From Amoeboaphelidium protococcarum X5 (Eukaryota; Fungi; Aphelidiomycota): a stretch of 64,000 bases of DNA. The position numbers and the translations under genes were made by a program. This document shows positions 1-64,000 of the stretch, in pieces. The notes below the pieces were generated by a model that searched no databases, had not been told where the DNA came from, and worked only from the letters and a program-made list of their open reading frames with translations. Each line of letters begins with the position of its first letter. Positions within the stretch are counted from its first letter, which is position 1. The stretch covers positions 418,371-482,370 of the forward strand of contig JALDTO010000235.1 of the NCBI GenBank assembly GCA_023515725.1. The letters run 5' to 3'.

Positions 1-1494
1 CATCGGTGACGGTATCGCTCGTGTGTACGGTCTACGTAATGTCCAAGCAGAGGAGATGGTGGAATTCTCCAGCGGTGTGCAGGTAAGAATTTGTACGGCA
101 TTGCTTTAAACATTTTCATTATCGCTATAAACTTGTAGGGTATGGCTTTGAATTTGGAAGCTGACAATGTCGGTATTGTCGTCTTTGGTAACGATCGTCA
201 GATCAAGGAAGGTGACACTGTGAAGCGTACTGGTAACATTGTGGACGTTCCATAAGGTGAGGGTCTGCTCGGACGTGTTGTTGATGCTCTTGGTAATCCT
301 ATCGATGGTAAGGGTCCTATCCAGAATGTGAAGCGTGCGCGTGTGCAAGTCAAGGCTCCTGGAATTATCCCTCGTCAGTCTGTGAACGAGCCTATGCAGA
401 CCGGTATCAAGTGTATCGACTCCATGGTGCCTATTGGTCGTGGTCAGCGTGAGTTGATTATTGGTGATCGTCAGACCGGTAAGACTGCTGTTGCTCTGGA
501 TACCATCATCAACCAGAAGAGATGGAACGATGGTAATGATGAGAGCAGAAAGCTGTACTGTGTCTACGTCGCTGTCGGTCAGAAGAGATCCACCGTGGCT
601 CAGTTTGTGCAGACTCTGGAGCAGTACGATGCTCTGAAGTATTCTATTGTCGTGGCTGCTACTGCTAGTGAGGCTGCTCCATTGCAGTTCTTGGCTCCTT
701 ACTCTGGATGTACCATGGGTGAGCACTTCCGTGATAATGGTAAGCATGCACTGATCATCTATGATGACTTGTCCAAGCAGGCCGTGGCTTATCGTCAAAT
801 GTCTCTGCTGCTGCGTCGTCCACCAGGTAGAGAAGCTTATCCTGGTGATGTTTTCTACTTGCACAGTCGTCTGTTGGAGCGTGCTGCCAAGATGAACGTC
901 AAGTTTGGTGGTGGTAGTCTGACTGCTCTGCCTATCATTGAGACTCAGGGTGGTGACGTGTCTGCTTACATTCCTACCAACGTGATTAGTATCACTGATG
1001 GTCAAATTTTCTTGGAAGCTGAGCTGTTCTTTAAGGGTGTGCGTCCGGCTATTAACGTTGGTCTTTCCGTGTCCCGTGTCGGTTCTGCTGCCCAGATTAA
1101 GGCTATGAAGTAGGTTGCCGGTTCGCTGAAGCTTTTCTTGGCTCAGTATCGTGAAGTTGCTGCATTCGCACAGTTTGGTTCTGATCTGGATGCTTCCACT
1201 TAGTTCACTTTGAACCGTGGTGCTCGTCTGACTGAGCTCTTGAAGCAGAAGCAGTACAGTCCACTGCCTGTTGAGGAGTAGGTGGTCATCATCTATGCTG
1301 GTGTCAATGGTTTCTTGGATAAGCTGCCAGTGAACAAGGTTGGCGAGTTCGAGAAGGCTATCATTCCATTTGTGAAGAGCCAGTACCCAGAGTTGATTGA
1401 CGGTATCAAGAAGGATGGTAAGATTAGCGATGACATGAACAAGAAGTTGAAGGACACCATCATGCCAAACTTTCTCAAGACTTTTGCTGCTTGA
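1..1494 (+). CDS. ATP1: Mitochondrial F1 ATP synthase alpha subunit (5'-truncated); intron 83-138
   Basis: GDRQTGKT P-loop, [22 protein letters not shown]. In-frame TAG at conserved Gln sites (1111, 1201, 1279). GTAAG..TGTAG intron restores FSSGVQ|GMALNL. TGA 1492-1494. Confidence 0.98.
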
Positions 1495-1631
1495 GCAGAT
1501 TGAGTGACATGTTGGTTGGATGAGAATGTCATTATTTGGTATATCATCCCACCATGGAACAATTTGAGCTAATGAAAGAATAAAGCAACGATTGAAACTT
1601 GACATTTTACATCATTCTATTTAAAGTCACT

Positions 1632-3509
1632 TCAATTTTTGTTAAATCGCTTCTTGGCCGCAGGTCGGATGTTGTTCTGTTCAGATGTCATCAACTTGGA
1701 CGTTCTCTGAGATGCGGGGATGGTAATACCATCTGCAGTAGAAGATTCATGATTCTAGAGATCCTGAACTGCTTCTAATTACTTTATAGTAGGGCCATTA
1801 TCGGACAATTACTCAGTGTCAGCAAACAGCTACACTAAAAGATGATCTATGGCGGTATAAATTACAGCCTTATTAAGTTACTTATGAGACGTTGCCTAAA
1901 CCAGAGTTGAGATTGCTCCATCGACAACTTCCGCGCCTAATGTATCGACCAAATGAATCTTATCCAACAGTCTCCTAAGTGCCTTCTGAGCTTAATTCAA
2001 AATCTGTGCTTTATCCTGCTCAGTTCGCGGCACCAATGGAGATCCCCATTTCTAATCTGGCCATAGCGATTATTCCAAGAGGCGAATGACGAACGAGATG
2101 CTCTTGTCACTGAGGCTTTTAGATATCCCTGAACGAATAATATTCCTAATAGCCGGACCAAACATGAACCAAACGTACGGCCTATATACAATCATAAACA
2201 GAGTCCAAGGTACTGCATAGTACGTGTCTAGTTTGAGTAAAGAAGCTATAAATTTCCAAAATTAATCATCAATCTAAGGCTGCAAGAGTGAGCGATGACT
2301 TTGTTACGTAGGAGCAGAAGTAAGGGAGGATAATGTAGACGCACCTTATCCAGAGGTGCTAGATTCTGTAGGCCTTAAAAGAAACTCTGAAAAGAGTCTT
2401 TTTATAAACTAGACTGTCCATAGTAGTACCAACATCGGCAGTGAGGTATTAGGAGGAGTTGAAGATGAAGCAACGCGATCTTGTTCAAAACTCTTATCTG
2501 GCGATATATCTGGTAATAACTACTTAGGATTGCTGACCAGCTTAGTTTCCACAGGAAGAGATTAAGTTTGAATCTGATTCCTTTAAATAACTGTAAACTT
2601 CTTGCCATTACCGTTGGAGGATAATGAGGCGTCCCCATTGCCACTGGTAGCTTAATGATTAACATCCGTCATATCCTTTGACCGCCTGACTTTAATCGCA
2701 CTTTACACACCACCATGCAAATGAGTTTTAATATCAGATACATATGTAAGCTAAACTTCACTACTAGACTTTTTATGACCAACTGTCCGCTTCTTATTGC
2801 CATTATTACCAGTATTACTGTTAACATTAAGGTTACTATTAGAGGGAATTTTATTCAATTGTGGATTTGACTGCACCCGCTATTTTAATCTAAACATCAA
2901 ATCTTAATCCTCAACCTTTACTATAAAATCGCAAATATTAAGAATCACCTCATGCAGAAATGTGGGATCTGATATCCTTTCGAAAATCTGTAGAAGAACA
3001 CTTCGCAATATCTCCAAGAGTAATTACTATGTCAAATTTGACGCTTAACCAAATACCCGAACTAGAGTAAACTAAATCAATTTAGTGATCAACAGAGACT
3101 CTTTACCTCTATCGTCAATACCCTGTATAGAGGGGTGTTATCGCACCAAGTACTATCTAACAAATACAGATTCACTCACACCATCTCGCCGTTCCAGGTC
3201 ATATAGACTTCTCTGTGCATCTCTAAAATCTTGCAAATGTTTATTCAATATTTTGAACAAATCATAGCATATAATCCTATCCCAATCAACATTCTAAGCC
3301 TTTGACTCGATGGTAGAGCAGATCTGTGCAAGAGCCTTCATGAGATCTTGACTAAACTCATACTCTGCCGGACACAGCCATAAATACCAAGTTTCAATGA
3401 AATCCCTCTTAAATAACGAAAGAATGGACCTCAAAGCCGCATCTGTCAATGGATGCCCAGGTGTAAATTAATACAAATTCAATTATTACTATTATTAAGA
3501 GGAGGACAT
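1632..3509 (-). CDS. PXA + Nexin_C (PXC) domain protein, Mdm1/Nvj3/SNX-RGS-related, no PX/RGS recognised (625 aa)
   Basis: Start and TGA in frame under table 6. N-terminal FIETWY..HP..LLEIL..ISDP (PXA-like). C-terminal LWP..PRT..LNKAVIYTAIDHLLVQLF (Nexin_C-like). Confidence 0.75.
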
Positions 3510-3590
3510 TGTATAAGATAAACCCCGCCTTTTGCACTGGAATTAGAGATATTAATTAACGAGGAATGAAAGGGCGAAAGATATCTCAAT

Positions 3591-3612
3591 GAACGAACGA
3601 ACGGAACGACGA
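3591..3612. repeat. (GAAC)n simple repeat upstream of the PXA gene
   Basis: gaacgaacgaacggaacgacga, about 80 bp 5' of the ATG. Confidence 0.75.
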
Positions 3613-3743
3613 AAAGAGAAAAATACGGCGATGAAACGCACCTCATGATCGATCTGCTCTTTTAATCTGCATTCAGTAATTAAGGTACACGGTATAGCCG
3701 CAATATTGTACTCATATTTTATTATTAGTATTCTTATTAAATC

Positions 3744-5723
3744 TCAATTACCAACCATCTCATTGTTTTCAAGTTCAATCGCAATCTTTTAAGCCTTCTG
3801 TTTTCTAAAGTGCCTCGTCATCTCTGGATCAAATCCCTTGGCCTGATTTCCATAGACAGCCCAGTTTGGAGTTGGTGCCACGTAGTCCAGAGAGTCAAAT
3901 GGGACGCCAGATTAGATCAAGTCATGGAATCTATCATAATCGATCCACGTATGCCATTTATCGTCAATATAAAACTTCTTATGCGCCACAAGAACTGAGC
4001 ATGAGTGTTCATGTTCACACGCAATCTCGTACTCAATAACAGATCCCAATTCGGCAATCAGCTTCTTCACAAAATCAACCACTTCATGCTGATACGGAAC
4101 ATTTGACATTCTGATGGGGGACGAGGCACTGAATCCACAGAAAGTCACACCTTTAACCTCAATGAAATCCGGCTATCCTCTTCTGATCAGATCGCAATAA
4201 TGAGACAAGTCCTCCGTATTGTAATCCTTAACCAAAGTCAGACGGTATACGGTTCTCTGTCCTTTATCCCTAATGGCATCCAGCGACCCGACAAATCTCT
4301 CCCAGAAGTCTTCAAACAGTGGACGGTCAATCTTCTTCAGGGACTCTTTAGTGGCAGCATCGACACTGACATACAGCTGAGTAACGGGGGACAAGTTGGT
4401 AATCATTTCAGGAAATTGGGCATTGGTCACTAGGAAACTGGATATGCGTCGAGCATGTAACATCTCAACAAACTCATTGATGTGCGGATACATGATGGGT
4501 TCACCGACGAGGGATAGTGCACAATGCCTGATATCGAAAGCTTCCTTCATGCGATCCTCTTGTACACCGGGAACTCCCTTCAATTGTTTAATCATTGAAT
4601 AGTGACCATCAATGGCACCATCAAGAACACTTTTAGGATCATCAATCTTCCATCGCCACGTCGTACCCACAGGATTAGTATGATGTCTCCAGCAGAAGAC
4701 GCACTTGTTAGCGCAAGCAAGAGACGGTGTAGTCTCCATACACTGGTGAGATGCGATTCCGTAAAATGTATGCTTATAACAACCACCTCTACCTCTCAAC
4801 ATACTCTTGGTCCATCTGCAAATCTTTACACCTGAATGAGATCCAACTATTTTATATCCCTACTTGGTCAACGACTTGTGCAGCATTGGATTGACCATTT
4901 CACGAGGAGTATTACCAGCAGCTTGATTCCTGGACTCTCCATAGTTGCCAACATCTTCTAGATCCATTACATCGCCTGCACCATCACCCTCTTCTTACTC
5001 TTCATCTTCATCAGATACAACAGCTTGCTCCTCATTCTACTGCTAGCCATCGGGCACAACACTACCACTCAAAGCCAATACCAATCCTTCAGACCAAACA
5101 TCAAAATCTTAAGCAATATTATACGCAAAATCACCTAGACCAGTAATTGCAATTTTCTGTGCTCCAAGACTTGCCAAATTAAAATCGACGCGTTTCGCCA
5201 CAGCATTAAAGTTCTACTTATAATCAGAGTGACCAAGACCGAATACGGCATACTCCAATCCCTTCAGTTCATCTCTGCTCACCCTAAAATCATTTTTGAA
5301 TTCATCTAACCACTAGCAGAATAGAGATGCATTATCAGGAGGAGTTCCATTCTCGTATGTGGGAATAATGATGATCAGCTTCATGGCAAGTCTGCTACTT
5401 TGACGCGTCAGAACGTCATCATCAAACTTGGATAGGTTCATAACATTGATGTCAATATCAGGCAGCACCTTTTCAATCTTATGCTTCAATGCCAGTGAAA
5501 ACTCTTTAGCAGCAAAAGTCTGCGTACCATACCATATTTAGATTGATTTCTTAGTGGCAGTCTCAGGTTCATCTCGAACATCCAGATCTTCCATCGCTAC
5601 ATCTCCTACATCTGACGAGTTCTTAATTTCTCTGCCAGAGGACGCGTCTTTCACGCTCTAGAAATAGAACTGAACGGCCAATAATAGTATGGTCAATACT
5701 ATTACCACAAATTCTACAACCAT
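3744..5723 (-). CDS. TYW1: tRNA wybutosine-synthesizing protein 1 (flavodoxin + radical SAM), 659 aa
   Basis: N-terminal TM segment, flavodoxin YGTQT, CYKHTFYGIASHQCME, CANKCVFCWRH radical-SAM motif. Ends TGA. Confidence 0.96.
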
Positions 5724-5943
5724 CCCTCTATCTCTCTGTCTTTCTTGTCCAATTCGAAAATTAAACTTCTTGCTGTAGAACGTTGATAACGCAATTTGAG
5801 TGTTTTTAACGCGCGTCGTTTGTAGAATTTAGAGTCAAGTAAAGACCAACAAAATGAGTGCGACAAACAAAAAAGTCTGACAGGATAGGTACAAAATGTT
5901 ATATAAAAATAAAGTCGTATTGTACATTGCTTAGTTTACATAT

Positions 5944-6636
5944 TCAGTCTTAATTTAGACAAACAGAGGGGATGCCAAATACATAGTCATCATCAAGATC
6001 ATCAAAATTAGGCACATAACACTCATAATCAGTCACTATTGTAATTTCAGTCTGCAGGAGAAGCAGTTTCAGTGACAGGCGATAAGGCGCGTTCCTGACC
6101 AGAGTTTTCTGAGCAACGTTGCAATCGCGAGGATCTAGCTGGGATTTGTACGGCTGATTCTGGTATGTGGCTTGAATCAGAACGCGTCCCAATTCTGTTT
6201 CAACCGCCTTCTCCATTCTCCAAGTCCACACCTGGACCGGGCGCGTCTGTCTGTGTCGCTTCACGTATTCCCTCCCGACGTACTTGAAATCTGACAAATT
6301 CAAGTCAAGTCTGCCCTTTTCTTCAGACGGCAAGTGAAACACTTCACAATCTCCTACGGTAAGATCTGCAACGTACATGGTGTCGTTGATCTGCAGTTGT
6401 TTCATCATGTGCCAATCATACTTCTCACCCTGCAGATACATTCGCGACATTCTCTTCGCACCAGTACCATCTTGACCAAAATCTTTAAACAGAGTGCCAC
6501 TTGCTTGAGTATTAACGGGAGATGAGGGATCACCACTCACTATAGTCACTGCTTCAAAATCCAATCTATATTGATTCTGAAGACTAAGATTGTCAATCAC
6601 CATCATTGCCAGCGAGAGCAGTTATTTAACATACAT
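5944..6636 (-). CDS. Ependymin-related (EPDR/LolA-fold)-like protein, about 230 aa, probably secreted or lysosomal; start uncertain (frame open to 6840)
   Basis: Weakly hydrophobic N-terminus. C-x-V..KYVGRE..VQVW..DC..P pattern and terminal VFGIPSVC resemble the EPDR C-terminal F-x-x-P-x-x-C. Reads through TAA 5950 to TGA 5944. Confidence 0.55.
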
Positions 6637-6936
6637 ACTTGATAAAAGAATGATTAGTTTCCGGGAAGATTTTTGATTTCTATAAGCTGGATAGTTGAAG
6701 ATTGTTGAGTAAAATGGAAAGTTGCGACGATGAGGTGGCGTTTTATGCGCGCTGATGAGTGTGGACTTTGAAGTTGCGCGTCCACGTTTGATTGAGCGAT
6801 TTGGAGCCGAAGGAGACAGACGCGCTCGTTGTTTCCTCATTCTTCCGAGTTTTCGTTTCGTCTACACTTTCTTTTATTCATTTTCTCCATTTAGTCGAAT
6901 TGACAGACATTCTTGTAGATAAATAATACATTTGGG

Positions 6937-7656
6937 ATGGGAAAAATTCAAGTTAAAGCGGCGAGAGGTGGTATAAGTACAAAGGAGAGTTTCCCTTTGC
7001 GATAAAGAACGGCAGTGTAATAGACGTCTTAAACTCGGTTGAAGTAGAGGCATGATCTCGATAAATTTGTAAAGAAGCAGAAAATCTAATTAACTGCTGC
7101 ACCTAATGATGATGCAGATCAATTTAATGACTACAGTGAGGATGAAGATGGAGATGATTATTTAGTAGCCGGTGGAGAGTAGGAGTAGATTGAAGCGGCG
7201 GAGTATGAATCTGAAGATGGAAGTGATCTGAATGATGCCGCAGAGTCTGACGATGAAGATGGATCAACAGAGGCTCTTAAAGCTAAGGGTGTTAAGCGGT
7301 AATTGGATGATGTTGCAGATTCTGCTAGCGACGATGATGATGAAGACGATAGTGAAGATGATACTGAGTAGCTTTTATTGGAATTAGAAAAGATAAAATA
7401 AGAGAAGGCGCGTCAAAAGGCTTAGTAGTAATAATCATCATCGTCCGGCACCTAGAATGTGTAGAATGGTGCACCTAATTTAAAAAGGAGATGGAATGAT
7501 GATACAGTATTTAGAAATTAGGCCCCTCCTCGTACTTCTGGATAGCAGCAGTAGAGCAGCTTCAATAACGCGTCCAGACCTGCTGCAGTAGTAGATAGTA
7601 ATGATATTCTCAAGACTGATTTTCACAAAAAGTTTATGAATCGATATTTCAAGTGA
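6937..7656 (+). CDS. CWC15: Pre-mRNA splicing factor Cwc15 (divergent N-terminus), 239 aa
   Basis: Acidic middle region, DTEQLLLELEKIKQE, KRRWNDDTVFRN, NDILKTDFHKKFMNRYFK-TGA. Confidence 0.9.
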
Positions 7657-7731
7657 TCACTACTCGCTCATGTTTGTAATGTTAATACATTATGTACTTT
7701 GTAATTACGTAACTTGCCTGCTATATTGATT

Positions 7732-10700
7732 TCACTTGATAGACTTTTACTGATTCTACTTCTCAACCGATATCCATTGGTTGAGTGGAGACAATTTTAT
7801 CGCCTGATTGTAGCAGTCCATAGCTTAATCGCATGCATCTACAGACATTAAGCACCTCGCAAGCACAATGTATCCTTGGGCTTTGACAGATGTAGGAGTA
7901 TCAGCTCCTAGCGTAGAGTTGAGTTCATCCAATTACTGCAGACTGGCTATCAAGTCATCGGAACTGACCGAATCACACAAAAACTTGTTGTTCATCAAAT
8001 CAGCCTCAAATATTTGCAGCCACGCCGTCAGAGCTCGATCCTTCTGAGATTGTTCATTCGTCACTTTAATCAAGCTCAAAAATATATCAATTTTATTGAT
8101 AGCATCGGTTGCAGCTGGTATATCTCTTTATTTGATGCACTCTTCAGCTCGCTTGGCCTATGCAACCAACAAATAGCACAGCACATCAAACCTATGAGGA
8201 TACTTATGAACGAGACGCATCAACTCTATCGCATAAGCAGGATCTGAGTGCGGAATATTCAAGCACGACCGTATAAAGACTGATTACAACACGCCATCGT
8301 GCGTGTCATTTCCACTCAAACAAAGTTGACTGTGAGCAATAGCGGTATCGATATGACTCTCAGTCTATAGTACTCCCTTCAAGTACAACTTCGAGAAAGT
8401 GTACCATATCTGAACGTTATCAGGATGCAAGTGAGCATAACTCAAAAGATACTTGACACCATCAGATACAGATTGCAAGTCGATTGAGTATTCAACCTTC
8501 AATAAACTCAAATGCAATAGATCCTGATCAGTCATTGATTCAAACGGAATGGATTTCAGTTCCATCAGAGCAGCCTGTGATAGCTCCTTATCCTTTGAAA
8601 CTAGACCAAGTGCTAATAGAATTTTGATGGCCTCCAAAAACGAAGGATTCTACTAATAACACATGAATAGACAATCTCTAGCTTTAAGATTCGATTAAGT
8701 ACCATCGTGAGCAGAAAACAACATCTGGGCCTTCAATAACATCGCCTTGGCTTTCAACAGCCCATCAACCTGACCCAAAAACTGATCAATGTACACCACA
8801 GCCTCATCCTATGATCCGGAATGATAAAGCGACAATGCCAGCCCAATGACAGTCTCTTTAGTAGTTTTGCGCTTCAAAAGAGCTCTATATAGAGACACGG
8901 CCTCCGTAAGATCTTCAGCCGATTCCAAAAGACATTTAGCCAAGCTAGAGTCACAACTATTAGCAAACTGGATATCATTGTCCGGGGCAAACTTCTAAGC
9001 CTTCCTAAATGAATGCATCGCGGCATCGTACTGGGTCATGCGCAAATGCAGCAATCCTTGTAAAAGTAACATCTAATAGTCTCGAGGCTTCTACTTCAAA
9101 ATACGCTCAATTAGATACAGACAAAACTCTCCATCTTCTTGAAGAAAATGATCATGCAGGTACAGCTCTATACCAAACGACATAGTTTAATGATACTTGG
9201 GTACAACTGACAACTGACACGCGTGTCTGTATAGATTCAGGGTATCAACAGTTGTCTCTGACAATTTCAAATGAGCGGTCAAGAACCATATAGGCGCCAG
9301 CAATGGATCTAGAGCTTGGGCAAAACTGAGTGCCTTGCCAGCTTATCCAATATCAGATTGCACGTAATAGTAATACAACGCCAAATTAAACCAATAAGTC
9401 GAAGCAGTCACAGATGCAATATCAATGGCAGTGACAAGAGAGTGAAGAGCCACTGCAAGATTAGACTCAGAACTAGCACGAGCAAGGTCATTCCAAGCAG
9501 AAGAATTATCGCCATCAACGCAGACTACTTACTTAAGCAGCTAAAGTGAGTTGTTATGATCCTGAGAGTTTAGATAGACTCTAGCCTTCAGTTGAAGCAT
9601 CTGAGCTATCAACTTGCGGCTATTGCATTTAAAAGCCAACTCTAGGGCCTAATCGATACAAAATAGCGATGCATCACATAAACCAGGGAGATTCTACCCG
9701 ACTACGGCATTAAAGCTAGTTAGTAATTAGTCTCTCCTTTCGGGTAAAATATCAATCTACAACAGATTGAATAAATCATGCAGCAGTCTCCAGACAGTTA
9801 TCAAGCCAGGCTAAGCATCCAGTACAGGTAATAGGATTTCACCAGCAGAGATAAAAGCTTCAATCGCGCGATGTCTCAATCCATCATCCATCAAATCCTT
9901 ACCATACTCCAGTAAGCATTAGGATTTGGCAACGCATACAACCTAAGTCTGAGTGTTGCCAGAAATATCCAATGCAGCATCAAACCACTCTAGAGCTTCT
10001 TAGAAAGAAAACAACTTCCATCTGCACACAGCGATACCATACATGGCAACAAAAGACTTTTCACTCAACTGCATAACTCTACCATACACTTTGAGTGCAG
10101 CTATATAACGATTCAGATTCTGGTAGCAGCGGCCTAACATGGACCAGAGTTCAGAGTTACCGGAGTCGACACGCAGTGCACATTGAAACGCAATTGCAGC
10201 ATCATTGTATTTCTCCTTGCGATACTGAATGTATCCCAAGCTCTTCCAAGCTGTAACAGATCTGCTATTGCTTTCAATTACAGCCTCGTAAACAGAAATC
10301 GCCGAATCGGTATCACCCTCTTCTTCGTATAAGCGGGCCAACTTAACACCAACATCTTCAGAAACTGAGCTGCCAGTAACAGATTTCTGATAACACTTCT
10401 TGGCCCTCGACATATCACCAGCAATCTCTGCATAATAATGACCGAGATATGTGAATGCATCAGAGTATGTAGAATCGATCTGCACGGCTTTCACAAACAT
10501 ATTGAAGCACTTCTCCTTATCACTTCTATGCGTCTCATCCATATGCCAGTAGATGAGACCAAGTCGATAGAAGTACTCTGCAGAAGATTTCATTTCCTCA
10601 GGGAGAGATAACAATTGCTCCAAGGCAGGTTGATACTAGCCAAGATTAAATAGAGCCCATGATAGTTTAGCTCTCAGTCGATTATTATTCTAATCAACGG

Positions 10701-12211
10701 CCAATACACGCTGCACAAGGTCCAACATCTTTTCAAATTCTTTCAACCTCTCCATGGCATCTATCAAAAGAAGCACTGCTTCCAAATCATTCGAGAATTG
10801 CTTCAATAAGCCTTCGCATATAGAGACTGCTTCGAACAATTCAGTCTCAGTAGAGCTGCCATTCTACACATAACATCTGGCCATGGTAAGATTTAGTCTC
10901 CGCTCTATCCTGGGATAGAATGAGCGTTCATTCACTCTTTTAGACTCAAGCAGCTACTTGGCTTATTTAACTAATACAAGCACACCATTAAAATCTTTAT
11001 ACTACAGCAACATTTCAATTAGAAGCAATGGCACGCACATACTATCCTTGTAACTCTTATTAAGATCCTGCATCGATTTTAAAAGTTCTGTCCTCTCATC
11101 TGCCTAAGTATCACCGGCGGCATGCATAAACTTGATAAAGGATAAGAATCCCTAAGCCAGCTACCGAGAGGGAAACTTTTCACAATACTTTTGCACCACT
11201 TAGATGTTATAATCAGCCACACGACTAACATCCTGACTCTCAAGACAATACTCGACTATAAGCGGTTCCAGTGGGAAACTTGAACTCATGATCATCTCAA
11301 CCAGTTAGCTTATATCATTTCTAACATCCTACTTGTCTTCGAGATCAGCATATGGCAACTTCCTCATCAGACTCTCACACAACTTCACATGTAGCTAATG
11401 CTCTTCCAAACTTCCAACTTCAACTAGTTCAAGCAACGAAGCATACATCTCATTCAAATCGCTCGCATTGTACACAATCTTCTCCACTTCAGCCCTGATT
11501 TATGACAGAGGTGGTGCGCCCAATCTGAATTTGCGCGAATTAACCTCTTTCTAAATGGCTTCCTAATCTCCAGATTCGCGCCATTATATCAACTTACGCC
11601 AAATTTAACTAGCCGATGGACAGTCTTCGACATTCTCAAGCTTAAGCACATGATAATCCTCACTTTCAGGTAGCAAACGCTTCAAAACTTCAATAGCATT
11701 GTCGCGGTCACGACCATCTGCCAACCGGTCTGCCCACTTGATGATAATTTCAGCAAACTTTCGGCTCTCATTTCTACAACTTTCAATAATAGTAAAATTA
11801 TTATAGCGTGTATATTTTATGGTACAACTTACTGAGTGATGAATATTTTGGTCAATTTATCGTACGAACACAGCAACTTTTCAGTCTGATTACATTTTTC
11901 ATACAGCGACACCAGTCCCTACATTAAAACCACTCATCATTGTCACACTTCAGAAATCTATAAACCATATAAAGACATACCTGCCAAGCAACTGGAAACT
12001 CTGGCTATAACTTTATCGCCTTCTAGTAAAACTCTTCTGAATCCTTGTTCAAATTGAGATTATCACAAGCCAGAGCATAGAACACGATGGCCTAATAGTT
12101 GGCGGTATCCATGCGCATGGCTTCTTCAGCTTGAGATCGCGCCTCTTTGTAATCCTTGACCGTCAACGCATCTTTGGCCTTTTTCAATACAGCCTTCAAC
12201 TTACCAGACAT
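7732..12211 (-). CDS. SKI3: Superkiller complex TPR protein Ski3/TTC37; introns 11919-11980 and 11774-11832
   Basis: N-terminal KAVLKKAKDAL..NYQAIVFYA..AWQGL, IVKSVKRL..GAPP-like INSRKFRLGAPP segment, many TPRs (AFTYLGHYY..RAKKCYQK). Frame consistent to TGA 7732. Confidence 0.9.
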
Positions 12212-12988
12212 GACAATACTGATTTATGAGTAGTATAATTACTGAAGTTCCCGACAAGACAAAAGAAAAGCAGCTGTTGAACGGAACGAGCTGAGAAAGT
12301 TCAAAGATTTGCGCGACTTGGACGAGACGCGCTGATTTGAACTGTTGTAAGAAACTACTGCGATAAGCCTAATGAAACACTTACAGTACTTTCCACATTT
12401 TAAGTGAGTCATCGAATACACGCCGGTGCTAATTTTGGTCCAGGACCCAACATGGCCAATACTGTTTTGGCTCCTCCTGACCATTTAAGGTCATGGTATT
12501 CAGTGCGAGGCCCGCTCAATAATTGTTGAAATTGCTGTAATCAAGCCATAAACGTAGCCAAATCTTCTTGGTATTAGTAATAATATGATTTCTCTTTTTC
12601 CAATAAATATATATCATGGAGAATTCGATGGACAAGTTTATTAACATCTTGAACGTTTCAACGACTCCTGAGGATTCGCAATATCAAATTGTGCTCAATT
12701 AGGTTGTTCTCTCGGTCCAATAACTATCGACTTTCAGTACTCTGATTAACACATCCTTGGTTTAATCCATTATGTAACGGATAGTAATCTGAAGTGTTTC
12801 ATTGTATCAAGAATGTTTTCAATTGTGATAAGGTGTTTGTATGTATTTAGAATCCCCTTGATTAAAGTCTTTCGAAATATTCAGGGGTAATAAATCAATA
12901 TGTTGATAAACTTGGACTCCAACCAAAGCAATCATTTATGAACTTTGTATCTTAATTTCACCACAAACAGAGTATACATAATAGCAAA

Positions 12989-13510
12989 ATGAGATTTGTA
13001 TTCCTGTTGACATTGCTGCCTTTATTATTACGTGCTTTTGTATATCACGCGTAATCTAGCGATGGACTTTGTCTTTTAAATGCCAACGTCGAGGCTGGTA
13101 AGGCAGAGGTATTAGTGCAACTAACAAACATTTTCCCTGAATTGGAATTTCTCTTCACCACTGGAAAGACTGTGGCAATGAATTAAATTTCTTATCAGTA
13201 AGATATTTAACTGGTTTGGTCCTTGCAGTATCGTGCTATAATGCGTATAAAAGCTCCTAAGGTGGCGTAAAATAAATACATGGATTTGCAGTAAAAAAAT
13301 AATCTTGAGGTGTTCAATGTCTACTTGGATATGTCCGCTGACCTGAGATCTAGCTCCATTCAATATTCTGTAAGCCTGTCTAACGGTTTTATGCGCGCCG
13401 GTAGAATTCAAGTTGACGCGTCCGTGTTGTAGTAAATTGCATAATACGAGCCATCTATTCGTTACGACTCTGATTCCCTTTTGAGGATTCAATTGAAGTA
13501 ATTGATGTGA
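12989..13510 (+). CDS. Hypothetical secreted protein (173 aa)
   Basis: ATG plus signal-peptide-like MRFVFLLTLLPLLLRA. Open only under table 6. No recognisable family. Confidence 0.6.
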
Positions 13511-14177
13511 GAAGCTAATATGATTTTGGTATATATGATAGTAAGTTCTACTTATTAATAATTTAAACATTTACTGATTAATAATAGAAACTACTTCTTA
13601 TCACTATTTTGATGGGGTATGTTGAAATCATACATTCAGATACACTCCATGAGCGCTTTTCAAGTCTTTATAGTAGTTAAAGTCCACAGAATGAGGACTG
13701 TAACAATACAGCAAGTAAAGTTAACTGGATAGCAATTAAAATAGCTCATGTTTCAACATTAAAGTGGATTTAATATTTGATCACCGTGTACCAAGGCGCA
13801 AACAATGATTATTGTTGTCTTTGATTAAAGTGATACTGACTAGATTTGTGCACCATGGGGCTGGGACATGGAATATAAAATACAGAAATCGCGTCCACCA
13901 CCATCAGCTCTCATCGTCACTGATGGATGATCATGATGATCAAACATTTCAACGATCGCATCTGCGCCACATAAACAATGATGGCGTCAAAACAGTGTAA
14001 AACTGCAAACTGCGCCATTATATGATCAGATGACCCAACATTTAAAAGCGGCCGTTCCCACACGCCCGAATAACGACGTTGTCATAAAGCAGCTGCGCCT
14101 CACTGTTCAAGTTCTTTTTCACTTTCATTATTAATAACATACTACTGGGAAGTATTCATTTAAGATTTGAAGAAGTT

Positions 14178-15266
14178 ATGCGCGCAGTATTTTTATTTGC
14201 ACTTGTTCCGTTGATTGCCGCACTTGGTGATTAACGCGTTCAGCTGGATATCTTGGAGGGTGGTACCGCTGCTAAATTGAAAATTGACCTTCGTGCTGAT
14301 AATCCATGCACACAAGCACTAAAGTCTATCAGCTACAAGGTTAACCAGTTCGATGTCTAGACTGAGTCGCGCAAAGTGATCAAGAAGATGCCGTGGTATA
14401 GAAGAAATCGTAAGGAAATCTAGTTTGTCGATCATCCTCACCTGGATCTGGAAATCAAGGCTGATATCAAATACTCTGCAAGCTGCGGTTTTGTTAATAT
14501 CTGGACTACTGTAAAGCCGGCTGTGGTTCGTCTCCATTACTCTGAGGAGGAGTAGTAGTTGAAGTACTCTTTCACTAATCTTGGTCATGGCGAGTCATTC
14601 AGTCCTGCCAATTAGCTGGACATTAGCAGCGATTAGATGGCCAAGATCATCCAAGGTCATAGTCCAACGTTGTTCTTTGATAGATCTAGAGCAGAGATCG
14701 TTCTGTACTTTGGTGACTATCTGGAGTAAAAGTAGATTTCTGATTAGGTAGACGCGGCATTAGAAGAGCCACTGAACAATAGAGCTGTGTCTTAGATTGG
14801 TACTGAGGGTGCCAACTCTATGTATAATTTGCAATCAGAGTTGCCGGAATTCGTTAATGATGAAGGACTGGATCTGACTTTTGATAACCTGCAATCTCTG
14901 AATGGAAACGCTGCACCTGCTGCTTCCTATGCTGCATCAGTTTCCCAAATTGGTGGAAATCAAGGTGAGATGGAGCTTGCCAGCCAGTACAGTGAAGCAC
15001 AGGGATCTGCATTGGCCGATGACGCAGAGAGCGTAGATACAGCATAATATAATGCTTAGCCAGAGGTTCCATAGCGCGTTCCTTACTACGGCAGATTGTA
15101 CAACAAAGGTTTGTAGCGTATGCAGAGCTTCCGTCAGAGATATTCTAGAGGAAGAGGTTCTTCTGGATTCGGTTCTGAAGCTCTGCCTCCGGTAGAAGAA
15201 TCTCCGCTGTTAGATCCAGTACCTTAGGGGGAGACTGATGGCTTTGGTTCAGACTACGTCAATTGA
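14178..15266 (+). CDS. Hypothetical secreted protein (362 aa) with acidic low-complexity C-terminal half
   Basis: Signal peptide MRAVFLFALVPLIAALG. Continuous table-6 frame with coding-like codon bias. TGA 15264-15266. Confidence 0.8.
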
Positions 15267-15409
15267 GAGTGACTCCTGGTAAACAGATTGTACTGGTTAT
15301 GAAGCCGATAGTAATAATTATATAATAAAGTAATGCTACATCAACTTGAAACTTTCTAAGTTATCCAAATTTATTAGCGTCTACAGTATAAAAGTTTTTA
15401 TTGTTTGAT

Positions 15410-16339
15410 TCATTTATTAGTACTACGCGGGACTACAAACTACACTAAATCACCATCGTCTGACACTTGAATCTTGTTCAATTTCAAAAATTCTAAAACT
15501 TGACTTTTATCGACACCATATCCTTTTAAAAACGCAAGTAAATCATCCATTTAAAGCCTTACGAACGCCCTCCGAAAGCACAAAACTTGTCGCTACCACA
15601 ACTTGTTACGCATTTAGTATTGGACATATTACCGTGTCAAAGGATTCAAATTGTCTAGATTTGCAGCAATTTATACAACGTTAAATTCTCTTAAAGCAAT
15701 ATATAATTCGATACAGTTCATAATACACTAATTAATCTCGGTATCCATTTTCTATGAGCTAGAATTCTATAGTTGAGGAGCATAGCTTTAATGATAGGAT
15801 GATATGAATGTCAAGGGAGCGGAATTCAGTAGATTATTGCAAATCTAGTTGGATGCGTTAAGTTCCCATACACATGACCAATCCAACACTTTTACTTGAC
15901 TAAATTAAGTAGCAGCGTCATTAACACTAAGGGCGCTAAAAGATAATTATTAAGTACTCTCTGACTATTTTTACTATCGCCTGACTAATTCATTATCTAG
16001 AAGAGGACCAACCAGATGGGAGAGACATTTAAAAAGTTCCGCCTCAATCAGATGCGCATCCTGACGACTTTCCTCCATTTACAGAGCCTCGATGCAACTC
16101 TGCACACTGACACTATACACTTACATATGAAACTAATAATGACCAATTCCACGACGAAGACACTTTGCTGCAGTAGCCAATAGAGCTTCACGCAACTTTC
16201 GAAGTCTTGGAATATTCTAAAGCGGTTTTAATTTACTACTACTACTCACAATCTATTCAAAATACTCATACTAATAACTCTCCTACAACAACTATGAATT
16301 CTCAGACTTGCTCACACTCAGAGGTTCCATCTAATTCAT
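15410..16339 (-). CDS. SAC3/PCI-like (CSN8/PSMD8/eIF3K-type) protein, about 309 aa; may have an additional 5' exon
   Basis: LRKLREALLA..FHMQVY and C-terminal CFRRAFVRL..DLLAFL resemble fungal SAC3/PCI-type proteins. A TGTAG lies just upstream of the ATG. Confidence 0.6.
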
Positions 16340-16488
16340 TCTACAATATAAATGCACAGTTATATAATCTTAGTCTATTATCAATATATCAAACTATTTG
16401 GTTCCTATACAACCAAAGACGGAGCAAGATGATCAAAGAGGAAAAGAAATCTTGATCTTCGTTCTCAAAGTCATAAACTGTAATTTCA

Positions 16489-17223
16489 ATGACAATTGTT
16501 TTGGAATTTAAAGTTGTAGCGTTGGCTCTAATCTTTGGATTAATAGTAATCGGATGTATTGGTGTATATGTAGTGGGCATATATAAATTTGCTTAGAGAA
16601 GGCGAAAGTCCAATTCTCGTCGATAATAATGTATAATGGTGACACTGGGAAGTGGCGGACACACGGCAGAGATGTTGGACATTGTACGATCGTTGATTAC
16701 CACTACGAATAATGATGATAATAATATTGATGATGATAAAGACTCAAAAGGTTTTAGTAATAGCTTTCGATAAGCGTAAAGAGTCTATGTTCATGGAAAA
16801 TCTGATCTGATTAGTCCTTTAAAAATTTAATAAATGGATAGCGATGCTGGCAAAGTATTCAGCGTCACTCGGTTCAGAAATGTTGGTCAGTCATTAATGA
16901 GCTCTTTATTGTTAAATATTGCATTGCTATTACGCGCGATTATAGAGTCAATGAGTATTGTCTTGAGTTGCAATCCTTAAATAGTTTTATGCAATGGTCC
17001 TGCTATCTGTGTTCCAATCTGCATATTCGCCAAACTGTTTTGCAGATCTAGAATTGTATATGTTGAATCTTTTGCTCGAGTGTAAAGCCTATCTTTAACA
17101 GGCTAAATCCTATATCAATTGCATATGGTGGATTCATTCATCGTATAATGGGAAGATTTGGTACTTTGGTATCCTAATGCAATCTATATTCCTAATCTCA
17201 TCATCAAGATTTAGCATTAGTGA
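16489..17223 (+). CDS. ALG14: UDP-GlcNAc transferase subunit Alg14
   Basis: N-terminal TM segment, LGSGGHTAEM, LCNGPAICVP, YVESFARV..SLTG, FIVQW. Confidence 0.95.
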
Positions 17224-18595
17224 TTGCTTATTACCTTTTGTATAATGCACATTGTAAATCATCGATAAGTATGCCTTCTTCGTTCTCTTACGTCTTTATC
17301 TAAAATATTGGATTGTATAATGCAACATTACCATCTTAAACATCTTGTACATGATTGAGTATACGACATTTAAACACAAGTGTGCAACTTTAACCAGCTG
17401 ACAACTTTGCAATCTCGCCATTGTGCAAACGATCAAAAGAAATTACATTAGATGCCATCTGCTCACTCCATTGCAGTAGAAATTCGGGCGTATCTATCCA
17501 AACATCCATCGCATTTCGCCCATTGTTTGAAAGAGATGAGCCATGGAATTCACTTCCATCATCAAGTATCTACACCGACATATACGTAATCTCATCACTA
17601 GTACAATTTGTAACAACAAGTTCTATTGAAAAGTATCCATCAGAGTCGACAATGACACGATTACTTGACAAGCAGACTTTTAAGCTGGTAACATGATCAA
17701 TTTCAGAAGACTATATGGATGTAGAGGAGAGAATAGAATTCAGATCTTTTACGGGAGTGATATCTACCAGCTCGTTATTGCCAAACCGTACAGTATAGTA
17801 ACTGACTATGTCAACATCTAAACGAGAATCAACTCGCAGGCAAACTACTTGTTCATTATTCGACAATACATTTCTAAATAACAAAGACCAGCTCTCTCTA
17901 GCATCCAGTTGAAGTAATTACTAATTGTCACTCTTGCAACTACCGGAGCAAGTAATCACCTAGACGTTCAGTAATTGTAAAGCGAAGAATGCATCAAGTT
18001 AAACAATCAAATGTGACGTTCCAACTCTATGACATTGGATTGCATATGGTCTACATACTTTAACTTGCAACGAAAGAGATCTTCTAACGGAGGGATTTTC
18101 CAAATGACTGACAAATCTTTAATTGTTTTTTAACTATACCGACTTGGGCTTTAATAATATCTGCACTAGAATCTTGGTATTAAATTCATTTGTTATGGAT
18201 TCATCATCTAATACGTCAATGCAATGACCAAATTTAACTTTCAAAGGCACTTTAATTATCAATCCAATCTCAATCGAAGCTGCTTTATTATCTGCACTAT
18301 TTACCCAGAAAGTGACTCCAATGCGAGGACTATCAGATCCTTGATACCAACTCAAATTGAAATCTACATCTTCACCAATAACAGTAGAAACTTTAATCTC
18401 GAGTCTATCTACAATCCCCGCGAGTATCTATTCATTAGTATACGCCTGAGGTAACATTTTTATTCCATCACCAGTATCAATTGTGAGTATAGCATCCACA
18501 TGTTAGCCTTCCAATATCAACCCAGACGTTTGCGCATTTTGAAGATCAAGGTCCAACTTGCATGCAGACAAGAATTGCTCTTCTTTCGTTGGCAT
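17204..18595 (-). CDS. Putative TRAPP II subunit Trs65/TRAPPC14-like beta-rich protein (463 aa)
   Basis: Continuous table-6 ORF. C-terminal FSIELVVTN..S and KLSAGQSCTLVF resemble the Trs65 C-terminal Ig-like domain. Overlaps the ALG14 3' end by 20 nt. Confidence 0.5.
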
Positions 18596-18969
18596 CTTTA
18601 CTTATCACTGAGTTTATTATTTCTTTATTATCTCTTTACAAACTGAAATATAGTTGAAGTTCTACTAAAGGTGACAGAAGAGTAAGAGAGAGAGAGAGAA
18701 CATAAAGATGAAACGAAACGATGGAATATAGCATTTTGTGGCGGGTGCAACGAGACTACTTTACTTCCATTCCCTATGGTCGATTCACTTTGTAGTCTTC
18801 AGCGGACTTGACACGCGTGACTTAACGACAACTTTAACTTCATCGTCTGCTTTTTACTCCCGAATCATTATGTTTACCATCTGTGTTATATTAAAGAGTA
18901 CTTGAAACGGACTGAAAACCGCGCTTTGATATCAATCACATTATTAAATTTTATTACTGTACATCAATC

Positions 18970-20690
18970 ATAATGCATACCTATCTTTTAAATCACCGGC
19001 TTCCTAGTATGCATGAGTGACAATCTTGACGTTTTCATAACCCAGTGTGTCACTCACGAACTTCTCCAACAAACAACGCTCAGTTTGAGCCATTGTCTGT
19101 GGAACGGGAATGGCAAACTCACCAGGCATTGGCTGCAACGCCGGCTGGTGAATACCTTGGGACAATAGTGCATACATGTGTGCAACCTCTCGCTCAATAT
19201 CCAAATCCGTCGATTCCTTTGATGGGAAACACGTAATGTCTAACGTGTATGCAGGATCACAGCGATTATGTCCATGATCCAGACACAGACCAAAACAGCT
19301 TCCGCAGACTTCAGCACCATATCTGCCCAGCCGTTCACGCAACTCAAGCTCAGCACCGTTCTGACTATGAATTTAAGTGGTAATTACGTAACTACTTCTC
19401 ATCAATACCGGCTTTACTTGACCAACAGAGCGAGGCATGGCTACAGCATAGGATGGACAAGCAGGCCTTTTCTAGGCGTACTACGTCTAAGGAGGAGTCA
19501 ACAGAGGTAGATTGAGCAGCGGCTAGAGCGCTCAAAGATTCAGAGATATCCAATTGAACAGGGAGGGACACCGGCATCGGAAGCCCTTATTAAATCACCT
19601 ACCAGATCCAGCTATGTCAGTTCTTCCGCTGAATAACACAGATTTACGATTACAGCAAGAGCAGGCTCAGTCAGCTTCTCACTTTAGGCAATGCATCGTG
19701 AAAAGTAATGGTCATTTTCTTCAAGCAAGGTACAAGGCACTTCCTAGACACCAAGAGAACGACGGAGCAAATGCTGAATGCAAAGGCTGCTAGACAGCAA
19801 GTCCGTCATTTCTCTTATCCCCCAACCGATTGCCATCATTAAGCTTCTCTATACGCGCAGTCTGGTCAGGGCTGTATATCAGTATACATTCGCCGCTTTG
19901 ACCACCAATTTCACGGCCGACCCTCCCAGATTGCTAGATGAAGCTAAAGACTGTCTTTGTGAGCACCATACATTAAGACAGTCTGAAGCCCAGTAACATC
20001 GACGCCTTGCCCAAATGCACCAGTGCATACCATGACACCATCTGAACAGTCAGCAAACCAGTCCACCAGATCTTCATTCTCATCAGCGTCCAACTTACCA
20101 TGGAAAGCTTTGAACTCACGTTCACCCCAGGCAGCGATGCAGCAAGAAGCTCCACCAGGCGTGTGCAGTCTTCGATGAACAGGCAGAATATCAGCATTTT
20201 CCAACTACGCGACCTTACCAAATCCACCAGCTCCTTATCTAGACCATCAGAGGATATTTACCTGATTGTAAAGGCAATATTACCACGCACCATCTAATGG
20301 CTCCTGAAAAATTACAGGCGCGTCTAAAATTACCACTGAAGAACATCCAGCATTGCCTTGTTGACAGAACCAGACAGCAACGCCAACTAGCATGGATTCG
20401 TTCTCAACTTTTGCATTTCAAGCATTACAGGATGGTATTCCGCAGCCAGCACCGATTCTTAGGCCTCGTCTACCACAATCCTCTTCAATAAACCAAGCAA
20501 AGCATCTAGAGCGTGCCAATATTGGACAGACACCTTGTATCCAATGCAGAGTCAGTAGACACCAACTTCAGACCAGGAGTCATTGTCCAGCCAAGGTAAA
20601 CTTAGACAGGTGCACCATGGCGACCCAATTTCGTAGACAAAGCGATAAGCAAAGCGGGAACTGGCACAACAAATATAATCAGCACAGCAT
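18970..20690 (-). pseudogene. Frameshifted RecQ-like (telomere-linked helicase/TLH-type) SF2 helicase relic, probably mobile-element derived
   Basis: Motif Ia IFVVPVPAL, II RIVVDEAQ (20459-20482), IV MLIFC, FHGKLD, V VCTGAFGQGVD, VI QQSGRVGR (19913-19936), then Cys-rich segments. Several frameshifts and TGA stops. No Walker A. Confidence 0.8.
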
Positions 20691-21150
20691 TTTTCAAAGA
20701 GGTATTAGATTCCTGCGCGAGGAAATCATTCCACTTTTCGTGGCGGCACTTACTCTTTTGCGCCTTTCGATTAAATCCAAGCTTAGCTTCCACTTTCTCT
20801 ACACATGGACAAACACCAGTCAAAATTTTGAGATTACTATGAAGAATACATAAACTTACCAATCAATGAACGAGAATGCAACTGGCCTTTAATAAACAAA
20901 TTCTCGGCTCCAACGACGCTTTTTCTTTCTCAAGGAACTACAATTATATTTACGACACTTTGCAAAGCTTTCTCCATTTCCATCACTTACAAATCCTTTT
21001 CTTTCTACGCAGCTATCAAATCCTTCTCATTTAGAGCAGCTAGTAAATAGATCCTTTCTCATCTGAACTATACGGTTACAATAATCGAGATATTTAAGCT
21101 ATGGAAACTAATCAAGTAAACCAAATATATCAGTAAACTTAAAGTCCGGA
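20691..21150 (-). pseudogene. Degenerate coiled-coil gene fragment (EKDL repeats, LKGQLHSRSLIE) with a spliceosomal intron (20799-20859), joined in frame to the helicase relic
   Basis: Frameshifted coding-like pieces. GTAAGT..TGTAG intron restores RSLIE|KVEAKL. Confidence 0.5.
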
Positions 21151-21834
21151 AACTATCAAATCACAATAAGTAAACTTAATGTGAATCACCCTGAACTCTT
21201 CTAAACGAGATCTTCTACGATACGCGTTTTATCATTAGTTACGCTAGAATGTATCACAACACGGACTGGAGATGTTGAAACCCTCAGAGTTTTTCGAACG
21301 GTTGCAATTGGTTACACCAGCTTGCGTGAGGAGACTAGCATCTTTGATTTGTTGACCATAGAGATTGCCGATAGGAAACAGAGATGAGGAAACGGTGAAG
21401 CGCGCACTGATGATAATCCTCAAACCGTGAGCACACATGTTATCGGGTTGTTTCCCTGTCTTCCAAACTTCAGTACAAATAGTAATCGATCGAAACTAAT
21501 TTGTCTTGAAAACCCATCACTATTGTTTGGAAGTACTTTTATGTCGTTTCATTCATTACCCATTCACAAAATTATCCTTCTCCGTTTTAAGAAGCGTGGA
21601 CTGACTGACTTTTCAGTGAAAGAGTGAATGAACGCGAGTGTGTGTGCGTGTGTGTGTCAGACCTTGAAATAGAAAAGATCTGACTTTGGTAGGAATGAAA
21701 CGCGAGTGTTAGAGAGAGAGCCGTTCTTCAAATCTCTCCTTATTCGTATTACAGTTCACGCATTCAGCAGCTTTATAACGACTGTCGTGCGGTGAACCCT
21801 ATAACAAAATAACATTAGATAGATCAAATATAAA

Positions 21835-24282
21835 ATGCCACCATAAGAACCTGTGAACAAAAAGTTTTGCGAGTTTTTGAATGAATTGAAACAGACTGCA
21901 GATTAGAATGGTTAAAAGAACTACTACTTTGCACTTAATAAAGCTTATAATAATCTCAAGTCTACTCCCAATGCATTATCACCTTATTAACTAGTATCAG
22001 TGTCGGGGATTGGTCCCAATATCCAGACCAAGATTATTGCAATGACTAACAAATTTCTCTCTGATGGGCGAAAGTAAGTGCACGATTTGTATCGCAGAGA
22101 TGTGTAAAATGTTCCACCGTATGATCCATCCGGATAAGATACCTCTGGCAGTAGTTAAGGAAGTTCTGAGAATTTATCGCTGTCTGTGGCTTAGACGAAG
22201 CAAAAGAAGACTACTAGGAAGAGAGGTTAAAAGAGCTCCGATATACTGAACGAGCTCGAAGATGCCACTGCTGGTCACAGTTTCGGTGCTTCTGCATCTC
22301 AAGTGTCTTTGTAATCTCAATCCCAGTCACAATCTACTTCTAGAACTACTAAGCGACCAAAGACGGCATCCTCTTATGCGCCACGTTATAAGAGTGGAGG
22401 ATACGCGATTCTGATGGCTCTTCATCAGAGAAAGTAACAAATTGACTCTGGCCAATCTCAGGGTCTCTCTTATCAGATGGGCAAGACGGAGCTATGTTAA
22501 CAGGCTCAACCATTTTGTGATGCGTCGTTTACATCTTCAAGTACCAGCAATTTCGGTGGTGGCGGTGGTGGAAGTTAGCATTACACTGCTTGGAACTCTG
22601 TAAATACGCTGATAGATAAAGGCTTAGTTATCAAGATGAGTAATCCGCCTAAATATTCATTAAGTCTTTAAGGTGAGGATGTCGCCTCCCAGCTTTGGCT
22701 TAAATCCTAGACATTCAAGGATAACATTCTCCCATAATCAGATGTTGGTCATCGATCTAAGCAAGCATCCGTATCCTCGATGAGTGCTCCGGCTAATAAG
22801 AATGGTCGGCCTAGTATCATTCAGTTTCAGTATTGGTATCTTAATGAGATGAATAGGCGAGTCATGTCAAGGTAGTAGGCCAAGTGTGACAGTAATGGGT
22901 CTTATTTGATTGAATATCATTCGTCATAATCTCATCATCCATTTGTTGTTAATATTTAAAAAGTCACTCTGATTCCTGATGCTGCGGGGTTGTTGGTGGG
23001 ATATTTAGCGTCTAATTTATGCATGTAAGAGTGTCCTGGTCTAGAAGTTGGTAGTAGTTCTTTTGGTGCATAGTAAACTCCATCGTTTAAAAAGTCGGCG
23101 ACTAGCTCAAAAGAGTAATAATAGTAACTATCATCTTCTAAGCCTCTGTTTAATACTGGTAGCGACTCTTTTAAATCTCCTCTAAATAGTAATAACTTCC
23201 AAGGCACTCCGTCTTTAAATGGCAAGCAGTAAGTCATCAGTACTGTAGAGAAAGTGGCGAATCAATAAGGTATACGACTATCTAATATTGGTCTTGAAAA
23301 ATAGCCGCTGGTTTCTCGAGAAGCCAACTATCAACTATGGCCTCAACCGATTGAAAAAGATCCTCTACCTATTTCATGGACTGGTCCACCTCTAAGGCTT
23401 CCAGCTGGTTCGTATGATATCGTGATGCTGATCGATAATCGAGAGGTGAAGTCGTAGGGTGAGCGCAACTTCTTCATTGAAGAGCTGTAGAAGAAGGTGA
23501 AGAATGTTCAAACTAGATAGCTGGAGCTGGGAGATATTGCTTGGATCGCACGGTCAAAAAGTCAGAGCTCAAATGGATGCCAATATGAAGTGTCTCTAGA
23601 CTTTTTGATTGAACGCAAGCGTTTGGATGATCTAGTGAGTTCTATTAAAGATGGACGCTTCTTCGAGTAAAAGTCGCGACTTAGAAAGTCCTCATTAAAA
23701 CATTTATGGTACGTGGTAGAAGAGTATAATGTGCACACTGTGAATGATTTTGGCCGGTTACCACTCAGATGTGCCATGGTAGAGACGAGTTTATTGCATG
23801 GAATCTCTTGTAAGCGTACAATATCTATTGAAGACACTTGTTACTTTCTGGTGTAGATGCACAATATGGTATGTAAATTGTATTCCAAACAGGATATCTA
23901 TGTAATACCTCCAAACTTGGTAACATCCGAGACTTTTAATCAATTCAAGGCTCAATGTGAGCGGAGAGATCGACGTCCTTACCATCTAACATTTAATGAA
24001 TTCTCAGAACTTAATAGCAAGTCCAAGACTAATACACTCAGAGATTTGTGGTTTAAACAGTTGATGACTGTGAGAGGACTCAGTGTTGACAAGGCGTCGT
24101 ATTTGATCAGTAAATATCCCACCTTGAGATCATTTACTGATGCTCTGGATTCACTGCCAGATAATCAGACAAGGATTGATCATATCAAACGTTAGAATAG
24201 TCCCATACCCCGAAGAGCTTTAAATGATGCAACTATTCGCAAACTTGTTTCCTTGTTCTATGATGAAAGCTACTAAATATGA
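21835..24282 (+). CDS. MUS81: Structure-specific endonuclease Mus81 (815 aa)
   Basis: N-terminal HhH (SGIGP), winged helix [23 protein letters not shown]4 nuclease [24 protein letters not shown]-terminal HhH LMTVRGLS. Confidence 0.96.
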
Positions 24283-24389
24283 ATAATACAAGTAAAATGG
24301 AAATATATATTCAAGAAATGAAGGTTTTATTACTCAAGATTTGATGACGAACACATAGTAGAAATGCATCCATCAATTAATCGGATAGA

Positions 24390-25634
24390 TCATACAAACT
24401 TCTTGTATGAATGAGTCTCCACCATCTTCTATTGATATTTTCTCTTGCGCATAACTGGCAGACGCGTCTCGATGATATTCCTCTACTACAGGCGATTAAA
24501 TCTCTCCTTGAGAGGATTACTTTCTGGTGTCAGTTCTCTCAACGATCCCGGCAACTCCTCAGTCAGCTTGATAGCAATAGGCAGAGGCTCAAAGTTGTAT
24601 TTGGATAATTGCTTAGTCTCATACAGACTCTAGAACTTTTACAACTTTAGCTTATTAATTGCCAATTATGTTCGCTCCTACTCTGTCTAATCCACCTGAT
24701 TCTAAAGATTCTCAATAGTCTCGATTGCCTTAACGATAGCTTTCAAGCGACGATTTCTGGCATGTTACAGCTCAGTCTACTTGATTCTTTTCTCCTTATT
24801 ACGCTGCACTGGCGTCTTTGCAATAGGCACTCCACTCTTTCTAAAGCTTAGCTGAGCATTGGTCTCACCACTGTCTACATCGTTATCATCTGCAGACGCG
24901 TCTTCTTCCTCATCCTCAGATCCCAAATCAATGTCCATCGTAAACGCAGAATCAATCTTTTAAGCTCTCAAGATGGCATTAACATCTGGTAATAGATCCT
25001 GCAGATTTTCTTTCTAACTGATCTTCTGCAACTCCAACTAATACGCTTCCATCAATAGTTTCTGATGATCTTCCGTTGATGGATTATAAGACTCTCCTGG
25101 ATAAACGTGTTTAATGGCAGGAGTCTTTGCACTTTATATAGGATCACTCAACTTTCTACTAAACGCGTTATCTTAAGGGTTAATTACTCCAGAGCTCTCA
25201 ACCACCTCATCATTTGCCCAAATATCACCCAACTCGTCGCCTTTTGATTTTGAAGCAGAATCTGCTGCTGGTTGTTTTTAGTCCAGCTTTTTCTTAATCT
25301 TTTTCAATTGAGCCACGGTGTTCTTTGACAATTTTCTACCACTGCTACTACTACTACTACCAGGAGCAATGCTATTACTATTCTTACTGCGAATAGCAGG
25401 TACGGCGGATCGCTCAGCCAGAATCTCATCCACACGGCGACGTTTCTTGATCTTTTGACTGATTTTCTAATCAGCTGTCACGTCGATAGTAAACAGTTGA
25501 TCATCCGCCTTCAAAGCAACAGGCCCACCAGTCATTTCATTTTTACGCTCCTACTCCAGCTACTCTTCCTCAGGAGATATATCAATATTCTTACGCCATT
25601 CTTTCGTTCCCTTTCTACCCATAGCTTTAACCAT
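24390..25634 (-). CDS. NOP53: Ribosome biogenesis factor Nop53 (414 aa)
   Basis: RKGTKEWRKNIDIS, LFTID, HPGESYNP-like (VYPGESYNP), C-terminal ETHSYKKFV-TGA. Confidence 0.9.
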
Positions 25635-25939
25635 TTTCTACTGATTTTCGCTCCGTTTTGTTCAAGTTTGAATTGAAGAAAATGAGAAAATGCAAAACTC
25701 GCAATCAGAGTCAGTACCTTGGAGAACATTATAGATTAAAAAATTACAATCTAGACAAGATAAACAGAATTGTATACAATAAATAGATTACCGAAATCTA
25801 CTAATACACTTACACGGTTCATTCAATTTTATTCTTGCCAGCAGTTGATTATTTAAAGTCAGCGATACCTGGACACTTACTTACAAATAGAATGTATAAA
25901 AAAGTGTCCAAGTCTATACAGTTATACCAAACAACTCAA

Positions 25940-27574
25940 TCACAAAGTGCTGAACAGGAACAAGTTATTAGTGGCAGCGACAGCGACAGAGTTCTCTTTC
26001 GGATGCCAGGATGAGTGCAAAATCTTCTTGGAAAAGTCCACAGTATCCGGATTAATTTCCTCCTTCTTGGATAGACCACCACCGGTACTGCCCGAGGACA
26101 GGGACTTTGTGGATTTACCCAAGCCGAGCTTGGTCTTGGCAGTGTTTGATCGCTTAGCCTTGAATGCACTCTTATCCGCCTGTAAGGACACCTCATTCTT
26201 ACTGCCTCTATCGTATATATTGAAATAGTTGCCATAAGAACCGGTGAGCATATACTTGCCATCGCCACTCCAGTTACATTCAAACTTGTCAAACAGAATC
26301 TCCTGCTCATACAGCTCGGCCAGCTTAGAGTTGACATAGTCATGAACATTGATCTTCTTCACCGGCTTATTCTCCATATTGACGTCCCATAGCTTTAAAG
26401 TGAGGTAGTCGCGAGACAGCAAGTACCTACCATCTGGACTGAATCTGACATCATTCACAGAGGACAGGATCTCTGTAAAGAAGCTCTTGTTCGCAGGATC
26501 CTCATCCTCTTCATAACATTTGGCATGTCTATCACACAGAGCCTATTACCTCATGTCAGCGAGCTTGATGGTGCCTTTACTACTGCTGTACACAAACTAA
26601 TTACACAGCAGAGGATGGAACTCGGCAGCTGTGATAACCTCAGTCAGCTCTTCCATATTCACCGGTTTGATATCAACAATGTTGAAGCTCTGATCATTGA
26701 CTGCAAAATTCCACAAGTTAATTCTCAGATCATCTGCAGATAGGAAGGTCTCCTGGTCCGAGTTGACAGAGATAGAGTTGATGTGGTAGGTGTGAGCATT
26801 AGCATAGATCTTCTTGGGCTATGCTGCCACAAAAGCGTCCGATATCAGAACCTTGGGCAACTTTAAGATACCATTAGGCGCCGAGGAATTCTCAGTGTCC
26901 ATGGCATTTATGTTACCCTCCACCAAACTCTTTACCGTCTTTTCATACACTTTCCATAACTTGATCGTTTTATCTACACACAAATATATTAGAAGATAAT
27001 CGCTTTCGGTGAATCTATAATGAATGATGAGATAGCCTTACCATTAGTGGATAGAAGCAAATTGTTATTGCCATGCTGCTTCAACCACTTGATCTTATTA
27101 ATCTTCTCCTCAATCTCCACACTTTTGAGGTAGTCAAACTCTGGCTCATGTGATTAGAACTCTGTATAAAACTTGTACTCACATCCCTTCTTCTACACAG
27201 ACATATACATATATAGTAGATAGATTCAGATGCATACATGACAACAATCGCTCTCTGAATGGCCAGCCATTTATTATAGCGGCATATTCAGATGAGCAAA
27301 AGTCATTATCATCATCAGAATAATCTCAAATGATCAATATTAGTAACAGATATCAACATCAACAACTTACCTAAGTGTTTCGCTCAAACAGAACCACTCT
27401 GCCTCCCTTGTCACCAGTGGCGAGATAGTTACCAGTGTGGTCGAATTCCACAGCAGATATGATATCAGGCTCTGTTACATCCTCGACATCACCCTTGTCG
27501 CCGAAGCATTAGGCAAACTTCCAAGTTCCATCTTCTTGTGACTATTATTACTACTACTACTATTATGAACTCAT
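25940..27574 (-). CDS. CDC55: PP2A regulatory subunit B55/Cdc55; introns 27193-27370 and 26974-27041
   Basis: [54 protein letters not shown]-terminal Gln8 encoded entirely by TAA/TAG. Confidence 0.97.
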
Positions 27575-27794
27575 TTCAAATATCTAGTGTTGGTTGATGT
27601 CAGCAATCTAGGCAGTGTAAACAGAACTTGATTTTATCAATAAAATACTGTTGATTTAAAAGGTAATTCTAGGTGCAAGCAGTCGATTGGTGATTCAAAA
27701 GCGATCCTTAAAATTGCAATTAGATAGGTTGACACTTCTTGTTCTTGTTCTTCCTCTTCCTCAGTTCAGTAAATAAATGAAGGGGTTAAATTGT

Positions 27795-27850
27795 AACGGA
27801 ACGAACGAACGAACGAACGTCTTTCTTTGTTGTCGCTCTCTCTCTCTCTG
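27795..27850. repeat. (GAAC)n and (CT)n simple repeats upstream of CDC55
   Basis: aacggaacgaacgaacgaacgaacg followed by a ctctctctct tract. Confidence 0.8.
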
Positions 27851-28511
27851 TGTTCTTTGGAGCTCGTTTCTGCTGATTCTTTCTTTTGGGCTGAGGAACA
27901 ACACACACACGGAGAGAGCGCCCGCTTGAGAGTGAGAAAGTCTGTCCGACGAGAACGACCGGGCGAGTGAGAGAAAGTGAGTGAGTAGAGCCATTTGGTT
28001 TCAGACGTCAACAGCAAATGGCGGACAGTTTCACACATTGTGTACGATGAGGCACAAGAAATAGATCACGTATACAATAAATGTTAACAATCACGTTTTA
28101 ACTAGAAAAGTTATTTTTCTGAGGTCTTCAATTCCGTGACTAAGTTTCAGCTTTGGCTATTATTTCTATGGTATTATCTTAATCTGTTTCGAACGATGTT
28201 TTATCGTTTTGAAGTTTTGATCCTATGATTATTCATTTGATGACTATTTATGAGGTTCTTTTCTCTTCTTCGTTACTAAATTATTATCTCTCATCTCACT
28301 TAACATTGATTATTTTAATTTTCAACAATATATGCATGAATTTTTTGGAGTATAGACACGCGTTATAGTGTGGAGTCACCGAGACTGCGCCACCGATTTA
28401 TAATCAAGTAAATAGACTGACGTGATAAATTTCCCAGTTCGTCACTCGTCTCTTTAATTCTGAATAGAATTTCTTCAATAAATATAATAAACACAAATAA
28501 ATAACTTAGTT

Positions 28512-29879
28512 ATGCGTAAGTATTTATGCTTATTTGTGGCCTCCTTTGCACTGGGTGCGTAAATTTCATTCAATAGAGCTTCTTTGGCTCCTCTACGCGT
28601 TCCAGATGTGACTCCGACCGCTGAGCTCGCCAATGATCAGTACATTGTGCAGATGCGCGGCGTTGATGGTGATCTTGAGACTGCTGCTATTACTGGTACC
28701 ACTACGCTGAATGCTCATCTGACTTGGTTGTAGTCTGTTGTTGCTGAAGCTAATACCCAAGAATTGTAGGATGTGCAGTCGATCGTTTAGCAGTAGTATG
28801 ATTTCCCTGGATTCCAAGGTTATGCCGGTCGCTTCTCTTCACGCGTCATTGATGCTATTCGTGGCCATCCTGATGTTGAGCTGGTGGAGCAGGATATGAT
28901 GGTCAAGTTGGACTACATCCTTGAAGATGATAAGAAAATTCCTGAAAGTATTGCTAACATTGCATGGGCTCACAACAAGACATCATGGGGCATGTAGCGC
29001 GTAAGTCAAGTTGACGCTGTCAAGTAGAAAGGTGACCAGCCCGGATATCCTGTTTACTCATTCACAGGTAACGATAAGGAAACTGGTAAAGGTGTTGATA
29101 TCTATATCGTTGACACTGGTATCAATGTTGGTCATGAGCAGTTTGAAGGTCGCGCTAGATGGGGTAAGACCACCGCATGGTTCTCTGGCAATAAAGATGG
29201 TAATGGGCACGGTTCTCACTGTGCTGGTCTGTCTGCTGGTAAAACCACAGGCGCTGCTCCGAAAGCGAACCTGGTCGCCGTCAAAGTTTTGGGGCCCGGT
29301 GGCATTGGTATGATTAGTTGGATCATTGCCGGTTTGGATTACGTGGTAAAGGATCATAAGAGAAAGCACAGCTGGTGGGGAGGTAGAAAGGCTAACAAGA
29401 AGAGCGTTATTAATATGTCGCTTGGTGGTCCATACATTTAGTCTCTGAATGCCGCTGCAGACAAGGTGGTTGAGAATGGAATTCCTATCGTTGCTGCTGC
29501 TGGTAATTCTGCCGCTGATGCTTGCACTTTTAGTCCTGCTAGCGCTGAGAATGTTTTCACTGTGGGAGCGAGTGATATACTGGATAGCCCGGCGTTCTTT
29601 AGCAACTATGGATCGTGTGTGAACGTTTTCTCACCTGGTCATTTCATCTATTCTTCATGGAATTAGAGTCCAAAGAGTTATCAAGTTCTGAGTGGAACAA
29701 GTATGGCATCTCCTATTGCCGCTGGCGTCCTCGCTGCTATTTGGAGTGGCATGGATGCGTCAGCTTCTTATAAGGATGCCATTGAGAAGCTGTCAAAGAT
29801 TGCCAACAAGGACAAGATTAGAAATCTCGACAGAGCTTCACCTAACGCTTTGGTGTTCAACGGTGCAGGGGCCAATTGA
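28512..29879 (+). CDS. Secreted or vacuolar subtilisin (S8, proteinase K/cerevisin-like) with I9 propeptide, 455 aa
   Basis: Signal peptide, YIVQM I9 motif, catalytic VDTG, HGSHCAG, AAGNS, SGTSMASP. Confidence 0.95.
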
Positions 29880-30047
29880 GTTGTGGCGAGATAAATAAGA
29901 GTCGTGATAATTTATAGGATTGGAATACATACTAAGTAATGCAATTGAAATCATTCTTTTTATATCTTTGCTGATGTACTTGTATAATGGAAAATAACAG
30001 ATGGATAAAGTCAACATATTTATGAGTATATTTTAAAGATTTAAATC

Positions 30048-32510
30048 TCATTTATCGAAAGTCTCAGCGTCATAATAAGGCTACTAATTACTATCTTGGT
30101 GTTGCATCGACTATTATTCGTGCACTGCCTACTGATTCCTCAGTCCACTGTTTACGTCAGCAGCATTACTTCTTCGGCGGGCGTGAGCAATTTAATTAGC
30201 ATGACCGCTTGCAGTTGACCCAGAAGATGGCTAAGATGAATGAGATTAAACGTGAGCTTGCTGGATACCGCCATGCATGGTCTAAGCGAGCGACGACGAC
30301 TACTATGCACTTGCACTAGCAGGATTATGTGTAGACGCAGAAGAGGAGGCGAAATATTCACCACCCATTGAACTCATTGGTGGAGTCGTCACAATCGACT
30401 TTGGCTAACCAGTACTGCCAGAGGGAGCATTCTTTGGGCTAATGTTCCTCAATTGCTTACCATGAAGAGCATTCCTCAACGCCCTGCTCGCAAATACTGT
30501 GAGTCCCAGGTTGCCCCAATCTTCATCATGCAGATCACGCAGATCACCGACGGTCATCACATCCTAAGCATGAAGCTTGGCTAGCCATTCTCGCTCTTTA
30601 TCCACACCACGATTATTGACTACTGCAGTGTCGTGCACCAAATCTTCGATAGCCTACTCATCTTTGTAGTCTTTCAATGGAACAGTAGTCTACTAACCAT
30701 CCTCAGTGTTGATCGTGAGAGCTTTACCATTGTCAGCAACAAAAGTCGAGCTAATCATAGTCTATCCGGGACTTCCAATAGCCGATGATGCATTGTATGA
30801 GTGCATAGAGTCCTGCAGATTGGGACTGGCAACTGTTCGCTCCTCAGCCAATCTAGCTCTAACCTCTGAAAGCTCAGCCTTCTTCTCAGCTTCAAGAGCA
30901 CGCACAGTCGCCATCTGTACCTCAAGCTTTGCCCGATCCAATTCATCTCGCATGATGGTGGTGTCACTCCGTCTCCACATTTATCGACTCTCCTCCTTGG
31001 TGCCTTTATTCTCAACACTGAGTTTATGAAGATCCCTAAGGATACGATTGATCTCGTGTGTAATAAGTACTTGGTATTTCTAATGCAAAACCTTCTCCTA
31101 AATCATCTCATTCACCACATCCTCTGCAGTGTCATTCTCGACATTAAATTCAAATTTCACCGACAGCTTCTCCATGCCTCTAAACAATACCTGCAGAACT
31201 AAATTGATTTTATCATCACTAGCAGATATGAGCACAACCTCTGGCTCTACAGTCAAAAATGGGTGCTCCAAGAGTTGGGCGGCAGATAATCGATCATTCT
31301 CAGCGCATATACACTTTCCAAGAATATCAGTCACTTCAGAATCAGTAACTTTATGCAAACAATCTGGTTTAAGACCTTACGAGACCTTTTTGTAAATCTA
31401 AGCAGCGTTAGTGCATTCAGAATAAGGATATTCGCCAGTCACCATTTCAAGTAAGCACATACCGAAAGCATAAATATCCACCTTCTCATTATAGCCCTTC
31501 TCTTCATACATTTCTGGAGCCATAAACTCTGGAGTTCCAATAACAGTGTACTTCTTACCTAATTTCATCTTTGCCGTGCCCATATCACCAATCTTGACTT
31601 CACCATGAGCTCCATTGATAAAGATGTTATCACACTTGATATCTCGATGAATTATCGGTGGATTATGAGCGTGTAGGTAGGCCAAGCCTTTCAAAATCTA
31701 TCGACACCATCGCTTCACGACTTTAATGTTGGGACTCTGTAACTTACGAATATACTCACGCAAAGTACCAGAAGTCATTAACTCCGTCACGAATACAAAT
31801 TCATTATTATTGAACCAGCAGTCATGAAAGTTTATAATATTCGGATGCCTGACTCGTTTAAGTATTTCAATTTCCTGACTGAGAGCAGTAAACTCTGCCT
31901 TGGTGGTCTAAAAACAGTTCCACGCCACCTCATAACCTTCTTCTCGGTCTATAGCTTTGTACACGACCTTATATGCACCCTTGCCGAGAATACAATTAAG
32001 TTTAGCATATCTGCCATTCGGACTGAGGTCAACAATCCGTTCACCACCTTCGACATTGGAGTTATAAGTCTAAACAAACTGATCTGGAGACGATCCACCG
32101 GCCGACATGGCAGCCATCAAAGCATCCCTATCAATACTCATCTACGGATTCCTCAAGTTATCTAAATGTAGAGGCGGCACAGTAGTAGAGCTAGCAGATT
32201 ACATAGTGTCAGTCGCAGCAGTTGACCCCACCGTAGTCATTGTTCGAGGAGGAGATCCTGCAATTCTATTCAAGTTTTACTACTGTTCCTGCTATTGCAG
32301 ACTATGTTACGGACTAAGATGCTACTACTACTACTACTAATACTATTACGTTGGAGATTATTAAGGCAGTGACGTCTACTATTAAACTTGCTATTTCTAC
32401 TGTTACTGCTATTATCTCTACTAACGTAAATGCTCAATCAGCTCACTTTACGCCTGCTACTGAAGTATAGCAAATTTATCATCTTCCTTCTTGTTACTAC
32501 TACTACTCAT
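30048..32510 (-). CDS. WNK: WNK-family Ser/Thr kinase with polyQ N-terminus, CCT-like domain and C-terminal SAM-like domain (820 aa)
   Basis: [13 protein letters not shown] (WNK lysine in subdomain I), [74 protein letters not shown]. Confidence 0.93.
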
Positions 32511-33008
32511 CCCAACCACAACGTACTAGCTTACTTTATTAATACAGTTCTAAACAATAGGCAAACAGAGAGTCAGAAGATAGCAATGTATAAAAGACCA
32601 AGAGTGGCCCAGAATAACACCAAGTGAGTAATATGAAAAGAATGGTACAGACCTTAAATAACACACTCCAAGTGAAATGAAAAGGAGAAACGAAGGAAAA
32701 GAGAAGTTTTTTTCTGTTCTGACCGCGCCAGTCTTGAAGCTAACGCTGGCAGAAGCACAGGAAGAGAACGGCATAAGCGCGATCTTCATTGCGTCGCGTT
32801 CTGTGACTCGTCGCAATGACTCCATCGTTCATATCGCCCGCTAAAGTGCAACGAGAATAGACAAAGCTACAGTGAGAGAGTTACTCCAAGTTTACACTCG
32901 TCGTATATGAGGCGTGAGAAAGTAAATGCTTAGTAGAGTGAAACGAACACTTTAAATCGAGAAACAATTCTACTAAATCCTTCCATATATAGTATGTTTA
33001 GACACTTA

Positions 33009-33774
33009 TCACTCCTGTTTTTCATCGCGTAGCATTAATGAAATCCTTCGTTGCTGCTTGAACTACGCGCCATCAACACTGAACATACCATTCTCAGACT
33101 GTATCGAATGCTTGTAATCTCGTCTTACAGATCCTCTACAATATCATAACACGGTGGTTAGTTAATTGTATTACAATGACAAAAGCCCACAATGTATTAT
33201 TAATCTTACTTTGTGATATAAAAAGACTTTCTTGGAATATGGATCTTCTACCAGTCCGAGGTGTTTTAATTATGCTCAAACTTTATGACCGTGTCACTTA
33301 ACAAACTAAGACCACAAACAAACTCACCAGAATACTACAAAGCAGAATGTTAGTGTTTCAAGTTCAAGGTATAAAAATATAATTTACATCAATGTAATCA
33401 GTGTGCGGTCCAATGACACCATTTTCGGCAAGATCTAAAACATGAATAGGCTTCCATTTGATACTGTCACGTTAACTCAAATCTTACACGCTCTTCCTCA
33501 TTCTTGAGAATATCAATTCCATATCCTATGGCCAGCTAGACATAATGCACTCTCTGTACCCTTTTATAACTTTATCAAAATGATCATAATGATAAGGTTC
33601 TCGACGTGCCAGACGTGCATCCACATACTTTACCAATCGCGACTCTTCATCTGCAGTGATAAAATCCTTGCAGAGTATAAAGTCTCCAGTCTAATGAAAA
33701 CTTAACGGTCGGACAGCTAATCTCAATATCTAATGGCCATTATACAGCTAAGAAATCTTTTTTTGAACAATCAT
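33009..33774 (-). CDS. ALKBH7: Alpha-ketoglutarate-dependent dioxygenase AlkB homolog 7; introns 33335-33387 and 33136-33209
   Basis: DFITADEE, DHFDKVIKGYRE, HVLDL..GVIGPHTD, GLSLLSD, YKHSI, RRISLMLRD. Confidence 0.9.
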
Positions 33775-33894
33775 TAGTCTTTAATGCTTGATACCGTTTT
33801 GATCAAAACTTGAAGATCAATCAGCAATTCCCTTCGTTCTCTTTTCTTTAAGCGAATTTCATCAAGAGAAAATTAGACAGATTATCAAAACGAA

Positions 33895-34563
33895 ATGCCA
33901 AAGAAGTTACCTTTTACACTACCAAAGCAGATCCTAGAGGCTGCGTATGAATAATCGCTGGATGGTGTACGTTCCTCCCGGCAAAGAGTGCGCGAAAGTC
34001 TGAGCATGTAGAAGAAGGCGCGTGATTAGTATGGAAATAAAGAGCTTATGCCCAAGTTTTATCTCAATGACGTGGTGGAAGTGAGGAAGGGTTTTTTTGA
34101 TAAACGCATCGAGTCAAATATCGCTTCTAATACGCCATAACATGACGCGGCATTGAGCAGTGAACAGGATCAATAGCTGCGAAGAGGACCTATCGTTGGT
34201 GTCGACTGGAAGAAACGCGCCGTCTACGTGAAAGACATGTATCAGAAGATAATGCGTCATTCTAGTACCTCCGCCATTAGTTTATTGCCTATTCCAATGA
34301 CGGCGGTGTAGCATATTGATCCAACCACCGACAAACCTACGGATATCATATTTAAGCCGGCGGACTGGTCTGCAGGTGAATGTGGCCGTATAAGGTACTC
34401 TGTAGAGTCCGGTTCATAGATTCCATACAAGTTTGACAAATCTGGCCCCAATAAAGACAAGACCAAAGGAGACTGGGACACTGAGACAGCAGTTGCTTCT
34501 GATAGGACGTTCTATCTGGATGATCCATTTGCTAATCCGTTCCCTAAAGAGCTGAGAATGTGA
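33895..34563 (+). CDS. MRPL24: Mitochondrial ribosomal protein uL24m (MRPL24/yeast Mrpl40-like), 222 aa
   Basis: KOW-like DVVEVRKG..G.IVGVD, PIPMTAVQHIDP, RIRYSVESGSQIP, DT..RTF. Confidence 0.75.
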
Positions 34564-34611
34564 TAAAATAGATTTGATATCATGATTTTATAACTATTCA
34601 TGATATCTTGA

Positions 34612-35749
34612 TCATGCTTTTAAAGTCTATAGCATGCGTTTAAGTGCATTCGATGATGGCATTTCAATTTTGTTAACCTTCAAATGTTTATCCGCCCGCG
34701 TGGCTCCCAAATTGATGATATTAACCGCAGCTCCTTTCTAAAGGGCTATTTTAACTATCCTGTAAGCAGAGTAAACTTCAAGAGAAGATCCGATGACTAG
34801 AACAGAATCTTGTTCCGCCTATAGACTCCCGACCGTTCGCAGTACATGATCTCTAACAGATACTTCCAAATTCTCACCAAAGAACACCACTGCTGGTTTA
34901 TAAATTCCCTTGTACTGTCGGCGATTCGGATGTAAATCATCATCATTACAATGTTGACACGTTGGATATCTAAAGTTGGCATATGACAATTTGCCCAAGT
35001 CTACATCGCCATCCGGTCTCACAACTGAATTCTTGTAGGATAGACCAGTATTTGGGCGTTAAACATGTCTATCCACTCCAAGAGTATGTAGTACGTGCAT
35101 TTCATCATCATCAGATCGATTTAAGAAATTGTGACTCTCATAATACTCTGTGTATTATTACGTTGCATCCCGTAATAACTGAGACCATGATGGATTTAAA
35201 TCAAGTAGAGCCAGTTGAAATGCATCACGTCCACCTTCAAATGGCCGAAGACATCCTTAACAGATCACCTCCGACAGAGTTCCATGCATCTACACAACAT
35301 CACGAGACCGCGCCTTCAAATGCAAACCATCAACATTCTGGGTAAATATTTCGAACGGAATTAAACCTTATAAAGCTGTCAGAGCGATGTGAGAGGAGTT
35401 GGGTCTCGCCAGAGATATCCTGGGCCAGCCTAAAAAGCTTCGAGCCCAATATCGTCTCCGCCGCTCATCAGATCTCATAAATTCCTAATACGTAATAGGT
35501 TTATAATCTTTTTAAATAGTGTAACTTCCATTCGGTCCTACAACTATGATCAAAGAACTTTTAGAAATGTTGATGATGATGAGACTATACGAGACGGTAC
35601 ATACCGCGATAATCAGGAATTCCACTATCGGTAGATATACCAGCACCAGTGAGCACTACAAGTTTTGAACTCTTGTTCAATGAGTGTTGTCTTATCGTTT
35701 AGCACAACTTCTCTAACGTCATCATTGCCGCTTGTCTGTAAGAAAACAT
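34612..35749 (-). CDS. SIRT4: Class II sirtuin (SIRT4-like); intron 35538-35604
   Basis: TGAGISTDSGIPDYRG, RRRYWARSFLGWP, TQNVDGLH, RPDGDV, KPAVVFFGEN, GSSLEVYSAYR. Confidence 0.95.
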
Positions 35750-36264
35750 GCGAATATTTAACGAAGCGATCAACGCGTATCTGAAACGTTCAACTTTGCC
35801 CCCTTTCGCCAAACTTTTCCAAGCAAGTACAGTATTAACTATAAAAATAAGGAATTTGTGATGATAGATTAAAAACTCTTGGAAATTTATGATGAAAATA
35901 GATAGTTCTACTCTTACTTTGACACACTTCATGCTATGTGAATTTAAAATCAAATACATCTTCTTTAATTAACTAGAAATCGAATAAAGAGTACAGACTG
36001 ATATAGTTATAGTAATAGAGTGCACCACTAGAACCATCCCAATTAATATTGCAACTCTGTTATTGCCAATTAACGGTGAATGACCATAACAACCACACCG
36101 CGAACTCAAGCCAATCATCATCATCATCAAACGTTGATCTCCCGAATCGGCCAGCAGAAAGCGCTCGCTTTCCTCAACAGAATTCGCGCCGATCAATTTT
36201 TTTTATTTCATCTGAATATTTCACACCGCTCACTTCATCTTGATCAGGAGGATAACGAATAATT

Positions 36265-37791
36265 ATGAATGCCCTCTTTAACAACATTTACAAGTAACGA
36301 CAATTTTAGAAAATTAATTCCATGTGCTGTACGGGATTGATGCTTAGAATATTCCTGGGTCTGACCATGATGTCTCTGGTATTCATTTTAATAAATTTTG
36401 CTTATGAGTATCGATATTCTGTCATCTACTCAACATCATCATCAGCTCCCTCTATTTGGTCTCAGGATCAATTTCATAAGACTCTACAGAGTAAGGCAAT
36501 TAATAATACTGTCCTTATTGTATAGATTTAGGGCGATATGTCTGAGCATGCCCTGCACTTTTTGTGTAAAATTTCCCATCTGACTGCTGAGGATCATCAT
36601 TCCGAAAGTAGTGGTAGAAATAACTTTAAAAATAATACTCGTAGAATTAGTCGCGCTGAGAATGTAATTTTCTGGGCCTATGATAGAAAGACGTATGTGC
36701 GGATGCTTTCAATTTAGCGTAAAATGGCTTCTAGCGATAATAATGATGGTAAATCATTTGGTGTTATATATGATCCAGATGCTCCCCGGCTATGGGGAAT
36801 TAAAGGTCCAGATTTTAGGACAATGATGGAGTACCGCCCTGTGTTTATTATTAAACTCTTGAAGCTTGGATACAATGTCCTCTTTATAGATACTGACGTT
36901 CTATTATTCCATGATCCCTTCCAGTATATTACTTAGTCTGTGCCGGCGCCGACTAGTAATGGAAATCATTCCGAATTGAAAGTTGAGAGTCAGCATGGTG
37001 ATGATCCACCTCTGTCCAAGATTATGGCTCTTGACCACTATCTTGGAGGTATTACTGATGTTGATTTGGTTTATTCTACAGATGCCAGAGACTTTTACTC
37101 TAATCTTGAAGATCCTTTGGAAGGTGGTAATTCTATAGCTAAAATATGTGGTGGACTCTTTTTTGCCAGGCCGACGCCTAACTCTATTCGCTTCTTTGAA
37201 ATAATGTTAGAGTACATTCAGAGTAATACTTGGTGGTAGTACTGGCGCAATATTAATCTTAATGATTAGACAGCTGTTGATATTATGCTAAACTTTGAAG
37301 TTAGTGACACGAAATTGCCTGGTATAAAAGCGGTCATGGTGGGTCCACTGCCTAGATGTCTTCCTAGATGGAAGGGAATGCCTCGACGTGATTGTATAAA
37401 TTTTGATAATGGAAATTAGAATTAATCATTAGTGGATTATAGTTAGTTTCCTCAAGTGATCAAGGATATGCTGGTGGATGGTGCTGTCGATTCCCTACCG
37501 AAAGATGTACTGAAAGTGCGAATGTTGGATCAAACATAGTACATGAATGGCATTCTCTATCAAAAACATTTGTTGGAAGAAAATAAGAAATCTGCTATCT
37601 GGTATTAACAGCTGCTTTATCAGTAGCATGGTATTGTGCCTCCAAATTATTAAACTGCTGAACAGCAACTTCAAGAAGGCGATACGTTGGTATCCTTTCA
37701 TGCCAACTTTCCCTATACATACAATAAAAAGGAACAACTCTAGTAAATCGGTCTCTGGCTTCTTGATGAAGAGGGACGATGTACTTTATGA
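36265..37791 (+). CDS. Type II membrane nucleotide-diphospho-sugar transferase (GT77/Nucleotid_trans-like), 508 aa
   Basis: N-terminal TM segment, LLKLGYNVLFIDTDVLLFHDP (DxD), ICGGLFFAR, NDQTAV, FHANF, terminal GLWLL. Confidence 0.85.
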
Positions 37792-37989
37792 TTTGTGTGT
37801 TACTGTGCTTGTTTAAACATAAAGAGATTTTACTGATTGATTTTAAATATTCCCGTTCGTTATACGCACTTGCTCGTTCTTTAATTTTTTGAATTTTATC
37901 TACTTTTTTTTCTCCCTTGAAATTTCCTCTTAATATCTCTCAACAAGTAAAAAGGTTAAATCTCTGTACAAAGTCATTACAAGATTAAT

Positions 37990-40962
37990 ATGGAAAAATT
38001 AGACCAGGAATGGATTGAGAAAGAGCTTGATAATGTGCAGGGGAAATTTAATAAAATATCGAGTCGAGTAAAGTCAATGCATAGGACATTCTATATTCGG
38101 TCCACCTCGAGCTCGTTTGCTGTGATTACGACCCGTATTGGAGGACCCGATGATTCGCTATACGCAAAGAGTAGATAGCTCTGGGAGTTATTACCGCGTG
38201 GATGTTCTCAAATTTTCGATACTTTAACTGGGCGGTAAGTTGGTACTGTGCAAGGTTTGCGCAAGTTTGGCTATTATAATGATCGCGACTCCGCTCCTTA
38301 TGGAGATTATCGAGCGGCTGATTCCATATGTGCCATGATAAAAGAGAATGGAGAAAATGCTCAGGTATCTGCTTTCGAACATGATGGTATATTGTATTGG
38401 GTGGCCGGATCTAAGAATGTGCATATTATATTCAGAACCGCCGATGATCTCTCCCATGAACAGTATCACGATTAGAGATATGCATTCGCGTTGCCGATAG
38501 CTCGTTGGGTATGTGTTAATGCACCTACCAACTTTTAGCGATGGTTGGCTGATAATAAGTACACTGCTTGCGGGGAAGCTCTGTTTAAAGACTCGCGCCA
38601 CCTGGTGGATTATGGAAAAGTTGAGGACCATATTCGATTCTTTGCCGTGACTTAAAGTGTATCCGTGGATTTGAATAAATTTGGTCTTACTGCTCTCAGT
38701 CCGCAATAATTTAGTAAAATATTTAGCGAGAAATTTGGATTGAAAATTGCACAGTCTTATCGCGTTATATCATGCAACGATCCTGATCTAGTCAAGTAGC
38801 TCATGATTGATATCGCCTCATTACAGAACTGTGAGGGATGCGTCCTGTATTGGACCAGACACACAGGTGCGTTGTTGAATAGCTCCAATTAGGAGTACGA
38901 GGAATAAGTTGTGTATATGTGCAAAGTTAAGAGTGTCAGTTATGCTCTTGAGAGATGTATACGGCAGGCGACTTTTAGGTAGTTGGATGAAGCTAAAGTT
39001 CGTCAATCTGTTCTATCAACTGCTGCCAAGTTGGAACCGGAGTGTGGATAGGAGGCTATTGATCTTTGGATGAATTAGCGATTAGAATTAATGATAAAGT
39101 TTAGTTAGTGGTTGATATAGAGCAAGTAAATTGATGAACATAACCGTGATGTTATACAGCCTAAATGGCTTGAGCTATAGAACACGTTTATGGAATTAGA
39201 CCTGAAAGCGGGATAATAATATGTTACGTAGACTGAAAAACTTCTTAATGAGCGATAGCAAGGTAGTGATCATAATAAGCCGGTGGTTAGTGCGCTTAGA
39301 GGATTGCCTTTGAGTGGTAAATCTACGGTGGCCAGAGCTTTATTCGTCATTCTAAAAAGACTTGGTAACAGTGTTGTTTGGATTAATTAAGACGAATTGG
39401 GTAATAAGAAAAGATATATAAATGCTGTAAAGCATGCATATTTACAGTCTTCCGTCAAGTATGTCATATTGGATAAAACTAATAGAGCTGCCGAACATCT
39501 TTTGGATATTGTTGACATTTGTGGTCGCATTGATTACTTATTCACCTTTGTTCACCCTCAAGATCAGCCCGATGAGGATGGCGCTGGATAGAATGCAATT
39601 AAGCTGTGCTAAAGTAGATTTTCTCACAGACAAGATGGTCACAGATCTATAAGTAGAGATGACGATATCGATAAGATTCTGAATATAATGGCCAGAATGA
39701 GTATAAGTTTGTAGAAGTTATTACGATTCGCTGTTATATTAAAAGATGTTGATATGACTCTGAGCACTGGTGATATTGCAGCTTAGATTCTTAAAGATAT
39801 CTTCATATCCTCCTCCAATACTAAGCTGATTTAGCAATCTATTGAAGTGTCTCACTAGTACGAAAAATGCTTGTCTTAACTAGGTGGCTAGCGGTATATT
39901 TTCTTTGGTATATTCTTTGAACATGACATCAATGATCTGCTCAGTGAGAGTGGTTAGCACATTAATTTGTTTTGTGGTCATTGGCTTGAAGGTAAAACCA
40001 AACTTTAATCTCATCATGTTACTGTTGCATACTTTGGTGATTAGATTGATCCTGATTTGTATTGCCAACTATTTAGAATGGTACATGAGGACAACATTGG
40101 CCTGGTTAAAGTTAAAATCGTGTCTCTGCATGCGGATGATAAAGCTATGGCGGCATCTGTAGTGATTTTGGACGATAGACTGTCAAAACTCTGCACCTAA
40201 GCTCACGCTCATATTACTCTGGCACTCGCTCCTAAAGTTAAGCCTTTTTATTCTAATGAATTATTGACGGATAGCAGTGCTAAAGTTCATATGATCAAAG
40301 ACGAAGTTATCATCGTTGGTGGTAGGTTGCGAGGTGAAGGTGTTTCTCAATCTAAGTCTAAAAATTTGAATGTAGTTAAAGGAAGCAGCTGGAGTGATTC
40401 TTTGCCTTAATTACGCTTCTTATAGCAAAATGCCCAATAATCATAATTGAAAGAAGTAGTCCTAGCCAGTGATATCGGTGGTGTTATTGTGGAGAGTAAT
40501 CGGCGGACGTAAACAAGTGATCACGATATTAGTCGCGAGACTTCGTTAGTCAAGAATTCTGTTGAGGCATTGACCGCTATGGCTGAAGCTGGGTATAAGT
40601 TGTATCTGCTCTCTTACTGCGGTGAAGCAACTGAGAGAAAGACTAGAGATTTTCTGTTGAACAACAAAGTGGATTAAGTTGTCCCACAGGAGCGATGGTT
40701 ATTCTGTAGATCAAGGTCAGATAAAGTGCAACTGATGCAGTAACACGGCATATAATTGTTGATTGATGACACCGCGTCAATCATAGGGCAAGTTCGTGAT
40801 GCTGGACTGGAAGGCCTTCATTTTGGTCAGGAAGATACTGGTAATTGGAGTAAGGTTTTATAAAAACTCAATCGACTGTTCTCACCTAAGCAGTAGAGCT
40901 CGACTTTGTCAGAGTCATTAGCCAAACTATCACTTCAAAGTATTGATAGCTAAACAGAATGA
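37990..40962 (+). CDS. Trl1-like multifunctional RNA ligase: Rnl-type adenylyltransferase + P-loop polynucleotide kinase + 2H phosphoesterase + C-terminal HAD-like domain (990 aa)
   Basis: PRG..GLRKFG..KENGE (motif I, 38341), GSKNVH, CGEA, FFAVT, EGCVLY, CKVKS. GLPLSGKST (39301), NQDE, ILDKTN. HVT (40015) and HIT (40210). DIGGVI (40471), LLSYC, K, IDD (40762). Confidence 0.85.
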
Positions 40963-41048
40963 TGATCGTTTTATAATTCAAGAGGATTACAGTACAAAAA
41001 CAACTGTCAAGACTAATAAATTATATTGCCATCTAATAGTACTGTAAT

Positions 41049-41906
41049 TCACTTTTCCACGTCCAGCTTTCCAAGAAGTAAATGGATTTGAAATTGAAAC
41101 TTGATCTTACTCTATGACTGAAATGCCCGTTGGAATCGATCTTTGAACTTTAGAACTGGATTCTCCTTCTTATCTGCAATGTAGTTGTTAACAGCGGACC
41201 ATGTTGACATATAATTGCACAGATCATCGCAGCTGTACTCAACTTCATCAACAAAGTCATTTATAACATCAGGCTAGTCAATATACACCTTTTTAAATGG
41301 CCACGGAATTGTGCGATACTCTGCGTGAATATACTTCCACTGCTCTGGCCAGTATGGTTGTAAAAAACTACTTAATTCTTTTATTAGAGCATCTACTTCA
41401 GCATTATCCTGGCATTTCAAGATCGTGTGAGTCCATGCGGCAATGATGCTGTCACGAGATCGTTTCAACTTTAGGCATTTAGCATAGAATTGCTCAAAAT
41501 CTAACCAATGCAGACCACTAGCCACGGTGACCATGTCAACTTGACTATAACTACTATCTTATTTGATTTATTCAGCCTTTTCAACCAGATACTTGACTTT
41601 CGGATGCTTAATAGCATTCTGAATTTATTAAGTTGATGCATCTGTAGCATACACCTGATCAAAGTACTGTGCCAAATCAACTGATGCCTGTCCACTTCCA
41701 CAGGCAACATCCAAGACTCTCAATCGGCATTCGCAAAACTTGACAATAAATTCATACAGCGCTACATTAACAACAATGAGGATGCTGAAATTGGAAAGTT
41801 TACTGGTAGCATACATACCTTTAGGATACCTTGGACGATGCACTGCATATCCCTAAGATTAGGCACTGAAATAATCCGCAAAGTTGGAGGTTGTTTCAGA
41901 ACTCAT
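41049..41906 (-). CDS. SAM-dependent methyltransferase type 11 (Tmt1/Crg1-like); intron 41762-41818
   Basis: YAVHRPRYP, VLDVACGSGQA, ATDAS, DMVTVASGLHWLD, YMSTWSA. Confidence 0.9.
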
Positions 41907-42056
41907 TTTATGTTGCTGTTTCTCCCTTCGTTGGGGGAGACAAGATGAAAGCTGACAATATCAAAGTTTATTAACCGAGTGACAATTTTAAACCAACTTT
42001 AACACGACGTGAGAAATAAAAATCACTTATGCAATTGTAAACTTGATTTTTTAACA

Positions 42057-43319
42057 TCACATGTTAATTCTTATGTCAGCTACATAGTGATGAACACGGG
42101 GACTATAACTCTTGACGCGCTCAAGGTGAAACAGTTCCACGTTAAGATGCGTATCGTCAATTGTTTCAGACTGGAGGCGCTCAGTCAGCAATTAACGAAT
42201 TCTAGACACCACGTATACCTTCCACTAATCAATCTCCGTATCAGATACATTTTCATGTATATGTAGCCATTTGATGTAGGGACGGTCTGTGTCCACTGCA
42301 GCAGTATCTCCCAGTTTAAGAGCCTCTATTGCCAATGGCCAGCCAGTTTCTGATGACGGAAGAAGTCCAAGATTGACACGATCGACTTTATTGCGATAGA
42401 CATGCAAATATTCGCGATTGTTGCCATAAAGTACCTGAATTCGTGAATCTATATTCTCATCACTATCATTGTTGTCAGACGGATTCCAGTTACTAAAGGG
42501 AATCTTGTGGTGGATTAAACTCTTCTACAATCCTAGGATACTGTACTAGTTCATTTCACACGCGTATACAAACCTGGCTTTCCGATGCACCAGATATGGC
42601 AATGTGAAATATCCAATTCCAGCGTATAGATCCAAGATAACATCACCATCACCGCGGTCATTGACGGGCGTAAACACGCTATCCATCTAAGCAATGCGCA
42701 ACTTTTCAGTGATATTACCACGGCAGAACATTGTTCGCTGCGGATTCCAGTTGTATTAAATTCCATTCTGAGTGACGCTTGTCCAAAAGTCCTCAAAATC
42801 GCGTGTACTGCAATTAAAGTTTTATTTAAGCACACCATCTCTCATGAGCCATTACAGTCTTGGACTCCGAATATCATCTGTATCTATTTCACCTTTAATA
42901 GCTAAATTACTCACTTTAAAACTTTACAATAAATGCCGTTATATTTGATCAGGCTCATCCGCGAACATAGTTGAAAATGTTTACTTGCCCGGCCAATTTT
43001 GTGGAAATACTACCAGATTGTCAAAGATTTCATACCTCTTTGGTAATAATTGGTTTAAATAAGTATCGCTAGACTATTATACGACAGTCTATTCAGTCTG
43101 TTCAATATTATAATTGAAATCCCATTATTGTTAGGCGCGTTACTTTAGTTTTGACAATCCAATGGCATCCACATTCAGCGTAACTTAATGCATATCACGG
43201 CCATCAGTATCATCAACAGTGTTATCATATCGAGGTCTCGAATACTTAATATTTAGACTCTACAACTATGTAAAGACCATAAAAGTAAACTATTTATCAA
43301 ATACGAGACTGTACAACAT
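42057..43319 (-). CDS. TYW2: tRNA wybutosine-synthesizing protein 2 (Trm12), 420 aa
   Basis: LPKRYE, MFCRGNITEK, DLYAGIGYFT, VDRVNLGLLPSSE, WLHIHENV, VKSYSPRVHHYV. Confidence 0.92.
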
Positions 43320-43376
43320 TTTATACAAATTTTATTAAATTTTAAAGAGCAAATGTTAATCTCAATAAGTGCCTAA

Positions 43377-44030
43377 TCAGGATTTTAGAGCTTCAAGGCG
43401 CGCCTCCATCTCGCCATCATCCTCAAGGAGAGTTGAACCATCAACCACAACTTCCTCACCTGAGACAGGCAACTTGTCAGATACTTATCCACCGGCTCCG
43501 AGAACGCCACTCGTCACCTCCATAAGAATCTTGTCAACTTCTTCGTCAGCCTCGCCTTCAATCTCATCATCATCCAGTGCATTATCTAGGGTGTCGCCGA
43601 TCATTTCCTCAATCAGACCAGCCTTCATCATCTCACGACTCATCTCCTCCATCACCAAATTCATATCCTTCATCTTGCTCAGACTACCCATAATCTTCAT
43701 GATATCTGTGGATTTCTTGAGCGATCCGACAACCTTGAGCTGACTCAATTGCAACTACAACTGCATCTGAACAGAGTTCAACTACGCTTTGCTTGTGTGT
43801 ATTCGCTCCTTCTACTTATTGCTCCGATACAGCTCCATGGCGAGTGACTTCATACTCCTCCTATCAGCATTCTTCTTAGCCATCTCCTTCAATGACCGCT
43901 TCACTTTAACCTCCTCTGCCTCGATGGACCTCAACTATCGATCCATCTGCCGTTCTTGCGATTTAATGTTCTATCTCCACTTCTTCACCATGTCCTCCGG
44001 CGATAATTACTTTCCAAATATTCGCTGCAT
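43377..44030 (-). CDS. VPS24: ESCRT-III subunit Vps24/CHMP3 (217 aa)
   Basis: SKAQLNSV.MQL, SREMMKAGLIEEM, EADEEVDKILME, C-terminal MEARLEALKS. Confidence 0.95.
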
Positions 44031-44216
44031 TATAACGATTTATTAATGATACAATCAAGTTCGATGTCTGAACAATACTCACCGCTTAATAGCTTTAAAC
44101 GTCTCCATTGGAAGAAGAATCTTTAATGAAGCGAGCGTTGTTCTCTCTTCTTCTCCTTTCAGATCGTGTAGTTTAGGCAGAAAGCGTTAGATTTAAGACT
44201 GATTTGAGTTATAAAA

Positions 44217-45791
44217 ATGTCTAGGGAGTAGTATTAGAATTCACAGTAATCCGGGTAGCATAGATAGTATTTGAGTACGCGCGAGTATCAACAGTAGAAT
44301 ACTGGCGATCATCATCATAGGCCGTAGTAATAATAATAGTAATTGTATGCTCGACACGAAGCTCCTGGATATGGAAGATCTGATGGCATGTATAATAATG
44401 ACAGATATTCGCGGTATCATCCTTATTAGCGTGCCCATACTGGTGTCTAACACTACCCCCATTATGAGCAGGCGCGTTATGGCGGCCATTATGATGACCC
44501 GCGACAATATGATGAGACTCGACAACAACACCTTTATCCGAGCGGTGGTGGACCAATGGCTTCGTAAAGGTACTCCAGTGGTGGTGGTGGTGGTGGTGTA
44601 AGTCGCGCACACTCTGGCTCAAGGTAAGGACGTCCTTAGACGGAAGAGTCTTATACTAGTGACCCGTCCGTTCTACCTCTGAGTGAATGGCCACGTCCGT
44701 TAAAGTTTTGGGATCAGAAGCCAGCCGGTTATGAACATCTTACTGCTGGTCAGGCAAAGACGACCGGTCTATTTCCTAAAGGCGGGCTTGGTATTCCATT
44801 TTCAGCGATTCCCAATGATGCTTAATAGTTTGCGGGGGTTGATCTCACAGTCGATAATGATCCAGAACTTAGTAAGAAGCGATTGGTGTACATAGGTGGA
44901 CTATTGTCGGACATTGATATTGCCACATTTACTAAATTCTTGAAATGTGATCTCCTCAAAAGATGTGGATTGAACGATACTGCAGTGGAGTAGATCGACT
45001 TCAATCTTGATTAGAATTATGTGTATGTGTTATTTAAAAAAGAGTAGGATGCAGAATAATTTAATGCTGAAATGTTCTAATAGTAGTAGACTAAAAAGAT
45101 GGTACAGTTCAATGGATAAAAGCTGGATATTCGGCGCGATAACATTGCCACATCAGCCACATACTCCAATAAAGTTAAGGCAGAATCCAAGTATAAGATT
45201 AAGATATCTAACATTCCCACCTTCTTGCAGTAGGAACATGTCAGATAGTTTGTAGAATCATTTGGTGAATTGAAGCATTTGGATCTTATACACGGCGGTG
45301 GATACGCGTTCTGTGAGTATCTAGATTCTACTGTGACTGATTATGCGTGTAAAGGACTGACCGGTATCAAGTTGTGTGGTCTTTATGTTGTTGCCGAGCG
45401 AGTTAACAAGAAGTAGACTACTCTGCTGTAGAAGAATTTAGAAAGTCTAATTGAGCAATTGCAACAAATCAAACACTATCCATCAACACCTGTCATTTGT
45501 CTGTACAACGTGCTGACCAATGATGAGCTCAAAGATGAACGCGTATACAATCGAACTCTGTTAGAGATTAATGCTGAGTTGGCCAAGTGCGCCAAAATTG
45601 TATCGATGCATGCACCAAAGATGGATCCGCAAGATAATTATGTCCCTGGTCTGGGCAGAGTGTTTATCGAGTTTAAAGATATAAAGTCAGCTGAACGGGC
45701 ACTAGGCAGTATTGCTGGCAGAAAATACAATGGGCGAATAGTGTATGGAAGTTATCTCTCAAAACTGCGTTACGAGACTCGTGATTTTTGA
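44217..45791 (+). CDS. U2AF2: U2AF large subunit (U2AF65/Mud2-like), divergent, 524 aa
   Basis: FWDQKPAGYEHLTAGQAKATGLF (U2AF35-binding region), two RRMs (GYAFCEY), C-terminal UHM GLGRVFIEF..AGRKYNGRIV. Confidence 0.88.
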
Positions 45792-45912
45792 CCCAATACT
45801 TGGATGCTAACACTGTCACTGTACAATTTTTATATTTATTTTTATTTATTGTATTCAATTACATAGTTAATCATCACTTCAATAATTATATCTCACTTTC
45901 TATTACTGTAAA

Positions 45913-46128
45913 TCATTGCTATTTCTGAAGCGAACGCGTTAGAGCCTGTTGACGCTCCAACTCCTTTCTATTCGCCTCCAATCTCTGCTGCTTCTCTTGC
46001 TCCACTTCTGCCATCACGTTGGCGCTCATCTGCAACCGCTCTTCAGTCTACTGATAATGCACATAGAATATAGTTGCAGCTGTCAACACACAAGAGGACG
46101 CGAAAGTTATTTTAGCTCTTGTCGACAT
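45913..46128 (-). CDS. PET117: Cytochrome c oxidase assembly protein Pet117 (71 aa)
   Basis: MSTRAKITFASSCVLTAATIFYVHYQQTEERLQM..Q.AL...L. Absent from the standard-code track. Confidence 0.85.
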
Positions 46129-46439
46129 TTTTACTCTTTGATATATACTGCACTGTGTTCCACTTTTTACAGATTTTGTTTATTATTACATCAGTAGAGA
46201 TTGTACGTACTGTGGTGGTTTCTCAAGTGGTCTCTTCACTCGTTCTATCGTCTCTCTCTCTCGTCCAACCTAAAGCGCGTCGTCAACTTTGAGCGTTAAA
46301 TCTTTCCTTGGGCGATTACTTCTTAATTGCACTGTTCTATTGCTATAATATATCCACTGGCAACTTTATAAAGAATTGGGCTATCTATTTCATCTTTTGC
46401 CCGATTATATTTTCGTAGTACTTGGTATATATATTGATA

Positions 46440-47225
46440 ATGTTGAGAGTTTGCAAGTTGAATTTGACATCAGCGTTGATTAAGCGTCGTGTTGGCCATG
46501 GACGTCAGTTGAGTCTCTCTGCAGTTAGACGTCAGGATGCAGTCAGCACCGGTAAGGATGGATAGGTTGCTAATACTGAAGCTCCATAGCAGCAACAGGT
46601 CAACTTCGAGGATGAACACAAGAAGACTGCGTACAAGTGGCTGTAAATGATGCCTGGTAAGGATGATGGTGAAAAGAGTCAGAACGCCGTGTTCGCCACT
46701 GCCACCACTGCTCTGCTGTTTGGCAAAGAGATCATTCCATACACCGGAGACACTGTGTACTTGATTCCGTTCACCATTGTGATGTATTACATGTTCAAGA
46801 TGGCTAGCCCGCCAATCGCTGACCTGGTCAATGCCGTGATCAAGGAGGAGGACAAGATTTGGGCAGACTCAAAGTCCAAGGCTGAGAGTAAGCTGGAGTC
46901 TGAGATCCACGCCATCTCCGGTTCTGGTATTACCGAGCTGGAGGACATGGTGAAGGATATCTTTGCTCAGGCTAAGCAGGTCACCAAGCTGGAAGCTGAT
47001 GCTTATAAACATTAACAGGAGGTTGAGTTCTATACCAAGGCTAAATCCATCCTGGACAACTGGGTGCGATACGAGACTGCTGAGCGGGAGAAGGAGCAGA
47101 GAAGAATTGCATAGGAGGTTATGGACCGTGTCATGGCTGCCGTGAATGACCCCAAGTTTGCAGATCGTTACCTGGAGCAGTGTATCGGCGATATTGAATA
47201 GGCTCTATAAAAGCAGAATATCTGA
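46440..47225 (+). CDS. ATP4: Mitochondrial ATP synthase subunit b (261 aa)
   Basis: Targeting peptide, two TM segments, AKSILDNWVRYETAEREKEQ, QCIGDIE. Confidence 0.92.
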
Positions 47226-48053
47226 GATGGCTGATTATTATGGATATTATTTCCGACCAGTGACGCCTTTTAAAATACATTGATCTAATTGAATTGATAC
47301 ATTTTAATATATTGTCGCACTTTATTACTACAGTACAGTAGTTATTGTAGCGCTAAATGAAAGTCCTTCAGAATGAAAGTTTCTCAAAATGAAAGGTACT
47401 CGGCCCGATATTACTTTAGATTAAGAGACGCTAAAGTTATAACATTTTATTTGTCAACCGCGAGGGGGGAAACATTCAATATAATGAATCGCGATAGAGA
47501 TTGAACAATATCTAAATCAGCAATCCCAAGCTTCTGTATGAACAAATCTGGTAATTATCATGATTACACTAAGTGATAGATCCTCGACTTAAGTATTTTG
47601 ATCGAATCGTCTCCTACAACATTGCATTTAATATAGCAATGATAGTTATATAACCTTCAGTAAATTTTTACCGCGCGAGTTAAATACGATATCCCATTGA
47701 AACGTTGAATTCGATGCTTTCAAAATCACTCGTTTAACTCGGAAAACCACGGCCGTGATTAATTAGATGATATTATGGTTTATATTCATTTTCATATAAC
47801 TAAAACTTGAGTTGGGTGAAATTGCCTTTGAATTATCCATTATATAACCAAGATCTACTCAATGAACAATTGGTTGTTGAATCGTGTTCTGGTAGCCGAG
47901 CTTGATCAGGATAACGACATCTGTTGTTTCCCTCTGGCCGTTTGCTCTTTTGCTATTTCTTTCAATTGGTAGAAACTGTTCCTTTTTTCTGGTGGTTAAT
48001 TTTGTCTAATAATACTCTATTGTTTAAAATAGATTATAGCTGCTCTCAGAGAT

Positions 48054-50453
48054 ATGGAGAATTTGTTAGAGTTTTGGGATCCAAAGACTGTCGGCAACTG
48101 GCTCGTTTTAGTGGGATATGATAGCTATGAGAGGATTTTTGTCGGTAACTTCTGATTCTTTCCATACTACTAAAAATCTTATATATATCCTTTGTAAATT
48201 ATATATGTAGAGAACGAAATTACCGGAGAGATGTTGCTCTATGCTGATTTGGATCTGCTGAAAGAGCTTGAGGTCAAGTCTGTTGGTCATAGAATGGCGC
48301 TGATTCGGGAGATTAGAGAGCTGAAACAGTCGCAAGGATACGAAGATCTTGCCGACGATCGATAGTAGATGGGTGCGTTACGTTAGCTGGGTAGTAATGC
48401 GGATATTTCTGGATCTGATGGAAATCTCTCCAGGAAAGCTGATGCTTAAAATTCTCGTCTTGGTCTTGGTGACAGTTAAAGCATGGAGCGATTGAATGCC
48501 GATGACAGTAAGCTTGAATTTGTATTTTTGTCACAATTATTGATAAATTTGGTATATGTAGATTAATTCGTAGTGGGTTTGAAGTAGCAAGTTGATTAGA
48601 TGGGAGAAGAATTGTAATAGCTCCGCTAAATAGTTGATGAATTGGTAAGTATTTTATGGTATCATTTTCAGCAATCAGCGGTGGTTATATTTAATGTGTA
48701 GATCAAAGAGAGAAGTTCAACTCAATTTGGTGACAAGTCTAGTTCGACGATTAGTACCAGCAATACTAAAAGAATGACTACCCCATCTAATCCCTCAACT
48801 GTGATGGTGGGTAAACAGAAGAAGTATACTTTACAAGGACTTTTTCCTAATGGCTAGAATTCGAGTGACAACGACAGGCGGCTTTCATCTCCTCTAGATC
48901 CTAATCAGACAGCTGGTGCTCTGAAGATATATGGATATAACTTGGAGAATAGAGAGTATGAATCTTACAAGTCTGTATTTATGAGTGTAACTGATACTTG
49001 TTCGAAGGTATTGCCACTGACTCTTAAAAAATGGAAGCTTGCTGATGATTGGAAAAAGTATGCCATCTTCATGGAGTATAAGGGGCAGGAGAAGTGTCTA
49101 TCGTACGATGATTGTCCGCTTGCTTTATATTTCTAATTGAAGACTGAGGTGGATGTTCCAAAGTTTTTCCTCAAGAATATCAGAGCCGACTCTATGAATC
49201 CGGCTATGAAGAATGTGGAACATTTATCAATTGTCGAGGCTCTCCGTAATAGTAAAGGTGATTTGTTTGGGAGGAAGATAAGAAGTATAACTAATACTAA
49301 TACTGATACAGACACTTCGTCTCGTGGAAAGAGCGATACGAAGACTACAGATATGACCACCACCTCTGAGGAATCGCTTGTTGATGCACAACGCGGCGCC
49401 TCAAGTGAACATGCAGAGGGATATGCGTCACCTGACAGTAATCGCAACAATTATGGATAGACCACCGATATAATTCAAGAAGAGGATGAGTTTTCGAATG
49501 CCGATTCTGAAAAGGCAGTTGCAATCTATGAGTACAAGGCTGAGAGAGAGGACGAACTTGATGTTAATATTGGTGATACTTTTATTATTAAAGATAAGAA
49601 TGAGACTGGCTGGTGGATTGTAGAGAAACAAGGCAAGACTGGGTGGGTCCCTGCGGGTTGCCTGCTTGAAGAAGATTAGGTGAATTAGGAGAATGACCAG
49701 AATTAGAATCAGGATTAGCAGGGTCTTGCCTTGTTTGATTACTCTGCGATCGGTGTAAACGAAATGTCGCTAAGTAAAGGTGATAAATTGATTGTGCATA
49801 AAACTTATCGTCATTGGTTATTGGCAGAGAAGAATGGACAGAATGGTTGGGTTCCCTCTTGCTATGTCTCAATCAACAATGGTAATGATATTCAGCCAAC
49901 AGGAGAAAACAGCTTTTATCCAAGCGCTGAAAATTTGAATAATGCCAATGAAAGTGGTGGCGAAATTGAAGTAGTGGAAAGTCCTCAAGATGAACCGGAG
50001 CGAGATGACCGCCTTGGAAATGTCAAAGTAGAAGGGCCACTAAATTAGAAAGAGACTAATATCATTAGATCTGATGCACTCAACTTTAAAGCCCTTGAAA
50101 AGAGCGATTCCTCATTGAACATTACAACCACGACTTTGAAGGTGATCAATGATAAGTCCAACACTATTGGAAATGCTCAAGGTGTCTCAGAGAGGATGCT
50201 AAAGAAAAATACCACTGGATCTTTCTAACAGTTTAATGAGCTGATCGATAGATTGAGGGATATGGCGACATCTCCTCCGGAAGATGATGATCATTTTGAC
50301 GCGCCGGGTCTTGACTCTGCATAGACTAATTAACTCACCACCGCATCGCTCTAATCTAAGACCAGTCCACACAAGAACACCTTGTTGAAACTGGACTCTC
50401 TACTCGACTCCTTTGATCCCTACCTTTCTGAGTAGTAGTAGTAGTAACTCTGA
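48054..50453 (+). CDS. STE50: Ste50/Ubc2-like adaptor: SAM + Ras-association + two SH3 domains; introns about 48145-48210, 48508-48561, 48645-48701
   Basis: SAM (W..V..WL..ENEITG..LKEL.V.SVGHR). RA (YKSVFMSVTDTCSKVLP.TLKKW..W..Y..EKCL.YDDCP). SH3s AIYEY..DEL..GWW..GWVP and ALFDY..EMSL..GWVPSCYV. Confidence 0.85.
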
Positions 50454-50724
50454 ATGACATATTACAGTGTTGAATTTATTTATTGTACTGAGTTAATCAT
50501 TCATTCAGAATTTTATTGATAACTGCCACATCTTGATGTTACACGCCAGATCTGCACTCGTGCTCGTGTGAATCCTTCGGCGCATGAATGTTGACGATCG
50601 ATTCAGTCAATCTCGCCCGGATCTTCGTCGGCAGAATTCTCTCTTTCTCTTGCCACATCTGGCTGCGTGAAACAACAAGCAACTATCGTTTATCACTCCA
50701 CAACAGACTATATAAAACCTGGTA

Positions 50725-51660
50725 ATGGCCAATAATCTTCTATAGTAGTATGTAGTATAACCATTGGAGAGCTTTGTGCTGGGATTCGCAGCAGAAATGT
50801 CTTACATTACAGATAGAAAATCATCTCTGAAAGGATCATGGTATCTGTCGCCGGCTCAGCATGCCATTGAATTCGTCGTTACCAACATGTTTACCATCAC
50901 TACATTTCTGTATTACATTAATAAGGTGTTTAATCATCATGCAGGCCTTGAGAAGTTTATTTGCGATCTAGGAGATAAAGCTGCAGGCACAAAAAGATCT
51001 TGGCTTGAGAGAGTAGTCCATGTGTCGCTGGTTGTAACCTTTATAATGACTCTGAAGTTCACCTATGTCAAGGGATTTATGCTCTTTGTCTTATAACCAT
51101 GCCATATCACTAATCTCATGTACATTTATCTTCTCACGCTTGACACTAGACGTAAGCTGCCACACATAATGTTCAACATTCTGCTTCATCTATCATGGGG
51201 TATTCTATTGGCGGTGGTACAACCAGATCTGCGAGACTCTCATTAGTTTATGGAGAAGCATTTCTTTTGGTATGAGCACATTATTCTACTAGCTTTGCCC
51301 GTGTGGTGTATGTGGAAGAAGCGGTTCTATGTGATGCCATTGTAAATGAATCTGGCGTTGGCCTCATTTCTAGGCTTGGCTGTGTATCACTCACTAATCT
51401 TGGCCACAGTGTCGCTACTAAGTGGAGTTAATGTAAACTACATGCTTAAGCCGCCTATTGGACTATTGGAGATGTTCGGTGCATTCTACCGACCTGTAAT
51501 GTACTTGTTCTGCCTCGCTCTTACATTTTTGATGAGATTTGTGATTTGGGAGATTGTTATAAGGGCCGTGGATAAGTTGCGTGGTCATTAGCTGTTAGAT
51601 GGTGGTGATAAAGATCAAAATTTGATCTAGAAGAGCAATCGGGTCAAGAAAGAGGAGTGA
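50725..51660 (+). CDS. TMEM164: TMEM164-family membrane protein (311 aa)
   Basis: WYLSPAQHAIE, LQPCH, FWYEH, VNVNYMLKPP, multiple TM segments. Confidence 0.85.
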
Positions 51661-52617
51661 TTTTGTGATTATATTTGGTTATTGGTTTTGAAGGTTAATA
51701 ATCGGATAATTGAGTTTGAATTGAAATGATAAATAGAGATGCTTTGCTGAGTTATATATTAATAGTAATGTAATCAGTTTAAAGCGAAATTACAATTACC
51801 TCAGATAGTCAAGTGTTATCCTAAACTACAATGTAAGAGTATCCGCTGTCCGCAAGCAGAGACCAAGACACCGACTAGAGAAAACCCCTTGTCAATATCT
51901 CAATCTAAGGCATCCAACAGACCACATTGCAGTTGTCAACGAATGGATTGACTTTTATCATCATTGTAGTAACAGTATCTCGCTGTAATGATATCAATCA
52001 AGATACAGTGCTCATAGATAGAGAGCAGACTGTGTCTTGATGATCATATCAGCATTGAGGTTCAGGTTATCACATTACATTTTAATCATTTGTGTAATCA
52101 GGTGAAACACGGATAAAACATCAATACCTCATTAAGCACTCAGATATAACTGATATTAGTACTTACATGCAAGAGCAATTAGAATATACAGCATAATCCA
52201 TGTAACATAAGCATTTTGACGCGTCATTGAATAATTGTAGATTCAGATTTGGTAAGCATTGAGTATTGATCTTCACTAGTAATCAGTAGCAGAACTGGAC
52301 TATGTGTTCATCACTAGCTACAATCTTATATCAATGACGCGTCGGAAATTGCTTTTCAATAGTCTTGATAATTGATACCTATTAATTAATTACTTGAAAA
52401 GAAGCACTTGATGGTAGAATTGCATATTTTTCATGCGAACCTTAAAGGTTGATTTCTCATGCGAAAGCTTTAAAAGTACGCGCGTAGGAGTTTGTAAAAG
52501 TGTTCGCCGATTGACCGAGACGGTGAAACTGTTTCAAACAGCTATTTAATTTATATTGTCAATATAATGATAAGCTATATATTAAAATTAATATCTTGGA
52601 CGCCTATATAAAAAAAA

Positions 52618-53712
52618 TCATTGTAGCCAATATCGTAGCACTTCCACAGTCTTTCGGTCAGCTTCCGGGTCCCCTGACAGTCCATCATAGATTCTCTAAA
52701 CTTCGTCGCGTGTATACTCGAAAGCAGACAGAAACTATTGCACTAGAACGGTCTTGTTAGATACTGCTGCCATGCGCAACGACAAAATCCTCCAATTGCT
52801 GCTTTTCATACGGAATAATTTTGGCAATAAGTCAAATGCCTCTGACTCATCATATTAGTTAGTGATATAAGCCGCAAACGCCCAGCTGTGATAATTATTA
52901 AAAATTGACCTGTAGTGATTTGCGATCCTTAAAAACTCATCCACAAAGTGATTCATAATTAGCCCTTTAACCATAAACACCACCAGATTGTCGCAGTTTA
53001 GCGCATGGAAGCTGGCCTCGCTTGTGATCTTGGAAGTGATAACCTGCATAGCATCTCGACGCGTTATACTTGCAGATGCAGCAGTGGCGAACTGCAAATA
53101 TATATTCAGCAAAAAGCGATCCATCAGATGTCCAAAACAGCCATCCAATTGTTGTTTGATAGACTGAGTAGACACACCTGCATTCACACCTTCAAATATA
53201 ACGTTCTCAACTAGCTACTTATTGGAAACCATTACCTGAGGACACATATTGGAAAATAAGTCCCAAGCCATGTTATCACGCGCAGAAACTAAGCATGCTT
53301 CGTGATAACTTTACTGAGGTACAATCTTCTCACTGATGGCATAGTCAATGAACGCAACTCTATTTTCACGACAAGCTAGTAAAACGGTTTGTGATTTGAC
53401 ACGGTCAGATGCCTACAATAGCAATTCTTGCAACGTATCAAGGTCATCATACGCAAACAGTCGTAATAAGTAATCAGGCGATTACTAAGGCGTCATGCTC
53501 AGAGTATACTCATTGCCATTGATATCAACCACATTGCGTCTTAATGGCGCATCTTCCGGGGCACGTTCTTCTCCTATTCCCAAATGCCCAAATTAGTCTT
53601 CGAGGATCTAACTACCCCACGCTGATTAGTATACTGGCGCGTCATCTTCATCGACAAGCCCTGGAAGAGCGACTGATAAACCAATAAGAGCTATCACTAA
53701 AACTGCTTTCAT
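52618..53712 (-). CDS. Hypothetical secreted helical (possibly degenerate ankyrin-like) protein, 364 aa
   Basis: Signal peptide MKAVLVIALIGLSVALP. Continuous table-6 frame to TGA. LLACRENRVAFI and LRMAAVSNKTVLV resemble degenerate ankyrin helices. Confidence 0.75.
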
Positions 53713-54159
53713 TTTTTCTCGATATTCCACTATCAAAGTGCAGGGGGAGTGTGTGTGTACTGCGTCCTAAGTTTTAAGAAAGGTGCCTCCTGAACTCCTT
53801 ATTTAGAAAATACCAGAGACCCGCTCGATGAGGGGATTCAATTAGGCGTGCAGAATCTCGCGCTATCATAGAATAATGCAGAAATTTACACAGTATATGT
53901 CTCATCTTTATATAACTTAAGACTATCAATATTATCGGAGTTTATAATTGCGCTGTGATGCTGTAATCTCCAAAACCAAAATGTGATTGATGAAGCAGTT
54001 TGTCCGACTAAACTGATTCTGCAGCTCAGTTTCAAGTAAAAGTTTTCGGAGCATTATCCACAAATAAAGAGAAAGCCATTCAAAAAAGATAATATCATGT
54101 CATTTTAGTAAATCAACGCGAATAATGCATATTTTCAAGCGCCATAAATGTAAATTCAA

Positions 54160-57066
54160 TCAGATAAGATATCGTTACTCATCAATCAGCGACCTTTCTT
54201 TGATACAATCCTTCAACCACTAAGCCGATACTATAGAGATTCTTTGTTCTAAACGACCCTAAATAACATTTCGCAATTAGTCCACGCGGCTCAAATCTTG
54301 TGGAGATATTACAATGTGTGTTGTTTAATGATCGATCAAATTGCAGACTGCGCCACCAAAAAGCTCTACCCCCAACTTTAAGACGTTCCATGATTGAAAT
54401 GATACTTTCACGCCCTCTTTATCTCCAATAATCTCATACATATCAAAATACGCGTTGACAGGCCGGAAGAAGTTATGATCTCCAGGCTACATCTCAAGTT
54501 ATTCGTACAACTACAACAAAGCCTGGCGCTGTGACTAATCATCCGAACCAATATCGAGCGGGACATTTAACTCGCCATAAATCTACCCCTACTCAATTGT
54601 CATCTCTTTGAGAAGGTGCTCGAATCTCTTCAATGACAAATCCTTCGCGTAATTGTCACCATACTCGTCAAACTGATCCAAATCTGCGATTGTTTTAGCG
54701 GAATCATCAGAGATATAGATCGAGTTAGATTCAGAGAGAGGCAGCAGAATATCCGCTTCTATACAATCAAACACGTATGACGGTTTTGCTATACTACATT
54801 ACTTCTTGTCAACCAGTTGACGAACCTTGATGCTCTGTTTACCAGCAATCACCAACTGGGTAGATATTCGTGGATTTTACACAATCACAGCTTTATGTTT
54901 GAGTAACTCGCGCTCAATGTCCTGCTTGGAATGTTCATCTGAGCCATTGGCAACAAAAACTTCAATTCCATCGAAAATGTTCCCCATTATTTCTTCTTCA
55001 TCAACTTAGACTCCGCGCAAATCTTATGGAAGCTCCTGCTTTGGACGCTGGCGTTTCTTACTCGGAGTACTGCCACTACCTGACATAAACGCCGTCGCAG
55101 TGTCAAATACAGAGCCGTCGTCCAATTCATTAGCTCTCAGAATATGATGCTTTATTCCCTTGGTTTACTCAAACTATTTGGCAAGTTGGGTATAAGACAA
55201 AGAATCCTTTAGAGGTTTATCACTTCGAATCTGCACCAATCTAGGAAATCTAAGTCCGTATCCACAAGCAGTATCAGACGTGGTGATCTCCATGCATTTC
55301 AGCTCAACAATCACAGATGATGAAGGCGATGGCGCAAAAAGCACATCTATATTATCAGTACCAATCAACATCAACTTTCCAGTCAGGTTTGTGGAAGCAG
55401 TGCGCTTAAGTCGCGGGTTAGGAATTGCAACCAGCCAAGATGGTATTCTATCAGGATCAAACCGCATCTCCAACGGCTGCAGTTTGTGATACATCTCAGC
55501 CAATTGATCCATGGAAAAGCCAGATCCAACATGAGACAGAGTAGACCATTAAGCTTCACTAAACTAATCATCATCGCCAGTATCAGATTCATATCTATCA
55601 TCACGGACGGCAACGAGAAATGATGCGTACAAATTACTCTTATCACCATGTCCATATTTGGCGCCAATAATTACAGCGTCCAAGTGCTCACCGAGACCGG
55701 AAATATAATCTGGCTTCAACTTGAGCCATCTACCATTCCTCGAGTCGGGAATATATGTACTTTTTGGATCTTTCACCACGATGCCTTCACCTTTCTTTAA
55801 CAAAATTTCCTCCATGAAATTAACAACTTGTTCTGTGGTGGTGGCCTCCTAATACTCTAGCACTTTGACTATACCATGCTGCTCTTTAATCAAATCTTTG
55901 AGATACGATTTCCTCTTTGAAAGTGGCAGCATGCACAAATTCTAATCATTCAAATATAAAACGTCAAATACCACAAGATACAATCTCTTCCCCGTCTGAA
56001 TTCCATCATCATAAGCCGCGACTTGCCTTATAGTTCCGAAAGCTTCCACACCATCATTGGCCGGATTAAAGACGAGGATCTCAGTATCTAGAATCATATT
56101 CTTAACTCCGTGCTTTGCAGTTAAACACGGCCAGAACCGTCGACTTGCACCTTCGTACTACGACTCTCCATACTCATGTGAGTGGTCCAATCCATCACGA
56201 CTAAAGTACGTCACTCTGCCCATCTAAACATCCAGATGGACTATCATACGGAAACCGTCCAACTTCTCCTCAATATAAAATGGTTCATTATCCATTTTGC
56301 GGACAACATCTCCTGGCAGCACCTTCTACAACTTCATAGGACTAAATTATGTGAACAACTAAATCTGAGCGTCTTTAAATCGTTTATGAATATCTTTGCA
56401 CTTGTCGACAACCTTCTGCAGATCAGTACAAAACTTGTACTCTTCAGGTGCATCCGGATGAAATGTCCTCAGCACCGAGTCTTCGCCAATACCTATAAAC
56501 ATATCTTTAATGATGATACGAATAATCCATTTCTACTCTTGTGGGCTGCAGTTGTTAAAAATCTTGTAGAAAATCTCCTCTTACTTCTTCTTCTTGGGCA
56601 CATTAGTCTCGAATCCATTCTGACTTGGTGCATTCTTCTCCAACTAATTCAACTAATTCAGATAGTCATTCACGTCTCGGATATTCATAGTCTCCCCAAC
56701 ACCGGTCCACCGAGACTCTATGCTAGCCTGAAGCACGGTGGCAAAGTCGATTCGAGAACTTTACGCGTCATCATAAACGTCAGTTGTATATTGATACAGC
56801 TGAGGCTATTTCCAGTCTTTAAGGCGTTTAATCTCTGCATGAGGAAGAGCCAGCATTCCACTGTATATTTCAACTAGCCTGGTTTCCTTCATACCATAAG
56901 TACGCGGATCTCTTTGAGGTATGATCAGACGTACAATGTCAAACAACTCTTCAGGTGCCTCGTTTCTAGCATCTTTAAACAGTTACTGGAGGTATTTGAG
57001 TTTTATTTATCTCACAGGATTATCCTCCAACTTTTACAAGACATATCTGACTTGTTCAAACAGCAT
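54160..57066 (-). CDS. LIG4: DNA ligase IV with two BRCT domains (968 aa)
   Basis: RLIIP..R.YGMKE, EEKLDGFRM, ILDTE, EGIVVK, WLKLKPDY, LRFPR, DEYGDNY XRCC4-binding linker, tandem BRCT. Confidence 0.96.
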
Positions 57067-57779
57067 GATGATTTAAGTGGGATGGATTGCGATGAAACTG
57101 AATTGGGAATAAGAAACAAAGAGAACGCGTTTTGTTTCAAAGTGATTTTCTGATGAAGTAAGAGTAACGTTCCATTATAGCTGTGAATGGCAAGTTCCAT
57201 CAGCTAATTTTAGTAGAATATTAGTCACAAGAATATCAAGATATTTGTAATTAACGCGTCATTGAAGATGCAAATGGCTATCCTGAACTTATTGTAGATG
57301 AAGTGATTAACTGATGGCAAAATATTCCTGTTCAACACTGACGATTTATCTTGGTTTCTATATTTCTTCTGGCTCACTTCAAATACACTAAACTCTTTAA
57401 TAATATTATGAGAATGTAATGTTGTTGATAACACGTATAATAAGAAAAAAGTTTGGTATGACATTCTGGCTACTGTGGTTGTTTTGAAAGTCTGAATCTG
57501 AACGACGGTTGAACTTTACTTCCCGCGGTCTTTCCTCTGCTCTCAGGTGAAGTCGCGTTCGTTGAATCGCCATTTAACACAGCGGAAATATCCGGATTCG
57601 TAAGTAGTTTTCTCCTATGGGGATCAGGTACTGAATGTGTCAGTTTTTAGTCAGTCTTGCAGCAGTCCACTATTACTTGTGCTGGTTTGACATCTTACTG
57701 AATCTTGCAAGGATCTAGTACCAGGAAAGGACCTGTAAATTCCGTCACAAGCAAAAAATTGGTGGTAATCCAAGCGGCT

Positions 57780-58700
57780 ATGAGCGTGAAGAATACTGAA
57801 GACGATGGCACATCTACCGCTGGAATATATTACTTAATACAAAGATTTCTATAACTAAATGATGGTATCGTATCTCCTATAGAAGACTGACCTTGATTAT
57901 TAAGATGCACGATTTTTCTATTATTGGTGTCTCGACTGGAAGAAATGCAAAACTAAAACTTCTTCTTCTAGATAGAATTTCTGCACCAGAGCATAAGATT
58001 ATCATGCATTTGAAAGAGAATTTAGAAGACTAAGTAAGCGGCGAAATACGAATGAGTAGATGTCTGCATGGAATAGCTTTTTGAACGCATGTCTTAGATG
58101 CAGAGCATTTATAAGGATAGACTATCCATTCAAAGGGAGGAACCTAAATAAATGGTCGGATTGGATAATGCGCTCTGAGTAAATCATTTGACGCAATATT
58201 TATGGCAACATATCTGATGGCTACGCATTTTAGCAGACTGTCCCTAATATTCTGGTACATTGAAAACTTTTTCGCCCATCAAAATCAGGTTGATGATGTA
58301 TTTGTTTACCATATCCTCTAGTAGTAAGTGATGGTCAACTATTTCTGAACATCACCATGGATCAGATGAAGCAGAAGCTGTCTTCATTCGATCAATTGTC
58401 ACGTCTGCGAAACAAGAATAACTAGCCTGAAATTGCCGTTGCTGCTAAGTTTAAAAAGCTTCAAACACATTTATTGTCTAACCGACTACATCTTTCTCTT
58501 AGAATCCAACAGTAAGGTGTGGGATCTTGACTCTGGTGCGTCAATGCAGTGCTGCAATGACAAAGACGCTCTTTTGGGATTGTCTGCCAGCTTTGGCGTG
58601 AAAGTACACAACTATGGTGGTAGCGATAAAGGAGTAGTCTGCGCTGGCGTTGGCACTGTCATTTTAGATGTAACTGTCGATGGTTAGCGTCGTTTACTTT
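57780..58700 (+). mobile_element. Degenerate Ty1/copia-like gag-protease relic
   Basis: WDLDSGAS (58520-58543) followed by C..K..L..G.GTV matches the copia aspartic-protease signature. Upstream region is broken by TGA stops and frameshifts. No LTR or PBS recognised. Confidence 0.6.
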
Positions 58701-59369
58701 GAATCTTCGTTGCTCATCCTGGGCCGAAAGTATCAATGCGGCTCTGTCTAAAGTGACTGACTGGGGCGGAGGTGGATTTACTGTAAACAGATTACTCGAT
58801 GCACTGGAATAGGCGTCTCGGATAGTAGATATGAACAGGCTCGAGAGTGCGGTGTTAGTAGATTCTTTGTTCTGTGTCCTGCTGAAAATCTGGTAGCATA
58901 GAAATGATCACAGAAGTTTGAAAGAAATTTAGCAGTAGATTAACTAACACAAGCCACGGAATTAACAGGCACACCAGAAGAAGAGAGTGAGAGTAGCAAA
59001 TGAGGAGAGAACTCTATTAGAGAATGTACATCATATCGAAATAGTAAACATGGTCAAAATTGGTGGCTAGAATATAGTGAGGTAAATGATCAACTCCAAG
59101 GTAACAGAATCGTTGAACGGTTAAAGTAGCCACAGAGAAGCCTCGTGGTAAAACTCACCATCTCTAGTAGTACTAGTAGAGGGAGTAAGAGAAGGAAAGA
59201 GTAGGATATAAAAACTATCTTTAAGAAAAGCAGAAGATGATTATTACTGTAGTTCCTCTTCTTGCATGGCGGCTAATAGGAATTCTCTAAAAGTATGCTA
59301 TCAATCAAACGGACAATCAGCCTTGTGAAATAGCTATTAAAAAAATTTATTTATATGCTATATTAAATG

Positions 59370-60950
59370 TCATCGCTTTTCAATTTTAAATGGAGGCATT
59401 GGAGTGGGTTCGGAGTTTTTAATCAGCTGCACTTTGTAAGCAGTGCCCATTCCATCCTCTGCAATCAGTCTATCCCGTTAGCTCATAATCTCCCTCTGAA
59501 CTTACGCGCTCTAGTTCTTGCAAAGCATGGCGCATCTCTCATTTATTCCCATTGAAAGAAGAAACTCACGTTATGTGACAACATCTGGTGCAAGCAAATC
59601 ACCTTACCGCACAGCCTCTTCCTAAATGAGTTTAAAATCAACATCGACAGTCAAATCAGATTCTCCCGGGTATTGCAGAGGATGAACGAATTAATGCTTA
59701 TATACTCCCTACATTTTATACCACTTAAATAAGAGTTACATGAATACTAAGTATATCATAGCTTACGCGAAATGAACCTGATGGAGTTTTTTGAGAACCA
59801 TAGTCAATCACAACAGCCATCCCACTGTCATGAACTGATATGAGGCGAGCAATTTGAGCTGCAATTTTCACCGCTTCTGGTGAGAACTCAAAAGTATCAA
59901 GTCCCTCCAATGAAGTTCTATCCAACTTTTATATTGCAAGCTGTAGTGCCGGGGTTTCTCCTTTTAACAATCCAAATCTTAATGGCATACTTCTACAACC
60001 TCAATGATATTGATGATAAATCGACATCAATGGTGACAATCAAAACTTACGCGTCAATGCTTTCATCCAAATCTATTCCAACTTCTGCCCATTTTCCATC
60101 AACTTTCTACAATAAGTTCATATAAATACTCATGTATGAGATAGAAAAAGTAGTATACCTTGAATTAATGAAATGGTAAAGCATCAAAAAATTCATGAGC
60201 CATTAGAAATATTGGATATCCCAGCGGAATCTATTCAAAATCGCTATACCAATTTACAGTCACTCCATTCTGCAATTTAATATTTTAAACAGGCTAGGAT
60301 AGATCTAATTCCGGAGAAAGAGCATTATTATCAAACTCGCTGGTATTTAAATTAAAGCTTCTTAACAGCGTCTATAGTTGAACTTTACGCAACTCCAAAC
60401 TCCGTTCCACAAGATTAATGGAATCCAAATGCTCTCGAATATTATTACATCCGCTTTGCCAAACCTACAAATACCATGCATTGAACAATTATTTGCCATT
60501 AATTATTTAATAAAGCTATTCTTGAAATGAGATATCATACACGTAGCATATCAGATAACAAAGTTCCTCTGCCAGCGCCAAGTTCAACGTATCGAAACTT
60601 GGAATACTACATAGCTTGATTCAGCATGAAAGCTCCAGTCAACTACAAATATGTTGCATAAATAATCAATCCCTCACTTATTTTACATGTAATACTCCAT
60701 ACCTCTCCGAACACTTGAGATATTTCAGGACTGGTAACAAAATCCCCCTTCTGGCCAAACACTTGACGCGTACTATAGTATCCATGCTCTGGGTGGAATA
60801 GACACATTCTCATGTAATCAGCCACAGATATCGGTCCGTTTGTCTACACTAGATAGACATCATAGTGATATTCATATGACAGTACCCAATAAAGATTACC
60901 CGAATATACCGACTCAGCAGCTACATCATTGGAGTTTACGCGCGAATCAT
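59370..60950 (-). CDS. NDUFAF7: Mitochondrial complex I assembly arginine methyltransferase NDUFAF7/MidA; 6 introns (60844-60899, 60643-60702, 60465-60540, 60107-60158, 59993-60050, 59709-59766)
   Basis: GPISVADYMRMCL.HP..GYY..GDFVTSPEISQVFGE, VELGAGRGTL, AHEFFDALP, IDYG, PGESDLTVDVDF, MGTAYKV. Confidence 0.95.
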
Positions 60951-61124
60951 TCTAATATCACCAAAATCTCTCCTGGTTACTTATATAGATCTTTGTCCGA
61001 ACAAAATTTAAATCGAAATGGATTAAAGATAAACAAAAATTTGAGATATCAAAATCACTTTATAGAGCAATAACAACTATAACCAAATCGAGAGTAATGT
61101 ATATTGAATCGGGACTAAAGTTAA

Positions 61125-62342
61125 TCATTTGACTTCAACTTTGGACATTGCCGCAGCAAGTTCATCAACTTCTTCCCCTTTATCACCACTTTCTTCATCA
61201 GACTCATCTTCCGAATCTTCCTCTTCCATATCGCTCATAGTTCCCAGTGCATCTTGAGATTCAATCTCTTCCAGTGCACTTTTAATACCATCAGCGGCAG
61301 GACCATCTGCACTAAAACAATTTCCATTCAATTGGAGCGACTTTAAATTCTTCATCAATCGCACCACAGATACCAGAGACAGTGCAGTCTTTTCATTAAT
61401 CTCATTATACTGCAAATTGAGATCAACCAGACCTGCTGCAATATCAGGACACTTGGCCAGTTGGTCAATCAACTACTGAGTGCCTTTACTGGTCATCATA
61501 CAGTCGCCGACATTGAGCACTCGAAGCTTGGTCCAAGAACTTACGGCTTGCGCCAGTGCAGCGGCACCCTTCTCAGTAAAAGTGTTATCTTATAAATCCA
61601 AAATCTCAAGCTTGGTACACAACTTCAATTTCTACAGTAGTTCCACAACACCATCAGGTCTAATACCATCTTGTGGAAATACAACCTACTTCAGAGACGG
61701 GTGTTTGGATAACGCGTCACCAAGCGCTTTCATGGAGCCACTCTCTAATCTACTCCGACCACACACAATAGTCTCCAATTGAGATTAAACGCCAGCTTTA
61801 GCGCAAGAATCTGCAAGAGATGTCAATGCCGTACCAAGTATATTTCCACCCTGAGGACCAAGACCGGTGTTGTTAATCTTTATGCACTTTAAGCGAGTGC
61901 ATTGACTTATCAAAGGTACCAACGGGTTCAATCCATCAGGTCCGAATGCATTATCACTGAAATCGATACTCTCAAGATTAGCTTTGACGTTGTCATTAGC
62001 CAGACAAGCATCAACGAACGCGGTCAAGCAAAGGGGAATCTCTGATCGCAATCTTCCCGTAAAGATATCACCAAAATGCAACTACTACAATGTAGTTAAT
62101 CATAAAAACACTTATTGATTCGCTTATAGTAGATGCTACAAAAATACCTTTAAATTATCAAGTTCCTTCATGGCCAACGACAACTCTTTGCAAGCATCGA
62201 CACCGAACGAGTTTCCAGATAGCTTCAAAGCAGTGATAGACTACTTTCGTTCTCTAATGCTGTCGACATGCTGCTTTACACTTTCAGCGGAATCATACTT
62301 TTTACTCTACGGCTCTATAACGTACAAACTATCTAACGCCAT
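61125..62342 (-). CDS. RNA1: Ran GTPase-activating protein (LRR + acidic tail); intron 62085-62147
   Basis: LSGNSFGVDA, DIFTGRLRSEIP, SDNAFGP, NNTGLGPQGG, CGRSRLE, DLQDNTFT, acidic C-terminus. Confidence 0.95.
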
Positions 62343-62885
62343 ATTTCCTCTCAATCAATCTAAATGTTTATTCAAGTTCAGTCACACTTGTAATTTCGCC
62401 ACCCACAATGTAAAAGAAAAGAAAAGTCGAGTGAGCACTAACTTACTTACAGTACCGTACGGGAATACTTTGCCTGAAGAAAGAAGATTGCCTCAAAACC
62501 GACAACGCGAGCCTCTCTCTCTATCTCTTCGATTTCTGCCAGCACAAGAGAGATGGTAACACAGAAAGGTTGAGAGCGCGTGTTAAGTCACTGCGAAGAG
62601 GAATCGCGTCGAAATCTTTCCTTGGCCGCAGCCACTTTGACACAAACTCTCTCTGCTCACTCTGCTTTGTGTGTTTAATTACTTTCTTTCTTTCTTTCAC
62701 TCGTTCGGGAGAGAGTTCTAAAGACGGAGATTTAATTGAAGTGTTTTGATATTATAAAGCTTGACACACGGCGACTCTCTTTGAACGCTTAGCATCGGTT
62801 ATCTCATTGGTCATCTAATTCTACAGAACTGTCGTACCTGAATTTAATTGGAAATTGAGTTTATATACATATATAAAGTACCGAG

Positions 62886-64000
62886 ATGGGACAGCTATTA
62901 TCTTCACCCAAGACTGAGAAAGATTCCTCGATGCAAACCACTGATAAGATGGTTGTTGGAATGTCATCCATGTAGGGATGGAGAATATGTAAGATTATGT
63001 ACTATTAATTGATTGAATTTACCATTTATTTACTATCTAAAGAATGAATGTACGTGTAGCTATGGAAGATGCTCATACTATTGCACCAAAGCTGCACAAT
63101 CCTAAATCTGGGACAGACGATCTTGCCTTCTTTGCCGTATTCGATGGTCATGGTGGGCATATAGTCGCGCAGTATGCCGGTGAGAATATTGTCAAGACTC
63201 TGCAGGCCACGGAAGAGTTCAAGCAGGGTGAGTATGAGACTGCTCTTATTGAGACTTATTTAAGGATGGATCGATAGTTGTTGAGTCTGCCCGAGTTCAA
63301 AGGTGTGCAGTGTGGATGTACCGCTGTCTCCTGTCTTGTCACCCAGTCTTAAATCTTCTGTGCCAATGCCGGTGACTCTAGATGTATACTCAGTGTGGAT
63401 GGACAGGCTTATGCAATGTCTGTCGATCATAAGCCTTACTTGCCGGAGGAGACCAAGCGTATTAAAGATGCTGGTGGATTTGTTGATTTCAACAGGGTCA
63501 ATGGTAATTTAGCCCTATCTCGTGCCATTGGTGACTTTGAGTTTAAGAACAATCAAGGTCTGCCGCCAGAGAAGCAGATTGTCACCGTCTTCCCGGAGGT
63601 GACCAAGTATGAGTTGAACGAATCTGTGGACTATATGGTGATTGCTTGTGATGGTATCTGGGACTGTATGCAAAACTTTGAGGTGATTGAGTTTATTAAC
63701 CAGCGTATTGCTGAGGGTGCAGATGTCAAGGCTACTTGCGAAAAATTGCTGGATCATTGTCTAAGTCCAGCTGCTTTCGCTGGCGCATTTGGCACAGATA
63801 ATATGTCCGTGATCATTGTCGGCTTTCTGCATGGTAAGACTGTTGAAGAGTGGGTGCAGAAGATTACGAGAAATCACCAACAATCCAAGTCTACCCCCAA
63901 TACTCTTGTGGCTGTAAACTCTCCTTTATCACCATCATCCTCCGATTCTTAAAGGGCTGAACATGATAGTGATGGTTCTTCCGGAGATGAGAAAGAGCCG
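62886..64000 (+). CDS. PTC2: Protein phosphatase 2C (Ptc2/Ptc3-like), 3'-truncated; intron 62989-63059
   Basis: MGQLLSSP, SSMQGWRI|SMEDAH (Gln = TAG), FDGHGG, NAGDSR, DHKP, RVNGNLALSRAIGD, ACDGIWD, DNM. Confidence 0.95.

What the first reader, a model, noticed from the sequence alone, without database searches (positions are those of the whole stretch)
37990..40962. Four-module RNA repair enzyme: ligase + kinase + 2H phosphoesterase + extra HAD-like domain
Seen: one 990-codon frame (table 6) carries RNA-ligase motifs (KENG, GEA, FFAV, EGCVL, KVK), a P-loop kinase (GLPLSGKST), two HxT motifs, and then a further ~150-aa module with HAD-type motifs (DIGGVI, S, K, IDD). Known: fungal Trl1 is ligase-kinase-CPD, leaves a 2'-phosphate at the junction and needs Tpt1. 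T4 Pnkp and baculovirus PNK/PNL use kinase + HAD phosphatase without a 2H CPD. Inference: having both end-healing chemistries in one chain suggests a self-sufficient, possibly Tpt1-independent pathway (CPD opens the 2',3'-cyclic phosphate, HAD removes the residual phosphate, then ligation). The ligase has a PDD..PRG..GSKNVH signature that looks unlike canonical fungal Trl1, so it may be a separate RNA-repair or anti-ribotoxin system. Caveat: HAD motif I is DxG rather than DxD. The protein is invisible in standard-code annotation.
Basis: partly seen in the sequence, partly recalled or inferred. Interest (0 to 1): 0.8.

Follow-up and report, generated by a model that had tools for sequence, protein, structure and literature searches.

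The report
tRNA ligase with extra phosphatase domain
A gene from an alga-parasitising relative of fungi encodes a yeast-type RNA-joining protein with an extra phosphatase-shaped domain that likely removes the leftover phosphate after the join rather than before it, which would be a new way to finish tRNA splicing.

Summary
The four modules are real: one 990-codon frame (code 6) in ordinary aphelid nuclear DNA; an Amoeboaphelidium protococcarum protein is 89% identical. The ligase is not alien to Trl1: it folds like fungal Trl1 (Z 23.3) and keeps the His-Arg-Arg triad that makes fungal ligases prefer a 2'-phosphate end (H204, R322, R325; invariant in 30 of 30 relatives). The C-terminal module is a capless HAD (Z 15.9) of an unnamed family (510 clusters) in which DxG is the norm, with the other catalytic residues intact and under purifying selection. 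The fusion is confined to one small clade; three-domain relatives occur in protists and giant viruses, where 2 of 21 loci carry Tpt1 beside the ligase and 1 carries this HAD beside it. Best guess: the HAD strips the junction 2'-phosphate after sealing, in place of Tpt1 (about 0.3). Against: the HAD also occurs without any ligase, and Tpt1, RtcB and a second Trl1 could not be checked in this genome. New variant of Trl1; interest 0.5.

The parts
37990..40962 (+). Whole gene, 990 aa under table 6: ligase - kinase - 2H phosphodiesterase - HAD
37990..38937 (+). Ligase adenylyltransferase domain (aa 1-316; Pfam DUF7920): K118, S141-K142, E196, E282-G283, K312/K314; triad His H204 at 38599-38601
38938..39204 (+). 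Helical ligase C-domain (aa 317-405) with triad Arg R322 (38953-38955) and R325 (38962-38964)
39280..39819 (+). Trl1-type P-loop 5'-OH RNA kinase (aa 431-610): GLPLSGKST, NQDE, DKTN, RFSHRQDGH
39907..40344 (+). 2H cyclic phosphodiesterase (aa 640-785): HVTV 676, HITL 741
40345..40449 (+). Variable linker (aa 786-820)
40450..40875 (+). Capless HAD domain of an unnamed DxGGV family (aa 821-962): D828 (40471-40473), S875, K912, D926-D927; acidic-His loop near D844-H845

Best explanation
This is a divergent Trl1-type heal-and-seal protein with a fused HAD-fold domain; its ligase likely seals ends that still carry a 2'-phosphate, and the HAD likely hydrolyses that phosphate from the sealed junction afterwards, doing the job of Tpt1 without NAD. 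[quoted passage not shown] (2) Ligase joins 3'-OH,2'-PO4 to 5'-PO4 (fold and triad shown; preference inferred, about 0.85). (3) HAD is an active Mg-dependent phosphatase (fold, residues and selection shown; activity inferred, about 0.8). (4) Its substrate is the junction 2'-phosphate (inferred from logic and thin gene-context evidence, about 0.3 overall). The likely targets are intron-containing tRNAs and other broken RNAs (untested).
For: Ligase model (pLDDT 91.5) best matches fungal Trl1 ligases: 6n0t Z 23.3, rmsd 4.9, 327 aligned, residues 13-406, above T4 Rnl1 Z 19.4; Foldseek E 1e-13. The family profile aligns His and two Arg with the His/Arg/Arg of chain 9r3w at the 107 and 3 residue spacing of His227/Arg334/Arg337 (counted by hand), the 2'-phosphate enforcers (PMC11404444; PMC12440814). 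H204, R322, R325 are invariant in 30 of 30 aligned relatives and in 3 of 3 added viral ones. Two giant-virus relatives have Tpt1 one or two genes upstream (L104, L105), so the family does appear to need a junction-phosphate remover; a third (L003) has this same HAD family head-to-head with the ligase, E 6e-43, on a branch apart from the aphelid HADs. HAD model pLDDT 93.4, capless, similar to the T4 Pnkp phosphatase (E 4e-5). D828 122/125, S875 121/125, K912 125/125, D926 125/125, D927 122/125. HAD differences to a related strain: 16 synonymous, 6 not; linker 1 and 7. HAD identity across the deep split is 42-44%, at or above that of kinase and CPD. Other family members are fused to RNase Z, CCCH fingers or ASCH.
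Against: No activity was tested. I know of no HAD shown to remove an internal RNA 2'-phosphate (recalled; one search listed only Tpt1 papers). The HAD family lives mostly without the ligase: 0 of 84 HAD loci hold a ligase, and two giant-virus bins rated 100% complete have the HAD but no ligase and no Tpt1. 18 of 21 ligase loci show neither Tpt1 nor HAD (8 of 21 are under 7 kb), so the context rests on 2 plus 1 loci. The top structural match is a small-molecule deoxyribonucleotidase-like protein (3bwv). The second Asp (general acid) of motif I is missing; the loop acid that might replace it is present in only 82 of 136 hits. [quoted passage not shown] Whether this genome has Tpt1 is unknown.
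Confidence: 0.32

Rival explanations
1. The HAD cleans RNA ends that are not going to be ligated: with the CPD it converts cyclic, 2'- or 3'-phosphate ends to 2'-OH,3'-OH (tRNA 3' ends before CCA re-addition, excised introns, decay fragments), and may tune ligation. Tpt1 still finishes splicing.
For: Fold similarity to the T4 Pnkp 3'-phosphatase and weak PHROG polynucleotide kinase hit (E 0.002); fusion of a close family member to RNase Z in a six-member cluster; such end cleaning by ELAC1 and ANGEL2 is known (PMC10275265 passages).
Against: A tethered terminal 2'-phosphatase would compete with its own ligase; no direct evidence of the substrate.
Confidence: 0.27
2. The HAD is a small-molecule nucleotidase (free nucleotides, or ADP-ribose-1''-phosphate left by Tpt1 plus a CPD) that became tethered once in this lineage.
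For: Best structural match is NT5C-like 3bwv (Z 15.9); 5 of 125 members hit NT5C weakly; Atlas look-alike of a relative is named nucleotidase family; stand-alone in bacteria and giant viruses with no conserved RNA-repair neighbour; one bacterial locus has Tpt1 convergent to it and one viral locus an ADP-ribosylglycohydrolase nearby.
Against: No cap domain to enclose a small substrate; recurring links to RNA proteins (ligase fusion, ligase neighbour, RNase Z, CCCH, ASCH).
Confidence: 0.23
3. One reading: the HAD removes the 2'-phosphate before sealing and the ligase joins 2'-OH,3'-OH ends, like T4 Pnkp plus Rnl1, so Tpt1 is bypassed.
For: All needed chemistries are in one chain; T4 Rnl1 plus Pnkp bypasses Tpt1 in yeast; fungal preference is not absolute.
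Against: The 2'-phosphate triad is kept in all 4 HAD-fused ligases exactly as in the 26 unfused ones; yeast and Mucor ligases are dead in vivo with T4 Pnkp.
Confidence: 0.1
4. The HAD domain is catalytically dead and serves as a phosphate- or RNA-binding module.
For: Motif I lacks the second Asp; no member was shown to be active; no curated family claims it.
Against: Nucleophile, Ser, Lys and both metal Asp are near-invariant across 125 diverse members.
Confidence: 0.08

Closest known systems
Fungal tRNA ligase Trl1 (Rnl6 ligase - kinase - CPD; PDB 6n0t, 9r3w, 6u00) with Tpt1
   Same: Domain order, ligase fold with helical C-domain, His-Arg-Arg triad, kinase and 2H motifs.
   Different: About 16% identity to fungal ligases; below the Pfam cut-offs of PF09511 and PF08303 and instead in DUF7920; extra C-terminal HAD.
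T4 Pnkp + Rnl1
   Same: P-loop kinase plus capless HAD phosphatase used with an ATP-dependent RNA ligase.
   Different: T4 HAD has DxD (recalled) and acts before a ligase that takes 2'-OH ends; here DxG, a 2H domain and a 2'-phosphate-type ligase.
Three-domain DUF7920 ligases of giant viruses and protists
   Same: Same ligase subfamily, 22-35% identity, triad intact.
   Different: No fused HAD; some have Tpt1 or this HAD as a neighbour gene; the sampled giant-virus group is a separate clade.
'Swiss Army Knife' RNA repair proteins (Pfam HAD_SAK_2 PF18143 and kin; Burroughs and Aravind 2016, recalled, not held)
   Same: Idea of HAD, 2H, kinase and ligase modules combined in large eukaryotic or viral proteins; earlier scan notes report giant-virus ligase-HAD-kinase-2H chains.
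   Different: This HAD does not match those Pfam models; domain order differs.
NT5C-like 5'(3')-deoxyribonucleotidases
   Same: Closest solved HAD fold (3bwv, Z 15.9, rmsd 2.4, 130 aligned).
   Different: 17% identity, no Pfam match for this domain, no cap, DxG motif.

Membership tests
Trl1-type (Rnl6) heal-and-seal ligase | Ligase-kinase-CPD in one chain, in that order | tested here: met
Trl1-type (Rnl6) heal-and-seal ligase | Adenylyltransferase motifs I, Ia, III, IIIa, IV, V | tested here: met
   K118, S141-K142, E196, E282-G283, K312/K314 invariant in 30 of 30; motif Ia has Asn for His in 22 of 30
Trl1-type (Rnl6) heal-and-seal ligase | Rnl6 fold with helical C-domain | tested here: met
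   6n0t Z 23.3, rmsd 4.9, 327 aligned, model 13-406
Trl1-type (Rnl6) heal-and-seal ligase | His-Arg-Arg 2'-phosphate triad | tested here: met
   H204, R322, R325; mapping from a profile alignment, not from superposed coordinates
Trl1-type (Rnl6) heal-and-seal ligase | Biochemical need for a 2'-PO4 end; tRNA splicing in vivo | not testable with these tools
   needs assay or yeast complementation
Canonical fungal Trl1 orthologue (Pfam PF09511 + PF08303 + PF08302) | Scores above curated cut-offs | tested here: not met
   PF09511 21.5 versus 28.3; PF08303 19.8 versus 22.7; only PF08302 passes, 35.5 versus 23. Filed as Trl1-type, not as a canonical orthologue
Canonical fungal Trl1 orthologue (Pfam PF09511 + PF08303 + PF08302) | Is the genome's only Trl1; groups with fungal Trl1 in a tree | not testable with these tools
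   no genome held; no fungal Trl1 sequence was available for the tree
DUF7920 (PF25536) | Score above cut-off over the whole model | tested here: met
   109.9 versus 27, model 26-313 of 315
HAD superfamily | Rossmannoid HAD fold | tested here: met
HAD superfamily | Motif I Asp, motif II Ser/Thr, motif III Lys, motif IV acids | tested here: met
   D828, S875, K912, D926-D927
T4 Pnkp-type DxD HAD phosphatase | Second Asp of motif I (general acid; recalled) | tested here: not met
   G830; Gly in 117 of 125
HAD superfamily | Mg-dependent phosphatase activity | not testable with these tools
   needs assay
Swiss Army Knife HAD domains (PF18143, PF10307) | Pfam match | tested here: not met
   no hit in the protein; 1 of 125 relatives hits PF18143 at E 0.0035, below cut-off
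NT5C (PF06941) | Pfam match | tested here: not met
   no hit in this domain; 5 of 125 relatives at E 0.01 or better

The most novel reading that the evidence does not exclude
Probability: 0.27. Interest if true: 0.8.

Novelty: new variant of a known kind. Interest (0 to 1): 0.5.

Why it matters
Tpt1 is the only remover of the splice-junction 2'-phosphate named in the papers read here and is essential in yeast. A fused hydrolytic alternative would be new enzymology, a tool for removing internal 2'-phosphates from RNA, and would show that the sister group of fungi finishes tRNA splicing differently. Even if that fails, the work gives DUF7920 a function (Trl1-type ligase with an intact 2'-phosphate pocket, in aphelids, protists and giant viruses) and defines an unnamed, widespread DxG HAD family with a cheap yeast test.

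Tried and rejected
Own-genome check for Tpt1, RtcB and a second Trl1: no genome is held; earlier scan notes have nothing on this genome. The last protein search covered only lengths 2885-5000 and found nothing: uninformative. Viral insertion: rejected, neighbours are housekeeping genes and GC is 0.40 as in the window. Direct origin from the sampled giant-virus clade: the tree holding both together is rejected, p-AU 7e-5 (one row, P0009, was added to the group after seeing the tree; long branches present; no root). Conserved bacterial neighbour of the HAD: none among 109 neighbours scanned from 34 picked loci of 83 or by all-against-all search of 22 picked genes; Tpt1 beside it in 1 of 84 loci and in 1 of 5 genomes, taken as weak or chance. 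Single-transcript test: the one RNA run has four short pieces, none in the HAD; the other four runs have no library on record, so their gap-free tiling of CPD-linker-HAD shows no transcript. No match in annotated phages or in viral contigs for the HAD subgroup closest to this one. Atlas could not read this sequence; a relative was used. Two YihX papers did not address motif I. Paper searches listed no paper on this protein or architecture; Burroughs and Aravind 2016 and Englert 2010 are not held. No supplements were opened. No complex prediction was run.

Full report
Observation. The frame 37990-40962 (+) reads 990 codons under table 6, with 44 TAA/TAG codons as Gln and 29 CAA/CAG. Table 6 fits the window: other long frames give housekeeping families. 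The gene lies between a nucleotide-sugar transferase and a methyltransferase, with the window's GC content. A protein named from Amoeboaphelidium protococcarum is 89% identical and one from A. occidentale about 39%, so the window is most likely aphelid nuclear DNA; aphelids are parasites of algae related to fungi (search listing).

The first three domains. Pfam gives DUF7920 (aa 32-323, E 1.6e-31), the Trl1 CPD above cut-off, and Trl1 kinase and ligase models below cut-off. A profile of 30 relatives finds tRNA ligase structures first (E 9e-25 for KIN-CPD, 1.5e-19 for LIG-KIN). The ligase model (pLDDT 91.5) matches fungal Trl1 ligases best, over residues 13-406 including the helical C-domain (Z 23.3, 22.8, 21.6; T4 Rnl1 19.4; Foldseek agrees). 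GSKNVH falls at motif Ia: trypanosome Trl1 has TKH there (PMC4931112, first of six parts read) and 7 of 30 relatives have His in place of the Asn. So the ligase is a divergent Trl1-type enzyme, not a separate kind.

The decisive detail. Fungal ligases use His227, Arg334 and Arg337 (Chaetomium numbering) to grip the 2'-phosphate; single mutants slow RNA adenylation 60- to 420-fold (PMC11404444, first of five parts), a major preference rather than a strict requirement according to PMC12440814 (passages). In the profile alignment to chain 9r3w the family's invariant His and two Arg pair with residues spaced 107 and 3 apart, the triad's spacing (counted by hand). They are H204, R322 and R325 here, invariant in 30 of 30 rows and kept in 3 of 3 further viral ligases. 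Yeast and Mucor ligases cannot support growth when T4 Pnkp strips the end first (PMC10946426, section 7 and passages). This makes phosphatase-before-ligation unlikely and implies a product with a junction 2'-phosphate that something must remove.

The fourth domain. A four-sequence profile finds 510 clusters at E 0.001 or better; the best 150 were listed, mostly stand-alone proteins of about 150 aa. In 125 aligned members motif I is DxG (Asp 122, Gly 117), with Ser 121, Lys 125 and Asp-Asp 125 and 122. The model (pLDDT 93.4) is a capless HAD: 3bwv Z 15.9, rmsd 2.4, 130 aligned, HisB-N and T4 Pnkp phosphatase by Foldseek, viral nucleotidases and polynucleotide kinases in BFVD. No Pfam, NCBIfam or PHROG model claims the family beyond weak hits. 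An acidic loop (D-T or D-H in 82 of 136 hits) could supply the missing general acid; that is a guess. The domain is under selection: of 39 coding differences used (40 shown, one outside the frame; 28 more not shown), the HAD has 16 synonymous and 6 changing, the linker 1 and 7, and HAD identity to the two distant four-domain proteins (42%, 44%) is at or above that of kinase and CPD.

Distribution. Of 45 stored ligase-family proteins 8 carry the HAD, from four clusters; two more fragments look related (P0046, P0065). The four-domain ligases form one clade (99/97), apart from the six giant-virus-context ligases (100/99), and forcing them together is rejected. The fused HADs also group (SH-aLRT 92): one fusion event is the simplest reading. 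Three-domain relatives lie on contigs with giant-virus genes (D5-type primase, Erv1, RNase III, ERCC4) and in protists. Among 21 ligase loci, 2 have Tpt1 within two genes upstream and 1 has this HAD head-to-head; 18 have neither, 8 being under 7 kb and several being close kin. Among 84 HAD loci none has a ligase and 1 has Tpt1. Two complete giant-virus bins have the HAD without ligase or Tpt1; one 94% bin has ligase and Tpt1 without the HAD. Family members are fused to RNase Z (six-member cluster), CCCH fingers (two) and ASCH (one). The HAD therefore leans towards RNA but has a life apart from ligation.

Mechanism. Shown: frame, four folds or profiles, catalytic residues, triad, selection, limited spread. 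Inferred: Trl1 chemistry for the first three domains; an active HAD. The least certain step is the HAD's substrate. Whether the genome has Tpt1 could not be checked and would move these odds most. One transcript across the linker is not shown, but the single frame and the same fusion in proteins 36-39% identical argue for one polypeptide.

Comparison with what is known. It works like Trl1 and meets the structural tests of the Rnl6 clade, but misses two Pfam cut-offs of canonical fungal Trl1, so I file it as a Trl1-type DUF7920 protein. It is not a T4 Pnkp-type HAD (no DxD). Surveys of fungal Trl1 seen here do not mention aphelids (PMC10946435 passages). A stand-alone 2'-phosphate-dependent ligase is known from the lancelet (passages of PMC10946426 and PMC3400036); whether it belongs to DUF7920 was not tested. 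Ten paper searches listed nothing on this architecture, but Burroughs and Aravind 2016, which I recall as cataloguing multi-domain RNA repair proteins with HAD and 2H domains, is not held, and unchecked scan notes report giant-virus chains with the same four kinds of module in another order. Four modules in one chain is thus probably not new in itself; this order, this HAD family and its pairing with a 2'-phosphate-type ligase appear to be. PMC10275265, PMC11090510, PMC5512222, PMC4251788, PMC8938923 and 10.64898/2026.05.26.727988 were seen as passages only.

Verdict. Real feature, new variant of a known kind, interest 0.5; 0.8 if the HAD proves to replace Tpt1 (probability about 0.27).

Noticed in passing
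L104:6550-10367 and L105:7087-9638: Giant-virus Tpt1 gene one or two genes upstream of a divergent Trl1-type ligase-kinase(-2H) gene that no Pfam model recognises; looks like a viral heal-seal-clean RNA repair set.
   Followed up: partly
L003:3260-6126: Giant-virus-like contig with a stand-alone DxG HAD gene head-to-head with a three-domain DUF7920 ligase.
   Followed up: partly
P0053 cluster: The DxG HAD fused N-terminally to an RNase Z-like metallo-beta-lactamase in six sequences.
   Followed up: no
   Followed up: partly
L001:7899-9086: Giant-virus ligase-only gene (395 aa) of this family with the triad intact and no kinase or CPD fused.
   Followed up: no
P0065: Apparently chimeric gene model joining a hydantoinase start to the C-terminal half of an aphelid-like HAD; may mark another species or a second copy.
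   Followed up: no
P0043, P0044, P0040, L018:1-2760: DUF7920-type ligases with the triad in a stand-alone form, in Chromera, in Aduncisulcus and on a compost contig: the subfamily is broad among eukaryotes and may include the lancelet ligase.
   Followed up: no
window 3744-5723 (-) and 42057-43319 (-): tRNA wybutosine-pathway genes (TYW1; TRM5/TYW2-type methyltransferase) lie in the same window; probably chance in a gene-dense genome.
   Followed up: no
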